Source: Takakia lepidozioides
Lineage: Eukaryota; Plantae; Bryophyta
Assembly (NCBI GenBank): GCA_030704615.1
Contig: CM060731.1
Coordinates: 80,166,001 to 80,230,000, forward strand
Direction: 5' to 3'
DNA: 64,000 nucleotides
This document shows positions 1-64,000 of the stretch, piece after piece. The translations under genes and the position numbers were made by a program. Under the pieces are notes generated by a model, which saw only the letters and a list, made by a program, of their open reading frames with translations, made no database searches and was not told the DNA's origin. How positions within the stretch are numbered: the first letter of the stretch is position 1; each line of letters begins with the position of its first letter.

Positions 1-1599
1 CCATGTTTGTTTTGTCCCCCCGGATGCCCTCTCACGCAAGGCTGGCACTATATGTTTTGCAGGGACCACATGTACAGGGAGTGGCAGTGGGGTCGAATGT
101 GAAGAAGGTGGGTCCTGCGCCTAGGACCATAGTGCTACAACGGCAGCATTCCGGATTTTCCCCCCGGCATGAGGAGGCAGCGCCCAAGGTATGGTTGTTC
201 CCAGCCCCTCTCCGCAAACTTACTTGGTTGGTTTCCTTTATGGATACACTTCCTGAAGCGTTGCAATGTGTATTCATTGCAGGTGAGCAAGAGGAGTGCG
301 CTGTCCCCGCACCATCATCGCAGCAGGACGTGGTTCCCCAGGCATGCATTCATGGCTCCTTGCTTTGCTGGCTGGTTTTTAGTAGGGTTATTTTTGCCAT
401 AAGTTGTAGTGTGCAGGGTCTAAGCAGGGTGTTTGTTAGCTTGCCTCCGTGGAGGTTTGTTTATACCATTGCAACCACCAGAGTTCATGTTATTCTTATC
501 CTTCTGACTAAACCTCTTTTTGCTGCTGCAATTGAAGACACATGGGCAGCTTTCCTCAGTTGCCACCCTCAGCGACGAGGCTTCGCTTCAAGGTACGTTG
601 GTACACCGTGAATTTGCTGCTGATTCAGTATTGTGGCAACCAAGATCGTTTCCATGCCCAGCTGCGCTTGACTTTCATCCTGTCATTGCTATGTTTGTTG
701 CTGAGTGGACCCTGATGTTGGTGTCTGCAGATATCAGATCTTGTGTTTCTCCTGAACCCCCATGACAAGCGGTCAAAGACAGCCCTGCCAAGGCGAAGTG
801 GTGGGAATAGCCGGGGTTGACAAGTTCCACTGCAAGGACATTTGATCCGGGTGGTACAAGGTGAAAGTCCACGAGATCATGCTTCCAAGTGTTACATTGT
901 CTTGCCCAAATGTGGACGATGCCCCCCCCCCCCAGACCACACTAGCGCACGTGAAAGGCACGGTGACTCTGTGGCCAGAGAAGAGTATGAGGAAAGGTGA
1001 AAGTATCAAGTGACATTTCATGTTTGTAGTCCATGTTGGGTGTGTAATGATACTTATAGAAGTGTGTATGATACTCACGTTACCAGTTTTGAACATTTGG
1101 GCCATGACAGTTTAAGTGATGTCCGACAACCATGTATGTTGGCATTTAGTCTTGCTCATATGCAGATGTGCCGTGACGGTCTCTAATTTGAATGTAATAT
1201 CACATTTCCTGACTTGTCGTCGTGTCCGTCCACCTTCTATGTGTATGTGTGATGGTCTTTGGTCTCCCTGTTGCCTCGTCTATTTGGTTCATTAGCGTGA
1301 TGTTGTGCATGCATCGTGGTCTGTGTTCTGAGTCTCGCCCAGTATCATTGCTTCTCAATTCCCCCTGCATATGGGTGAACCACTAAAACCAGTAGAATGC
1401 ATCAGAACCATATTTTCAGCTTAGAATGCAGGTCAGTTGGAAACTCACACAAACCACTACAAGTGCTCATTTTTTGTGCTTTCCTACTGTAGTGCAACCA
1501 ACTAGCACAGTGGCAGCGGAGTTGGCCAAAGCATCCCGAGATGGCACAAGCACTCTGCGTCTTTCCACTAGCAGTCGTACCCGTCACTGCCATTGCGTG

Positions 1600-2140
1600 G
1601 GGACGACGCCACGCGTCGACCCACACACTCTCCACGTGGTCCCCGTGGATTCGTCTGCCGGCAGTTGTGCAGTCAACTTCGCCAGTGGCTGTTGTGACGT
1701 CACATGCAGCACTCCAAGTGATGTGGCCGACTGCGATGTGGCGTCTTGGGCCCGTGGCCACGCGGCAGCATTGCCGTTCGTCGCGGCGCCGCCACATCGG
1801 CATCCACGTCCGCATCCACGTCCGCGTCCATGTGTCACCGCCGCCCCGGGTGAGTCAGTCCACTCATCCGGAGGGAAAAGTCAAAGTCAGCCCAAAAGGT
1901 CAGACACACGGGCGGCCCGCCTGGTTACGCCACGTGGTTCTTCAGCATTAATCGCATTAATTGCTGAGCAGTTGTTCGCGCGTCTGCGTCCTTTACCACT
2001 CCAATCATTGGATGTCCAACCCAACTACCACGTCTGTTGTAACTAGTCTGTTGTAACTTCCAGTCGATCCCAGTTTTTTGACTTTTACGACTCAAAATGA
2101 GTCGTTACTCCAGTGGTAAATGACACGAATGCTTCTAGTG
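1600..2140. mobile_element. CACTA (En/Spm) transposon terminus; element body extends leftwards
   Basis: Ends in ...GCTTCTAGTG at 2140, i.e. CACTAGAAGC on the minus strand. Palindrome ACGACTCAAAATGAGTCGT at about 2087-2105. Many CCACG/CGTGG subterminal motifs at 1600-2040. Confidence 0.6.
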
Positions 2141-2649
2141 ATAGTTTGGAGTGATTTTGACATGATACTGCTAAAGTGACAATAGGAAAGTATCCAGAAA
2201 CATGTAACAGAGATGAGGAGAAGCTGTGGAATGAATGCTTTTCTGACCCAGTCAAGGGTGGGACAACCGAGGGAAAAATGTGAATGTCTATTAGATTACA
2301 GAGAGTAGGAGACGCAACTCAGCATAGACACTAAGGCAAACTCTCCTTCCCTGCAAAGGTGTGTTTTTGGTATCTGAGCGAATAAATATAATTTCTAAAA
2401 ACATAATTTCAATATTTTGTTATTTAATAATGTTCTCATCAAGGCCACTGTCCATTTTTTCTATAATAATAATAATATTCATCATAATAATAACAATAAA
2501 TTAGATCCATTAATATTCAAACTTAATATTGAAAATCAATTAATAATTAATTAATGCGTACCACCACACAGGAACGAACACGTGTTTCATAGTGACTTGT
2601 CGAAGGTGTGAAATATGACACGTGTCGCATAGTAGCTTGTTCAAGGTGT

Positions 2650-2930
2650 GAAATCCGCCGTGAAACATGCCACGCTGGCCTTTTTCACACTCTGCCATGT
2701 CAATGGCCATGTCACCATGCACCCTGTGAAAAAAGCCACCCATGGAAAAAGCCTCCCGTGGAAAAAGCCACCCGTGGACTTTTCCACAGGGCCACCCGAG
2801 AGCCAGGCCGTCCACGGGGTGTCCGAAAGCACTAGTCGTTTCTTATACCCACGGCAGGTGTGGACTGCAGCTGATTCCACAGCAAAAAGTGTGGAAAAAG
2901 CCGTGGAAAAAGCCGGTTTCTCTTCTAGTG
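2650..2930. mobile_element. Second CACTA terminus with subterminal repeats
   Basis: Ends in ...TCTTCTAGTG at 2930, i.e. CACTAGAAGAG on the minus strand. Direct and inverted GTGGAAAAAGCC / TTTTCCAC repeats are typical CACTA subterminal repeats. Confidence 0.7.
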
Positions 2931-3530
2931 ACCATATACCAAAAACCATTTTGTACTCCCATAAATCCAAACCCTAAACCCTTACCTTGGCCTTAATCCT
3001 TACCCTAAGATTAAGCTTGACACTTACTACCTTAAACCATTACTCTTACCATATACCAAAAACCAGGTTAGTGTACTACCCTACTGACACTCCAAACCAA
3101 GTTATTGTACTACCATGTATATTTGTTTGTCCCTTTGAACTACCCTAAATCCAAACCCTAAATCCTTACCCATTCCTTTACCCTGGCCTTAATCCTTACC
3201 CTAAGCTTAAGCCTGACACTTACTACCATAAACCATTAGTACTCTTACCATATATCAAAAACCAGGTTAGTGTACTACCCTACTTATACTCCAAACCAAG
3301 TTATTGTACTACCATGTGTGAGTCTTCCATATTTGTTTGTCCCTTTCTACCCTAAATTCAAATCCAACCCTTACCCTTCCCTTTACCCTTCCCTTAATAA
3401 TCCTTACCCCAAGCTTAAGCGTGACCCTTAACACCCTAAACCATTACTTTTACCATATACCAAAAACCTTAGTGTAGTACCATACTTATAATAAACTCCA
3501 AACCTTATTGTGCTACCATGTTACCTCTTG
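2931..3530. repeat. Tandem repeat of about 200 bp (about 3 copies) rich in degenerate CCCTAAA motifs
   Basis: ACCATAT(A)CCAAAAACC...TAGTGTA anchors recur at about 2931, 3048, 3248 and 3452. Confidence 0.8.
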
Positions 3531-4729
3531 TAAAATTTGTATCATTCTCTTAATGAATTCCTTAATTTTCAAGTTGGATAACGTATGATAGAATGATTAC
3601 ATGGATATCAAATTCCCCTTACATTTTTACATTCTACAGAGGTTTAGAGTCGTCCATATTTGTTTCTCTCTTTCTATCCTAAACCCTTTAAAACCCTAAA
3701 CTGTTCTCCGAGTCACCACAAACTTGGACCTTATTGCACTTAATATATCTAGTTACACCCCAAACCTTATTTTACTGCCCTAGTAGGTCACCTTCCTAAT
3801 GTTTCAAGCTATTTTAATATTTTACTGCCCTTCTCACACCCAAAACATTATTCCAATGGCATTGTCTATGAATATTGTGCTTGTCAACATGAAGATTCAA
3901 TTAGAATTACTATCAACTTATATCAAGTATGGTAAAGTACTATGAGTCTATCCCATGTTCGATTCGACACATTTGTTTATCGTGATTGTAACATAATGTA
4001 ATATTACATCATTTGACTTCCCAGTCGACGTTCAATGAATTGTTCAGTTACACTGCAACTTCACAAGCACTTTAATGTCAAATGGACATCTTATATGTTA
4101 CATTTTGAAGCAAGTATGACATCACTTGTAATTTCACAAAGTTCAATCACACATTACTATCCAAGATATTATTAACATTTGAATTAATTTTAATTCAAAT
4201 ACATATTAAGTTTGGTCCGGAACGGCTGAACGTGGGCAATCCTAAAGCAATTTTTTGATTTTCTAATTTTTTGCACTTTGTGTCATTCCATTGACACAAA
4301 TGTTTCGTTAAAGATAGATGGATGAGGTCATCCAATGGATGAACCCATTCATATATATGCCTTAAGATGCCACGTGTAGTGATGTAGTCATATAAACAGA
4401 GCTATGAAACCTCCTTAGTCATGTAGTCATAAGCTTCTATCATCATGGCATGTCATCAATGTGTAATAGTGGTATAGTCATTTAGTCATAAGCTTATATG
4501 GCACGTGTCTGACGTGTAGTATTGTGTATGACTACTAGTTATATAAACCAAGCCTATGTTCTTGGTCAACAATGTTTGACCGCGGCTCCTGGTCATGTAG
4601 TAAAATGTCTGACTGCATTAGATTAAAATATATTAAAATATGCCCAACAATGGGTTTCATCACTTCGTAGTCACATATATAGTCATGGTTACCAAGGTTT
4701 ATATCACCCGTAGTCATAAAAACGTTAAT

Positions 4730-5177
4730 ATGTAGTAGTGATTCTCTTATGGAATCCGTGTGGAAAAACATGGGAACCAACTCAGATGCAAAGGTAAGAA
4801 TTGAAGACACAGTTGTCGTCGACTCAGCTGTTATGACGACATACATGTCGCCTATCTCAAGAGTCAAAACATCTTTTCGATTTTGAGTCTATCCTAAAAT
4901 TTTCCACCCTCACATACAGTCCTTTTTGCAAAGACTGCTCATGCATTTCTATTAAAGGCGACTTCACTCTCAAAGTGACTGTGGTCAAGGCTGTTCTATC
5001 TAGCAAATCATAGTGCAAGTAAGCATAACCTGGATCTTCCATGATCTTGTTGGCAATCCGATCAAAGGTGTCATATCTGTTCAGCACCTTCGTCTCAAAG
5101 GCAACGTCTCGGATTCCATAGTTCAAGTCATCCACTGTGACTACCATCCTGCCTTCCTTCGATGCTACAGCAGACAT
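4730..5177 (-). pseudogene. RPA70-like OB-fold (ssDNA-binding) fragment, frameshifted; probably Helitron cargo
   Basis: ORFs 4857..5225 and 4535..4867 join as ...YLHYDLLDRTALTTVTLRVKSPLIEMHEQSLQKGLYVRVENFRIDSKSKRCF / GDMYVVITAESTTTVSSI. This matches the RPA1 DBD-A pattern (L.D...I...L..G....I.NF.V......I....T.V). Confidence 0.55.
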
Positions 5178-5890
5178 TGTAAAACCAACTGCTACTACAA
5201 CAAGACCAGAGGGTGAAGGATGCAAAGAGAGAGGGAGAGTGAGAGCAAATTTATACCCACAAATATAGCTCTGAAATCTGTTTTGGAGTGCTTCTGGATG
5301 ACCTCAACCAATTGACTTTGGAAGAATGACACCGCCCCCATGTGCGCCTTAACTGCACCGCCTTCACAAATTACTTAGTGCGCCGCCTACTTTACGAGCA
5401 GCTCATGGAGAAAGACGACAAAATGTTGCATAAAGACGAGAGCAAAAACGAAGAGGATGTACTCAAAAATAAATGTGAAACCCTAAACATTCCGGAAGAA
5501 TCTTAGGGCAATGTGGAAATTGTATATTGTTCGAAAAAATAAGGTGTAATAGTTTTGAACTTACCACCTCTTAGAATCAAAAGTCTTAAGAGCACTCATG
5601 ATAACCACTAAAGCAATCATGACATAGTGTGCTTCTCTTTATTAGATTATGTTTTTTTTTTAAAAAAAAATTAAATAATAAATTTTAAGTCCTAAGCTTG
5701 CTGACACGTATTCTTTCATCCCAAAAAAATGAAAAACTGTCATTTTCAGTCCATTTTTCAAAATTTTACACCCCTTTTTAACATCTTCCTCCGCGACCAC
5801 CCTCTCAAGCCCCCTCTCAAGCCACTTTCTTCATTTGTTGTGAATTTCTTCATCGAAGTTCATGACCTTTTGAAAAGTATATATGTTTCA

Positions 5891-6364
5891 TGGCATAAAG
5901 GTTTGAACCCGGCACCCATTGGAGGGTCAACCAACCTTCTTCCTGCCAAACTACACATGCTTCTTGACAAGCTGTGAGACTACAATGTATATATGCAGTT
6001 ATAAACGCTATCACATCATAAATCATCCAAGTTCCTGACCCCTTTTCATAAATACATATTCGGCGTGGCATGAAAATTTGAACCCAATACCTACTGGAGG
6101 GTACTCTAACCTTCTCACCATCAAACTACACGTGCTATTCTAATGGTAAATCTAACTACAATGTATATAGATAGATGTAGACGCTCCTACATCAAAAGTG
6201 TATGCTCTACGTTATGATTACCTGTCATTACCTTTTGACACGTGTCCTCGGTCATCTGTTCTCAATGTGAAAAAGCTTACAAATGATTGAACCTTTCTTG
6301 GAATCGAACCGGGAACCTCTTCAAACTGAAGCACATGAATTCCTTAACCATTGCAACACACGTT
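5891..6364 (-). repeat. Three tRNA-derived (A-box/B-box) repeats
   Basis: Minus strand copies at 5891-5960, 6066-6135 and about 6290-6364 carry B-boxes GGTTCAAACC, GGTTCAAATT and GGTTCGATTCC with upstream A-box-like motifs. The first two are paralogous units about 175 bp apart. Confidence 0.55.
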
Positions 6365-8371
6365 ACATCTTAAACATTGACATTAAATATAACTTCATAA
6401 AAGTCTATGCTTGGAATGTTTTTTAAAAAATACAATTTGTCTGTTTCTATAGCTTATATTTCATTTGTTTCAAAATCATAACACAAACTAAAATATATTT
6501 TCCTGTCAGTTTAGAGAATACATTAAAAATTATTAAATATCTAAACCATTTGACAACTAATTCAAATGGAATTTATTTATTCTTCTTTAAAGTTAATAAT
6601 ATATGTATTAACTAGGGAAGGGGGATCCAGATAAGTATCACCTAGTGAAGGTATATCTGGAGGCTTATCCATTCGGCCTACCTCCATTATTCGCACCCTA
6701 TACCCGCTCAAAAGGAGTCCCCACAATGCCTTTATGCCAAAGTTTGGGACAGAGCCAACAAAGTGGAAGAATCAAAATATAATAATTTTAATTATTTCTT
6801 TTACACGATCAATGATTTTATTTTTTATTTTTTTGGGGACAAAGTGGGGAATGAGGCCCACAAAATGTGTATTGATTTTGAAAAAGCAACTAAATTTTTT
6901 GGTACCCAGATTCAGTCTGAATTATGAGTTATAAACTTGAATTAACTTGAGTTATAAGCTAGAAATTCTAAAATCAAAATTTGATCTCATTTCAAGAATA
7001 AAATTATGAATTTCGGTATGTTTTAAATGAAACACCAAACATGCTCATTCAAGTTTTTTTTTTTTTTTTTTTTTTTTTTTGTTCCTATTGAGATGTAGTA
7101 TATACTTTGCATTACATATAAAACATTTATTAGTCACGTAGAGAAATGAAATTTCCTACAATCTCTAAGAATATATGAGACATTGAAGACACTTTATATA
7201 AATTAAATACTTATTTGGACAAATGGTTGTATGGTTTTTATTTTTTGAGGTTATACCTAAAATGTATGATGAGGAATGTTAGTGAATGTGTGAGTCCAAT
7301 ATTTTTTTACCAAGACAACATTACGTATGTTAATGGCAAAAATAACATATATTGTAATCAGAGACTGTAGAAAGAATTTTGGGGCTATGCACAGTGTAGA
7401 CGCATACCAATTGGTGCTGCAAGTCAATTCCTCTTTCAAAGTTCTAATGAATCGACTGAGTATGGAGCCTTATTGCAAAACGTGATTACTAGGCACTATT
7501 AAGATAGAGACAATCTCTTGTCATTATCAATGACCTAATACATTATTAATATAAGTAGGAAGGAAGAAATTGCAACAAAACAATAGGGCTAAGGTGGGGA
7601 ACCAAATTATCTACACAAGTAGTTTTTGGGTAACGAACTATAATTCCATGGTCCGCTAACAAACTTGGCCTCACTAAGATTTTCACCAATGCAAAAATTG
7701 ACTTTATCTCTTTTATCGTTAGCCAATAAATATTGCTACCAACAATAAACCTAGGGCAAAGCTTCTCCATTGAAAATCTCCAGCCAGCAATGATATAGGC
7801 TTTTCTTTGTCTCATGGATCATACCAATATTTGATTATTTTTGTGGTGTATTATTTTGTCAGTACCTTAGCCAAAGCAGTTCGATTGCTTCTGTGTGCAT
7901 TCCATCTCCAATCACAAATTGACAGCTGAGTAAAATGTGATTTTATGTTATATGTCTATATGGTGATTATTTTAGTAATATGTAGGCATGAACCCTGCTT
8001 ATACCTTGTAGAGATGGGGAGGTGGATGAGAATAGACTATCTGTCTATCCCTCCCCGATTTGGGAGAGAACTCACTGTCCAAGCAGGCAAATAAGCTAAA
8101 ATGGTTGATGCACGCGTTTTTGATTTTATTCATGTGTTACTCGATAGCATTTTGGATTTGTGGGAGATTGTGGCATATATTGGGAACTGTAAAAATTGGG
8201 AGTATTGCTTGCACATGGATTGACATGCATGAAAGCTATCTATCAAAGCCATGATCCATTTCCCATCAAACAATATCCCAAAGTGTCTATATTAAATTAA
8301 CTTATCAAATGCAGAAATTGATATAGTCAATAGGTATTGTGTTGGTATTCCAGTAGTTGCATTGACCCTTC

Positions 8372-8511
8372 AAATCTCTGACGTTGAGACAATGCATTTG
8401 TTGCATGCACATGGCGGTCACAAGACAGAAATAGGTCGGCTAGGCTGAATCTGCTCTACAATAGACTGTGGCGCGTCCCTCCCCACAAGAATCACATTCT
8501 GCTTCCACCAT
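8372..8511 (-). pseudogene. B-box zinc-finger (CONSTANS-like/BBX) gene fragment
   Basis: Hand translation from ATG at 8511: MVEAECDSCGEGRATVYCRADSA, then a 5-bp insertion creating TAG and a frameshift, then DLFLSCDRHVHATNALSQR. This is the B-box1 consensus C-x2-C-x8-C-x2-D-x4-C-x2-C-D-x3-H. Confidence 0.85.
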
Positions 8512-9510
8512 ACAAGATGAATACCCAAACACCTGCTTACTACTCTACATAAGTATGTTTTACTGCACACTGCAGCTTGTTGGACCCTGCAGTCTTTCAT
8601 TTTCACTTAGCTCACTGCGGTCACCTCGTAACTTTCAGAAGATAGAGTCGAGGAGGCAGACTTGCCATGAGTGTCTTTTTGGTGCTCATGTAGCTATGCA
8701 TGCTTTTGCTATGAACAATTTAGGTCTTCATGAGAAAGGTAAGATTGATAACTACCTAAACTAAACAATGTCATTGCACTTGAAAGATAATTGGAGGAAA
8801 ATATAACTTGCACCCAAAACTTCGGAAAACCTTTGAAAACACCACACGGCCTCCGCACTATGTGTAGGCTATGAGACGGAAGCCACAAAGACCAGAAGTA
8901 TAACTAAAAATGCTCAGTACACAGAAAAATAAATAAATAATAATCTACTAAGATTGTGAAGAATATATATATATATATATAAGGAACAGGGGGTTATATC
9001 CCTGATATATTTATTATCAATTATTTGATGGGGAAAAAAATTAAAACCCCTTTACACCATGAGGTATACCCACTATGATCAGTGTAGTTCGAGCCAGCAC
9101 AGGGATGAAGTCCAAGATACGAAAATAACACCTATCTAACTCTACATTAAATGCAAAAAGAGCATAGATTGTTCCTACGAACTAAACAACCACTGAGCGG
9201 GCTAATCCAGGGGACCAAAAAACCGGGCACACTGCCCTAGACCTGAAGCGAAGCTTAGGAGAGAGGAGTGTCTTGATGGACTTTCTAAGACTGTCTAGAA
9301 TGGCAGGGGAGGAGTGGCAATTAGAGTAGATAGTCATTGATCTTCTCCACGATGGAGATTGCGGTCTATCTGTAGTGCAACTTGGAAGCATTCAAGGAGG
9401 GTTTCAGATGCTTCCAGTTGATGTCCCTTTCAAATTCGGAGGAAAGAGTGTAGCGGCGCACGGAGATCTCGCCAGGCTGCTGGGGGGAGAGCGTTCCAGT
9501 AGCATTGGTC

Positions 9511-12500
9511 CTACACAGAGCTGCTGCATATGATCCCCTGTCTACCCCAGGTGTGCTGAAAGTTCATGTGGATGGCCTCCGCGTTCCTGGCATCCCGCTG
9601 TATGACTGCACATATTTTGGCCCATGCCTTCCTAGCTTCAATTTGTAAGTCAAGAAATACAGTAGTCAGGAGGGCAGATATGGAAGTGGTCTCTCCTAGA
9701 AAGGTATTCTTGCATCTTAGTTTCCATAGATGCCACAAGACTGATGCTCTTAAGGTTTAAAAAACAGGGCAGTTAATGGCTCTGTTTTTTGTGGTTGGAT
9801 CATAGTTTAGGAGAATGATTGTGTCTGAAAGACAGGAGGGGTTCCAGGTTTGACAGAAGGTTTTGATATGGGGCCAAATCCTTGCTGGGGCTTGGCAGGA
9901 GAGGAGGCAATGTTCTATCGATTCTGTCACTGCAGTAGAACATCAAGCACATAAAATCGAACCCTGAAACTGTAGCCATTCCCCAACTTTGAGAACCCTA
10001 TGTACTAATTGCCATAGAAAGGATGCAATCTTTGCAGGGCGGGATTTAATCCAAACTGAACCCCAAATAGTCTTCCAGTTTTTATCACAGAAATTGTACA
10101 ATCCCCATCTAGCTTCCCATTTCTTGTCCATAGGTTGAGACACAGATAATGCTTTGTATCCCTTCTTAGTTGTGTATGCAAAGAAAGGCTCTGGAGCATT
10201 GTTGAATTTCCAGGACCATTCTTGGGGGTCAATGTCCATTTCTGCGAGAGGTCTCCCTAGAATCCATACAAAGGTGTTAGAAAGAAGCCAGGATCTGGTT
10301 GTGGTTATAAGGGGTGGTATATGATCCATGGCTTTATCTGGGGCTGTCCAGCAGCATATCCTCACCGGCGTTAGAGTCATGAGATTGAAGTGAATTGGGT
10401 TTGGGTTTGTAAGTGTAAGCCTAAGAGAGAAGGTGTCAATAGAGAAGGTGTATACTGACATATCATTGTGACTGAGTTCATCTAGAAACAAAATGGTAAG
10501 CTTGTTTTGCAGAATGACTAAAGCCCATGAGTTGGGAGCTGGCTGCGGAGGGCCAAGTGCCAGAGTGGCCAGCCATTGTGGTGGGATAGTTTGAATGATA
10601 TCATGGTAACCTTTTGATGCCCGGGACCTCCCCACAAAAAGGGCCAGCGCATCTTGAGAGATGAGACTATCTCCCGACCATATGTTATGAATCTGTCTGA
10701 CCCCGAGGCAATCCCATTTGGACCATCTCATAGCCTGGTTTTTCTGAGAGGTATGTCATTGAGAAACAGATGTTGTCTTTTGATTTCATAGAAGTTGCTT
10801 GGCTGGGCTTTTGTAAGCAGTTTTCTGAGCCTTCCCCAGGCCGACCAGATATTGGACCATAGAGTGGAACTGACTGATTTAAGGTTGAAGCCTTGAGTGA
10901 TCCAGCGCAATGATGGGGTCCAAGGGGTGTTTTGGAGTGGCGAGGAATTGGCAATGTGGTCATGGACCAAAAAATTCCAGCAACCTCCTTCTGGTCCAAG
11001 AAAGCGCGGAATCCATTTTCCAAGGAGGGCCACTATCTGTAGTTCAGGGTCCAACACCCTAGCCCTCCTTTCTTTTTGGTAAACATATCTGTAACCAAGC
11101 TACTTGTGGTCTCTTGTTGTGAATGGATCTTTCTGCTCCCCAAATGAAGTTCCGGAGGAGACGTCTGATTACTTGCATCTGTTTAGAGTTAGGGCGCCAT
11201 GAGGAGGCATAGTACCATAAACCAGCTGAATGAATCTGATTCACCACTCAGGCTCTACCAACGAGAGAGAGATGCTTTGACCCCCAGTAGGTCAATTTTT
11301 TCTTTAGTTTGGATAATGTAGAGGTAAAGATTTGCTGGTCTGTGAGGTTAATACCAAAGGTATATCCTAACAAGGTGGTTGTTTCGCCAGGCTGGAGCCA
11401 ACAGTGACACTGATCCACCTCCCAAGAGGGTGGTGAACCCATAATGGAAGCCGTTAGGTCACCAACGAGCATGCCTGAAGTTTTGTTCCAATTGATTTTG
11501 AATCCCGAGGCTTTGCAAAAGGTATGCAGAGTCTCTCCCGCTTGGTCCAAGTTTTCTGACTTTGCTTGCAGCATTAAAAACGTGTCATCCACGAACATAG
11601 AGTCAGTCAGGTAGGTGTATTGGCCCGTTATATAGTTTGAGACCCTAAGGCCTGTCATTAATTGGTTTTGCTGCAACATATACCCCAGGGTATCTGCCAC
11701 TACCAGAAACAGAAAGGGTGAGAGGGGACATCCCTGTCTAACTGATCGCCGAAGAGGGAAGGAAGAAGACAAGTGGCCATTTACAGTAACCCTACTGGAT
11801 GAAGAAGTAAGGAGAATCTTGATCCATTTACAAAAAGAATGAGGGAACCCAAATTTTAGCAAGGCTGCAAGCAAATAGGACCATTCCACCCGGTCGAAAG
11901 CCTTTTCAAAATCCAAGAGAAGAAGGGCAATGGCTTGATTGGTCCTTAGGGCATAGTCTGGAATTTCCTGTGCAAGGAGGAGGTTATCCAGAATATACCG
12001 GCCTTTAATAAATCATGTCTGGTTGGGCCGAATAATGAATGGAAGAAGAGGTTGCAGTCTAAGGGCGAGAGCCTTGGCAATGATTTTGTAGGCAACATTC
12101 AGAAGGGTTATAGGGCGATAATTCGAAATTTTCGTTCTGTCCCCCTTTTTGTACAACAAGGTAATAACCCCTTGAGCCATTGAAGGTGGCATTTGACCTT
12201 TGCTGAAACAGATGGTTGGCCATGGCTGTAAAGTCCCCTGAAATCTCTAGCCACAATGCTTTATAAAATTCAACAGAAATGCCATCTATACCAGGTGATT
12301 TGTTGTTATGCATCTTAGATAGAGCTTCCTCTAGTTCCAAGTCAGAGAAGTCTCCCTCAAGTTGCGCGGCATATTCCGGAGAAAGCATGGTAGGAGTGTG
12401 AATCAGACAGGCTGTCTGTTCATCAGAAGGTTCTAGGGAGATGCTGTCACTTTGAAAAAGTTGCTGGAAATGGTCCCCAACATGGGTTCCCATCGATTTA

Positions 12501-13753
12501 GGTGCTGTGTTTGAGATTCCGGATGGCTGGGCCACAAGTTCAGGGATGGTCTGTGAAGCTCTTCTCAATCTGGTCTTGTCAAAGAAGTATTTTGTCATCT
12601 TTTCCCCTTTTGTTGACCAGTTAACCCCCGCCTGTAACTTCCACTTTCTTTCCTGGAATTTATGGTGAATGTCTAGATTGTTCCTGGCTTGGATATAAGT
12701 TTTGTAAGTATCTTCATCGCAATGCCTGGATTCCAATGCAGATTGGCATACTTTGAGGCATTTAGATAATGCCTTAACCCTTCTCTTTCGGATGAGTGCC
12801 AATTCCCGGCTCATTTTTTGGCTTTCTGTATTGACCGCTTTTAGCTTGGCCAGGAAAAGCTCAGTTGGATTTAGGTATGGGTTGCCAGCCTGAGACCAAG
12901 CCTGCAAAAGACCCTGTTTGAAGGAGGGTAATTTGAGGAGGAGATTGTTTAGCTTGTAGAGGCCTCTACCTCGTTGGCATGAATGAGGGATTGAGATAGA
13001 AAGGGTGATTGGTGCGTGGTCAAATCCCAAGGGAATGGATTCCTGCGGGGCTCTTTTAGAGAATTGAACAAAATTGAGGGAGAGGTAAGCTCTGTCAAGA
13101 CGAGCCATGCTAAGGTCGGTGAGGGTTCTATTGTTGGACCATGTAAATGTGATATTGGAAGCTTGACCAAAAATAGGTGTTGCCTCCTTGAGACTATGTG
13201 TTTGAGCACAGTTGAACCATTGGTCCATCTCTTCTGAATTTGGGGTGAAGGTTCCAGCCCCTCGCCTATCCTCCTGGACCTCAACCATATTAAGATCACC
13301 TGCTACAATCCAGCTGTCTATGTTTAGTTGATCTTTCATTCTTGCATTGACAAGTCTCCAGAATTCTGACCTTTCTGCAGATGAGTTTGGAGCGTAAATG
13401 TTCACTAACCCAATCGAGCCAGCTGCATTGGGTAGGGTTATTGCGCAGAACTGCAGTCTGCCAGGTATCCATATATCTTCTGCTGCGAGAAAGGGTTGTA
13501 AAGAAGGAGATAATAATATCGCCGTCCCTCCTTTGGTGCCTGAAGAGGTTGGTTTCCAAAGAGAGTTTGTTATAGGCCATAGATAGTCTGAAAGGTTGTC
13601 AATTTTGGTCTGGTCTAGCTTGTGTTCCTGCAGAAATATTATAGAGTCACCAGAGAGGAAGGGAGCCATCCAAGTTTTGATTCTCAGCTTTTTGAGAGAG
13701 GAAGGATCTGATCCAAGGCCCCTAATGTTCCAGGAGTGAAGGTTAAAGGTCAT
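9511..13753 (-). pseudogene. LINE ORF2: APE endonuclease, reverse transcriptase, zf-RVT
   Basis: Motifs SWNIRGLG, FLQEHK, NIYAPN, AGDLN, RLDR, DH (APE); KSPGIDG, DFEKAFDRV, RQGCPLSP, FVDD (RT); FLWQLVH and C..C....ESIEHCLLSC. Stops at about 12013-12015, 11248, 11059, 9943 and 9757. Frameshifts at about 12170 and 10730. Confidence 0.92.
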
Positions 13754-13897
13754 TGGGAGGGAATGGAGGGCCTGGACTGGAAACCAGGTTTGATAGCCCT
13801 TTGGTATGATAAACGAATTTTACCCTACGATCTTTTGGTCGCACTGAGTTGACCCAGATGAAGTTGTTCGGGGGTTTTCGGGTTTTGTTGAGGATGG

Positions 13898-16336
13898 TTA
13901 TGAATACACCCCAGCTCTGCATGGATATTGGTTATCTGGTATTGGTTGAAACTGCTCTTTTGAAACAATGGATATAGTAACAGCCTGGGTAGATACCCCA
14001 TCCGGGAAAAAAACAGCTGAAAACAGGTGCTGGAGCTCTGGATATCTTTGGAGAAGAGAACCATCCGAAGGCAGATTTCCAGAGGGAATGTTGTCAGGCA
14101 AATTGCATGCTGGTAGGATGTGTCTCCTATCTTTATTCTGGCTGAGATGTTTACTTTTACTACATAACATCCAGCATCTGTTAGTATTTCCTGATTGAAG
14201 CTGGTAAATGAAACAGGGTGAGGGTGAGATGGGCACCTGAATAGGGGAGGGTAGAGGGGTAGGTGTCAAAACCCTAGGTGGAGAGGTGACTTGCGAGCTG
14301 GCCTGGGCGATGAGTTGAGTGGAGACCGTTATTGTTGGAGGCGATATTTGCAGATTTTCGACTGCAGGGTTGAAGTTGCTGCTTTCCTCCTGAGTTGAGG
14401 TGTTTGTTGATTCCTGAGAGTCCAAGGATACGTTTGGGGATCCGAATAGCTTGTTCTTGTTGATGTGCTCCCTGGTTTTTTGAATTTCCATTCTGTAATT
14501 GTCATGGTCAACCTCGGAATCCAAGTGAGCTTGAAGCAGCTGGAACCTACTGACTAATGTGTCCTGATTACGGATTTGCAATCTGTGGCTCCTCCCGGAG
14601 CAGATAGCCATTCCTGGTAAGTCCAAATTGCCTCTGTGGCGGTGGTGCAGAGTAGATTTCTGCATCCTCTACAAGGGCAAGAATATGGGTTGAGGGTTTG
14701 ACACTTAGCCCTGGGTGTTCCTCCAGATATGCTCCCCACGAGATTTTTGTAAATGGTGAAAGCGAATAGTGGGGCTGCAACTTGTGGAAGAACTCCTGAA
14801 TTTTGTATTTGAACAAAATCTCAGGTTGCTGTTGGGAGGGTTTGATTGCAGGAAGTGTTTGATGTCTGCAATAGTAATCCAAAGTGATTCCACACATTCG
14901 AAATCATCTAATGTGATTAGAATAGCTGGGGGAATACTTTTCCGGAATATGAGGGGAGTGACACAGGAATCAATCATCTCCAATGCTGAGCAACCCTTTA
15001 GATCCAGGTAAGGGAATGAGCAGGTTTGGAGGTTGGCATTGGCAAAGGTGGAGTTGCATGCGATGCCGGTGGTAATTTTAGGAAAAGAGTTGCTGGTTGG
15101 AAGTTTCAGTCTGACTGATCTCAGCTGTTGTCCATCTTGTACTTTTGTCTTTTTTTTTTTCAGTAGCCACCAGTTGTTGATGTTCAAACTGCTTTGCCTT
15201 CCCTTTGGAAATAGAACCCCCCGTATGATGATGAGCTAGTAATTCTGCATGCATTGGATCCTTGCTGCTATCTCCTTTGGCAATATTATGTTGTGGACAA
15301 GATCTGAGTTGCAGAGGATCGTTGGGAGCCCTTTGAAGGGCCTGGGCAGCATGAGCGTTTGGTGGAAGCATGGAGCCCACGGTGTGGTTGTTCATTTTTT
15401 GCCTTTGATTCGCCTCCGCTGTTGAGGGTACCCCTTATTGCTGCTGCTGAAGGTTGAAGGGGACAACGGGCTGATGTCGTTTGCGTTTGGCTGTGGGGCA
15501 GTCGATTTTAAAGTGACCAATCTGACCACAGTTGAAGCAAACTGCATAGGTAGTGTCTTCTATGAGCTGAATCGTGAAATAGTTGTCTTCTTCATCTATT
15601 GGCAGTTTCACGAATTGCGGCAGAACATCCTCATCTGGCATCATCAACATGAATTTGGCACATCCAGTCTCATGAAGGCGTGATGCAATAGTCACTGATC
15701 TCCAAGCTGGGTCCTGCCTTAAGTTCTGTGTACACATTTGGGGATCAAATACCGCCAAACATCCAAGGTATGATCCAAAATGATTCGCAATGTCCGCCAA
15801 GTTAACCAGATATTGATCTGGGATGTAAGGAACAGAGACAATGCGTGGGCCCCAAAGTTTACCATTCCTGTTTCCCATCTTGGATGACCAATGGAATATG
15901 TTGACATTGTATCCCTTTGTGTGGGGGTTGAAAAGCAAGGCCTGGTTTGCTGCTTCTTGGGTTTCAAACATGATTGAAAAGAAACCTCGACCCTTCTCAT
16001 GGCAAAACTGTTGACGCAGTTCTCCAGGGCCGCCAAGATGTTTAATGGCCCAATCTCTAACAATAGCTCTATCCACTTTTGTCCCTGGAAAGTGAATGAG
16101 GATACCAGACTCCTCCATGGTTGTAACCTTTTTTTGTAAATCTGGGATGTTCATATTGATCATTGGATAGTCCCTGTCCAAGTCGGCTTGATTGAGAATG
16201 TTTTCTTCCACCCATTGTGTAGGTGGAGTTTCCAAAATGGGTGGGTTTGAGCAGTTTGGAATTGTTGGAGGTGAATCCAGCCTGGGAAATTTAAGGAAGG
16301 ATTGGGGGGGAGAGAGAGGACTGAAGTGGAAAGGAA

Positions 16337-16387
<51 letters not shown>

Positions 16388-16558
16388 CTTTACAGACCCG
16401 TTGGTCGTAGCAGTCCTGGAACGCTCTTGATGTGCGAGGAAGAAGCCTGTCCCAGATGAGATGTTGGGTCTTCTCTGTCTATTCTGGAAACCCCGACGAG
16501 CCTCCATTGATTGTCTGCTGCGAAACTGGTTGTTCCCAAGAGCCATTGCACTAATCAA
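13898..16558 (-). pseudogene. LINE ORF1 (RRM/DUF4283-like region, CX2CX4HX4C knuckle, long C-terminal extension), disrupted
   Basis: 15435..16235 encodes GRGFFSIMFE...ALLFNP and CFNCGQIGHFKIDC. The upstream part is joined across a poly-C tract. Downstream ORF pieces run 15395 to 13898. Confidence 0.75.
16337..16385. repeat. G49 homopolymer inside LINE ORF1
   Basis: 49 consecutive G, read as poly-Pro on the minus strand. Confidence 0.95.
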
Positions 16559-17892
16559 ATAAGGAAGAACACTGCAGCACTGGAAGAAACTGATGAAGTG
16601 GGGTCCAAAGAACTAACGTGAGGAATATGGGAGAAAAGCGGGAAAGGTCTTTGAGAATGTGATCTCCTTAAGTTAGAGACGGCGCTGTCCGATTAGGGAT
16701 GATGCGTATAACTATGCGAGCGATGAAAGGACGAGGGTTGAAAGGATGAACAACTGAAGGAACTAATCTTGAAAAAACTATGGAAAAACTTAAAAAGTAT
16801 ATCAAAGGAGATCTGCGCATGGGGGGGGGATGCCTAGAGTGATCTGCAGTGGCTACGGGGTTGAGCAGGGTCAGAAACAAGCTTCGGAAAGGTCGAGACG
16901 ACCGTTGGGAGTCGTCTCACAGCTCCTCCCCCTCCCGCCGAGCCTCTTTCAACTAATTTACTAACCAAATTATTAAATAATAACACGGACTATATAATTT
17001 CATAAAATTATTTTACCGAGAGAGTATAGGACTAGGGTCAATCTGAGGAGAGGTTCATTTAGGGCAGGTGTTATCTAGGGAAGGTGTAAGAGGGAGTTGG
17101 CAATTTTTTGATATTAATGGATAGTCTTATCTTTAGGGATGAACCAATAAATAGACACTGGATTGTTATTTAACGTATATTTAAATTTAAAATTAGAATT
17201 TATTTAAATTTAAAATAATTTATAGTTATCCCTAGACCAAATTTAAGTCAAAAAATAAGTAAGTATCATGAGTAAAAAAATAAATTAATATTCAAATCGT
17301 TGTACCGCGTCGCATGGAGTCGGAGCGAGACGTAATTCATCAAGTTTTTTTAAAAATATTTTTTATTAACACTACATGACACGTCACATGATATTTTTAA
17401 TTTTGAAAAATAATTATTGCAATTATGTACGTGTCGATTATCTAGAGTTTTCACATGCTAATCATTCATATCTTACTAATCTTAGTTATTTATCTAATTG
17501 TATGTGAAGTTTGAACCCTTGACCACAACTTGTAGTACATTACATACTAACCAATAAAACCATTAGCTATATACATGTATATAACATGTTTTTATTGTAT
17601 ATGACAACATACACATATCATATATATCAACTAACTTTAATAAATGCACAGTCCAATGTAGCATGGCGCAATGCCACGTAGCACCGCGTGGATGATATAT
17701 ATATATATGCAATAAACGAATTGTATTCACCACGTGGCATGGCGCGGTGCCACGTGGCTTAGCGTGCATGATTTTCTATAATTTAAAATAAAAAAATAAA
17801 AGATAAAAAAAATAAAAATTATGAATGACATCTCACAATGTGGCGTGGCGCGGAATACCACACATTCATCCATGAGTACACTACCCTTTTGA

Positions 17893-18590
17893 AGTCATGG
17901 TCGTGACGAGCTGAGTGTTGGTTGGCAGAGAAATATGTAGGGATTGTTGGAAGAGAGTCAAATGAGTTACGATTTGCAGAAATTGATTGCTGACAATGAC
18001 ACTCGAAATAGAAAGAGAACCTTTACTGATTTGAATGTCATGGCTTACTTTTTGTTTAATCGGGCATTGGTCTAGAGATTAACAACACTATTGAGAGCCT
18101 TGAGTTGGGCAGAAATCCTTAGCCAGAGACACTATATCAAAACATGGTTTTCATGATACTTTATATTTAGGTGCATTGGTTTCCATGACTCAAAGAAACA
18201 TGGACCATAAAATGTCATACATATGACTCTGTCTATTTAAGAGAATGATGACAGTTCAAGCATGGATGGAGATACGGACAGTGTCGAGGATAGGGATAGT
18301 GAGGAAGGCAGGAAGACGAGAGTTCATCATCGGTATCGGATGAACGCTCCTCATCACCTAAGTAGGTGATCCCCGAAATGGGAAACGTAAGCGCAAGTTG
18401 ACTGCAAAGACGAAGAATCACAAGCCATACCTTCCCAGTGATGGTGAACAAGAAGTTTCCTCCAAAGAAAGCTTCTTGAGCAGTTTCCCAAGTTACTCTT
18501 GATAATTTGGTAAACTCCTAGTAACTTGATAACTAATGGTAACTTGTGATATTTACTCCTGGTAAGTTCTCCTGGGCTATGTCCGTGACA
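17893..18590. mobile_element. Possible degenerate solo LTR (Gypsy type)
   Basis: Ends in CCGTGACA at 18590. The left end AGTCATGG resembles the complementary TGTCACGG. No clean TSD. Confidence 0.3.
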
Positions 18591-19842
18591 TTAAGATCGT
18601 GACATCACAACAAGATTTTCGCTGTACAATCATTTCCACAAGAATTTTCTCCACTGCCAATGTCATACAACAGTGATCATACGTTCTCATACAACATACC
18701 CTGTCGATCACCATCCCATAGGACTGCAAGAAGAACTTTCATCATCGTACAATCAAAATCATAAGCTTGTTGCAACGAAAGCATGACAGACACCACTCCC
18801 CTCAACTCCATTATGTGCTTCATTAACTCCAAAATTTCTGCTTTTATATGCTTTCTAAAACTGGTCGTGGCCATGGTCTGCCATCCCTCGGTCTTTTTCT
18901 TGAACATGTTATGTATGAAAACAATTTCTTGTTGTGACTTTGTTATACACTGTTGCAATTGCTGTTGTAACTGAACTACGTCAACGTGTTCTGATTTATC
19001 ACCCAGCTTTCCATTTACAGTCTATTCATTTACAATCGATACCTTTAGCACCCTCTGTACTGGCTGTGGTGTAACTTTTCTTTGCTTCATTCTTATCATA
19101 CTCATTCCCGTCGATATCACATAGTTGTTCATGAATTATGTACCAAATTAGTACAAGGTCTCAACACTGTAACTGACCACTTCAAGAATTCCAACATGTC
19201 CGTCTAATACCAAATCATTTTTTTGTTCCATGTTTTATAAAAATACTGCAATATGAACTAGCTCCGTAGCTGTCAATTATGACGTTACGTGGCGAAAACA
19301 CGTCAACGCCACTTCACGTCCAAAACCGACATTACTTCGAATATTTTTTATTTATTTATTTTTACTTTCATGCGACCTAATTTATCGCATTGTCGAGGTG
19401 ATAGCCAAATGTACTACACATATAGTATTTTAAAAAAATATTTAATTTATAAAATAAATTGTCGGACAATAAGCGACTATCAGGCAATCATTCAGCTCCA
19501 TGCGATTGTCGGAAGATAGTGGATATGCGGTTTTTTATTTATGTTATGTTTTAAAATAATTTCGGGATCAGGTGATCGGGGACTGTCCGGTGAGAGCCGA
19601 CCGCTGGGCGATCGTCGGACAACAGTGACTATATCAGGGCTGCACAAATATACGTAACATGGCACTGATACGTTAGTGTCACGTCCAGACATATTTTGCA
19701 TCGTCACGTCTAGACATACTTTGCATCGTCACGTCCAAAATAAATAATATCCATTATAGTTTTTTTGTATGCTTAATTTTTACCCAACCTATTGAGGTGA
19801 CAGCCTAGTTAGACCCTGGACTGCACACGTGGAGCTAACAAG

Positions 19843-20390
19843 CACTATAATTATATATATATATAAACACATTAGCTGCAACCGCCAAATTTTGGCGGTC
19901 GCTTCATTTTTTTAAATATTTTAATTAGCTGCGACCGCCGAAATTTGGCAGTCGTAACTATTAAAATCTCCTTAATTATATACGACCGCCAAATATTGGC
20001 GGTCACTTGAGTATTCAGTATTATTGAAAAATTGCGATAATATTAAAAAAAAATTAAAAACCTATTGCGACCGCCAGATCTAGTATTCAAATGTAATTTT
20101 TTATTTTTTAATAGGTGCCATGGTCAATTATGACAATCACAGGGTTTTATTTTTATTTTTTAATATACACGACCACCAAATTGGCCGTCACATGTAATTT
20201 TTTAATTTTTAAATAGGCGCAACAGTCAATTATGGAAGTCACACGTATTTTTTATTTTCTTAATATGTGTGACCGCCACACACATTTTCGGAAAGAAAAT
20301 ACTTTCATTTATTCAATGCTGGTGGTCGTATGTAAGTTTTATTTTTTAAATAAGTGCGAGTGTCATAATTGGCAGTCATGCCCAATTTCA
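19843..20390 (+). mobile_element. CACTA terminus with GCGACCGCC subterminal repeats
   Basis: CACTATAA at 19843 is followed by about 10 direct and inverted GCGACCGCC(AAA) / TTTGGCGGTCGC motifs. Confidence 0.65.
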
Positions 20391-21439
20391 GATGAGGAAA
20401 AAACCCCGGGGTTTAAGTGGAAATGTGTAATTAGAATAGAGGCAATGATGCATTATGCAGGTTAAGGGAGAGAAATGTTCGCAACTCTATGAAATAAAGT
20501 AAAAGAGGGAATTATCACATACGATGATATGACGAATTATATGGGATCAACGCACCGTCAGAGGGATTAACGGTGGCTAAAAAAGAATTTAATGAATGCT
20601 TGAGTCGAAGGTGTGGCCTTTGTAACAGGGTAGAATCTAAAAGGTTCTAGATGGAGGATGAAACTTCCCTAGAAGTTAGGAAGGTTCATAGGAAGTTTGA
20701 CTTGAGGCACTTAAGTCAAACCTATAAGATATTCATATTGTGGAGAGAAGTCAAATGTTTGAGAAAGTCACATTGTGGAGAATATGTCAAATCTATGAAG
20801 GTTGACTTTAGAAAGTTTTGACTTGAGGCTCTCAAGTCAAACTTTTAAAATAATCATATTATGAAGGATATATATAAACCTGCAATGAAAGCCTAGAAGA
20901 CATCGAGTTGTTTTTTGAGAAAGCTTAGAAGCAGTTTGTGTAGATCTGATTTTATGGACTTAAATCGATCCCATTTCCGTGATTTTCCTTCTGAGTGTGA
21001 ATTTAAAATTATATGTCGTCGTAAGCCAGAAATTAAAGATATGATAGTACGGATATGAACGATATCAAGAAGTATTACAAAACCCACGACATGTCGTCTT
21101 TCCTATAATTAGAAATTGAAATATATACATATGTGTATATACGTAGTTCATGGATCGAGGTAAATACACACCGCCCAATTTTTCACCGCCAAATGTATTT
21201 AGTATCAATATGCGCGCCATTGACAAACATCATCTTGTAAGATTTTTAGTTGCATAACTTGGAGTAGAATTCATGAACCTTGTCACGAGTTCAAACGTTC
21301 ATTTTGTATTACCAATAGTCACGTACGGGATGGTTTGGGATTATACTATTTACATACTATATTAGAATAAGAGAATAAATATACTATACATTAATCTTAG
21401 AAGACAAACACCACGAAGCAAGGAGTAGTGGAGCGAGAT

Positions 21440-23000
21440 GACGGACAATGAAGAAATGGTGGACAACGCACACACTACTCATCAAAGCTAATGGTCAGAC
21501 GGTGTAGATAATGAAACGCTTACACGACTTGCAAAATGTTCTCGTCATGACCCAACAACAAAACAACATGTTGGTGAATGAGCTTAAACGAGTAAGACAA
21601 TCAACCGCCTCGGAACTAGTTGTTGGTGGGTCGGATACATTACTGCAAAAGATGACGAAGACGTGCAAGGTCGAGCCGTATAAAGGGAGTCGCGCCATGG
21701 GAGTGCTGGAAGGATGGATCTATTGAATGGAGATGTATTGGACCACGGAATGTTCATACGATCTTTCCTACTCGACAATGCTTCAACATGATTACAGACA
21801 TGGGAGAGAAGACAGATCGCAAAAGGAGATCTTTTACTATGGAGCTACCTTGAAAGCGGTACTGCTCCAACAATTCAAGGTAGTTGATGCTGTTACAACT
21901 GGAAGATATTCATGAGAGTGTTGATAGACCCTGGGGCAACAAAATTTCTTATCTAGAAAGGCTGCCTTAAGACTAGGACTCCCCTTGGAGAAAGATGAAA
22001 GAGATGAAGTAGAAATGCCAAATGGACATACAGAGGCCATTGAGACACTACCTAAAAGCATAGAGATATAGAGAAAACCTTAGAATGACGAGTGGTCAGA
22101 CTAGCTCGATATGACGTAATATTAGGAAGACCTTGGATGAAATCTCACAACCCCGATGTTAATTGACGTCGAAAGGTAGTCAAAATCCAGAATTGGAAAA
22201 TATGGGGACATCGAGTAAGGACATCATATCGAAACCTACCATTGTTTGTTACAGATACTACAGCTATATGTAAGAATGACTTATTATTTATAGGTTTAAT
22301 AAGAGACGTGAAAAGTTCAGAAAAAAACGAATGAGGTCCCTATAGAATCACAGAGTGTATTGAAAGAGTTCCAAGATGTATTTCGAGATGACCCACCAAC
22401 ATGGCTTCAGCCAAAGAGAAGAATAAATCATAAGATTGAGGTTGTTCCAAGTAGTATTCCTTCTTGCAAAGTCCCTTATCGATTAACACCAAACGAGTTG
22501 GAAGAATGTAAGGCTCAAGTCGAGGACCTACTATCAAAAGGCTTTATAAGACCAACCCGTATGGAGCGTCGATGTTGTTTGTGAACAGAATGATGGAGCA
22601 ATGCGGATGCGCATTGATTATCGAGCACTCAACCAGAAGACAATGAAGAATAAATACCCGTTACCACGCATGGACGATTCTTTTACGAAGCTTGGACATT
22701 TTGAATACATGGTTATGCCATTTGGTCTCACCAATGCCCCAGCCACATTCATGGGTCTTATGAATGATATCTTCCGCCCATTTTAGATAGATTTATGATA
22801 GTAGTTTTAGATGATATTTTGATCTACAGTAATAGCCTTGTCGAGCATAAAAACCACCTCAAACAAGTACTACAAGGTCTCCATGAGAATCAGCTATATG
22901 CCAAAGCATCTAAATGTTAGTTTGGAAAACAAGAAGTAAATTATTTGGGGCATCACGTGAGTAAGAGGAGAATTGAGGTGATGAGTGACAAAATATAAGC
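21440..23000 (+). mobile_element. Ty3/Gypsy LTR retrotransposon gag-protease-RT remnant, truncated
   Basis: gag-like KVEPYKGSR..LEGWIY; protease VLIDPGAT; [71 protein letters not shown]. Many stops and deletions. Confidence 0.92.
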
Positions 23001-23340
23001 TCCCATTATTGCACACAAAGGATTTTTTACTTCTTTCAACTTAAGAGTGTTGATTATCCAAGTGGCTACCTATACCAACTTACCTCATAGAAATCCGATA
23101 TCGCAAGCGCAAATGGCGGCCACCCTTACAATTAACATGGAAATGACGAATGTAGTTGTTTGACAAAATGTACAGCCCCATACCAGGTGCTCCGATTATT
23201 GCATATAAAAGTTTTTTGTACTTCTTTTAGCTTGAGCATGTTCATTATTAACGTGGCTACCCATATCAACTTACCTCAGTGATATCCGACATCGCAAGCG
23301 CAAATGGCGGTCACCCTTGCAATTCACATGGAAGTGGCCA
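22999..23340. repeat. Tandem duplication of about 190 bp
   Basis: GCTCC.ATTATTGCA...CAACTTACCTCA...ATCGCAAGCGCAAATGGCGG occurs at about 22999 and 23189. Confidence 0.8.
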
Positions 23341-23559
23341 ACAAGTAGTAGACCAGCCTATGTAAAATACTCTCATTTTTCACATATAAAGACATGTTTC
23401 CATATATTCAAATGTCGTTACATATATAAGAGGCCATCTATTGGCACAAGGTTTGGCCAATTCCAAGTACATATAGAGCCATATGCCACATGTTCCCACA
23501 ATGTCAACCTTACATATCAATCTTCATCGGGTCGCGGTGCTTTGTTGCCTCTGACTATT

Positions 23560-24600
23560 GTTGCAAGGAGGTTCGTAATGGCAAGCTGGGTATCTTCAGC
23601 TTGACGACGACTTTCTAGTTCATTTGCAGCTTGCATTCGACGGCTCTCCATCTCTAACTCTCCAATTGCATAGTCATTCATCCATTTGACTCAATGACCA
23701 GTGCGGTCATCTTCTCATGGCGGAAAAAATGTCACAAATTAATGGTCTGGAATATGCAGGATCCACCTCCGTATAGTATACAGTAAAATGTGAGCTACAT
23801 GAATTGAAAATTCATGACTACATCTAGCACCTTTATGAACATAGCCAATATATTGTATAACTCTGTATTATCACGGATCAAGAACACCACGAAACAATAA
23901 TATGTAAAACGTTTTTGCACGCCTTGAGCATGCAAAGCTTGATTCAATGGATGCTCCAAGATATTCTTCTCTTCCTCATAGGTAATTCCATTCACCTTCT
24001 TACGGGCTTTATTAGCACCGACATCCTTGCTTCGACGCATGGCCTCCTCTGTATCTGGAATGATAACTCTTTGATACCACTAGCATTAACTTTGCATTTG
24101 TTGAGCACGTACAATAATCCGGTTGAAACTCATGTAGAGGTTCATAATGTTAGCAGTGGGATATCTATCCTCATTCTTCTTGCAGACCATCAAGAAAAAT
24201 TTGCCGAGAGTTTGACGAAGTTCTTGAAAAATATTTTCTCTATACTTGTAGGTGTTTCGATCTTCACATGCTGTCGCCATGCATTAAATCGGTTTCTGCA
24301 CCAGATTTCATCCTTTCTAGATTCATTGGTGTCAGGAACTATTGCATGTGGTCGATGGACTGTCATATCAATTTTAATAACAGGTGAGGTGATCGTTGAT
24401 CCAACGATAATTGGAGACACAGAGCTGTCAACAATGTCAATAACGGCATCTCCATATACATCTCCATCTGTGAATATTACATCTCCTTCTAATGGAGCAC
24501 ATGCCAAATCAATTGGATCACTAGGACGCGGCTTCTTTGAAACACGAGCAGATTCAATAGGAGTATCAATCTCGCATCGAATGTCATGATCACCACAAAC
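23560..24600 (-). pseudogene. Crypton/DUF3504-like tyrosine recombinase relic
   Basis: Joined frames give TNESRKDEIWCRNRFNAWR...ELRQTLGKFFLMVCKKNEDRYPTANIMNLYMSFNRII...MRRSKDVGANKARKKVNGITYEEEKNIL...YYCFVVFLIRDNTELYNI...RTGH*VKWMNDYA. This follows the DUF3504/Crypton pattern, including the catalytic R and the GH...Y box. Confidence 0.7.
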
Positions 24601-25420
24601 TTCGTCTATATTAAGATAAAAAACAGGATGCTCGTAATCTAGTTGACTCGTTCTTGATTTACGATAAGCCCTCGAGCAGATTTGGAGGTAACCATGAAGA
24701 ACAAAGATAATGAGGACTCTAAACAGACAAACGAATGCACTTCCGTAATCAATGCGGCAAAGCAGCACACAATAAAAGCAGAAGGTCATAGGTAGGTAGG
24801 TCGATAAAATAAACTAGGTCGACTGTCCATGGTCTATATCAAACATGAAGCTCGATGACTCCAATGAGTGACTATGTCAGGTAACCGGTGCCCTCTCGCG
24901 GGTTACCTAGTCCATTTCAACAAACAATGTTTTGAATCATGTCTAGACATGATTATATTCCAGTATCCTCACTATGCATATAAGCTCAGGTGAAAATTTG
25001 TAAATTACTCTAGAAATGAGATGGCTTTATTTGTAAACACATTTTAAATCTATTGATTAAAATGACAAGCCCAAAAAGAACAACAGATAAATTAGCTAGC
25101 TATAGAATTTTCAGACATCAAAGTAAGAATAGGCCTCTCTTTTAATGTTTTTAAAAATAAAAATAATCATTTCTCATCTAACACCTGAGATAGAGGGTAA
25201 TATTTATAAGGAAAGCGTAAATGAGGGGTAATATCATATGAAAATTGGACTAAAAACAAATTGATCAGATATAGATGAATAAATTGTAATAACTGCATTA
25301 TATATCATTGTTAAAATAAGTGAGAAATATTATACAACTAGAGTTTGACGTATTGGCACTTGTAGCAGGGTACTCTTCTACATATAGATATTTTTCTGTT
25401 TAGTATGTTCTGGGTTTGGT

Positions 25421-25986
25421 CCAGTGTTGGACTGGTATACTGATAAGAAACTGGTATCAATATTGTTATGTATATTGCTATGAAGTACCAGACCGGTAGG
25501 GTGTCGTCCATAGTATTAGGAAACAGATACCAGGCCAATATGGGTACATGCTAGGCAGTGGCCTGAGCTGATACCAGACTAGTCTGGTAGGTGGTTGAAA
25601 ATTAGATCCATTTTTGTGAGGAAAACTTGGTATCAACACTTTGAGGAACTTGAGGAATACTTTGAGAAATAAAATCAATGAGAAGCATGCTTGTACACAG
25701 TTATATGAGAAGTGGGCCTTTCATTATTTAACATATCATGAGTGTTTTTTTGATACCAGACCAATATTGATAATACCCTGGCATCGATTTCTAAAAACTC
25801 TTGCTATTGATACCTGTAAAACACCACACCAACACCAATCAGGTATTATTGATACCACCATGGTATCTAAATCTCAAATTTTTGCCAATACCAGTACCTC
25901 CCTGGTATCACAATTGGCCGGAGGCCTATATACCAGTACCAGCCTGGTGTGTTCAAACTTGAAATACGATACCAGTCCAACACTGG
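25421..25986. mobile_element. MITE/foldback-like element
   Basis: Perfect 18-bp inverted repeat CCAGTGTTGGACTGGTAT (25421-25438) / ATACCAGTCCAACACTGG (25969-25986), with many internal ATACCAG/CTGGTAT motifs. Confidence 0.55.
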
Positions 25987-26605
25987 TTTGGTCTTGGTCC
26001 ACATCAAATAGATCATACAACAACACTACTTTACAGCTATCCAATCCCTCATGTCTCTATCAAACCAACTTTGGCCGCTCTAGTAGGCCACCAAACCCAC
26101 ACATTGATGGTGCTTTCTAACTATAAGGCCCACATTATAGACTAGTAGCAATAACCATTCTCATACACTACATACTGTATTGGCACCGGCCCAGCAGAGA
26201 TAGCATTATCCTGGAATTGTGGAAACTTATGGAGAAAACAAATTCCCTATTTTCAGCACATGAATGAATGTCTCACCTCAGTGATGAATATCTATCGGAG
26301 GACCTCAAGAATTTCATGGATGAAACATGTCCAAGAGCAGGACATGCATCCATATGGGTGAGCATGTTCGCCGTGCTGCCCGGGTCAGTGGGAACGTGCG
26401 GACCTGACCGCTCCCACGCTCTGTGAGTCAAACTACTTATTACCCTCCTCCAATATACTGCTCTCCGTGTTTGTAACCGTATTTCAACTTTTAAGCCTTT
26501 TTTTCTCTTGCAAACTTTCCTTCTGTAGATGAGACTCACTATCTTTCCGCGGCAAGCAATACGCTTTGTAAATCTGCGGACATTGAACAAAATATCTCTT
26601 GTTTT

Positions 26606-26834
26606 TGAACCCTCCCTCCTTGCGTTTTTGCGCAACGGAGAGACGTAACATCTAATGTACCACTATCTATACAAATGTTTGGTTTTTGCATGATGTTTCT
26701 CGAAAGCATACGGACATTGAACAGAATTTCTCTTGTTGTTGACCCCTCCCTCCTTGCGTTTTGCGCAGCGGAGAGACGTAATGTCTAACGTACCACTATC
26801 TACACAAATGTTCGGTTTTCGCATGATGTTTCTC
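26606..26834. repeat. Tandem duplication of about 134 bp
   Basis: CCCTCCCTCCTTGCGTTTT...GGAGAGACGTAA...GTACCACTATCTA...GCATGATGTTTCTC is present twice. Confidence 0.85.
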
Positions 26835-28611
26835 CAGGCGTATGATGTGTTCGTAACGTCTATCACGGTTGACCACGAGAATTCCATTTGTATTACTGAT
26901 TATTACTCATTTGTCCAAAATGGAATTTATGAAATAGTATTCCTGAAGGCACACCTGGCCGCAACCAAAAGCAGCCTGGCAACTGTGGCGAAACTACGGC
27001 GAGCGTGGCGAAACTGGCCATGATCGAGATGCCGCCAGCCTTCCGTCGTACACGTGTCCAGGTGCCATATCCATTAGTAACGGGATTCTCTTCAGGGTGT
27101 GCTTTTGTTTAACTTACCGTTATGCTGGCACCAGGGTGGAGGGTGGCCCCGTTCTTGTACTGTCGTTTGTTTTTCTCTATTTCTCATCCATGCTCCCTGA
27201 AAATCATCCAGAACTCATCCAACAGCTTTTTAAAATCCATAGCTTGCCAGGACCGACAATGAGCGACAGTTGGAGCCAACTGTCTCCTCGCCGCACGCAA
27301 CTACATGTCAAACCGCCCTAATTTGGATGAAGACGGCTTCCTACGTGGCCGCGCGTGACGGGCTGTAAGCTGGCAGACCCTGGATTGGCGGTCGCACACG
27401 TTGCCACAATTACGCAAATTATTTTGTATTTTGTTATGGGATGTTTCGTATTTCCGTCAGAATGATGCACAATATGATGCCTACGACTACCCCACCGCTT
27501 TCGTGATGAGATTTGTACACCCAATTTGGACACTGCCAGCCCACTGCCAGCCCCCACCCACTCGACCCACTCATATTCCATCCACCGCCCTGCCCTATTC
27601 GTTTTTCAACGACGCCATGCTTTCAAAATATTATCCTCATTCTGCTCATAATCAGACTCATACAAGCGGGTCTCAAAGTCGCGGCTCATATCTCGGTTGC
27701 CGGGGGACGCCGCGGTCGCCCGCTGCGGTGGCCGCCATCGTGTGGACAAGTCGCCATACGTTGTACGTGGCTGGCCTCATATTCCCGTTGGGCCGCTTCG
27801 CAGTGCGGGCAGCCTCGTTTGAATTTTCGCACCTCTCGCACGCTCGACCCGCAAACCCTATTTGTGTTTCTCACTTTGTTCCTCGAGTAGCTAGAATAGT
27901 TGACCGTGGGTTGACCGGTGTGGATGGATGGATGAATGAAGTGAGGGTAGCGGGGATGGATGAGGGCGTGGGCGCCATTTATAAGGGTTCATCAAGGCCA
28001 CGCGGAGACGCAGGCTGGCACGTCCCTGCCAGGCGGCGGGGCCCAGCCCGCGCCCGCGTTATTCTAACCGCGGCCTCAACTGCGGTTAGGCTGTGGACCG
28101 CGGTTGGCCTGCGGCCGCGAATAGCGTCGTTCAGAATAAACTCGTACAATTATTGGGTACCTAATTCGCCTCCCCCACCGCCTGCTGCAGGTTTGTGCCG
28201 GTCACTAGCAGGCCATTTAAAGCATCTCCACCGGCTGCTCCCGGTTGAAGGGTGGATATAAATAACCGCAGGCACGTTTGTAATCCTCGTGAACCTTCGG
28301 TCCGCATCACGTCCTTGCCGGCGAGGGCCCAGTCGACATGTATTTCCACGTGGCCTAATCGTGTTGCCCAGACTCCCAGTCTAGGTGTTAAAACCTGTAA
28401 AATACGAGTTGGGTAATTTTCACGAAAATGAAAATTTCGAAGTGCCAGATCGAGGTGTGGAACGGTGAGTTTGTTGCATGGAAATGAATGGAGGGCCGCC
28501 ACTTGTAAAAGAGCAGGGAATGAGTTTAGCCAGTATGGGGTTGGGCATAGCGCAGCAGGCGAAAGGTGGCGAAACCCTACACTGTAACAGGGGAGTGCGA
28601 AGAGGAACAGC

Positions 28612-28670
28612 GGGAGAGGGAGAGGGAGAGGGAGAGAGAGAGAGAGAGAGAGAGGCGGAGAGGGAGGGAA
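28612..28670 (+). repeat. GA-rich microsatellite in the 5' leader region of the LRX-like gene
   Basis: (GGGAGA)n followed by (GA)n upstream of the start codon. Confidence 0.7.
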
Positions 28671-29051
28671 AGCAAGAAAGGGGAGGTTGCTTGGATCCAC
28701 GCATTGATGGGGGAGAGGGGGTAGGGTTAGGAGGAAGCTGTGGTGGTTGGGAAGGGAGGCGGGGGACTGAGAAGGCGGGCATTGTACTGGGAGATGGGAG
28801 AAGCCAGGGAGGACGACAATGCAGTGCTGGAGGATGTCATTGAGGAAAGATAGGGAGGAGCTGGAGCTAGCGAAGAAGGTGCATCCACGGCGATGATATC
28901 GATGACGAAGACGTAGGAGCTCGCAGAGGAGAGTGAAGGAAACGTGGATAGGAGGAAGTAGGCAGGTAAAGGGAGGGGTGACAGGGGGTAGTGACTGCGG
29001 TGCATGGCACAGTTTGATGTAGGCCCAGCGGCCTTCTTGCAACAGTCACTG

Positions 29052-32000
29052 ATGCGCGCATGGAGGAGCTTGGTGTTGCTGGTCCTGCTATGCTCCTCTC
29101 TGCCAGTATTACAAGCCGCAGGCACGAATGCTCCCTTGTCTTTTTTTTTCCCGCATCTTCTGCATCGTATTCTGTTTTCTGTTGAACCTGCATTCTTTAA
29201 TAGTCTCGTAATAAGCAATGTGTCCGGGATGTGTGGATGATGCGGGTTTATTTTCGATAGTCAAGATTCGCTGTAGGATGTAGCTCCAAACGAGCAGTGT
29301 GACTTAATACTGGAGGCCATTCAACCATAAAAAGGAAGAGTCTCTAAACCCGGTTCGATGTAGATGATAGAAGGTACCGTAATCTTGGCAATATGAAAGC
29401 ACAAATGTTGCTCCATTGCTATCGTGCAGACCTCCATCAATCATTTTTTTCCCAGAAATCTATGCAGTTGACCTTGTGGCCCGACATACTACCTGCGCCT
29501 GCGTGTCACCAAAGAGCGAGTTTGCTTTCTGGGGCCTTGTAGGCAGTCAGTCGTTCGTGAGTCGTTCGACATTTTTTAACTGTGATGTTAGCTGGTTGAT
29601 AATCACTATCGGCAGAGCACTTGGTCAAACTACCTACCTGAATACCACATATCTTCCAATTTGCAAGTCAACCTTTCCACCTTCTCTATATTTGGAGACT
29701 ATCCTTTTTGAGAAATCTCCTGCAGAGTTTGTGAAGTGACGATTGACCTACTATCCATGCTGGTTGATCTGGTGGGCCACTTGACTATCTGCCGATGAAC
29801 TCGACCTTCAAGTTTCTGGGAGGGCTGTGACATCAACAGGGATTGGCAGCAATAACTGTACTCCTAATTTGCTGTAATGTGCAGGCCTCCTTATAGTTAG
29901 ATGATCTCAGATAAGAACTGCCAAAAATCTTCCCTGCAATCAACAGCCTCTTTGGAAGGTTGTAGTGTGTACCAGCAGGTCCCAAACAAAGTGTTAGTCA
30001 ACAGCAGTAATCAAGCTCTGTTGTATCACTTGTGTAATTATCTCTGTTACAAAGTTCTAGCTTTTAGGGTCAGGGGTTCTATGATCATGCTGCAGCGATG
30101 GCCTAAGTCGCACGCACCCAAGTTGGTATACTGCTTCTTCTAATACTTCAACTGATACCGACAAGAATATGAGTATGAGAGATGACAGAGTCAGAGAGAC
30201 CATGTTCCCCTGTGCTTCACTAATAAGCAGGACTTTTTCCTCGAGATCGTTGTCATCACTATACTTTAAGTCCTTCTTAATGAAATATTTACATGATTTG
30301 CTCACATGGAGTGTTTTATAAAAGGTATGTTTTGCCCAACTTACAGGCCTTGCTCAATTGAGCGATCTTTGTATGCCAAGCAGCAAGATGCAGGAAAAAG
30401 GATGGGATTTGCCCAGCTTGTGGACATGCAACTTTGTTTTCTTGCTCTGTCCTGTGTTATGAGATTTCAGGAGATACTAGTGTCTTTTGAGAGGCTGGGC
30501 ATTCTGGCGGAGGTATTGACTAATAAAGATCAGGCCATTCTTGGCCATTCCTAATAAAAATTAAAAAGAAGAACTTCAGGAATGAACTTCACAAGGTGCT
30601 GTGTATTTAAGCTGAGATTTAGGCCTGGTTTTTAGTGTTCTTGTCTGTTTGTTATATGCTCTTGTCCGATTAGGTCTTTGGACCGTTCCTGTGGGTGTAA
30701 TAAGTTGGTTTGCTTCATGGTTTGTTCAGCGCATTTTGTGCCTTGACACTTCTTGTGTCTCGCATTTCTAAGGTTTTCTCTATTGGGATCTGCAGGGTCC
30801 GACAGTGAGGCTTTGGAACCACAAGTTAGTAATCTGTGGCGAGGTGGCCAGCTCCCCCCAGGTGTCGGGCACCATCCTCCCTGGGTGGGGCACCATCCCC
30901 CTGGTGTGGGCCACCACCCTCCTGGTGTTGGCCATCATCCTCCTGGGGTTGGCCATCATCCTCCTGGAGTTGGACATCATGGTCCAGAATCAAGCCTATA
31001 CCGGGCATTTATCGCTCTTCAAGCATGGAAGCATGCTATTACTGATGATCCTCAAAGAGTCACAGCTACATGGGTCGGGACGGGCGTGTGTGAATACAGA
31101 GGGGTGTTTTGTTCACCACCCATAAACGACAATACTTCAAGTATACTAGTGGTTGCAGGGATTGACTTGAACCATGCAGACCTGGCCGGGACTTTGGTAG
31201 AAGAGTTGGGGTTACTATATGAAGTTGGTCTCTTTCATATCAACACCAATCGGTTCACAGGGACGATTCCAGCCTCCTTCAAGGATTTGGGGACCTTGTT
31301 TGAGCTTGATTTGAGTAACAACGGCTTTTCAGGTCCATTCCCAGTAGTTGTCTTGGATATCCCAGAACTCATCTTCTTGGACATTCGATTCAACCACTTC
31401 TGGGGTCCTCTTCCACCAGCGCTCTTTGACAAGCACCTGGATGCTTTGTTCGTAAACAACAATGGATTTGACTATATTCTACCGCAGAATCTTGGAAATT
31501 CACCAGTTTCAGTGGTTGTGTTGGCAAACAATTACTTCACCGGAGACATCCCAACCAGCATAGGAAACATGTCAGGTACTTTGAACGAGGTTATCTTTCT
31601 TCACAACTCAATCTCAGGTGAACTTCCAGAGCAGATTGGTCAGCTGAATCTTGTGACAGTGTTTGATGTCAGCTTCAACAAGCTGAGTGGCACGCTGCCT
31701 AGCAGTATCTCAAACATGACCAGCCTGGTTGATTTCAATGTGGGAAACAACAGCATCACTGGAAACGTGACTGCCAATCTGTGCAATTTACCCAATCTGA
31801 AAAACCTCACAGTCTCCAACAACTTGTTCACTGGTGTAAGCACATCTTGTGCAAGCCTTCCTGCTCGTGGTGTTATAGTTGATGAGGGAGGAAATTGTAT
31901 TCCAGATGCATCAGGCCAAAAGTCAGACAAGGAGTGCGCTGCTCTTTTATCCCCTCCACCACATCCACAGTCGCCTCCCCCTCTTTCCTCTCCACCACCT

Positions 32001-33092
32001 GCACACTCTCCTCCCCCCCTTCCCCTCTGCCACCTGCACTCTCTCCTCCCCCGCCACCTCCCCACTCTCCTCCCCCTCCTTTCCCCCCACCACCTGCGCA
32101 CTCTCCTCCCCCCCCTTCCCCCCACCACCTGCTCAGTCTCCCCCCCCTCCTTCACCAACTCCACCTGCTCCCTCTCCCCCCCCCTCCTTCCCCCACCAGC
32201 TGCTCAGTCTCCCCCCCCTCCTTCCCCAACCCCACCTGCTCCCTCTCCCCCACCTCCTTCCCCCCACCAGCTGCTCAGTCTCCCCCCCTCCTTCCCCCCA
32301 CCACCTGCCCGCTCTCCTCCCCCCCCACTGCCTTCTCCTCCTCCGCCTCCTTCTCCTCCCCCACCTTCTCCTCCCCCGCCTAAGCACTCTCCACCACCCC
32401 CTCCCTCCCCACTCCCCCCACCTCGATCTCCTCCTCCTCCAACTCCTGTGCCTTCGTACCCACCACCACCTTCTTCGTGCCCATCAGGATACACTCCTGG
32501 TAAGGCCTCAGGCACATGTTTTATGCTAGTATCGGAGAACAGAACATGGGATGATGCGGAATTCTACTGCCAGCAGCATGGTGGGCACTTGACAGCTGTT
32601 GCAAGCCGTAATGAGCTTCGTGATATAGGTCATTTGTGTGAACGGGTCCACGAACATTCAAGCCCATATAGCCCTAAAGGGCAGGGCTGCTACCTAGGAG
32701 GGAGAAAACCATATATGATTTCTCCGCCTAATTCGTCATGGACGTGGTCATGGTCCCCATGCATTGAGTTCAAGCAGTCTTATTGGAATGAGTTTGAACC
32801 CAATAATATCAATAAGAAGGAGGGTTGCACCACTGTGAAATGGGAGCCTCCTATCTTGCAGGTAGGAGAAGACTCTCTAGACTATATGCTCAATGATTAT
32901 GTTTGTTACGCCGAGCTTCCCTTTATCTGCTCTCCATCGAGATGCTCCGGAGTTGGTTGTGGCGTGTCGGATGGTTGCAGAGCGCATGGGGATTCAAATG
33001 CCAGCTGTCAGCCAGACTCATCAGCTGCAGTGGGCTACACCTGTGACTGCAGTCAAGGCTTTGAAGCGGACGACTCTGGAACTTGTTATTGA
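29052..33092 (+). CDS. Secreted leucine-rich-repeat extensin (LRX)-like protein with C-terminal C-type lectin and EGF-like domains; exons 29052-29121 (alternative ATG 29004) and 30796-33092
   Basis: Signal peptide MRAWRSLVLLVLLCSSLPVLQAA. LRX N-cap LYRAFIALQAWKHAITDDP...VAGIDLNHADLAGTL, then LRRs, the Cys linker GNCIPDASGQKSDKEC, Ser-Pro3-5 repeats, a CTLD (32478-32930) and an EGF-like module (about 32943-33089). The intron is phase-consistent. Confidence 0.88.
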
Positions 33093-33615
33093 GTACACCA
33101 GCTGCTAGCTGACTCACATTTGACCATGGTTTTGGCATGGGCTTCTTAAAAAGATACTCCCATCACTTCCATGTTGAGATTTTAGAGGGAAGGGTTTAGG
33201 AAGAATGGGAGGGGAAAGGTAGATTGGTTGTTGGACTGCACTAGGCAGGGAATACTGTAGGGGAGCCATTGATCACCAGGTTCCTCGGGAATAGACAGAT
33301 TGTGGAGCGAAGGCCTAGGGTGTAATGAAGGATATAGTGGACTATGTCCGGGGAGATTCAACCTTGCACTTTCTGTCTCTTCCCGAAGGCAGGTAACACC
33401 AAAGCTGTCAAAGACTGCTTGTTCGTTCAACCTCACCGCAGAGGGAATGATTCCGTGCTACACTGCACTAGGGAGCAAAACAATGTGTCTCTGCCTTCAC
33501 AGAAGAAGGGATTTGAGACACAGGGCGAGGTAGGACTGCATTTATATTCTATCATTGCATCACAGCTAGCTATATTTACTAGGTTGGGATGTCAGGTGGG
33601 GGTGATAGAGCTCAT

Positions 33616-34588
33616 TCACACACCATCTTGGGTGTGTGACCAGTCTTGTAGGCTACTTGTTGTCCAAGTACGGAACTCTCAGTTCCTATTCTTTGACAGA
33701 GATATGCTATTCATTTAGGTTGAATTTCTCTTCTATAAAGGGTGCGGTTCAATCTCTCCGGACCTGTGCAGCTGTTCTGGTTTGTCTACCATAGGTGCAC
33801 ATACTAGTGTATGATATTTTCGTAGCTTTTCTTTCTCTTTTCTGTTCTCCATCTTTCAAGTTTGAAGATTGTGTGACCTCTGACGGGGCTCTCTAAAGCC
33901 GCCGCATATTTGACCTACCCTTGTGTGACTTGTATCAGTTTAGTCGTTGCCTGGCATGTGCGGTGGTTGCTTCATAGACCCCAGGTGTATGTCAGAGAGA
34001 CCATTTGCTGCACACAAGGGAGAGAGTCATCTGTAGGAGGCTGGGTCTCCTCTGAAGAGGTAGTAGTATTTCACCATAATTCTGTAGTACACAGGCTAGG
34101 AGGCAAGGTACTGATGTTGTCTCGACTTCTGCATGGTGCAAGAAGGGAAAATACTATCCTCTGGTAGCATGTGGAGCCATCTGCCTATGTCAATCTGGAG
34201 ATTGTGCAAGGTGACTATGAAAGTCCCAAGTCCTAGTGAGTGATGTGGAGAAGCTTGGGATATATGAGGATGCAGTTATTCCTCAGTTCAGTGAAATAGC
34301 TCCTACTAGAGCTGGAATTTTGGGGTCATCTGACATCTTGGGACCACATTGGTTGTATCACATGGATCCTCTGTGGACTGTCTTATGTTCCTCAGGGAAA
34401 TAACACTGAAGGCAATGGGACTCTGTCAAATCTGCCCATCAGATTTCGAAGGGTGTGATAATTTTTGAAAGTGGATATATGCTTCAGACTGTGATTCCAA
34501 CGCCCTGGCCACCCTATTCTAGTGCTGTGGAGTGACAGCTGCACTGACAACCCACTTCTGCATGGATATGTCTGTAATGTAAGGGTGC
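33616..34588 (+). repeat. Direct repeat copy A (about 1 kb)
   Basis: Colinear with 38534-40240, e.g. TTGTTGTCCAAGTACGGAACTCTCAGTTCCTATTCTTTGACA and CAGACTGTGATTCCAA.GCCCTGGCCACCCTATT. Confidence 0.88.
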
Positions 34589-34959
34589 TGCAACAAGTTC
34601 TCTCTCTCTGAACATCTCTCCCTGTGACTCTGTAGATGCTGTAAAGTTTCCTTTCTGCTTTCTTGCTCTCTTTTACGAAAGCTCTCCAATCCACTCATCC
34701 AAAACATGAAATCGGTTGAAAGATGCAACATCCTTATGGACTACATTCAGCATTGTTTCAGAACTGCTGCAGCAGCTCTTGGTCTGTGTGTGCTTGATCC
34801 ATTGATGCCTTGGCCTCCTTGTTCTCTCTTAAATTGCATTCACAGATAGGGATACATCAATGTCCCCCTAAATAAGACGGGGAAGAGAGTCTGAGAGAGG
34901 GAGAAGATAGTGCACAAAAAGACATCGAAGAAAGGGCAGGTCGATACAGAGGAAACATC

Positions 34960-36450
34960 TGCCAGTGATGGGGAGAGGAAACAAAAGTCAAAACTCGGTG
35001 ATTTCATCTTTGCTCTACCAAAATCTTGGAATACTGATAGCCACCAGGTGAACTGGCTTACAACTATGTACCTGTAAAGATTGATGTTCAGCAGGTTTAA
35101 GTGTGTTGAGAGTAATAAAAGATAGGTAAGAATCCTACCTTCATGATTCCAGAGGCAAGACGGCCATCGACAATATCTAACACACCACTGTGTAAAAAAC
35201 TCAGGGTGGCCTGAATACTCAAGGCATGATCTCCCACCGCAAACATTTTGATGCCCATTTGCTTCGTTGATGCCAATAGCTCCCCTTCTGATGGCATCTC
35301 TGATACCTGTACAACAATAAAATGGTCCTATTGTCCACCAGTGGAAGGACATGGCCTAGTGCATATTAGATTATCCTTATTCAAAGACTGGACCGGCTTT
35401 AAATGGTCTAGAAAAATGGGGGAACCATGGTGGGGGATAAATGGGAAACAGAACTACAGCCAAAACTATTGGTGAAGGACTCTAGTAATGGGGCACACCT
35501 ACATAAAGTTACTTCTGGTTACCCAAATTAACAGAAAAAAAAAGTTGTACTCAAGCAAAAACCTGCTCTCAATTCAGACCACTTAAGTCAATCTCTTGGC
35601 TGTGCCTGAGATCAAAGGAGAAAATTTGCTATGACACAAGCAAAAGAGGGAAATTCTGCTTTCACACACTAGCATCCCATTTCAGTGATTAGTATTGAGG
35701 AGAGGGAGAGCAAGGATCCCATATCATGGTCAGCTTCAGTTCCAATACTCTTCAGGTATCTTTAGCAAGCCTCCTTTAAATTACTATTCAAGATGATGCT
35801 TACAGAAATCACTAAGCAGGCACAAGAAGTGAACTTCCTTGTATAGGGTATCTCTTTGAGAAGAGGAAAGACAACGTCACTAGTATCAAGCACTGAAAAC
35901 TCCTGACCTCCAAAAACTTCACAGAGATGGGTAATGGTCTTGCTTCAGATTTTCGCAACTGAATGTTTAGGACACAACCAATTCACCTGGAAACTGCTGT
36001 AAGATCCATACCCGCCAGACACTATATTTAGTAGAGTGAGGACCCCATAATATTGTCAGCAGGCTCCAGTTTCAAAGACTCTTATTCCCTTCAATTTACA
36101 ATGTGCAATTATGCCTGCAGAATCAGGGTTTGTAGCAGAGGGCAAAGTGTGCCGGGAACTCTCCCTCCACCACGGGAAACTTGTCCCAAACTTAGCCAGG
36201 ATCACTCAGGAAAATGCGCTTGCGGATGACATATGACTAGAGATACGGTGTTGTCTGTTCTCTTCATCAAGACGTGCCTTATACAATCAAGTGTAATTTC
36301 ATGAACATGCGACCGTAGCCTCCGGAATTATCAGTGTAACTCTGCTGCATGTCCTGGACTGTAAAACGCCGGAGTCCCACGGCTGATTCTTCCACTAATT
36401 TTGGAGATTCCTGAAAAATTGCATCCGGATTCTTATCTGTCATCTCCATA
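34960..36450 (-). pseudogene. Degenerate multi-exon gene remnant of unknown identity
   Basis: Exon-like block about 35139-35307 with AG/GT borders (…MPSEGELLASTKQMGIKMFAVGDHALSIQATLSFLHSGVLDIVDGRLASGIMK). Protein-like but stop-riddled frames at 35560-36450. Confidence 0.3.
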
Positions 36451-37158
36451 GCTTGCGACCCGGAGGCAACAGTGAATTCTTATTCTTCCACGACCAGTAC
36501 AGCTTGATCGCACCTCATACGATCGCAGCCAACAGTGTTCCCTGTCCCGCAAAGAATCACATCTCACCAACCGAATCCCTGCAGTTTCAAAAATTCAAAA
36601 TGCTGGAAAAGTCGACAAGATCCGGGGAGAAATTAGAGCAAGCCCTCGGCGTAGCACCCATACCTCCCCTGTCCCAAGAAAGTTGGGATTGAGCAGCAAA
36701 CCTTGGAAGATAACAGTCCCACAGGAAACATAGACAGACTGTGACAATTGGAGCACGATTTCTACCAAAAAAGCCAGGCATCCATCTCACTTGCATCAAA
36801 TGCTAAGTGAGGGTCCAGGCAGAACAATGCACATGAGATTAAAAGCTAAGTTGCGAAGACTCCCACTCATGCATGCCGGTCTTTCTCAGAAAGGTTGAGT
36901 TGACTTACTTTCCTTAGTTTGTCTGTGGCTAGTGGGTTTCTTGGACTGCTGGCCCTTGCTTAAGGTTTTGCTTAGGCTTGGTTTAAGTATTTTGGAGGAG
37001 AATTTTGGCTACTACCTGGTAGTTTGGTAAGATGGATGGTACACTTTGTGGCACCCCAGTGGTTTGAAGCTCAAATCCTTGTCCGGTATGCTGGGAATGG
37101 TATCTCATGTAGGCTTCATGGAAGGGCATTAAATGTGAGCTGTACCCAAGGTTTCCCT

Positions 37159-37430
37159 ACAGAAAAGGAACAAGCAAATAAAGAGAAAACAGCTTTGATC
37201 TGAGCTCGACCCACATGCGTTTGAACTGTGCTCCTTCGGCTTCTTTGGAAGAGAGAGAGAGAGAGAGAAGGAGAACAGGTGTCCCTTACAGAAAAAGAAC
37301 AATAGTCCAGCAAATAAGAGGGAACTTTTAAGAGCTTTGATCTGAGCTCAACCCACATGCGTTTGAACGTATGAACTGTGCTCCTTCGACTTCTTTGGCA
37401 GAGAGAAGAGAGAGAGGGGAGGAGAAGTTT
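37159..37430 (+). repeat. Tandem duplication of about 130-140 bp directly upstream of RPB8
   Basis: AGCTTTGATCTGAGCTC.ACCCACATGCGTTTGAAC...TGTGCTCCTTCG.CTTCTTTGG followed by a GA tract, present twice. Confidence 0.85.
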
Positions 37431-37441
37431 GGCAGAGAGCG

Positions 37442-37885
37442 ATGGCGGACGCAGTGCTGTTCGAGGACATCTTCACAATCACAGGGATGGATCCGGATGG
37501 TAGAAAGTTCGACAAGGTATCGAGGATGGTTGCTCACAGTGAACAATTCGACATGGACATGCTGCTGGACGTGAACACTGACATCTACCCCCTCTGCAAA
37601 CATGAGAAATTCACGATGGCATTGGCATCCACCCTCAGCCTGGATGGAACCCCTGATGATGCCGTGTTCGACCAGAGCAGGGGAAAATCGCTGGCCGACA
37701 AGTACGAGTACGTGATGTATGGAAAGCTCTACAAGTATGCGGACACGGAGGCGAGCGGGACCGTGAAGGTGGAAGTGTATGTGTCTTTTGGTGGGCTTCT
37801 GATGTTACTCAAAGGGGATCCTAACAATTTAAGTAGCTTGCAGCTTGATCAGCGCGTTTATCTGCTGATGAGAAAGGTGGGTTAG
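37442..37885 (+). CDS. RPB8: DNA-directed RNA polymerase common subunit 8 (RPABC3/NRPB8), single coding exon
   Basis: LFEDIF...DPDGRKFDKVSR, LLDVNTDIYP, SLADKYEYVMYGKLYK, YVSFGGLLM..KGD...RVYLLMRK; intact 147 aa. Confidence 0.97.
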   Translation: MADAVLFEDIFTITGMDPDGRKFDKVSRMVAHSEQFDMDMLLDVNTDIYPLCKHEKFTMALASTLSLDGTPDDAVFDQSRGKSLADKYEYVMYGKLYKYADTEASGTVKVEVYVSFGGLLMLLKGDPNNLSSLQLDQRVYLLMRKVG

Positions 37886-38533
37886 GGCTTTGGTTGAGGG
37901 TCTGGTCGACGCTTAGAATTCTGATGATGTTGCCGGTTGCCAAGGAGAACTGTTCACCCTTGGTCTTTTACCGGGGTTTCTGTGTTGCCAAGGTAATGAC
38001 ACAGGGTGGTAGTGGAATCTCAAGGAAGAAAGTGAGAGCGGTGCGGTTCCGCAATTAGAACGTCTCGAAATGTGCCTCGAGTACATTCACGAACATGCAG
38101 GTCGGGAAGATCATAGCCTCTCACAAAAGAGACACATGGTGGAGGGGAGGTGAAGGAGTGTGATTTTGGAGACGCAGCCATTTGTAGGTTTTTGTTAAGC
38201 TTTTTGGTTTTTAACCTCTGGTGGTGGCTGTTCCTCTTCCCTACTACCCAACGGAACAAAATAAGCAGAAGTTTCAGTCACTTGGGATTTGAAGGCGAGG
38301 GCACAGAAAGGATATGTCTACAGGACTAGAGTCAGAACATTACAAAGACTGTGTAGTTGCAGTGCAGAGACTGTCAAAGGAGGAAACGTAATGGGATGGC
38401 TAACGATTACATGCATTCTGGCTACATCACTCTAGACACCTGCATCGCGTCACTTTGTTTGCCTCCTCACAAACTCATATATTGGCAGCTTCTGGGAGAA
38501 AGACTGCTGCCTCATTTTTCCACTGCCTCCCTT

Positions 38534-40240
38534 CACATACTGTCTTGGGTGCGTGATCCAGCTTAGGCTGCTTGTTGTCCAAGTACGGAACTCTCAGTTC
38601 CTATTCTTTGACAAGGATTTGCTATTCATTTAAGTTGAATTTCTTTTGTATAAAGGTGTGCTTCAATCTCACCTGACCTGCCTAGAATGCATGCAGCTGT
38701 TCATGGTTTGTCTTCCATTGTATATATGAAAGTGTATGATATTTTCTTAGGTTGTTTTCTTTCTCTCTCCTTTTCTCCCTCTTTTGAGATTGAAGACTGT
38801 GTGACCTCTGACGGCTCTCCACTGCATATTTGACCTACCCTTGAGTGACCATGAGTGTAGGGCTGCCTGGCTTGTGCGGTGGTTGCTTCATAGACCCCAG
38901 GTGTATGTCAGAGGGACCTTCTGCTGCACACAAGGGGAGAGTCATCTATAGGAGGCCGAAACTCTGCTTGAAAACTGTGCAGTTCGTGCAGGTAGACTGC
39001 CCACAACTAAATGTCTCAGTCTCCTGTGAAGTGGTGGTAGTATATCTAATAATCCTGAACTACACAGGGTAGAGGGACCTTTTCTTTTGCTGCACCCAAG
39101 GGGAGAGAGTGATCTATAGTAGGTGGAAATTCTATTTGAAAAACAGTTTGTGCAGGTAGACTGCTCAGCATTTGGCTGTCCATAACTAAGTATGTCTGTG
39201 TCTCCTGTGAAGAGGTAGTATTATATCTCTATAATCCTGTAGTACACAGGGTAGAGGGACCTTGTCTTTTGCTGCACCCAAGTGGAGAGAGTGATCTATA
39301 GGAGGTGGAAATTCTGCTTGAAAAACAGTTTAGACTGCCCAGCATTTAGGCTGTCCATAACTAAATGTCTCTATCTCCTCTGAAGAGGTAGCAGTATCTC
39401 TCTATAATCCTGTACTACACAGGGTAGAGGGACCTTTTCTTTTGCTGCACCCAATGGGAGAGAGTCATCTATAGGAGGTGGAAATTCTACTTGAAAAACA
39501 GTTTGTGCAGGTAGACTGCCCAGCATTTAGGCTGTTCATGTAACTAAATGTCTCAGTCGCCTCTGAAGAGGTAGTAGTATCCCTCTATAATCCTGTACTA
39601 CCCAGGGTAGAGGGACCTTTTCTTTTGCTGCACCCAAGGGGAGAGAGTCATCTATAGGAGGTGGAAAATTCTGCTTGAAAAACAGTTTGTGCAGGTAGGC
39701 TGCCCAGCATTTAGGCTGTTCCTAACTAAATGTCTCAGTTGCCTCTGAAGAGGTAGTAGTATCTCTCTATAATCCTGTACTTAACAGGCTAGGAGGAAGT
39801 ACCTATGTTTAGTCTCTGCTTCTGTATGGTGCAATATGGGAGCATGTAAAGACATCTGCCTATCTCAATCTGGAGACCAAGGAGCACATTGGTTGTATCA
39901 CATGGATCTTCTGAGGACCGTCTGATGTTCCTAAGGGAAACAACATTGAAGTGTTTTGATAACAAGTCGGAGTCTGTTGGATAGATTCTGGGAGGTAGGA
40001 AGTGGTGCCTCATAGTGATCTGAGCCTATCCAGGAAGATGATGATGGTGGGGAAGGCAATGGGACTTTGTCAAATCCTGCCCGTCGAATTTCAAAGGGTG
40101 TGATAATTTTTGGAAGAGGATATGTGCAATGGCTCCAGACTGTGATTCCAAAGCCCTGGCCACCCTATTTCAGTGCTGTGGAGTGACGGCTACCCGGAAT
40201 AACCCACTTCTGCATGGATATGTGTGTATTGTAAGGGTGG
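38534..40240 (+). repeat. Direct repeat copy B, with internal tandem expansion
   Basis: Paralogous to 33616-34588. Confidence 0.88.
38909..39790 (+). repeat. Tandem array of 5 units of about 160-182 bp
   Basis: AGAGGGACCTT...GCTGCAC anchors at about 38911, 39071, 39253, 39426 and 39608. Confidence 0.92.
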
Positions 40241-42386
40241 CCGTAACCCCTGGAAGTTAAGAGGGAGAGAGATCAACACTACTGTCAAAATGGTGGGGTG
40301 ATGGCTAACTTGCATTTCTCCTTGCACCGATGCAAATTGTATGCCAAACTGAAAGCCCAGTTTCCAGCCCTGTATATTTACTTCTTTTGAGTCATGGCTT
40401 CTCCCTTCCTTGCAGACCAAGATCTGAAGTATGTTTGGCATATGCATGAGTGACACTTGAGAGAGAGGAGCTAACTTCTTGTTGCCATTGGTCTCCTAGT
40501 CTTAAGCCTACTTTGCCATAAAACTTCTCTGTCTCCGGTTTTGAAAGAGAGTGATTGTATTCATTTGCGCTGCTGTAGGCGAGCGGTGCTGGCTATTCTG
40601 AAGGAGAGATCAACACATACATGGCCCACTCGTGTTGTTTCAGTCTCTTATTTGATATGCCCCAATTTCTCTGCCTTTGCGAAATCTGGAAACCATTTCT
40701 CGTATCGACATGGACGTCCATCACGTCTGTCTGTGAGAACCAAAAAAATGAGACTTTGGAAAGCTCAACAAAGAGCTATCGGCCGATTTATCGTTTACTT
40801 ACCGATGCGTACAAGTAGCCTACCATCTTGGCTATATACCGTTGGGTATAGTAAATAAGTAGGTAGGTGGGTATGTACGTAGGCAGGGTGCGAAGGCGGC
40901 CGTGCGGCGCAGCGATGGGTAAGGGCAACGGTCAGGAGAAAATGATTGTGTTAAGTGTGTACGATAAAACATTCCTTCTCATTACATACAATTTTGCGCA
41001 TTAGTTCGCATTCAATGGGATTTGTAGTCAGTGCAAAAAGGACAGCTCTTTTATTAGGGTTTGCGAGACTGATTAAGGATCCAACACGATGGCTTGTCTA
41101 CTTAACTTAATTGCTGTAAAGCAGTGGTGAAGTGAAGGTGAAGGAGGTTGTGCAGCCGCTTGTCTCGTGGTGGGAAGAGTGTTGATCATGCTTACCCTCT
41201 AGACTTGGATCCGTTGTCTGGAGTGGGTGAAACTCTAGTTTTTTTGGTGTGGAAATGGTGCACACAGGGGCCTCTCTGTCTGGTTCAATCCACCCCTAAT
41301 TCGAAGCTCAAACAGTGTGCGTTGGCCAACGCACACTGTTTGAGCCCCCCTTCTCATTGTTTTTGGAATAATAAAATCGTCCAGATGGGTCGGGGTAAGG
41401 CTGTCGTGCTACCGACATGGTGCTGATCTGTGGGTGTGTGTAGATTTTATGTTAGATCTGTCCTTGGAGGTACTCTGCGTCGGGTTCATGAATGAAGCTG
41501 GTGGTGAAGTAGATGTACGAGAGGAACGAATAGATGAGAGCGAGATAGTGGTAGAGATGATGGTCCTGTCGGTAGCTGGCCCAGGGTGAGAGAGAAAGCG
41601 AAAGAACTAAAAGCCCAAGTTCACTCATCTTCCCAACAATTACACTTCAACGCACGTTTATGGAACGACAGCCCGCCATTCTTTGTGAAGAAGATTATTT
41701 GCACTAGTTCAGCTTTGTTCAAATGATCGAGATCTATAAGAAAAAACCATTCATCGGGCCACTGCAGGTCGTAGCTTTATCAGACCAGTAGTGTCCAACA
41801 TCAGTGACTCTCTGAAAGCATTGAAAGCAAAGGGTTTTCCTGGTTCACATCGCACAATATAACTGTAACCTGTGTTGAGGAGGCTAATTTCAAGTTATGT
41901 AGCAGTACAGAGTATCCGAAGCTCCCCTCCGCACTACTACTAAAACTCATAATTCAGATGTGGGCAATTTTACTTCAAAATAATAGTGTACAGTTCTGCC
42001 ACAAGAGCCCAGCTGGAGCAACTTGCACAAACTTCTAGTCTAGAATTCATCATGAACCGATGGTCCATCACTGAGCACTGAAAAAAACGAGATTCCTCAC
42101 TACTCCATGTGCAACCCACAGGCACACCCATTTTGAAAGCGATGTACCCGTGACATACACTTGACTATATGCAAGCTCCGGCGTTCTCAGCATCCTCGAA
42201 CAATTCTTCTAGAATTGCAAAAAAGGACTTGACGGTGAGTACTGCCAAAAGGTGCACCTCGTCTTGCGCTAACTCGCTTAAGAAGTGCGGCACAGTTTAC
42301 TGGTATAAACTCATCTAAATGACTGGAAGCAGAACGTACGCTGCAAGGTCAGTTTCTTGAGAACTGAGTCCAATTTTCAAAACTGA

Positions 42387-44684
42387 TCAAATGTTATTCT
42401 CGCCGTAGTCCAAACCAGGCGTCCACGAAGATGACTTGAGTAGGCGATCTAAGTAGGTCAAGGTCGCAATGCCACAGGGCTCTAACAACTCACTGTTCTG
42501 TGTGGGGACTGCCACCTGTTCTTTGCCCAACATATGCTGATCAGGCCAGTTAAGATGACCTGTTGCTACCATGGTTGCAGTTGGTACGTCTGGATAGACA
42601 TCTCTTGGTGCAAGGGAATTCACGAAGAGACAGTGAACCTCCTCCTGCAATCGGGTACTGATTGTGCGCGGAGCGTAGGTCGTTGGCTGTCTAGATTCAG
42701 TACTAGGCGATGTGCATGCATGAACATTTCCTAGTATCAAATTATTCTTTGTCAAAGAGCTGCTGCACTGTTGGATCAACGATGACACTTCACTGTCACA
42801 AGATCCATCCTCAGTGGTAGAGGCACTGCCACTCTGGTCCGCCATTTTGGCTAGTTGAGCACCAACTTGCTGTCCACCTTCCTTCCGTAGCCTGGCGTTC
42901 AACAGTGCTGAGATTTGTTGATTAGCGTGCACCCATTGCAACGACGTCTGAATATTAGTACCGAACTGTCTGTTAGATTCAAATGAGAGTTGGTGAATCT
43001 CCTCGAGAGAATCTCGCTTGGTCAACTTCAAAGGTCTTTCAGATTCAGATACCATTGTTTGTAGATCGAGGCTGTCCATACTCGGAAAAAGTTGGTGGGT
43101 TGGTCTGCGCCGGAGTTGAATTGACTCTAAAGTCTGCTTCGTCGGGAACAGGTGATCTTCATTTGCACGATTCTCTAGGGTGGCAGCTGATATGGACTTC
43201 TTGTAGATGCGGCATAGAGCTACCTCATTCTGCAAACCGCGACCTTTGAATCGTTAGGCTGCTGATTCACCGCAAACTTCGTCGGCAACAGATGAGAATA
43301 GCATGTGTACAAAGTTCTTGCAAACTAGAAGAAGCTCAGACCAGTGTCAGCTCAATGAACTCTCATGGTATTAATAGGTCGTTCATCCATGCAAAAGTAT
43401 ATAACTTCTAGATAATACCTACTTATCAGCGATCGATCCTCTCAATGGTGTTAAGTTGGAAAAACGTTCACCGGGGCCTGGGCAGCACAGTTTTTACATT
43501 GAAGCTTGATCTTTCCATGCCACCGTAGATACTTACTAGTACATTGGCGCTAGTGACAAGTGATTAATCTTGATAAAAATTCACTATATGGAAGAAGAAG
43601 AAACATCCTATTTATGCGCACTGCCAGGCCTTCAAAATTCCGAGTCCGCCCAAATTCAGGACTAGCGTTCGATAACTGTTCTAAACCTGAAGAATGGAGA
43701 ACATACCTGCACTCTCTCTGACTTCCGGTAGTCTTTTGGGACTTGAGGAGGGGCCTCCGGTTGGTCAAGCTGTGGTAACCGGTACTCGTTCATGATCCAT
43801 TCTGTTTTTGAGCCCTTTGGAGCCCGGCCAGTGTAGAACACAAGAGTTTTCTTTAGACCAATGCAGCAGGATTCTTGGGCACTGCGCACAGGCCGATCCG
43901 TTCCTGTTGCCTTCCAGTAGCCTGAGGCTGTGACGCGATTTGGACGAGCTCCATTGGGATATTTCTTGTCCCTTGGGCAGAAGAACAGCCATTCTCTCTC
44001 TCCTTGCATGAATGCCAGGCCTGGATAGCAGACATGGTCAGGATGCACTGTTAGATCTGTCAGTTAGATCCTAGTTACAGTCGAATTTTCAATGAAAATC
44101 ATAATGTTTACCAGATGTCATGAGGATGTCATATTTCCTTAGCTACCTAGAACACACACTGAAATGAAAACCTTGGTTGCAGAAAACCTGCGGCTCGGCC
44201 TTAAAGGTTGCTGTATGGCGATACAGGCATTGACTGAGGGGAAATCGGGATTGTGGAGACAAACGCTGGGCGCAAGGTCTGCCCTTCATCACACGATTCA
44301 AAAACAAATTGAAGCTAATTAAGGGAAGACACTGGCACACCCGCTTACTTCAGCTATACAGAAGCTTTCCTCAGGTGGTCTGAAAGCCCATTATCTTTAG
44401 TACTTACCTAAGTACCTTGGCTTGTTAAACGCACAAAAACGCATTCACACTCTCAAACCCCGCCATGTCCTGTAGGTCAGAAAAGGCCTCACACCTGGGA
44501 GCTCCCAAGGGTCGTAACGGTAGAGGTCCACCAGATTGATCAGCTCCACAGCCATGTGCTTGCCCTCTACCATACGTCGCAGATAGTAGCCCACCAGCTC
44601 TTCTTCTGTGGGGTGGAATCGGAACCCTGGCATGTTAGCCATCTCATGGGCCTGATCAGCCTCCCTAAGAGTTATATGCTCCAT
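42387..44684 (-). CDS. NAC domain transcription factor (LOV1/ANAC035/FEZ-like); exons 44684-44495, 44020-43707, 43229-42387; about 448 aa
   Basis: [97 protein letters not shown] introns are in phase. Confidence 0.95.
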
Positions 44685-47600
44685 TGTCACTTCGGCAGGA
44701 CGAGGACACGTCCCTTCGCCCAAACCTCGCCGATGTAACCTTCACGACTGCGAACTCGAGCTCCTTTTCGCAAAGACAAGCAGTCATCCGTTGTACTTGA
44801 ACCGCAAACTGCAGTGAAACTACATACCGTACAGCAATGAAGTTGTGGTTCTTGGCAGCCACTCAATGAGGTCTGACAGCAGCACTCCCTCTGCATAGAG
44901 GGAAAGAGAGAGAGAACAACGGTTATAAAGCTCTTCTCAAGAAGTGCCCAAGTGACTCCTCTGCCCCGCTAAATTTGTAGCTAGTAGAGAAGAAACAGCC
45001 GCCGCTACTGCGGGGGCTCGACCGATCCGTAGAGTTTGCACTCGAGGTAGACGCAGACTAGCTGACTGCAGGCACTGGATATGATAGGGCAGGCATGACA
45101 GCAATATAGCGGCTCCAGCCATGTCTATAATGACGCTGCCGTCCTTTGTCAGATTCCGCCCCCCCGATGACGTGCTGCTCTTCGTCATACATATCTCCTT
45201 CCGGGCAGCACGTGATGCCCGCCCCTTCTTCTTCTCTCTCCCTCTCCCTCTCCCTCTCCCTCCACTGCTATCCTCACTGATCAATTCTAGAACCCCTGCA
45301 TTTCAAACATCATCCTTGCAAACGCAGCATAGATGCCAATCACCCACTAGTCAACTCTGCTTTCAACCGTGCAGCAAACAACCCTTCTGCCACCCTCTGC
45401 TACCTACCTGGAGGTTGTGCAAATGTACACTCGGGGAGTACCCAGCCTTCCTGTGATACATATTATTAGGTTACCCATTTCAGACTCCAGGAGCTCACAC
45501 AAAACTCTGTTGGCCTACAATGCCCACCCTTTCAACGCCAACATTACTATTACAGTGGGCAGCTCAGCTGCCTGCCTTTGTACCGTTGTACCCCAATCTC
45601 CTTTTTGTTTTTTGGATTCGAAGTTAGTGCACTGAGTGCCAGCCATGATGATTGTGGGTTCAAAGTCCTGCTACCTTGTTGTGTTTGCTAGAAGACAACT
45701 TGTGGTGTCCTTGAAAGGAAAGGGGTTATTTTCTCCTCTCACTGTAATTAAGGGGTACCTAAAAGTGTACATGTATACGGCAGTAGGTAGAGTAGGTAGT
45801 AACTAAGTGCGACTCTGGTGGAGCACTACTGTAGTTACTACCTGAGAAAGCAGGTGCACAGAGAAGATTGAGTGACGTCGGAAAATTAGGTCACCGATGG
45901 CTGCGGGGCCGTGGTTACTTGGCCTCCCCCACAGATTTGTGAACTTCCATGCACCGCTTCTCAACTAAGTATCCCCATCTCAAGTGCTGATGGTTTTGGT
46001 GTTTTGGACTTGTAGCCACTTCTCATATGGAATCCAAGTTGGATTGCGGGTCGACAAGATTGGGATCAAAACTGGATTGTAATTGAAATGTGCAGTGCCA
46101 CAACAGGGCCCTCAGTAATCCAACTAGAACTGCGGAGTCTTCCGGAGTGAGCAACCTACCAGTAGCCTGCTCAAATTGCACTGGGATTCACTTGAGTTCT
46201 GGATGTCATCATTCGGACTTATTTCTGCGATTGATTTTATGACCCAGAAAATACTACTGCTCTGTTCTGGCTGTTGCCACTTTGAACTATATCCAAGGAT
46301 CCACGCTCAGAAACTCACACTACTGAAATCTGCACTCAAATTGCACCAGAAATTCAAGCGATTAATGTGTGACATCATCATTCAGACTTATAATTTTTCC
46401 GCTATTGAGTATTTGATGGGTCCGGCTGTCGTCGAAAACTCTGGGCCTCGAACTGCACTGGAAATTCACTCGAGTTTTGGGTGTCATAATTCAGAGTCCA
46501 GACTTGTCTCTTTGCCCAGATAAGAACAGTACCAAGTCCTGGAGGCTGGCGGCTACCTAGTACCTACGTAAGTTACAGAGAACACAATTCTTCTACAGCA
46601 AAAAGAGAGCTTTAATTCTGGCAATATAGGTACTCATGTCGTATGTTTCAATTGCAGAGGAGTCTGGCCACTAAAAAGGCAGGCATTGATATTTGTAAAA
46701 GGCAAAGGAGGCAGGAGTAATGGAGTGAGTTAGGAGTTAGGACCAGTTGTAGGAGTAATAACATAATGCTGGCCACCCAAAAGGTGGTGGCAGTACTTTG
46801 CAGTGTGGAGTAATGAACTTAATCATTTTCGTTCAGACAAAGCAGCTCTGCTGCGAACGCCAAATCTCTGCACTGTGCTCTGCCTCCTTCTGTGCCCAAA
46901 AGAGAAAACCCTAACCCGCCTCGTCTACTCGACAGGGTAAGATTGAGGGGCGGACCCACCTCCCATAATGAAGGAGGGCATGCTGCAAGCGTGCCCTTCC
47001 TGTGAGGTAAAACATATTGGAGGGGCTAAGTACTCTGGGTGGGGCTGTGGGCACCCTTCAATTAGACAATTCTCAATGATCTAAATTTTTTACTAATTGA
47101 AATGGCCTACACGCCTTTGCTAAGTTGATCAATTGTGTCCCACTATGGTCCTTCACAAGCTAGTTGTGTGGCTCATTGTCATAAATGAAATGAAGTCCAA
47201 CTTCAAGGTCGAAGTGAATGGAACCAGTAGTTGATGGAATGGGGGTTAATTGACTTGATGAACCATCGTTACCAGACCTACTTTATGACTTATTGTCCAA
47301 GTGTTTTGAAAGTAATGCAGCAAATTATGAGTGAGCTGGTAGATGTTCATCAATCAACAGTAACTCTGTGAATTATGGGCCCTTACAATCATGCACGCTT
47401 AGTGTTTGCAACTTGGCTACCTACATGACAGAAAACCATTTGTAGATTGTGTGAAGGAGGGTGTAATAAGCATCAATGGTACATTCTTCCTAAGTTTTGC
47501 TGGTTATAATTATTGCAATTGTCTTACCTCCACTCTCTTTGAGAAGATGGGTCACTGATTGAGCGATGTATATACTACATACAATTTTTTTCTGGATGAG

Positions 47601-49247
47601 TCCATGACCCATACATGAAGAAATTGGAAAGGCTTCATGGATTAGACATTAGACAGCCTCTGCTTAGAAAATGGAAGATGCAAATTTCACACAACAGTCA
47701 GGCCTTATGTGGAAGGGCCTGCTGAAAAAGTCTGATGGTCTCCACAGACTGATTGCACCTGCACAATTTGTGCTGACATGAATTGGCGGCTCCCAGCTGC
47801 CGGTGGCTCCAATGCATCCGTTGGCCCCCAAGTTGCTCAGCATTTTGCTGGCAACAACATGTCCTATCCACTCGGAGAGCCCTGAGCTGCAGCACACAAC
47901 AGAATTCACATGTTGGGCGGGTGCAGTGTTTTTCATACGAGAAAGTGAGATGAGGTCAGAAAGCAGGCCCTGCTTTCACTCTGCAAATTCCCAATTGCAC
48001 GCTGATTTCCTGGCCCTGCCATAACAACAATATTCTGCTTAAGTCAGCCTATACGCCGTATAGACAGCTACACACACATTTCGCGCCTCGATCACAGTGA
48101 AAACGGCCGTAGTTTGTATGACTATTATTGAGCAAAGGTACTCCAACTGCGCTAGTGCTCTGCAAGTGTACCAGAAGGAGCCTCTTCTCCATCGATGTAG
48201 CAGGCAGTACAAACGAGGAGACACAATCATCTCCTACCTTTTGGAGTCCCTAACAAGGTATTATTTCGTTGCAGGATCATCCTGCAGAAAGAAAGGTGTT
48301 TGGAAGCTCTTGCTACAGTGTTCCTGTTGGATCATGCTTATGGCTTGGTTAGCTTTAGTGTGGTCAGACTACAGTGACTCACGCAGGTATGCCCAATGCT
48401 AACATATCTCCAGCTGTGGGTATGAAGGTTGCATGAGCAGGATCTGTGTTTCGGAGAGAAAGCTGTTGTGATGGGCTTGTGGGCATACTTTGTGTTGTGG
48501 TAATTGCCTGGTTTGTTGAAGAGGGGCTGGGATGGCTGTATTTGTACACCCGGGGAATGAGCAGTACAAGGCGTTGTAGAAAAAGAGTGCATTTGATCCA
48601 ATCCAATTCACTAACTCATGCTATGGGAGCTTCATCTGCTCACATGTAAAACAGTGGAGTCGCAAAAGAGTTTGTAAGCAAAGAAGGTTTTGAAAAATCA
48701 TGGCAAATACAACAAGCTACATAATCAAACTAGTTACAATCACGGTTTCTGGCCCAAGAAAGATCATCCCAGCAGCCAGAATGACAGCTATAAATTTAGT
48801 CTACTTATTGTGAATGAGATACAGGTATGCGGGTAGCCCAATGCTTGACCAGTAGCTCAATGGGCCCTCACCTCTGTTCTTACCTCATGTACACACAAAA
48901 GAGAAAGTCCAAGGATTATTTGGGCATCCTACTTGCTTTGAACCTGCAAATGGGCCATTATGGTTCCCTTTCGCAATTGCCCAGACCCTGATGGCGGGGA
49001 AACTTCATCTGTAAACAGGTATGGAAACACTCGTAAGGCGCAGCAACAATTTTTTGTGGAGCTTGCCAGCAAGTATCCAGGTGCCTCCAGCAGTACCAGA
49101 TCTTCAAGTGCTGCTAGGAGGCCGTCCCATCCCATTCTCTCACCATTCCACCCACGTATCAAGCCCTTAATATTGATATGAAACCTCATAGGTTGTCCCA
49201 GGGTCAGATCACATAGATCCTTCTCAAATTTAACTTTCTCCTCTTCC

Positions 49248-52200
49248 CTATAGGGCCATTTCAGCCTGGAGAGCCGCGAGCTCATCATCTTCTGCTGTGC
49301 TCTGGGGCACTCTCTGGGGAGGGACTTGGGCAGGGCGGCTATAGACAGGCACTGGTGGTAGCTGTGTCTGGGGCGTGGTGGCCGGTTGTAGTAGCTGCTC
49401 CTCCAATTCAGCACCTTCAAGTTCTTCCAACTCAGCCTCCAGCTCATCCTGTAATACTACCACCAATCGTCAACACCACCTCTACAGACAAACAGAGATC
49501 TCACAACAAGCAAATCACTTAGCAACCAAGCGAACCTATACATTTGCTTCATAAGGGTTGTGATACGGGCATGACGCTGAAGCAGCATATAGGGGCTGTC
49601 CAAATACAGGAGGAAAATGGAGCCAAGAAAAAGCCCATGCAAGTGGTAACGAGATCATATTGCTCCTTCCGGGTTTAGCAGGCCTTTGGTCATTGACAAA
49701 TGGAAAATAGATCTTTCGAGGAGAAATTTACAGCTTGCAGTTGCATGGGTACTTCAATTATCTGGCCATATTTCAAGGTAGACATAAAATTACAGACGCA
49801 ATTATATGGATACACTTATCCCTTACCAACCAAATGCTCTGTATGTCCAAATAGATGAGGGTGGGCAGAATCCACATAGTTCAGCATAATTAGATACTGA
49901 CCTCAGAGACTCTCTGTCCTATATTCACAAAAAGCACAAATAATTCACTCTTTTGCATCTGGCAACACTCTACATACCCTTATCATCCAATGGACATCCT
50001 AAAGTTATTCCCATACCTCCCCCTTAAGAAAACAAAAAAGGGCCCTGGTAAATACCTCGTCAATGTCAGCAGCAGCCCCTATGGGTGTGGAAAGTGCCTC
50101 CTGAATCTGCTTCATATTCTCAGTCTGCTCATTGATCTCATCCATTGTCTTGTCCACATCATCGATGTTTCTGCCACCCAGGACCTCAGTGAGAATTTGC
50201 AGTTGCATCTATTGCTATCAGATCTACTTAGTTTCTCTTCTTGATAAAGTTTCAGTCTCTCCCGCTCTCAGAATGCAACTCTATCTCCATCTCTTTAACT
50301 GGCATTGGGAAGGTTCACGGTGGGCTCACACAGTCTGCGGATAGAGACTGCTAGATGGCACATCCTCCAGTGTGCGTAATGCTTGTGCCCGGCTTGCCCT
50401 AGAGAGGACAGAGACGGGAGATTGAAACTGAATAACATTTTTCCTTTCAATGTCCTCTCTACTATGAGATCCAGAGTCGATACTAATGCCTATTCCAGGA
50501 CAGCCAATGCCTTGCTGATGTCCTTCATTATGAGGACCAGAAATGCCTGGCTGCATACTACATGAGGAAATCTGGGTATGTTGAATTGCAGGTTTTTGGG
50601 CGGCTCGTTGAGGGTCCCATTTCTTACTTGTATCAGCCTGTATTTGTCCCAGAATTTCTTGAGCTTCCCTTGGACGTTATAAAATTTCTTTCTCTATAAT
50701 TCCTTTTTGATTGGTGGGTGCTCTGGGCCTCTTGTCGACTTGGTAATTCATCTTTTTCTCCATACGCCTGTTTTGTAACAGGTTAGCTGGCACACTGCAC
50801 GCCTCACATTTGTGTTTTGTACAAGCTAAGGTAGTGGTGTAAATACCCGCCATTTGCTTCCTAAAATGACAGGTTGAGTGCTGATTTATGGGTTGGCATT
50901 TACATTATACTAGAAAGCGTGAAGTTGCACTGCCAACTGTTGAGGACAAAGGGCAGACAGGCAGAAGCAAGGCAGGCAACTCTTACGTGGCTTTCTGGAT
51001 GGCCTTCATAGCTATGGCACCACTGCGAAGGGCATCCACTGTCTCTGTGGTGGCCTTGGCTCCTTCCAACATTATCATCTGCAGGAAATATAATATAAGG
51101 TGGAAACAATCTCAATCTTAGCATCTTGTTTACAATCAGATGATGAATCATAGACCCTGCTTTCCAAGTCCCTGGCATAGTCACTACAATCCCATGAATC
51201 AGAGACCCTAGTTTTCAGGTCCCTGACCAAAAAAAGGTGAAGTTACACAAGATAAATTCAGGACATAAGAAGAGGAAAGAAAAGCCTCCATCCATTGCCA
51301 GGGCTTAACCAATGTGTGGCCTGCCACCCTCAAATAACATGATGTCATTACAAAGAAGCAGTCTCTTCCTATGACAAGTATACACTTGTAACCTTGTTTA
51401 CCTTCAGTCAAAGAATTGAAGAGTCAAACCTGGTCATGGATGCGCAGTTGAAAGTTACCCAATTGTTCCACTTGTACTTCATATAACTTCTTCCTCTTTA
51501 GACACTGGATTGCCGCTGCCCCCACACCACCCCAAACAGCTCTTTCCCTTCAAAACTTCTTCTCGCCATGCTCATTTCATTGGGTGCCATGAAGCTTCTA
51601 TCTTTCTCTCTTGTAAATGAGCTTGCCTCTGTCACTACCAAGAGTGTAGCAATGGTCAGAATGCCACAGCCAGCTCGGTCTACTTGAGGACATCTCTTTC
51701 TCTAGAGCACCCTAACTCCCTAACCCCCTTCTCTTCCTGTTTTCAAGTTTCACCTTGTCTGATTGTTCACTTCTTTATTATCAGCATTCTAGGGAAGCTG
51801 AGAGTACATATACCAATCACTTCAGTTGAATCCTCACTGGAGTCACCCTCTGTCCCCTTTTTATGCAAGTATATAATGACCATAACATATATATGTGGAC
51901 AGGCTGGTAATTGTTCAAACGGCCAGAGGCATACCCCGCTTGTTCTTGGCACGAGTGAAATCCCGAGCCTTTTCAATCTCTGTAGCTATCTTCTTCTGCA
52001 ACACTTTCTCTTTCTTCTCCAACATCTCCAAGGTCTGCATACCATCTCAGCCCAGAGAAGCAAACGCAAATCAAACACAAACAAACAACAGACATCTTGT
52101 GAGCTACTCTAATGGAGCTCAAACACACCATTGCAAGTCTGGTAGATCCAGGCTGGAGGAGTTCTGCTCCTGCACAAATATTCTTGGTCCTGGTAATCAG

Positions 52201-53542
52201 TGGAAATACACATTAAGCTTTCAATCACCGTCCATCATTGAGGTTCTCTCGGAGAGTATCGCAGCTTACAACTACTTGGGTCATACAATGACAACGCATC
52301 AAAAAAGGAAAGCATGGAGCCCGCGCAAATGTCCCAATTCACTCCCTTACGAATGGGCATGGTTTCTCAAATTGGGTCCTTAAGAAATCCCCTGAGCCCA
52401 CTTCTTTTCCTAAGCAGGTCACTATGGAGTGGCCGAGAGACTGGTGACTGGACTCTATAGACACACCAAAGTTGCTATCAACACCCAACTTGGCACCAAG
52501 CAGACTCTGTAAAAACAGTGTCAGTTGATATGTCACAGAAGTAAACAAACATAATACAAAAAACAACAAGATTCAGGCAAAGAGAAAACAGAAACTGTCA
52601 CAGCTTGGCGGAGAGAGGAGAGAAGGAAGCCGATCTTCAAGAAACTACCCTGCTTCTTAGGAATAGACAAAAAATTCATCACTTCTCCTCCATGAGTTCT
52701 ACATAAACAAAGATGTCCAATTGCAACAAAGAAAGCCTAGTCAGATCCTCCCCACCGCCAGTCTATTATGGCTGTCATATCAGAGTGGAAAAATTAGGCA
52801 CCAGTAAAACTACTCGTACAATTAAAGAAAAGACAGGTTCTCTTTCATAAATTAACTACTACAAGGAACTGCATCGCAGAAAGAAATTAAAAGGAGAGCA
52901 GTAGCCTGCACTAAAGATGTGATGAGGATGCCCCACCTACTCACTGAATACGCAATCTGAAATGGACAGGTAATTACATCCACACCCAGTCAACAAATAA
53001 ACACTAAATCTGTGACCAGACCCACCAGACTGTGAGCAAAAATACAATGCTGACATATTGCATAAGGGGAATTGGTATTGCCTTAGCAGTTTCCTTCTTC
53101 ACTCAAATTGAATGAATTCTGATTCAATTTGGAACATGGCTGCAACAATTCACCTAGACTATAGGCAACTAACGAACCTAATCGATATGAGAGAATTTAT
53201 CATCTAGGAAGCTGTGGATAGACCCTCCAAAAAGGCAGGCAGAGACTCATTTAAGCTAACAACAGAAGCCACTCCAGTGACAAAGTGTCGAAATTGCGAT
53301 CGAGTAGGTGTAACCAGCGTACAATCGTAACCACAGCATTCCTTTTTGGGCGACGTCATGAATCCAAACCTAATTGCACAGAATGATCACCTTTGATTTT
53401 ATTAGGCCGAACCAAACCCTAGATGCAAACGAAACGACTGACATGCACCGATAGCAGAGACAGTGATCACCTCACTGAGCTTGTCAAGTGTGGAAAGAGT
53501 GGATGCTTCCTCCTTGGGCTTGCCAAAAATTCTGCTAAACAT
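49248..53542 (-). CDS. SNF7: ESCRT-III subunit SNF7/VPS32; exons 53542-53471, 52034-51935, 51515-51430, 51078-50987, 50170-50056, 49448-49248; 221 aa
   Basis: MFSRIFGKPK...TLEMLEKKE...AAIQCLKRKKLYE...MIMLEGAKATTETVDALR...NIDDVDKTMDEINEQTENMKQIQEALSTPIG...DELEAELEELE...DELAALQAEMAL. All introns are GT-AG and in frame (666 nt total). Confidence 0.96.
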
Positions 53543-54335
53543 GGTGCCGGCCCTCCTATCCCCTAGCTCAGCAGCTTATTGGTAACGTATTGATCCTGCT
53601 CTCCGTTCACAGCTTGCTGTGTGAGCGCACACGCCCTTCCTCCAACTGAAGCAAAATGCACATACGTCACCCCGGCCTGTCACTCCCTTGCAGCCATGTC
53701 GACGAGGATGCCCATGACTCGGGAGCGCAACCCTTGACGTCTCCTCGAATCGTCGGGGTAGGCAAATGGATTCAAAATGGCCTAGCGAGGGACACAAAGA
53801 TTGGAATCAGACTTGTGGGTGCGGTTTGCATGCCTTTGTGAGAGCGATTCAGCCCACCGCAAGCGTGAAAGGCTGCAGGACTTGCTTCCAAAGACCACCA
53901 AACAAGCTCAGTTAGCTCATCAGTTAGGTCCCCCGTTAGGGCCGCTAAACTTTCTACCGTGTCCAACTGGAAAAGTAAAACGTTGGGGGTTTGGAAGAAA
54001 GTTTAGCGGCACCTCGGTCTCAGTTATTAGCTAACCGAGACTGGTTTTGATCGTGTGGAGCCCTGCCACGCCAAGCTCGCTTGGTCGCTGTACTGTAGCA
54101 GGTCTTGGGTTTCACTCCGTTGGGAGCTTTGCGCATCTCAAGTGGGTTGGGCTGTATCCGTGGTCGCATCACAAAGTGACAGATGAGGTGAGTGATATTC
54201 GGGGGTGATGAACGCATTGGTTCTTTAGGTTTGGCTTGAATGTGGAAGGAAGCGAGTGCGTGCTCGCAAGAAGCTGCGGAGGGGGAGCTGAGATAAGATC
54301 AACAAGCTGCGGCGGAAGAAATAAGGCAGGGCAAT
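53543..54335. promoter_or_regulatory. Putative bidirectional promoter
   Basis: Only about 790 bp separate the divergent start codons of SNF7 and the adjacent gene. Confidence 0.5.
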
Positions 54336-56921
54336 ATGCTTGTCAAAAAACTTGTCAAGCCGAAGAAGGAGCCGCCACCCACACTGTCCACATCTGAAAA
54401 CGTTAAGGTTGTGTTCTCCTCTCAGTTGTTTGCATGTAGGGTTTAGAGCCTTTGAATGTCACCTTTTTGTGGGTTGACGTTTCACCCTGTTCTTGGAAAC
54501 CTATCGTGGACTCATTCCAAATGTCTTCGAGGGCTTGAATGGTAATCAGGTCCCATTGCAACAGGAGTGACTTGTTGTTGACACCTTTGTTAAAATTCTT
54601 GAAATAGTCTTTCCTGCCTGGATGGTCTGGTGACAGCTTCTTCAGACACTTCAAATAACTATCGGATGAACCATGTCATGAGGTCGCCAGTAGCACCGGA
54701 TGGTTGCCCTACTGGTGTAGTGTTGTTTATATTATCTTGTTGGAGTTGACGACTCTTCATTACGTGAGAGGTCATGGGGCAATGCCCCTCCTTGCACCCT
54801 TTGGCAAGGTTTCGCTTTGATGCAGCTTCTATTGGTAGCACGGTCGTGGAAGTGTTGTCTAGCAGTCCTCTCTGCAGGTCTTCTGGGTGTTAATGTGCAT
54901 GCTTGATTGGGTTCTTGATGATCTGCTTTGAAGGAAAGGCTAAACTGACAATTAGCCCACTAAAATTTGTATGCTCTGAAAGTTATGATAACTTCTCAAA
55001 CAATTTCTCTTACAGTTGTCATGCAGGAGAAGTCTCTGGTGTTGGAGACCGCCCTGGCAAAAGTGTTGAGGGAAAGGACATAAAAATCTTGTTATGTCTG
55101 ACATGGCATAATAAACTAGTACTTCGTAATTTTTAATTTGCAATCCACCCGTATATCTATATGCTGACGCCTTCTGCCAGTGTCTTACTGGTGGGCTGCA
55201 ATTTATCCGAATCCTAAGATACTCCTTTTTACTGAATGGAGTTCAATCAGGAAGGGGCTTCTTCAAGTGGGGTGAAAACTGTGATCAAGAAAAAGGTGGT
55301 GATCACTACAATTAAAAAGGAGGAAAAGCGGGAGAAGAAAAAGTTTGATAGGACTGGGCAAAAATATGACAGGCCAGAAGAGGTATGTATCCTTCAGGGG
55401 CCTTTGATTCTACTTAGACAATCTTTCTACGTTCTCCCTTAAGCTCTTTGAGCTTCCCGCGGACATTATGAAGTACCATTTGATTTCATTTCATATGTAG
55501 TCCCATCACTGATTTCCTCTATAGCACAACACGTGATTATGTTCCAGATGGCACTCAACAATGTGATCACCTTAAAATGTTACTTGCTTTGCCACAAACT
55601 TTCCATTGACAGTTGTCTAGTGTCCGTAATAAACATGTGGTGCAATGAGTTCAATTTGCGATGTCTAACTGTATGCAGTAGCTAGGAGTCGGGGCAATGA
55701 AAGTTAGGCTATGTGAGCTCAATTCTGTTTCCTCTACTCTTTGTTTAGGAGGGTATTGAAGGTCCTTGAAGCCATACACAGTAATGGAAATGGAGATGTG
55801 ATTTTGGATGACAATGGGCTGTGGTGGGGGCACTACAGAGGGACGCTTTGAGGATTTTCTATGAAACCCTCCATGAACAAATACCAAATAGCGAGATGGC
55901 GGAGTTCTGGTAAACTGGAAGCTTTTGCATTTTTATTGCAAGTGTTTTGATTTAACTTGCAAAAGTGAGGCCTTCTCGTACCTCATTTCTCGCCAGTTCC
56001 CTTTCATACCAGGTTACATGTGAAGGGGGGATTGGAGAGGAGGCAAAGGATAGGCAGCTCATTTTTTTCTTATGACTACTGTATTCAAAGTTTTAGGATA
56101 TTCCTAGAACAGGGCATGCTCCTCTCCCTTTCTCTTGGAGGGATCTTGAGGCTAAGCCTGATTGCTGGGCAGCTCACAAAGAGCAGATCGATGCTAGTCT
56201 GAAGGGCTTTCCAGAGGAAATCTGGAAAGCCCAAACTAATTGTTGTTATCAAGGTTAAGTCCCATGACTGGAGTGAGCCCCCCACAAAGGTAGTGTGTGC
56301 TCTCGTTCTGCCTAAACTGGGCAAGGGGACTATGGCCACAAGGCTATGAAAAATGTCTTTTGAGTACATTCTTTCTCTCTTTTGGACGGAGATATCATCT
56401 GCCGAGGGCGCAGCACAAAGCTATATTTTTTGCTTTATGTCTGTGGCGCCTGAAACATTAGTGGAGGCCTTCAGCTTTGAAGATCCAAAGTGTCTCGCTG
56501 CCTACCTGCTGCCTAGGTCGTGGCATTTGATGTATTTTGAAGTACTTACTGGCTGTCCCATGGGCCCATGGGGCCCCTTGTGGAGGTTATAAGTATCTTC
56601 CTTTCTTTATCTCTTTGTCTCTCTCTCATCTGAAAAGTTTGGTGCAGGTTGATGGAGCACGGGCTGCTGCCAGAGGATGAGTCTAAGAAGGCAAAGGCGA
56701 GAAAGGACAGCAAGTCAAATGGACCGCAAAAACAAAAGAATGGAACACCAATCAAGTCCTCTACAGTGTCAAGAAATTCCAATGGCAGTGCAGGGAAGAA
56801 AACGAGTATATCGAATGGAAAAGGCAAAGAGGTAGTGAAGCAGAAGGGCAAGAAGACGAGAGACAACAGTGATAGCGATGACGATTTCATCAGAAAGCCT
56901 GCCAAGAAGTTGAAGACATAG
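54336..56921 (+). CDS. Small Lys-rich conserved protein of unknown function; exons 54336-54407, 55251-55382, 55839-55909, 56648-56921; about 182 aa
   Basis: Conserved core KKKFDRTGQKYDRPEE-RDALRIFYETLHEQIPNSEMAEFWLMEHGLLPE. GT-AG introns are in phase. The first exon is less certain. Confidence 0.8.
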
Positions 56922-57837
56922 GTTGGGGGGGGGTACAGATGGGAAAAGTGGAGTATGCTCACCTCATTGCTGTCAAAAGCACAGGCAAGGGAGTGGATTG
57001 GTCTCTCAGTGTAATGAATGCATTATGCTGGCATGTGACAATGTCATTGCTGAAATGGCAGAGGGAATGTTGGACAAGCCAGCTTTCAATTTCGTTATCC
57101 TGCTAGTTTACCAGATATGGAAGGCAGTTGGAAGTAGAGCTTGAGAAGTCGATCTCTTGGTAGTTCCATTATTTCTTTAACTATTCAGACTTGTTTCAAC
57201 TCCTAAGGAATTGAGTTGCCATGAGATGCTTGGATTGTATCACAGGTGTTGCAAGGTTAGCTACAGGTGCCTGTATAATGTGTATTCACTTGAATGCATG
57301 CCCATATAGGGTCGCACGGCTTGCTGCGCTTCTTTTTATTTTTGGGGTTTCAGTAATATTGTGCAAAACAAGAGTGGGAGTTATGCCCTTGTCTGTCGTC
57401 ATGAAGAGGCCATTATACACATCAGCCACACTGTGCATCCAGTAACATGTGCACCACAGTCATTCTCTTGAAACCTGCCATAGAAGCAGGCCTGCTAGAG
57501 GGCAGACAGATAGGCATGTAGCTTGGCAATCTTCGCCCTGGCCTGACCAAGAGTTGCAAAAGAGGATCATCAACATGACAGCGTCCTGTGGAGTAAACCA
57601 TGGTGGATTCGAAGATGAATCAGAGAAATTTTTCTGAAGATTTCCCGTCAAGCATCACAACGTCCGTGTGACATTCAGCCTTCATCCATTGCCTGCACGT
57701 TGTGAAATGTTCCTGTTTTTCCTTACTATCCCCAGATGGTTAGTAGATGCCGGTCAACGAGACAGACGAGGCCTGCTACTGGGATTTTGAGATAGACCTG
57801 TTCTCACACACCCACAGCTGCTCAGCAGAGTGCCACA

Positions 57838-60709
57838 ATGCGGAAGGGGGCAAGCGGGCTTGCACGAGCTGTGCTCTCCATCTCCTCAACCAGACCTTCC
57901 TGCCGTCAACTCGCAAGGGGTTGTCTCAATTTGTATGGGACATATGATGAAGGCGTAGAAACAAAAGCAGTCCAATTAGACCTTCACCGGTCTATGACTA
58001 ACTTGCCAGAGGACACTGTGTATGGGGGCCCCAAGCCCCAGTCCCCATGGAAGCGAATGACTCTGAGGCACCTGACGCAGAAGTACGAGAAGAAGCAGCC
58101 CATCACAATGGTGACAGCTTACGATTACCCCTCCGCGGTGCATGTAGACCAAGCGGGCATGGACATTTGTTTGGTGGGCGATTCGGTTGGCATGGTAGTC
58201 CACGGGCATGATACTACATTACCGGTATCCATGGAGGACATGCTCCTGCATTGCAAGGCTGTTGCAAGGGGTGCCACTCGTCCACTTCTTGTGGGTGATT
58301 TGCCGTTTGGCAGCTATGAACAGAGCTCCGCGCAGGTGTGTAAGCATTTCATGCATTAACATTGACCTGTAATCGGACCTCAGTGATCACACACTTATAC
58401 ATTTTGGGCCCATTTTGCTGCAAAATGTTTGGCTTTGCTCGTATGAGCCACCAATGCAACCTGGTTCACAGCTCTGGAATAATGTAGAGATCATCAAGTT
58501 TCGACTGGGGTCTGAGAAGTTCAGTGGCAGTCCTTGGCTCTCCATCCGCTATGAGGTAAGATAGACCGTTCACTATTTTGAACGTATCAGACCCCCAAAC
58601 GCAAAACATATGTTTAAGACTGAGAGACTGGAAGTACTCATTATAGATTGTTTGTCCTAGTCTTCTGGCGATCTACTCTGTGCAACGTTTGGATGGACAG
58701 GTTGAGAGAGAGAAGAAGAAGACGACAATAAGACATAAGTATTTCCACAGGAAGCCCAATGATCTTAGAGTGAGAGGGGGAGAGAATTACCGAACCAACA
58801 TCAGCTGGGAAATTTACACTCAGATCTTGAGCTTCCACAATTAGTTGGAGAGCAACAACTGGGCAAAGATTAATGAAACCCCTTTCCATTGTGCACTCTG
58901 ATGGGCACTGTAAAATATCTTTCTGAAGGTCTATGGTGTAGCACAGTAGTCATACCATATCGCAGTTCTTAGGGATTCCTGTTCAATTGCAAAGTCTTGA
59001 TCATCGCATGCACAATTTCAATATCTGACTCAAAATGATAATGTGTATAGGCGGGGATGTAAGGGCTGAGCAGGCAGTGGCAAGTGCTACGCGCATGCTG
59101 AAGGAGGCAGGCATGGATGCTGTCAAGATGGAGGGAGGTGGGGGCTCACGTGTGGCAGGTGCCAAAGCTATAGCCGAGGCTGGAATTGCTGTTATGGGTC
59201 ATGTGGGTCTCACCCCCCAGGCTATCAGTGTATTAGGTGGATTCCGTCCACAAGGTCGGAATTCAGAGAGTGCCCTGCTGGTAAGCTCAGACTTGTATCT
59301 TTGTCACGCCTTAAGAGTCAACAGACTTATCAAAACTTGGCACTTGCTATGAGCAGTGCTCTCAGCCTTATGCTCACACGGATGTACCAAGTCTTTGTCT
59401 TTGCATGAGAGACGCCTATTAGAAATGAGCAATCTTTGCACATTACTTATTTCCAGATGTTCAAAATGGGTGGGCTTGGATACAGGTACTGCAACATGCT
59501 TTGGCGTTGCAGGCTGCAGGCTGCTTTTCCTTGGTGCTTGAGTGTGTTCCATCGCCGATTGCTGCTGCTGTGACCGCAACTCTGGAGATTCCCACTATAG
59601 GCATTGGTGCTGGACCTTTTTGCAGTGGCCAGGTGCCTCCCACTCTGGACCCCATACGCTCTTTGGGCTTTTTGTGGAGGCTATAAAGTTCCTTGATCTC
59701 TTTCTTTGTTGCTTCTCTTTCCTATTCCCGTGCATGTTTTCAAGCCAGAAAATGTTTCATAGCTCCCGTACCCCAGAAGTATGGCCTGGCAAGGAGTAGA
59801 CCCTCAAGGGTATTCTCATGGCCAATGTATATAGGGAACAGGCCACGAATACAGTTTTTTGATCAAGGCAGCGCTTCCACGCCATGTGTTCCGTTTTTTC
59901 ATTAGTCGAATTCAACCTGTTTCTGCACTCTCGGTTACAGTAAATGTGCGAAGTCATCAGGATCTCAATGCTATGTGGCTGCAGGTGCTGGTATACCATG
60001 ATCTTCTGGGCATGATGCAGCATCCTCACCATGCAAAGGTAGGTGTAATGTATTTTAGTGTACTGGAAAGCACAATCTGAGGCAGTTTTCCAATCCATAG
60101 CCCTGGTTCTGGAATCAAAGATAATTTGCCGAACAACTTCAGCAGTAGTTTATGGATATTGCATGTCTTATTAACCTGTGGAGAGAAAACTGTGAAATAT
60201 TTGCCAGTCCTTTGCAGCATCAGTGACAAGTGAATGTGTAGATGTTCTAACCATCCGTTTGAAAGTCACTGACAAACATCGTGTCAATTATCATATGGAA
60301 TCCCATTTTAGGACTTATGAACCCCCCAAACATTCAGCTCAGTGACTCCTGTCCTGTTTAACAAACACCTCAAAATTACTGGGTACAGATGTGACAAAAT
60401 GCCTGAGCATAAGATTGATGGGTGCATTTTCTCTCTTCTTTGTTGTAGGTAACTCCAAAGTTTTGCAAACAGTACGCCAGTGTTGGAAGTGTGATCCAGG
60501 CAGCCTTATCTGAGTATCGGGAGGAAGTCTGCTCCGGTGCTTTTCCATCCCCCTTGTATACACCATACAGGATTGACAGGGCACAAACTGACACTTTTCT
60601 TGAAGAACTTGAGAAGAGGGGTTTCCATGTGGCGGCAGAGGCTGCAGCTTTGGCTGCCACAAGAGATGAACAAGCCGGAGAACCCAGCATTAAGACTCCC
60701 CTGGATTGA
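57838..60709 (+). CDS. panB: 3-methyl-2-oxobutanoate hydroxymethyltransferase (KPHMT), with likely mitochondrial transit peptide; exons 57838-58335, 59074-59280, 59486-59632, 59985-60038, 60449-60709; 388 aa
   Basis: [77 protein letters not shown]. Confidence 0.96.
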
Positions 60710-63299
60710 AACCACGTTGCTGTCTATTTTCATCTGCCGGAGTGTTTTCTTGACAAGGGAGAAGTATTGTCCCCACCGGACAGGTGTCCCTGCACTCCAG
60801 ACGGACAGTACGGTGATGGGTTTGTGAGGTTGGATTAGTGACGCCTGTGTCACAAATTTGAATCGAAAGAGTCCTGAGCTCAACAAAAGCTGTTACTGAG
60901 ATGAGAGTTTCAAAGAGCACGAGTGAATTTTAGACAAGCTGCCAAATCAGATGTGTTTTCAACTCAGCTGGGAACATTGTATGTATGGTTATAATTTAAA
61001 AAGACATGCCTCCAGACAAGTCTATACCTCGTTCTAACAGATCACTCAGGTAGAGTGGAGGTGTCCTTTGAATCCTTGTTCTGTCTATCAGAGTACCTAT
61101 CAGTACAGGGTTTCCTGGGGGAAAGGATTGAGACTTGTTTCAGTTGGTTTCAATAACCAGTCCTTCACAGTAAGGAACTTGGAAGTCCTGCCATTTGAGC
61201 ATAAATCATGCGATTTCACTTCATTGCAGATACCAGGGCAGCCGATGTAAAATACAAAACAAAAAAATGAGCTAGCATGCAGTCACCTCTGATGAGCTAA
61301 CTTACCAAAGAGCAAACATGCGGCTCAGCTTCTTTGGCCAACACATCAACGCTCTGAGAGTCGAAAACCCAAACATGCTGGGGAGGAAAAGAGCTTATTA
61401 CGGCCACCCGCATATCCAACAAGGGATTGAACGATTCAACATCCCCTCCATGAAACCTCCCATCAACAATCAGTGCCTTGCATTCTTGTCGCCGCGGAAG
61501 TAATGGTGGGGGATCATCGTCGTTCATTGAAGAGCCGATCCCGAAGCAGTGCATTCAAAACATTTCCGACCAAATCTTCTATCCTCGGAATGCCTGCCTC
61601 CACAATTACTCTTGCAACGGTCACTTGCATCAATGTTTATGTGCGTTCACACTTCACGCACACCAGATCTCCGGTTCAACTCTGCATCTAAGCGGGCCCA
61701 CAGATGACTTTTGGCGGCTCTATTATTTAGCCCTCCGGGTTGGACATATTGCCCTCATTATTTGGTCCAAAACAGTGGTGGGACCGATGATGGGACCGTC
61801 CATGAATGGCATGAATTGTACAAAAACGATAGCTCTAAGTTTGGTTTGTCGATCCTGTCCAATAATATATGAGTCGCTGTTGGGGACGACGGGACACCAT
61901 AAGTTACGTTTGCTTTGATATCGCACCTATCTAGGGTTAGGCATTTTTACGCCAGATGCAGAGTGTTCTATCTTCCACGCTGCGATATGATGAAATCTGG
62001 ACAGTTTTATCCTGCTGCAAACTGGGTGGTTCCTTTTCACAAGAGGGGAATGGATTTAGAAAGATAGATCGGCCTAATGCATGGTTGCCCTTGCCCCTCA
62101 TCAGTTGCAAATGGTGGATGTGGAAAGGATCTTTTTTGATGTTTCAACGCCTTGCAGCCGTTTCAGGGAGGAACCATATACCGCGTTAGAAAATAGATTC
62201 CCGATACTCCAGTTCCTTGATACTCCTGTTCCTTGTCGGCATGTGGTTCCACCAATAGTTTCTTCTTCTAGGGCTTCGTATGCTCATGAGGTGCACAATG
62301 TTTTCTCTTCTTCCACTGCAGAATGTCGCTCAGGTGGATCCGCTCGTCAGGTGCAATATATGATACAGTTCCATTTCACGTATTTTAAATTCTGTATACA
62401 GCTACTTGTACAAATTTGTATTTAATCTTTGTGAATACACCATGCCACTTTCGCTTTTCGGACCGATGGATGATTTTGTATTCCACTTCCTTCCAACATT
62501 CATTTTTGCACCATCAAAAGTTTTAAGAAAACAGCCAAATAAATGAAAGGGGTTAATCCTCAAGGGCCTGAGTAGCTCCCAGGTTTCCTTTTTTTTTAAA
62601 ATGATAACTATGAAAATAAATAATATTTTGAAATAAATTACCAAACCGTCTTAGCTCTAAAGAAACTCGTCAAAGTTGCCTGTGTAAAGAACTCTCATTC
62701 ACAAGTATATGTGGTATGATGTGTCACTGAGCCCAAGTTTTTTTTTTTTTGGATAAACAGGGGTATGGCCCTGGAAGCTTTATTTGGAATTATTGAAGGC
62801 AAGGTTAATGTGAAAGATGTTATTTTCTCCTCTCACTACAATTAACCCATATAGGCCTACAGCTTTTTCCACCTGTGACTGCAAAATTTGCACCCCTTGC
62901 CACCTTTTTAATCGTTACTAAGAGTGTGTTAAAATCTACACATCTTGACCATCCAATCATGTTCCTAACTATATCCCTTACCTCCACCTCTAATATCACT
63001 ATTTTTTCAGGAAGATTTAAAATCTTATAGTGTTTTTGTGAGCATAAAAAAATTCTGCAACCTTTGCAAAATAGGAAAACAAAATCACAAATCTTATCGA
63101 AATTCCTCAATGCCAGCTGATCCAATTGTTGAACCCAATTTCAAAAAAAAAAGAACAAAACCAATTTCCATAAGAATATATCTCATGATATTGGGCAGCG
63201 TCTCCTAATATTTTAGATATCTCGGACAAAATTTGGGTATACCTCCTTTGCAGTGATCTTTAGGGGAGTCAACACGAGTGTTGGGCGGGTGTTTTGATT

Positions 63300-64000
63300 T
63301 CAATATACCCTTAGGGTATAAGTAAATTACTTTTGTCAAAACATTTACCCTCCAGGTATGGATAAATTGAAATCTCAAAAAATTATTTACCCTCCGAGTA
63401 TGGGTAAATTAACTTTTTCAGATTTCTATATAACCCCCGGGTATGGATATATATGCCAAAATATACCCTGAGGGTATGAATAGTTTCCGGGTATGGATAG
63501 TTATTTCAATTAATATATAATTTAATGGTTTTAAGGAATATATGATGTTCTTCAATATGTACAAAACACAAAAAAAACAATCTATGGTAAAAGAGAAAAT
63601 TGATAAGATATTACATAATATTTTGGTTTTAATTTCCAATGCAAGATGGAGGAGGTTTGAGATTCAAAAAAATCACCCTAAAAAATAAATTAAAAAATCC
63701 CCACCTCAAGGGTCTAAATTGTGGGCTGCCAGGTTTATATATATATATATATGCTCGATCTGAAGAGGTATTCTTTGGGTTATATGACATTTTAGGAGTG
63801 ATATATATGTAGCATTTGTTTTAGCTGTGATTGGAACTTTCTTATAGCTCAAGGCTCCCTAACAACACAACAACAAGAGAAAAGACCTAGCACATAAAGG
63901 CCCTTATTATATACCCTGATTAGATATACCCTTCATTTTAACATATACCCTTCAGAAAAGTAGGGTATATTGAGCGTTTTTGATGCAGGGTAAATATAAG
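63300..64000. repeat. AT-rich repeat with clustered ATACCC/GGGTAT motifs (TE subterminal-like)
   Basis: Repeated TACCC(n)GGGTA mini-palindromes at 63305-63495 and ATATACCC repeats at 63910-63970. Confidence 0.4.

What the first reader, a model, noticed from the sequence alone, without database searches (positions are those of the whole stretch)
29052..33092. LRR-extensin fused to a C-type lectin and EGF domain: a candidate new cell-wall sensor architecture
Seen in sequence: one open frame runs signal peptide, His-rich repeat, LRX LRR domain, Ser-Pro extensin linker, CTLD, EGF-like module, stop, with no transmembrane or kinase domain. Established knowledge: canonical LRX proteins bind RALF peptides through the LRR and end in an extensin tail. 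In land plants the CTLD is known mainly from the C-type lectin receptor kinase, whose ectodomain this one resembles (GGHL...EL....LC...C.LGGR...W.WS). Inference: a secreted bifunctional protein coupling peptide (RALF-like) binding to Ca2+-dependent glycan binding in the wall or at a microbial interface. I know of no description of this combination.
Basis: partly seen in the sequence, partly recalled or inferred. Interest (0 to 1): 0.9.

Follow-up and report, generated by a model that had tools for sequence, protein, structure and literature searches.

The report
Moss LRR-extensin with lectin tail
This is a real, expressed moss cell-wall protein that joins a peptide-binding domain to a sugar-binding lectin domain; the same design was already reported in the model moss Physcomitrium in 2016, though I found no test of what the lectin part does.

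Summary
The gene is real and transcribed, but the architecture is not new. The signal peptide is a separate exon (29052-29121) joined over a 1,674-nt GC-AG intron, seen spliced in an RNA contig. Exon 2 (30796-33092) carries the His repeat, LRX LRR, Ser-Pro linker, C-type lectin domain (CTLD) and a weak EGF-like module. No TM/kinase exon follows. No read spans the linker, which has about six single-C assembly losses, but both read-corrected halves stay in extensin register. At least 13 full-length moss homologs (Physcomitrium, Ceratodon, metagenomes) have the same fusion in one frame. MacAlister et al. 2016 (PMC4738400) already state that four of five Physcomitrella LRXs end in a C-type lectin domain. 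Marchantia and about 107 other LRX hits, mostly vascular plants, lack it. What this work adds: a conserved EGF-like tail; an intact animal-type Ca2+/sugar site (EPN-E-ND) that the one plant C-lectin receptor kinase examined lacks; a QPD variant in one moss paralog; and the design in a probably early-diverging moss. Best model: a RALF-binding LRR tethered to wall glycans by a Ca2+-dependent lectin instead of Tyr cross-links (untested). The scan noted a second such gene elsewhere in this genome (s1-459404).

The parts
28700..29051 (+). 5' UTR part of exon 1 (the transcript extends at least this far upstream)
   Evidence: RNA contig X2 record 9 covers 28700-29117
29052..29121 (+). Exon 1 coding part: signal peptide (23 codons plus one base)
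   Evidence: Translation; splice frame check
29122..30795 (+). Phase-1 GC-AG intron, 1,674 nt; a phase-1 intron follows the signal peptide in Ceratodon and Marchantia LRX too
   Evidence: Joint skipping 1,674 nt in X2
30846..30980 (+). Gly-His-His-Pro-Pro-Gly-Val heptad repeat, 5-6 copies (1-2 in other mosses, several in Marchantia)
   Evidence: Tandem repeat of period 21
30981..31943 (+). LRX-type LRR domain with N- and C-caps. LRX2 F90, H131, F202 and E248 are kept; E295 is Val, Q296 is Asp; the dimer Cys138 is Thr; there is no Cys-rich tail
   Evidence: E 1e-103 to LRX2 (6qxp); residue map
31944..32471 (+). Ser-Pro4 extensin-like linker built from a 36-bp (12-aa) repeat, with one Tyr; about six single-C losses in the assembly
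32475..32933 (+). Long-form C-type lectin domain
   Evidence: Pfam Lectin_C; model pLDDT 72; Z 14.9 to codakine and about 14 to DC-SIGN/Mincle/langerin CRDs
32796..32897 (+). Ca2+ site 2 / sugar site: EPN (32796-32804), Glu (32820-32822), Asn-Asp (32892-32897)
   Evidence: Alignments
32943..33092 (+). EGF-like module with 7 invariant Cys, then the stop codon
   Evidence: Weak Pfam EGF/cEGF hits in several homologs; invariant Cys
33093..33601 (+). Unspliced 3' UTR
   Evidence: RNA contig X2 record 11

Best explanation
It is the moss form of an LRX cell-wall protein. SHOWN: it is transcribed and spliced, has a signal peptide and no membrane anchor, and combines an LRX LRR, a Tyr-poor Ser-Pro4 linker, a CTLD with all five canonical Ca2+-site-2 ligands, and an EGF-like end; the whole layout is conserved across mosses. 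INFERRED: the LRR binds a RALF peptide as in LRX2/LRX8. The Hyp-arabinosylated linker is a stiff spacer. Because moss LRX linkers lack the Tyr motifs used for covalent cross-linking, the CTLD-EGF tail takes over wall attachment. It would bind mannose/glucose/GlcNAc/fucose-type (EPN-specificity) sugars of wall polysaccharides or glycoproteins in a Ca2+- and pH-dependent, reversible way. That would position the RALF-LRR complex in the wall of growing cells, probably tip-growing ones.
For: Splice and expression. RALF-pocket F90/H131/F202/E248 are kept here and are at least 96% conserved (F or Y at F90) across LRX hits. Linkers of the CTLD-bearing LRXs have 0-2 Tyr, and PMC4738400 notes that the Physcomitrella linkers lack cross-linking Tyr and end in a CTLD. 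EPN..E..ND is conserved in 15 of 16 rows of A2. The fold matches Ca2+-dependent CRDs. The Marchantia LRX instead ends in an extensin tail with no CTLD in the 8 kb downstream. P. patens has functional RALFs (PMC9933782). EPN meaning mannose-type specificity is established knowledge of animal CTLDs.
Against: I found no binding or genetic data for any moss LRX-CTLD. Conserved motifs do not name the ligand. This copy has Val at LRX2 E295 (Glu in 12 of 13 moss and 100 of 107 other LRXs) and lacks the dimer Cys and the Cys-rich tail. The model is weak in the long-loop region (pLDDT about 50 at residues 81-100).
Confidence: 0.5

Rival explanations
1. The CTLD binds glycans on other secreted glycoproteins, including the arabinosylated linkers or N-glycans of other LRX molecules, or binds a protein. 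It builds a non-covalent LRX network or dimer in place of the missing disulfide dimer, Cys tail and Tyr cross-links.
For: The dimer Cys138 and the ladder Cys are absent from all 13 CTLD-bearing LRXs. Dimerisation is needed for LRX8 function. Many CTLD and EGF modules mediate protein contacts (established knowledge).
Against: LRX8 C157A still dimerises, and many vascular LRXs also lack that Cys, so its loss needs no replacement. Marchantia lacks both the Cys and the CTLD.
Confidence: 0.22
2. It is a soluble pattern-recognition lectin: the CTLD binds microbial mannans or glucans and couples them to RALF-dependent immune signalling at the wall.
For: The closest structural matches are animal mannose-type CRDs (Mincle, DC-SIGN, dectin-2). 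Moss RALFs modulate immunity (PMC9933782). One paralog cluster changes EPN to QPD.
Against: The site is highly conserved and the family is small (four CTLD-bearing copies in P. patens), which is unlike fast-evolving immune lectins. Structural rank reflects what the PDB holds. Known LRX roles are in growth and wall integrity.
Confidence: 0.15
3. This particular paralog has drifted away from RALF binding and works mainly as a structural lectin-glycoprotein with an unusually long linker.
For: E295 is Val, confirmed by DNA and RNA contigs without differences. The linker is about 175 aa against 37-83 aa in other mosses. A second LRX-CTLD gene is reported in this genome (s1-459404, unchecked).
Against: E295/Q296 contact the RALF N-terminal helix, which is dispensable for high-affinity binding. 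The essential loop-binding pair F90/H131 is intact. The LRR end branch is not long (0.28-0.29).
Confidence: 0.1
4. The fusion is an assembly artefact: the true frame stops in the linker and the CTLD belongs to another gene or a pseudogene.
For: No contig spans the linker, and the assembly has several homopolymer errors there.
Against: The read-corrected 5' half (LRR frame) and 3' half (CTLD frame) both read as the same Ser-Pro4 repeat. The CTLD transcript contig starts inside the linker with no 5' exon of its own, at similar depth. At least 13 homologs with short linkers are single frames.
Confidence: 0.03

Closest known systems
Physcomitrium patens LRX-like proteins with C-terminal C-type lectin (MacAlister et al. 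2016, PMC4738400; e.g. XP_024383064.1, XP_024373216.1, XP_024391105.1) and Ceratodon KC19_4G213000 / KC19_1G052900
   Same: Same order: signal peptide, GHHPPGV repeat, LRX LRR, Tyr-poor SP4 linker, CTLD, EGF-like end. About 50% identity in CTLD-EGF and 49-59% in the LRR; same EPN..E..ND site; phase-1 intron after the signal peptide in Ceratodon.
   Different: Longer linker (about 175 aa against 37-83), more His repeats, E295 is Val, GC donor. It branches outside the Bryopsida LRX clade. The paper's main text does not mention the EGF module or the Ca2+ site.
Arabidopsis LRX2 / LRX8 (PEX1), RALF4-binding wall proteins (PMC7132299; PDB 6qxp, 6qwn)
   Same: LRR domain E about 1e-103; RALF loop-binding residues conserved; extensin-type linker.
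   Different: No intermolecular disulfide Cys, no Cys-rich tail ladder, no Tyr cross-link motifs; ends in CTLD-EGF rather than extensin.
Plant C-type lectin receptor-like kinase (At1g52310 family; Forsythia KAL2473995.1)
   Same: N-terminal half of the CTLD 38% identical, including the GGHL..EL..LC..C.xGGR pattern with an extra Cys pair; atlas TM 0.50.
   Different: The Forsythia kinase ectodomain (its gene model is broken here) lacks EPN and WND-type ligands and has TM and kinase domains. The LRX CTLD keeps the Ca2+/sugar site and is followed by EGF.
Animal Ca2+-dependent CRDs and CTLD-EGF proteins (DC-SIGN, Mincle, codakine; selectins)
   Same: Fold (Z about 14-15), EPN..E..ND site, CTLD followed by EGF as in selectins.
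   Different: 20-30% identity only, with plant-specific loops and extra Cys. No evidence of direct descent.

Membership tests
Moss LRX with C-terminal C-type lectin (PMC4738400) | LRX-type LRR domain | tested here: met
Moss LRX with C-terminal C-type lectin (PMC4738400) | Ser-Pro3-5 region lacking cross-linking Tyr | tested here: met
   One Tyr in the linker; it is longer than in Physcomitrium
Moss LRX with C-terminal C-type lectin (PMC4738400) | C-terminal CTLD homologous to the Physcomitrium one | tested here: met
   52% identity, E 4e-57 to XP_024383064.1; 16-row alignment
Moss LRX with C-terminal C-type lectin (PMC4738400) | Single transcript from LRR to CTLD | tested here: inconclusive
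   Both halves are transcribed and in register, but no contig spans the linker
Canonical (angiosperm) LRX | Signal peptide, no TM | tested here: met
Canonical (angiosperm) LRX | RALF-pocket residues | tested here: met
   F90, H131, F202 and E248 kept; E295 and Q296 changed
Canonical (angiosperm) LRX | Dimer disulfide Cys and Cys-rich tail | tested here: not met
   Thr at Cys138; ladder Cys absent
Canonical (angiosperm) LRX | Ends in an extensin domain | tested here: not met
   Ends in CTLD-EGF
Canonical (angiosperm) LRX | Binds RALF | not testable with these tools
   Needs a binding assay
Ca2+-dependent C-type carbohydrate-recognition domain | CTLD fold and canonical disulfides | tested here: met
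Ca2+-dependent C-type carbohydrate-recognition domain | Ca2+ site 2 ligands (EPN/QPD, E, ND) | tested here: met
   EPN, E118, N142-D143 of the query fragment, with Leu in place of the Trp of WND
Ca2+-dependent C-type carbohydrate-recognition domain | Measured Ca2+-dependent sugar binding | not testable with these tools
   Needs a glycan array or ITC
C-type lectin receptor-like kinase | TM helix and kinase after the CTLD | tested here: not met
   Stop at 33090-33092 and an unspliced 3' UTR
EGF-like domain | Six-Cys EGF pattern / Pfam gathering score | tested here: inconclusive
   Cys spacing fits and is invariant; best Pfam E 0.0007-0.03, below cut-off here

The most novel reading that the evidence does not exclude
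Mosses, from their earliest-diverging lineage on, swapped the cross-linked extensin anchor of LRX for a working animal-type Ca2+-dependent C-type lectin plus EGF. Paralogs then retuned sugar specificity (EPN to QPD). This would give a land-plant CTLD with real Ca2+-dependent carbohydrate binding, and a direct, testable link between RALF sensing and a specific wall glycan.
Probability: 0.35. Interest if true: 0.55.

Novelty: new member of a known kind. Interest (0 to 1): 0.3.

Why it matters
How LRX-RALF complexes are held in, and read, the wall is an open question. Moss LRXs offer a version in which the wall-binding part is a folded, assayable domain rather than a repetitive glycopeptide, and P. 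patens allows knock-outs and domain swaps. The intact EPN..E..ND site, absent from the one plant C-lectin receptor kinase examined, makes it a good candidate for a true Ca2+-dependent plant C-type lectin. The architecture itself has been in print since 2016, so this is an extension of a known kind and not a discovery.

Tried and rejected
Downstream TM/kinase exon: none in three-frame translation of 33000-37500, and the RNA runs unspliced past the stop. Signal peptide in the same ORF: rejected. CTLD in Marchantia: the v3.1 scaffold ends in the linker; the ruderalis scaffold has a 1-kb gap, then an extensin end and a stop, with no CTLD hit in the 8 kb downstream. Paper searches for PpLRX, MpLRX and LRX+RALF+lectin found no functional study; one DOI was not held, the peptide-signalling review was irrelevant, and the supplement of PMC4738400 is not held. 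The first structure model was poor (pLDDT 54); the second, from a deeper alignment, was used. Organism: RPB8 identities and a quick tree put the host as sister to other mosses with weak support, so this is not decisive. Searches were run on exon 2 or its parts by reference; the joined spliced protein was not sent to any search tool. Only a short local frame check of the joint was made.

Full report
Observation. A stop-free frame runs from 30753 to 33092 on the + strand. Pfam finds LRRNT_2 and LRRs, Lectin_C above its cut-off (E 2.4e-8) and a sub-threshold EGF hit. The signal peptide at 29052 is not in this frame. A contig from an RNA-type run (X2) skips 1,674 nt; this fits a phase-1 GC-AG intron at 29122-30795 and puts the signal peptide in frame with exon 2. 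A phase-1 intron follows the signal peptide in Ceratodon and Marchantia LRX genes too. A second RNA contig covers 32378-33601 without a joint, so the stop is the real end and no TM/kinase exon is spliced on.

The linker. It is a 36-bp repeat array. As assembled, its translation drifts out of Ser-Pro register. Contigs show missing C's at 32012, 32117, 32281 and 32293. With these restored, the 5' half read in the LRR frame and the 3' half read in the CTLD frame give the same Ser-Pro4 repeat; the middle needs two more, six in all, so the frame is kept. Only one stop exists in any frame of the linker, and it lies in another frame. No contig spans the array, so a single transcript is inferred here, not shown.

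Homologs. The CTLD-EGF part finds a 612-aa single-frame protein with the identical layout in several independent metagenome assemblies. It also finds a 623-aa protein that is Physcomitrium patens XP_024383064.1. Among the best 120 LRR hits, a local profile finds CTLD-EGF in Ceratodon proteins, in clusters containing P. patens proteins, and in unnamed metagenome proteins. It finds none in the roughly 107 other hits, mostly named fern, gymnosperm and angiosperm LRXs. Caveats: only the top 120 of 1,014 were seen, some models are partial, and no named lycophyte or hornwort LRX was among them. The Marchantia LRX ends in extensin after an assembly gap and has no CTLD in the 8 kb downstream. Two more metagenome loci carry the tail.

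Phylogeny and host. The LRR falls in a bryophyte clade (100/99) outside the Bryopsida LRXs. The long Marchantia branch is placed between them in the best tree, but monophyly of the CTLD-bearing LRXs is not rejected (p-AU 0.27). The neighbouring RPB8 is closest to mosses and sits as sister to Sphagnum plus Bryopsida with weak support. That is compatible with an early-diverging moss such as Takakia, which other notes of this scan suggest; others say liverwort. I regard the host as probably an early-diverging moss, unproven. If so, the fusion dates to the base of mosses or earlier.

Literature. MacAlister et al. [quoted passage not shown] The main text does not mention EGF. I found no functional study in the searchable library.

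LRR anatomy. The domain matches LRX2 and LRX8 structures (E 1e-103 and 1e-98). Of the RALF contacts named in PMC7132299, F90, H131, F202 and E248 are kept. E295 and Q296, which touch the dispensable RALF N-helix, are Val and Asp; Glu295 is otherwise nearly invariant. The dimer Cys and the Cys-tail ladder are absent, as in all moss CTLD-LRXs.

Lectin anatomy. The model (pLDDT 72) matches Ca2+-dependent CRDs at Z about 14-15. EPN, the following Glu and Asn-Asp are conserved in 15 of 16 aligned rows; one moss cluster has QPD and Ser-Asp. In animal lectins EPN means mannose-type and QPD galactose-type binding (established knowledge), but the accompanying Asn-to-Ser change could also mean loss of binding. 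That ectodomain lacks EPN and the Asn-Asp pair (one example, with a broken gene model). The last 48 residues have seven invariant Cys and weak EGF hits across homologs; one extra invariant Cys in the CTLD could pair with the seventh (inference).

Mechanism. The most likely function (0.5) is a RALF-binding LRR held in the wall by a Ca2+-dependent lectin, which replaces Tyr cross-linking as the anchor, with the glycosylated linker as spacer. Rivals are a glycoprotein or self-association module (0.22), microbial glycan sensing (0.15), a RALF-independent paralog (0.1) and an artefact (0.03). None of the binding steps is shown.

Verdict. A real gene and a new member of an already described moss LRX type. 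The additions are modest: the EGF-like tail, the intact sugar site and its variation, and the phylogenetic bracket. Searches used exon 2 by reference; the joined spliced protein was not searched. Interest 0.3.

Noticed in passing
P0001 cluster (L001:9582-11420, JGI metagenomes): A moss LRX-CTLD paralog has QPD and Ser-Asp in place of EPN and Asn-Asp, the classic mannose-to-galactose type change (or loss of binding).
   Followed up: partly
P0193 (Ceratodon M758_1G050100): The annotated protein runs out of frame in the Ser-Pro linker, so its CTLD-EGF is lost from the model, while P0196, with an identical LRR, keeps it. Linker errors probably hide this architecture in other annotations.
   Followed up: partly
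window 29122-30795: Non-canonical GC-AG intron, supported by an RNA contig; the Ceratodon and Marchantia counterparts use GT.
   Followed up: yes
window 37442-37885 (+): Intronless RNA polymerase subunit RPB8 gene, preceded by a duplicated stretch near 37180-37440; used as a rough host marker.
   Followed up: partly
window 42387-44723 (-): NAC-domain transcription factor gene in several exons.
   Followed up: no
window about 9900-16500 (-): Broken LINE retrotransposon (endonuclease and reverse-transcriptase-like pieces).
   Followed up: no
window 38993-39792: Tandem array of a 182-bp unit, 4.4 copies, 88% matches.
   Followed up: no
L013:6001-10554 (Forsythia ovata): The C-type lectin RLK gene is annotated as two proteins because of a frame break inside the CTLD in that assembly.
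   Followed up: partly
L010 and L008 (P0009): Metagenome CTLD-EGF tails at 57% identity, the closest to the window's; L010 has a poly-His stretch at the end of its linker. Host unknown.
   Followed up: no
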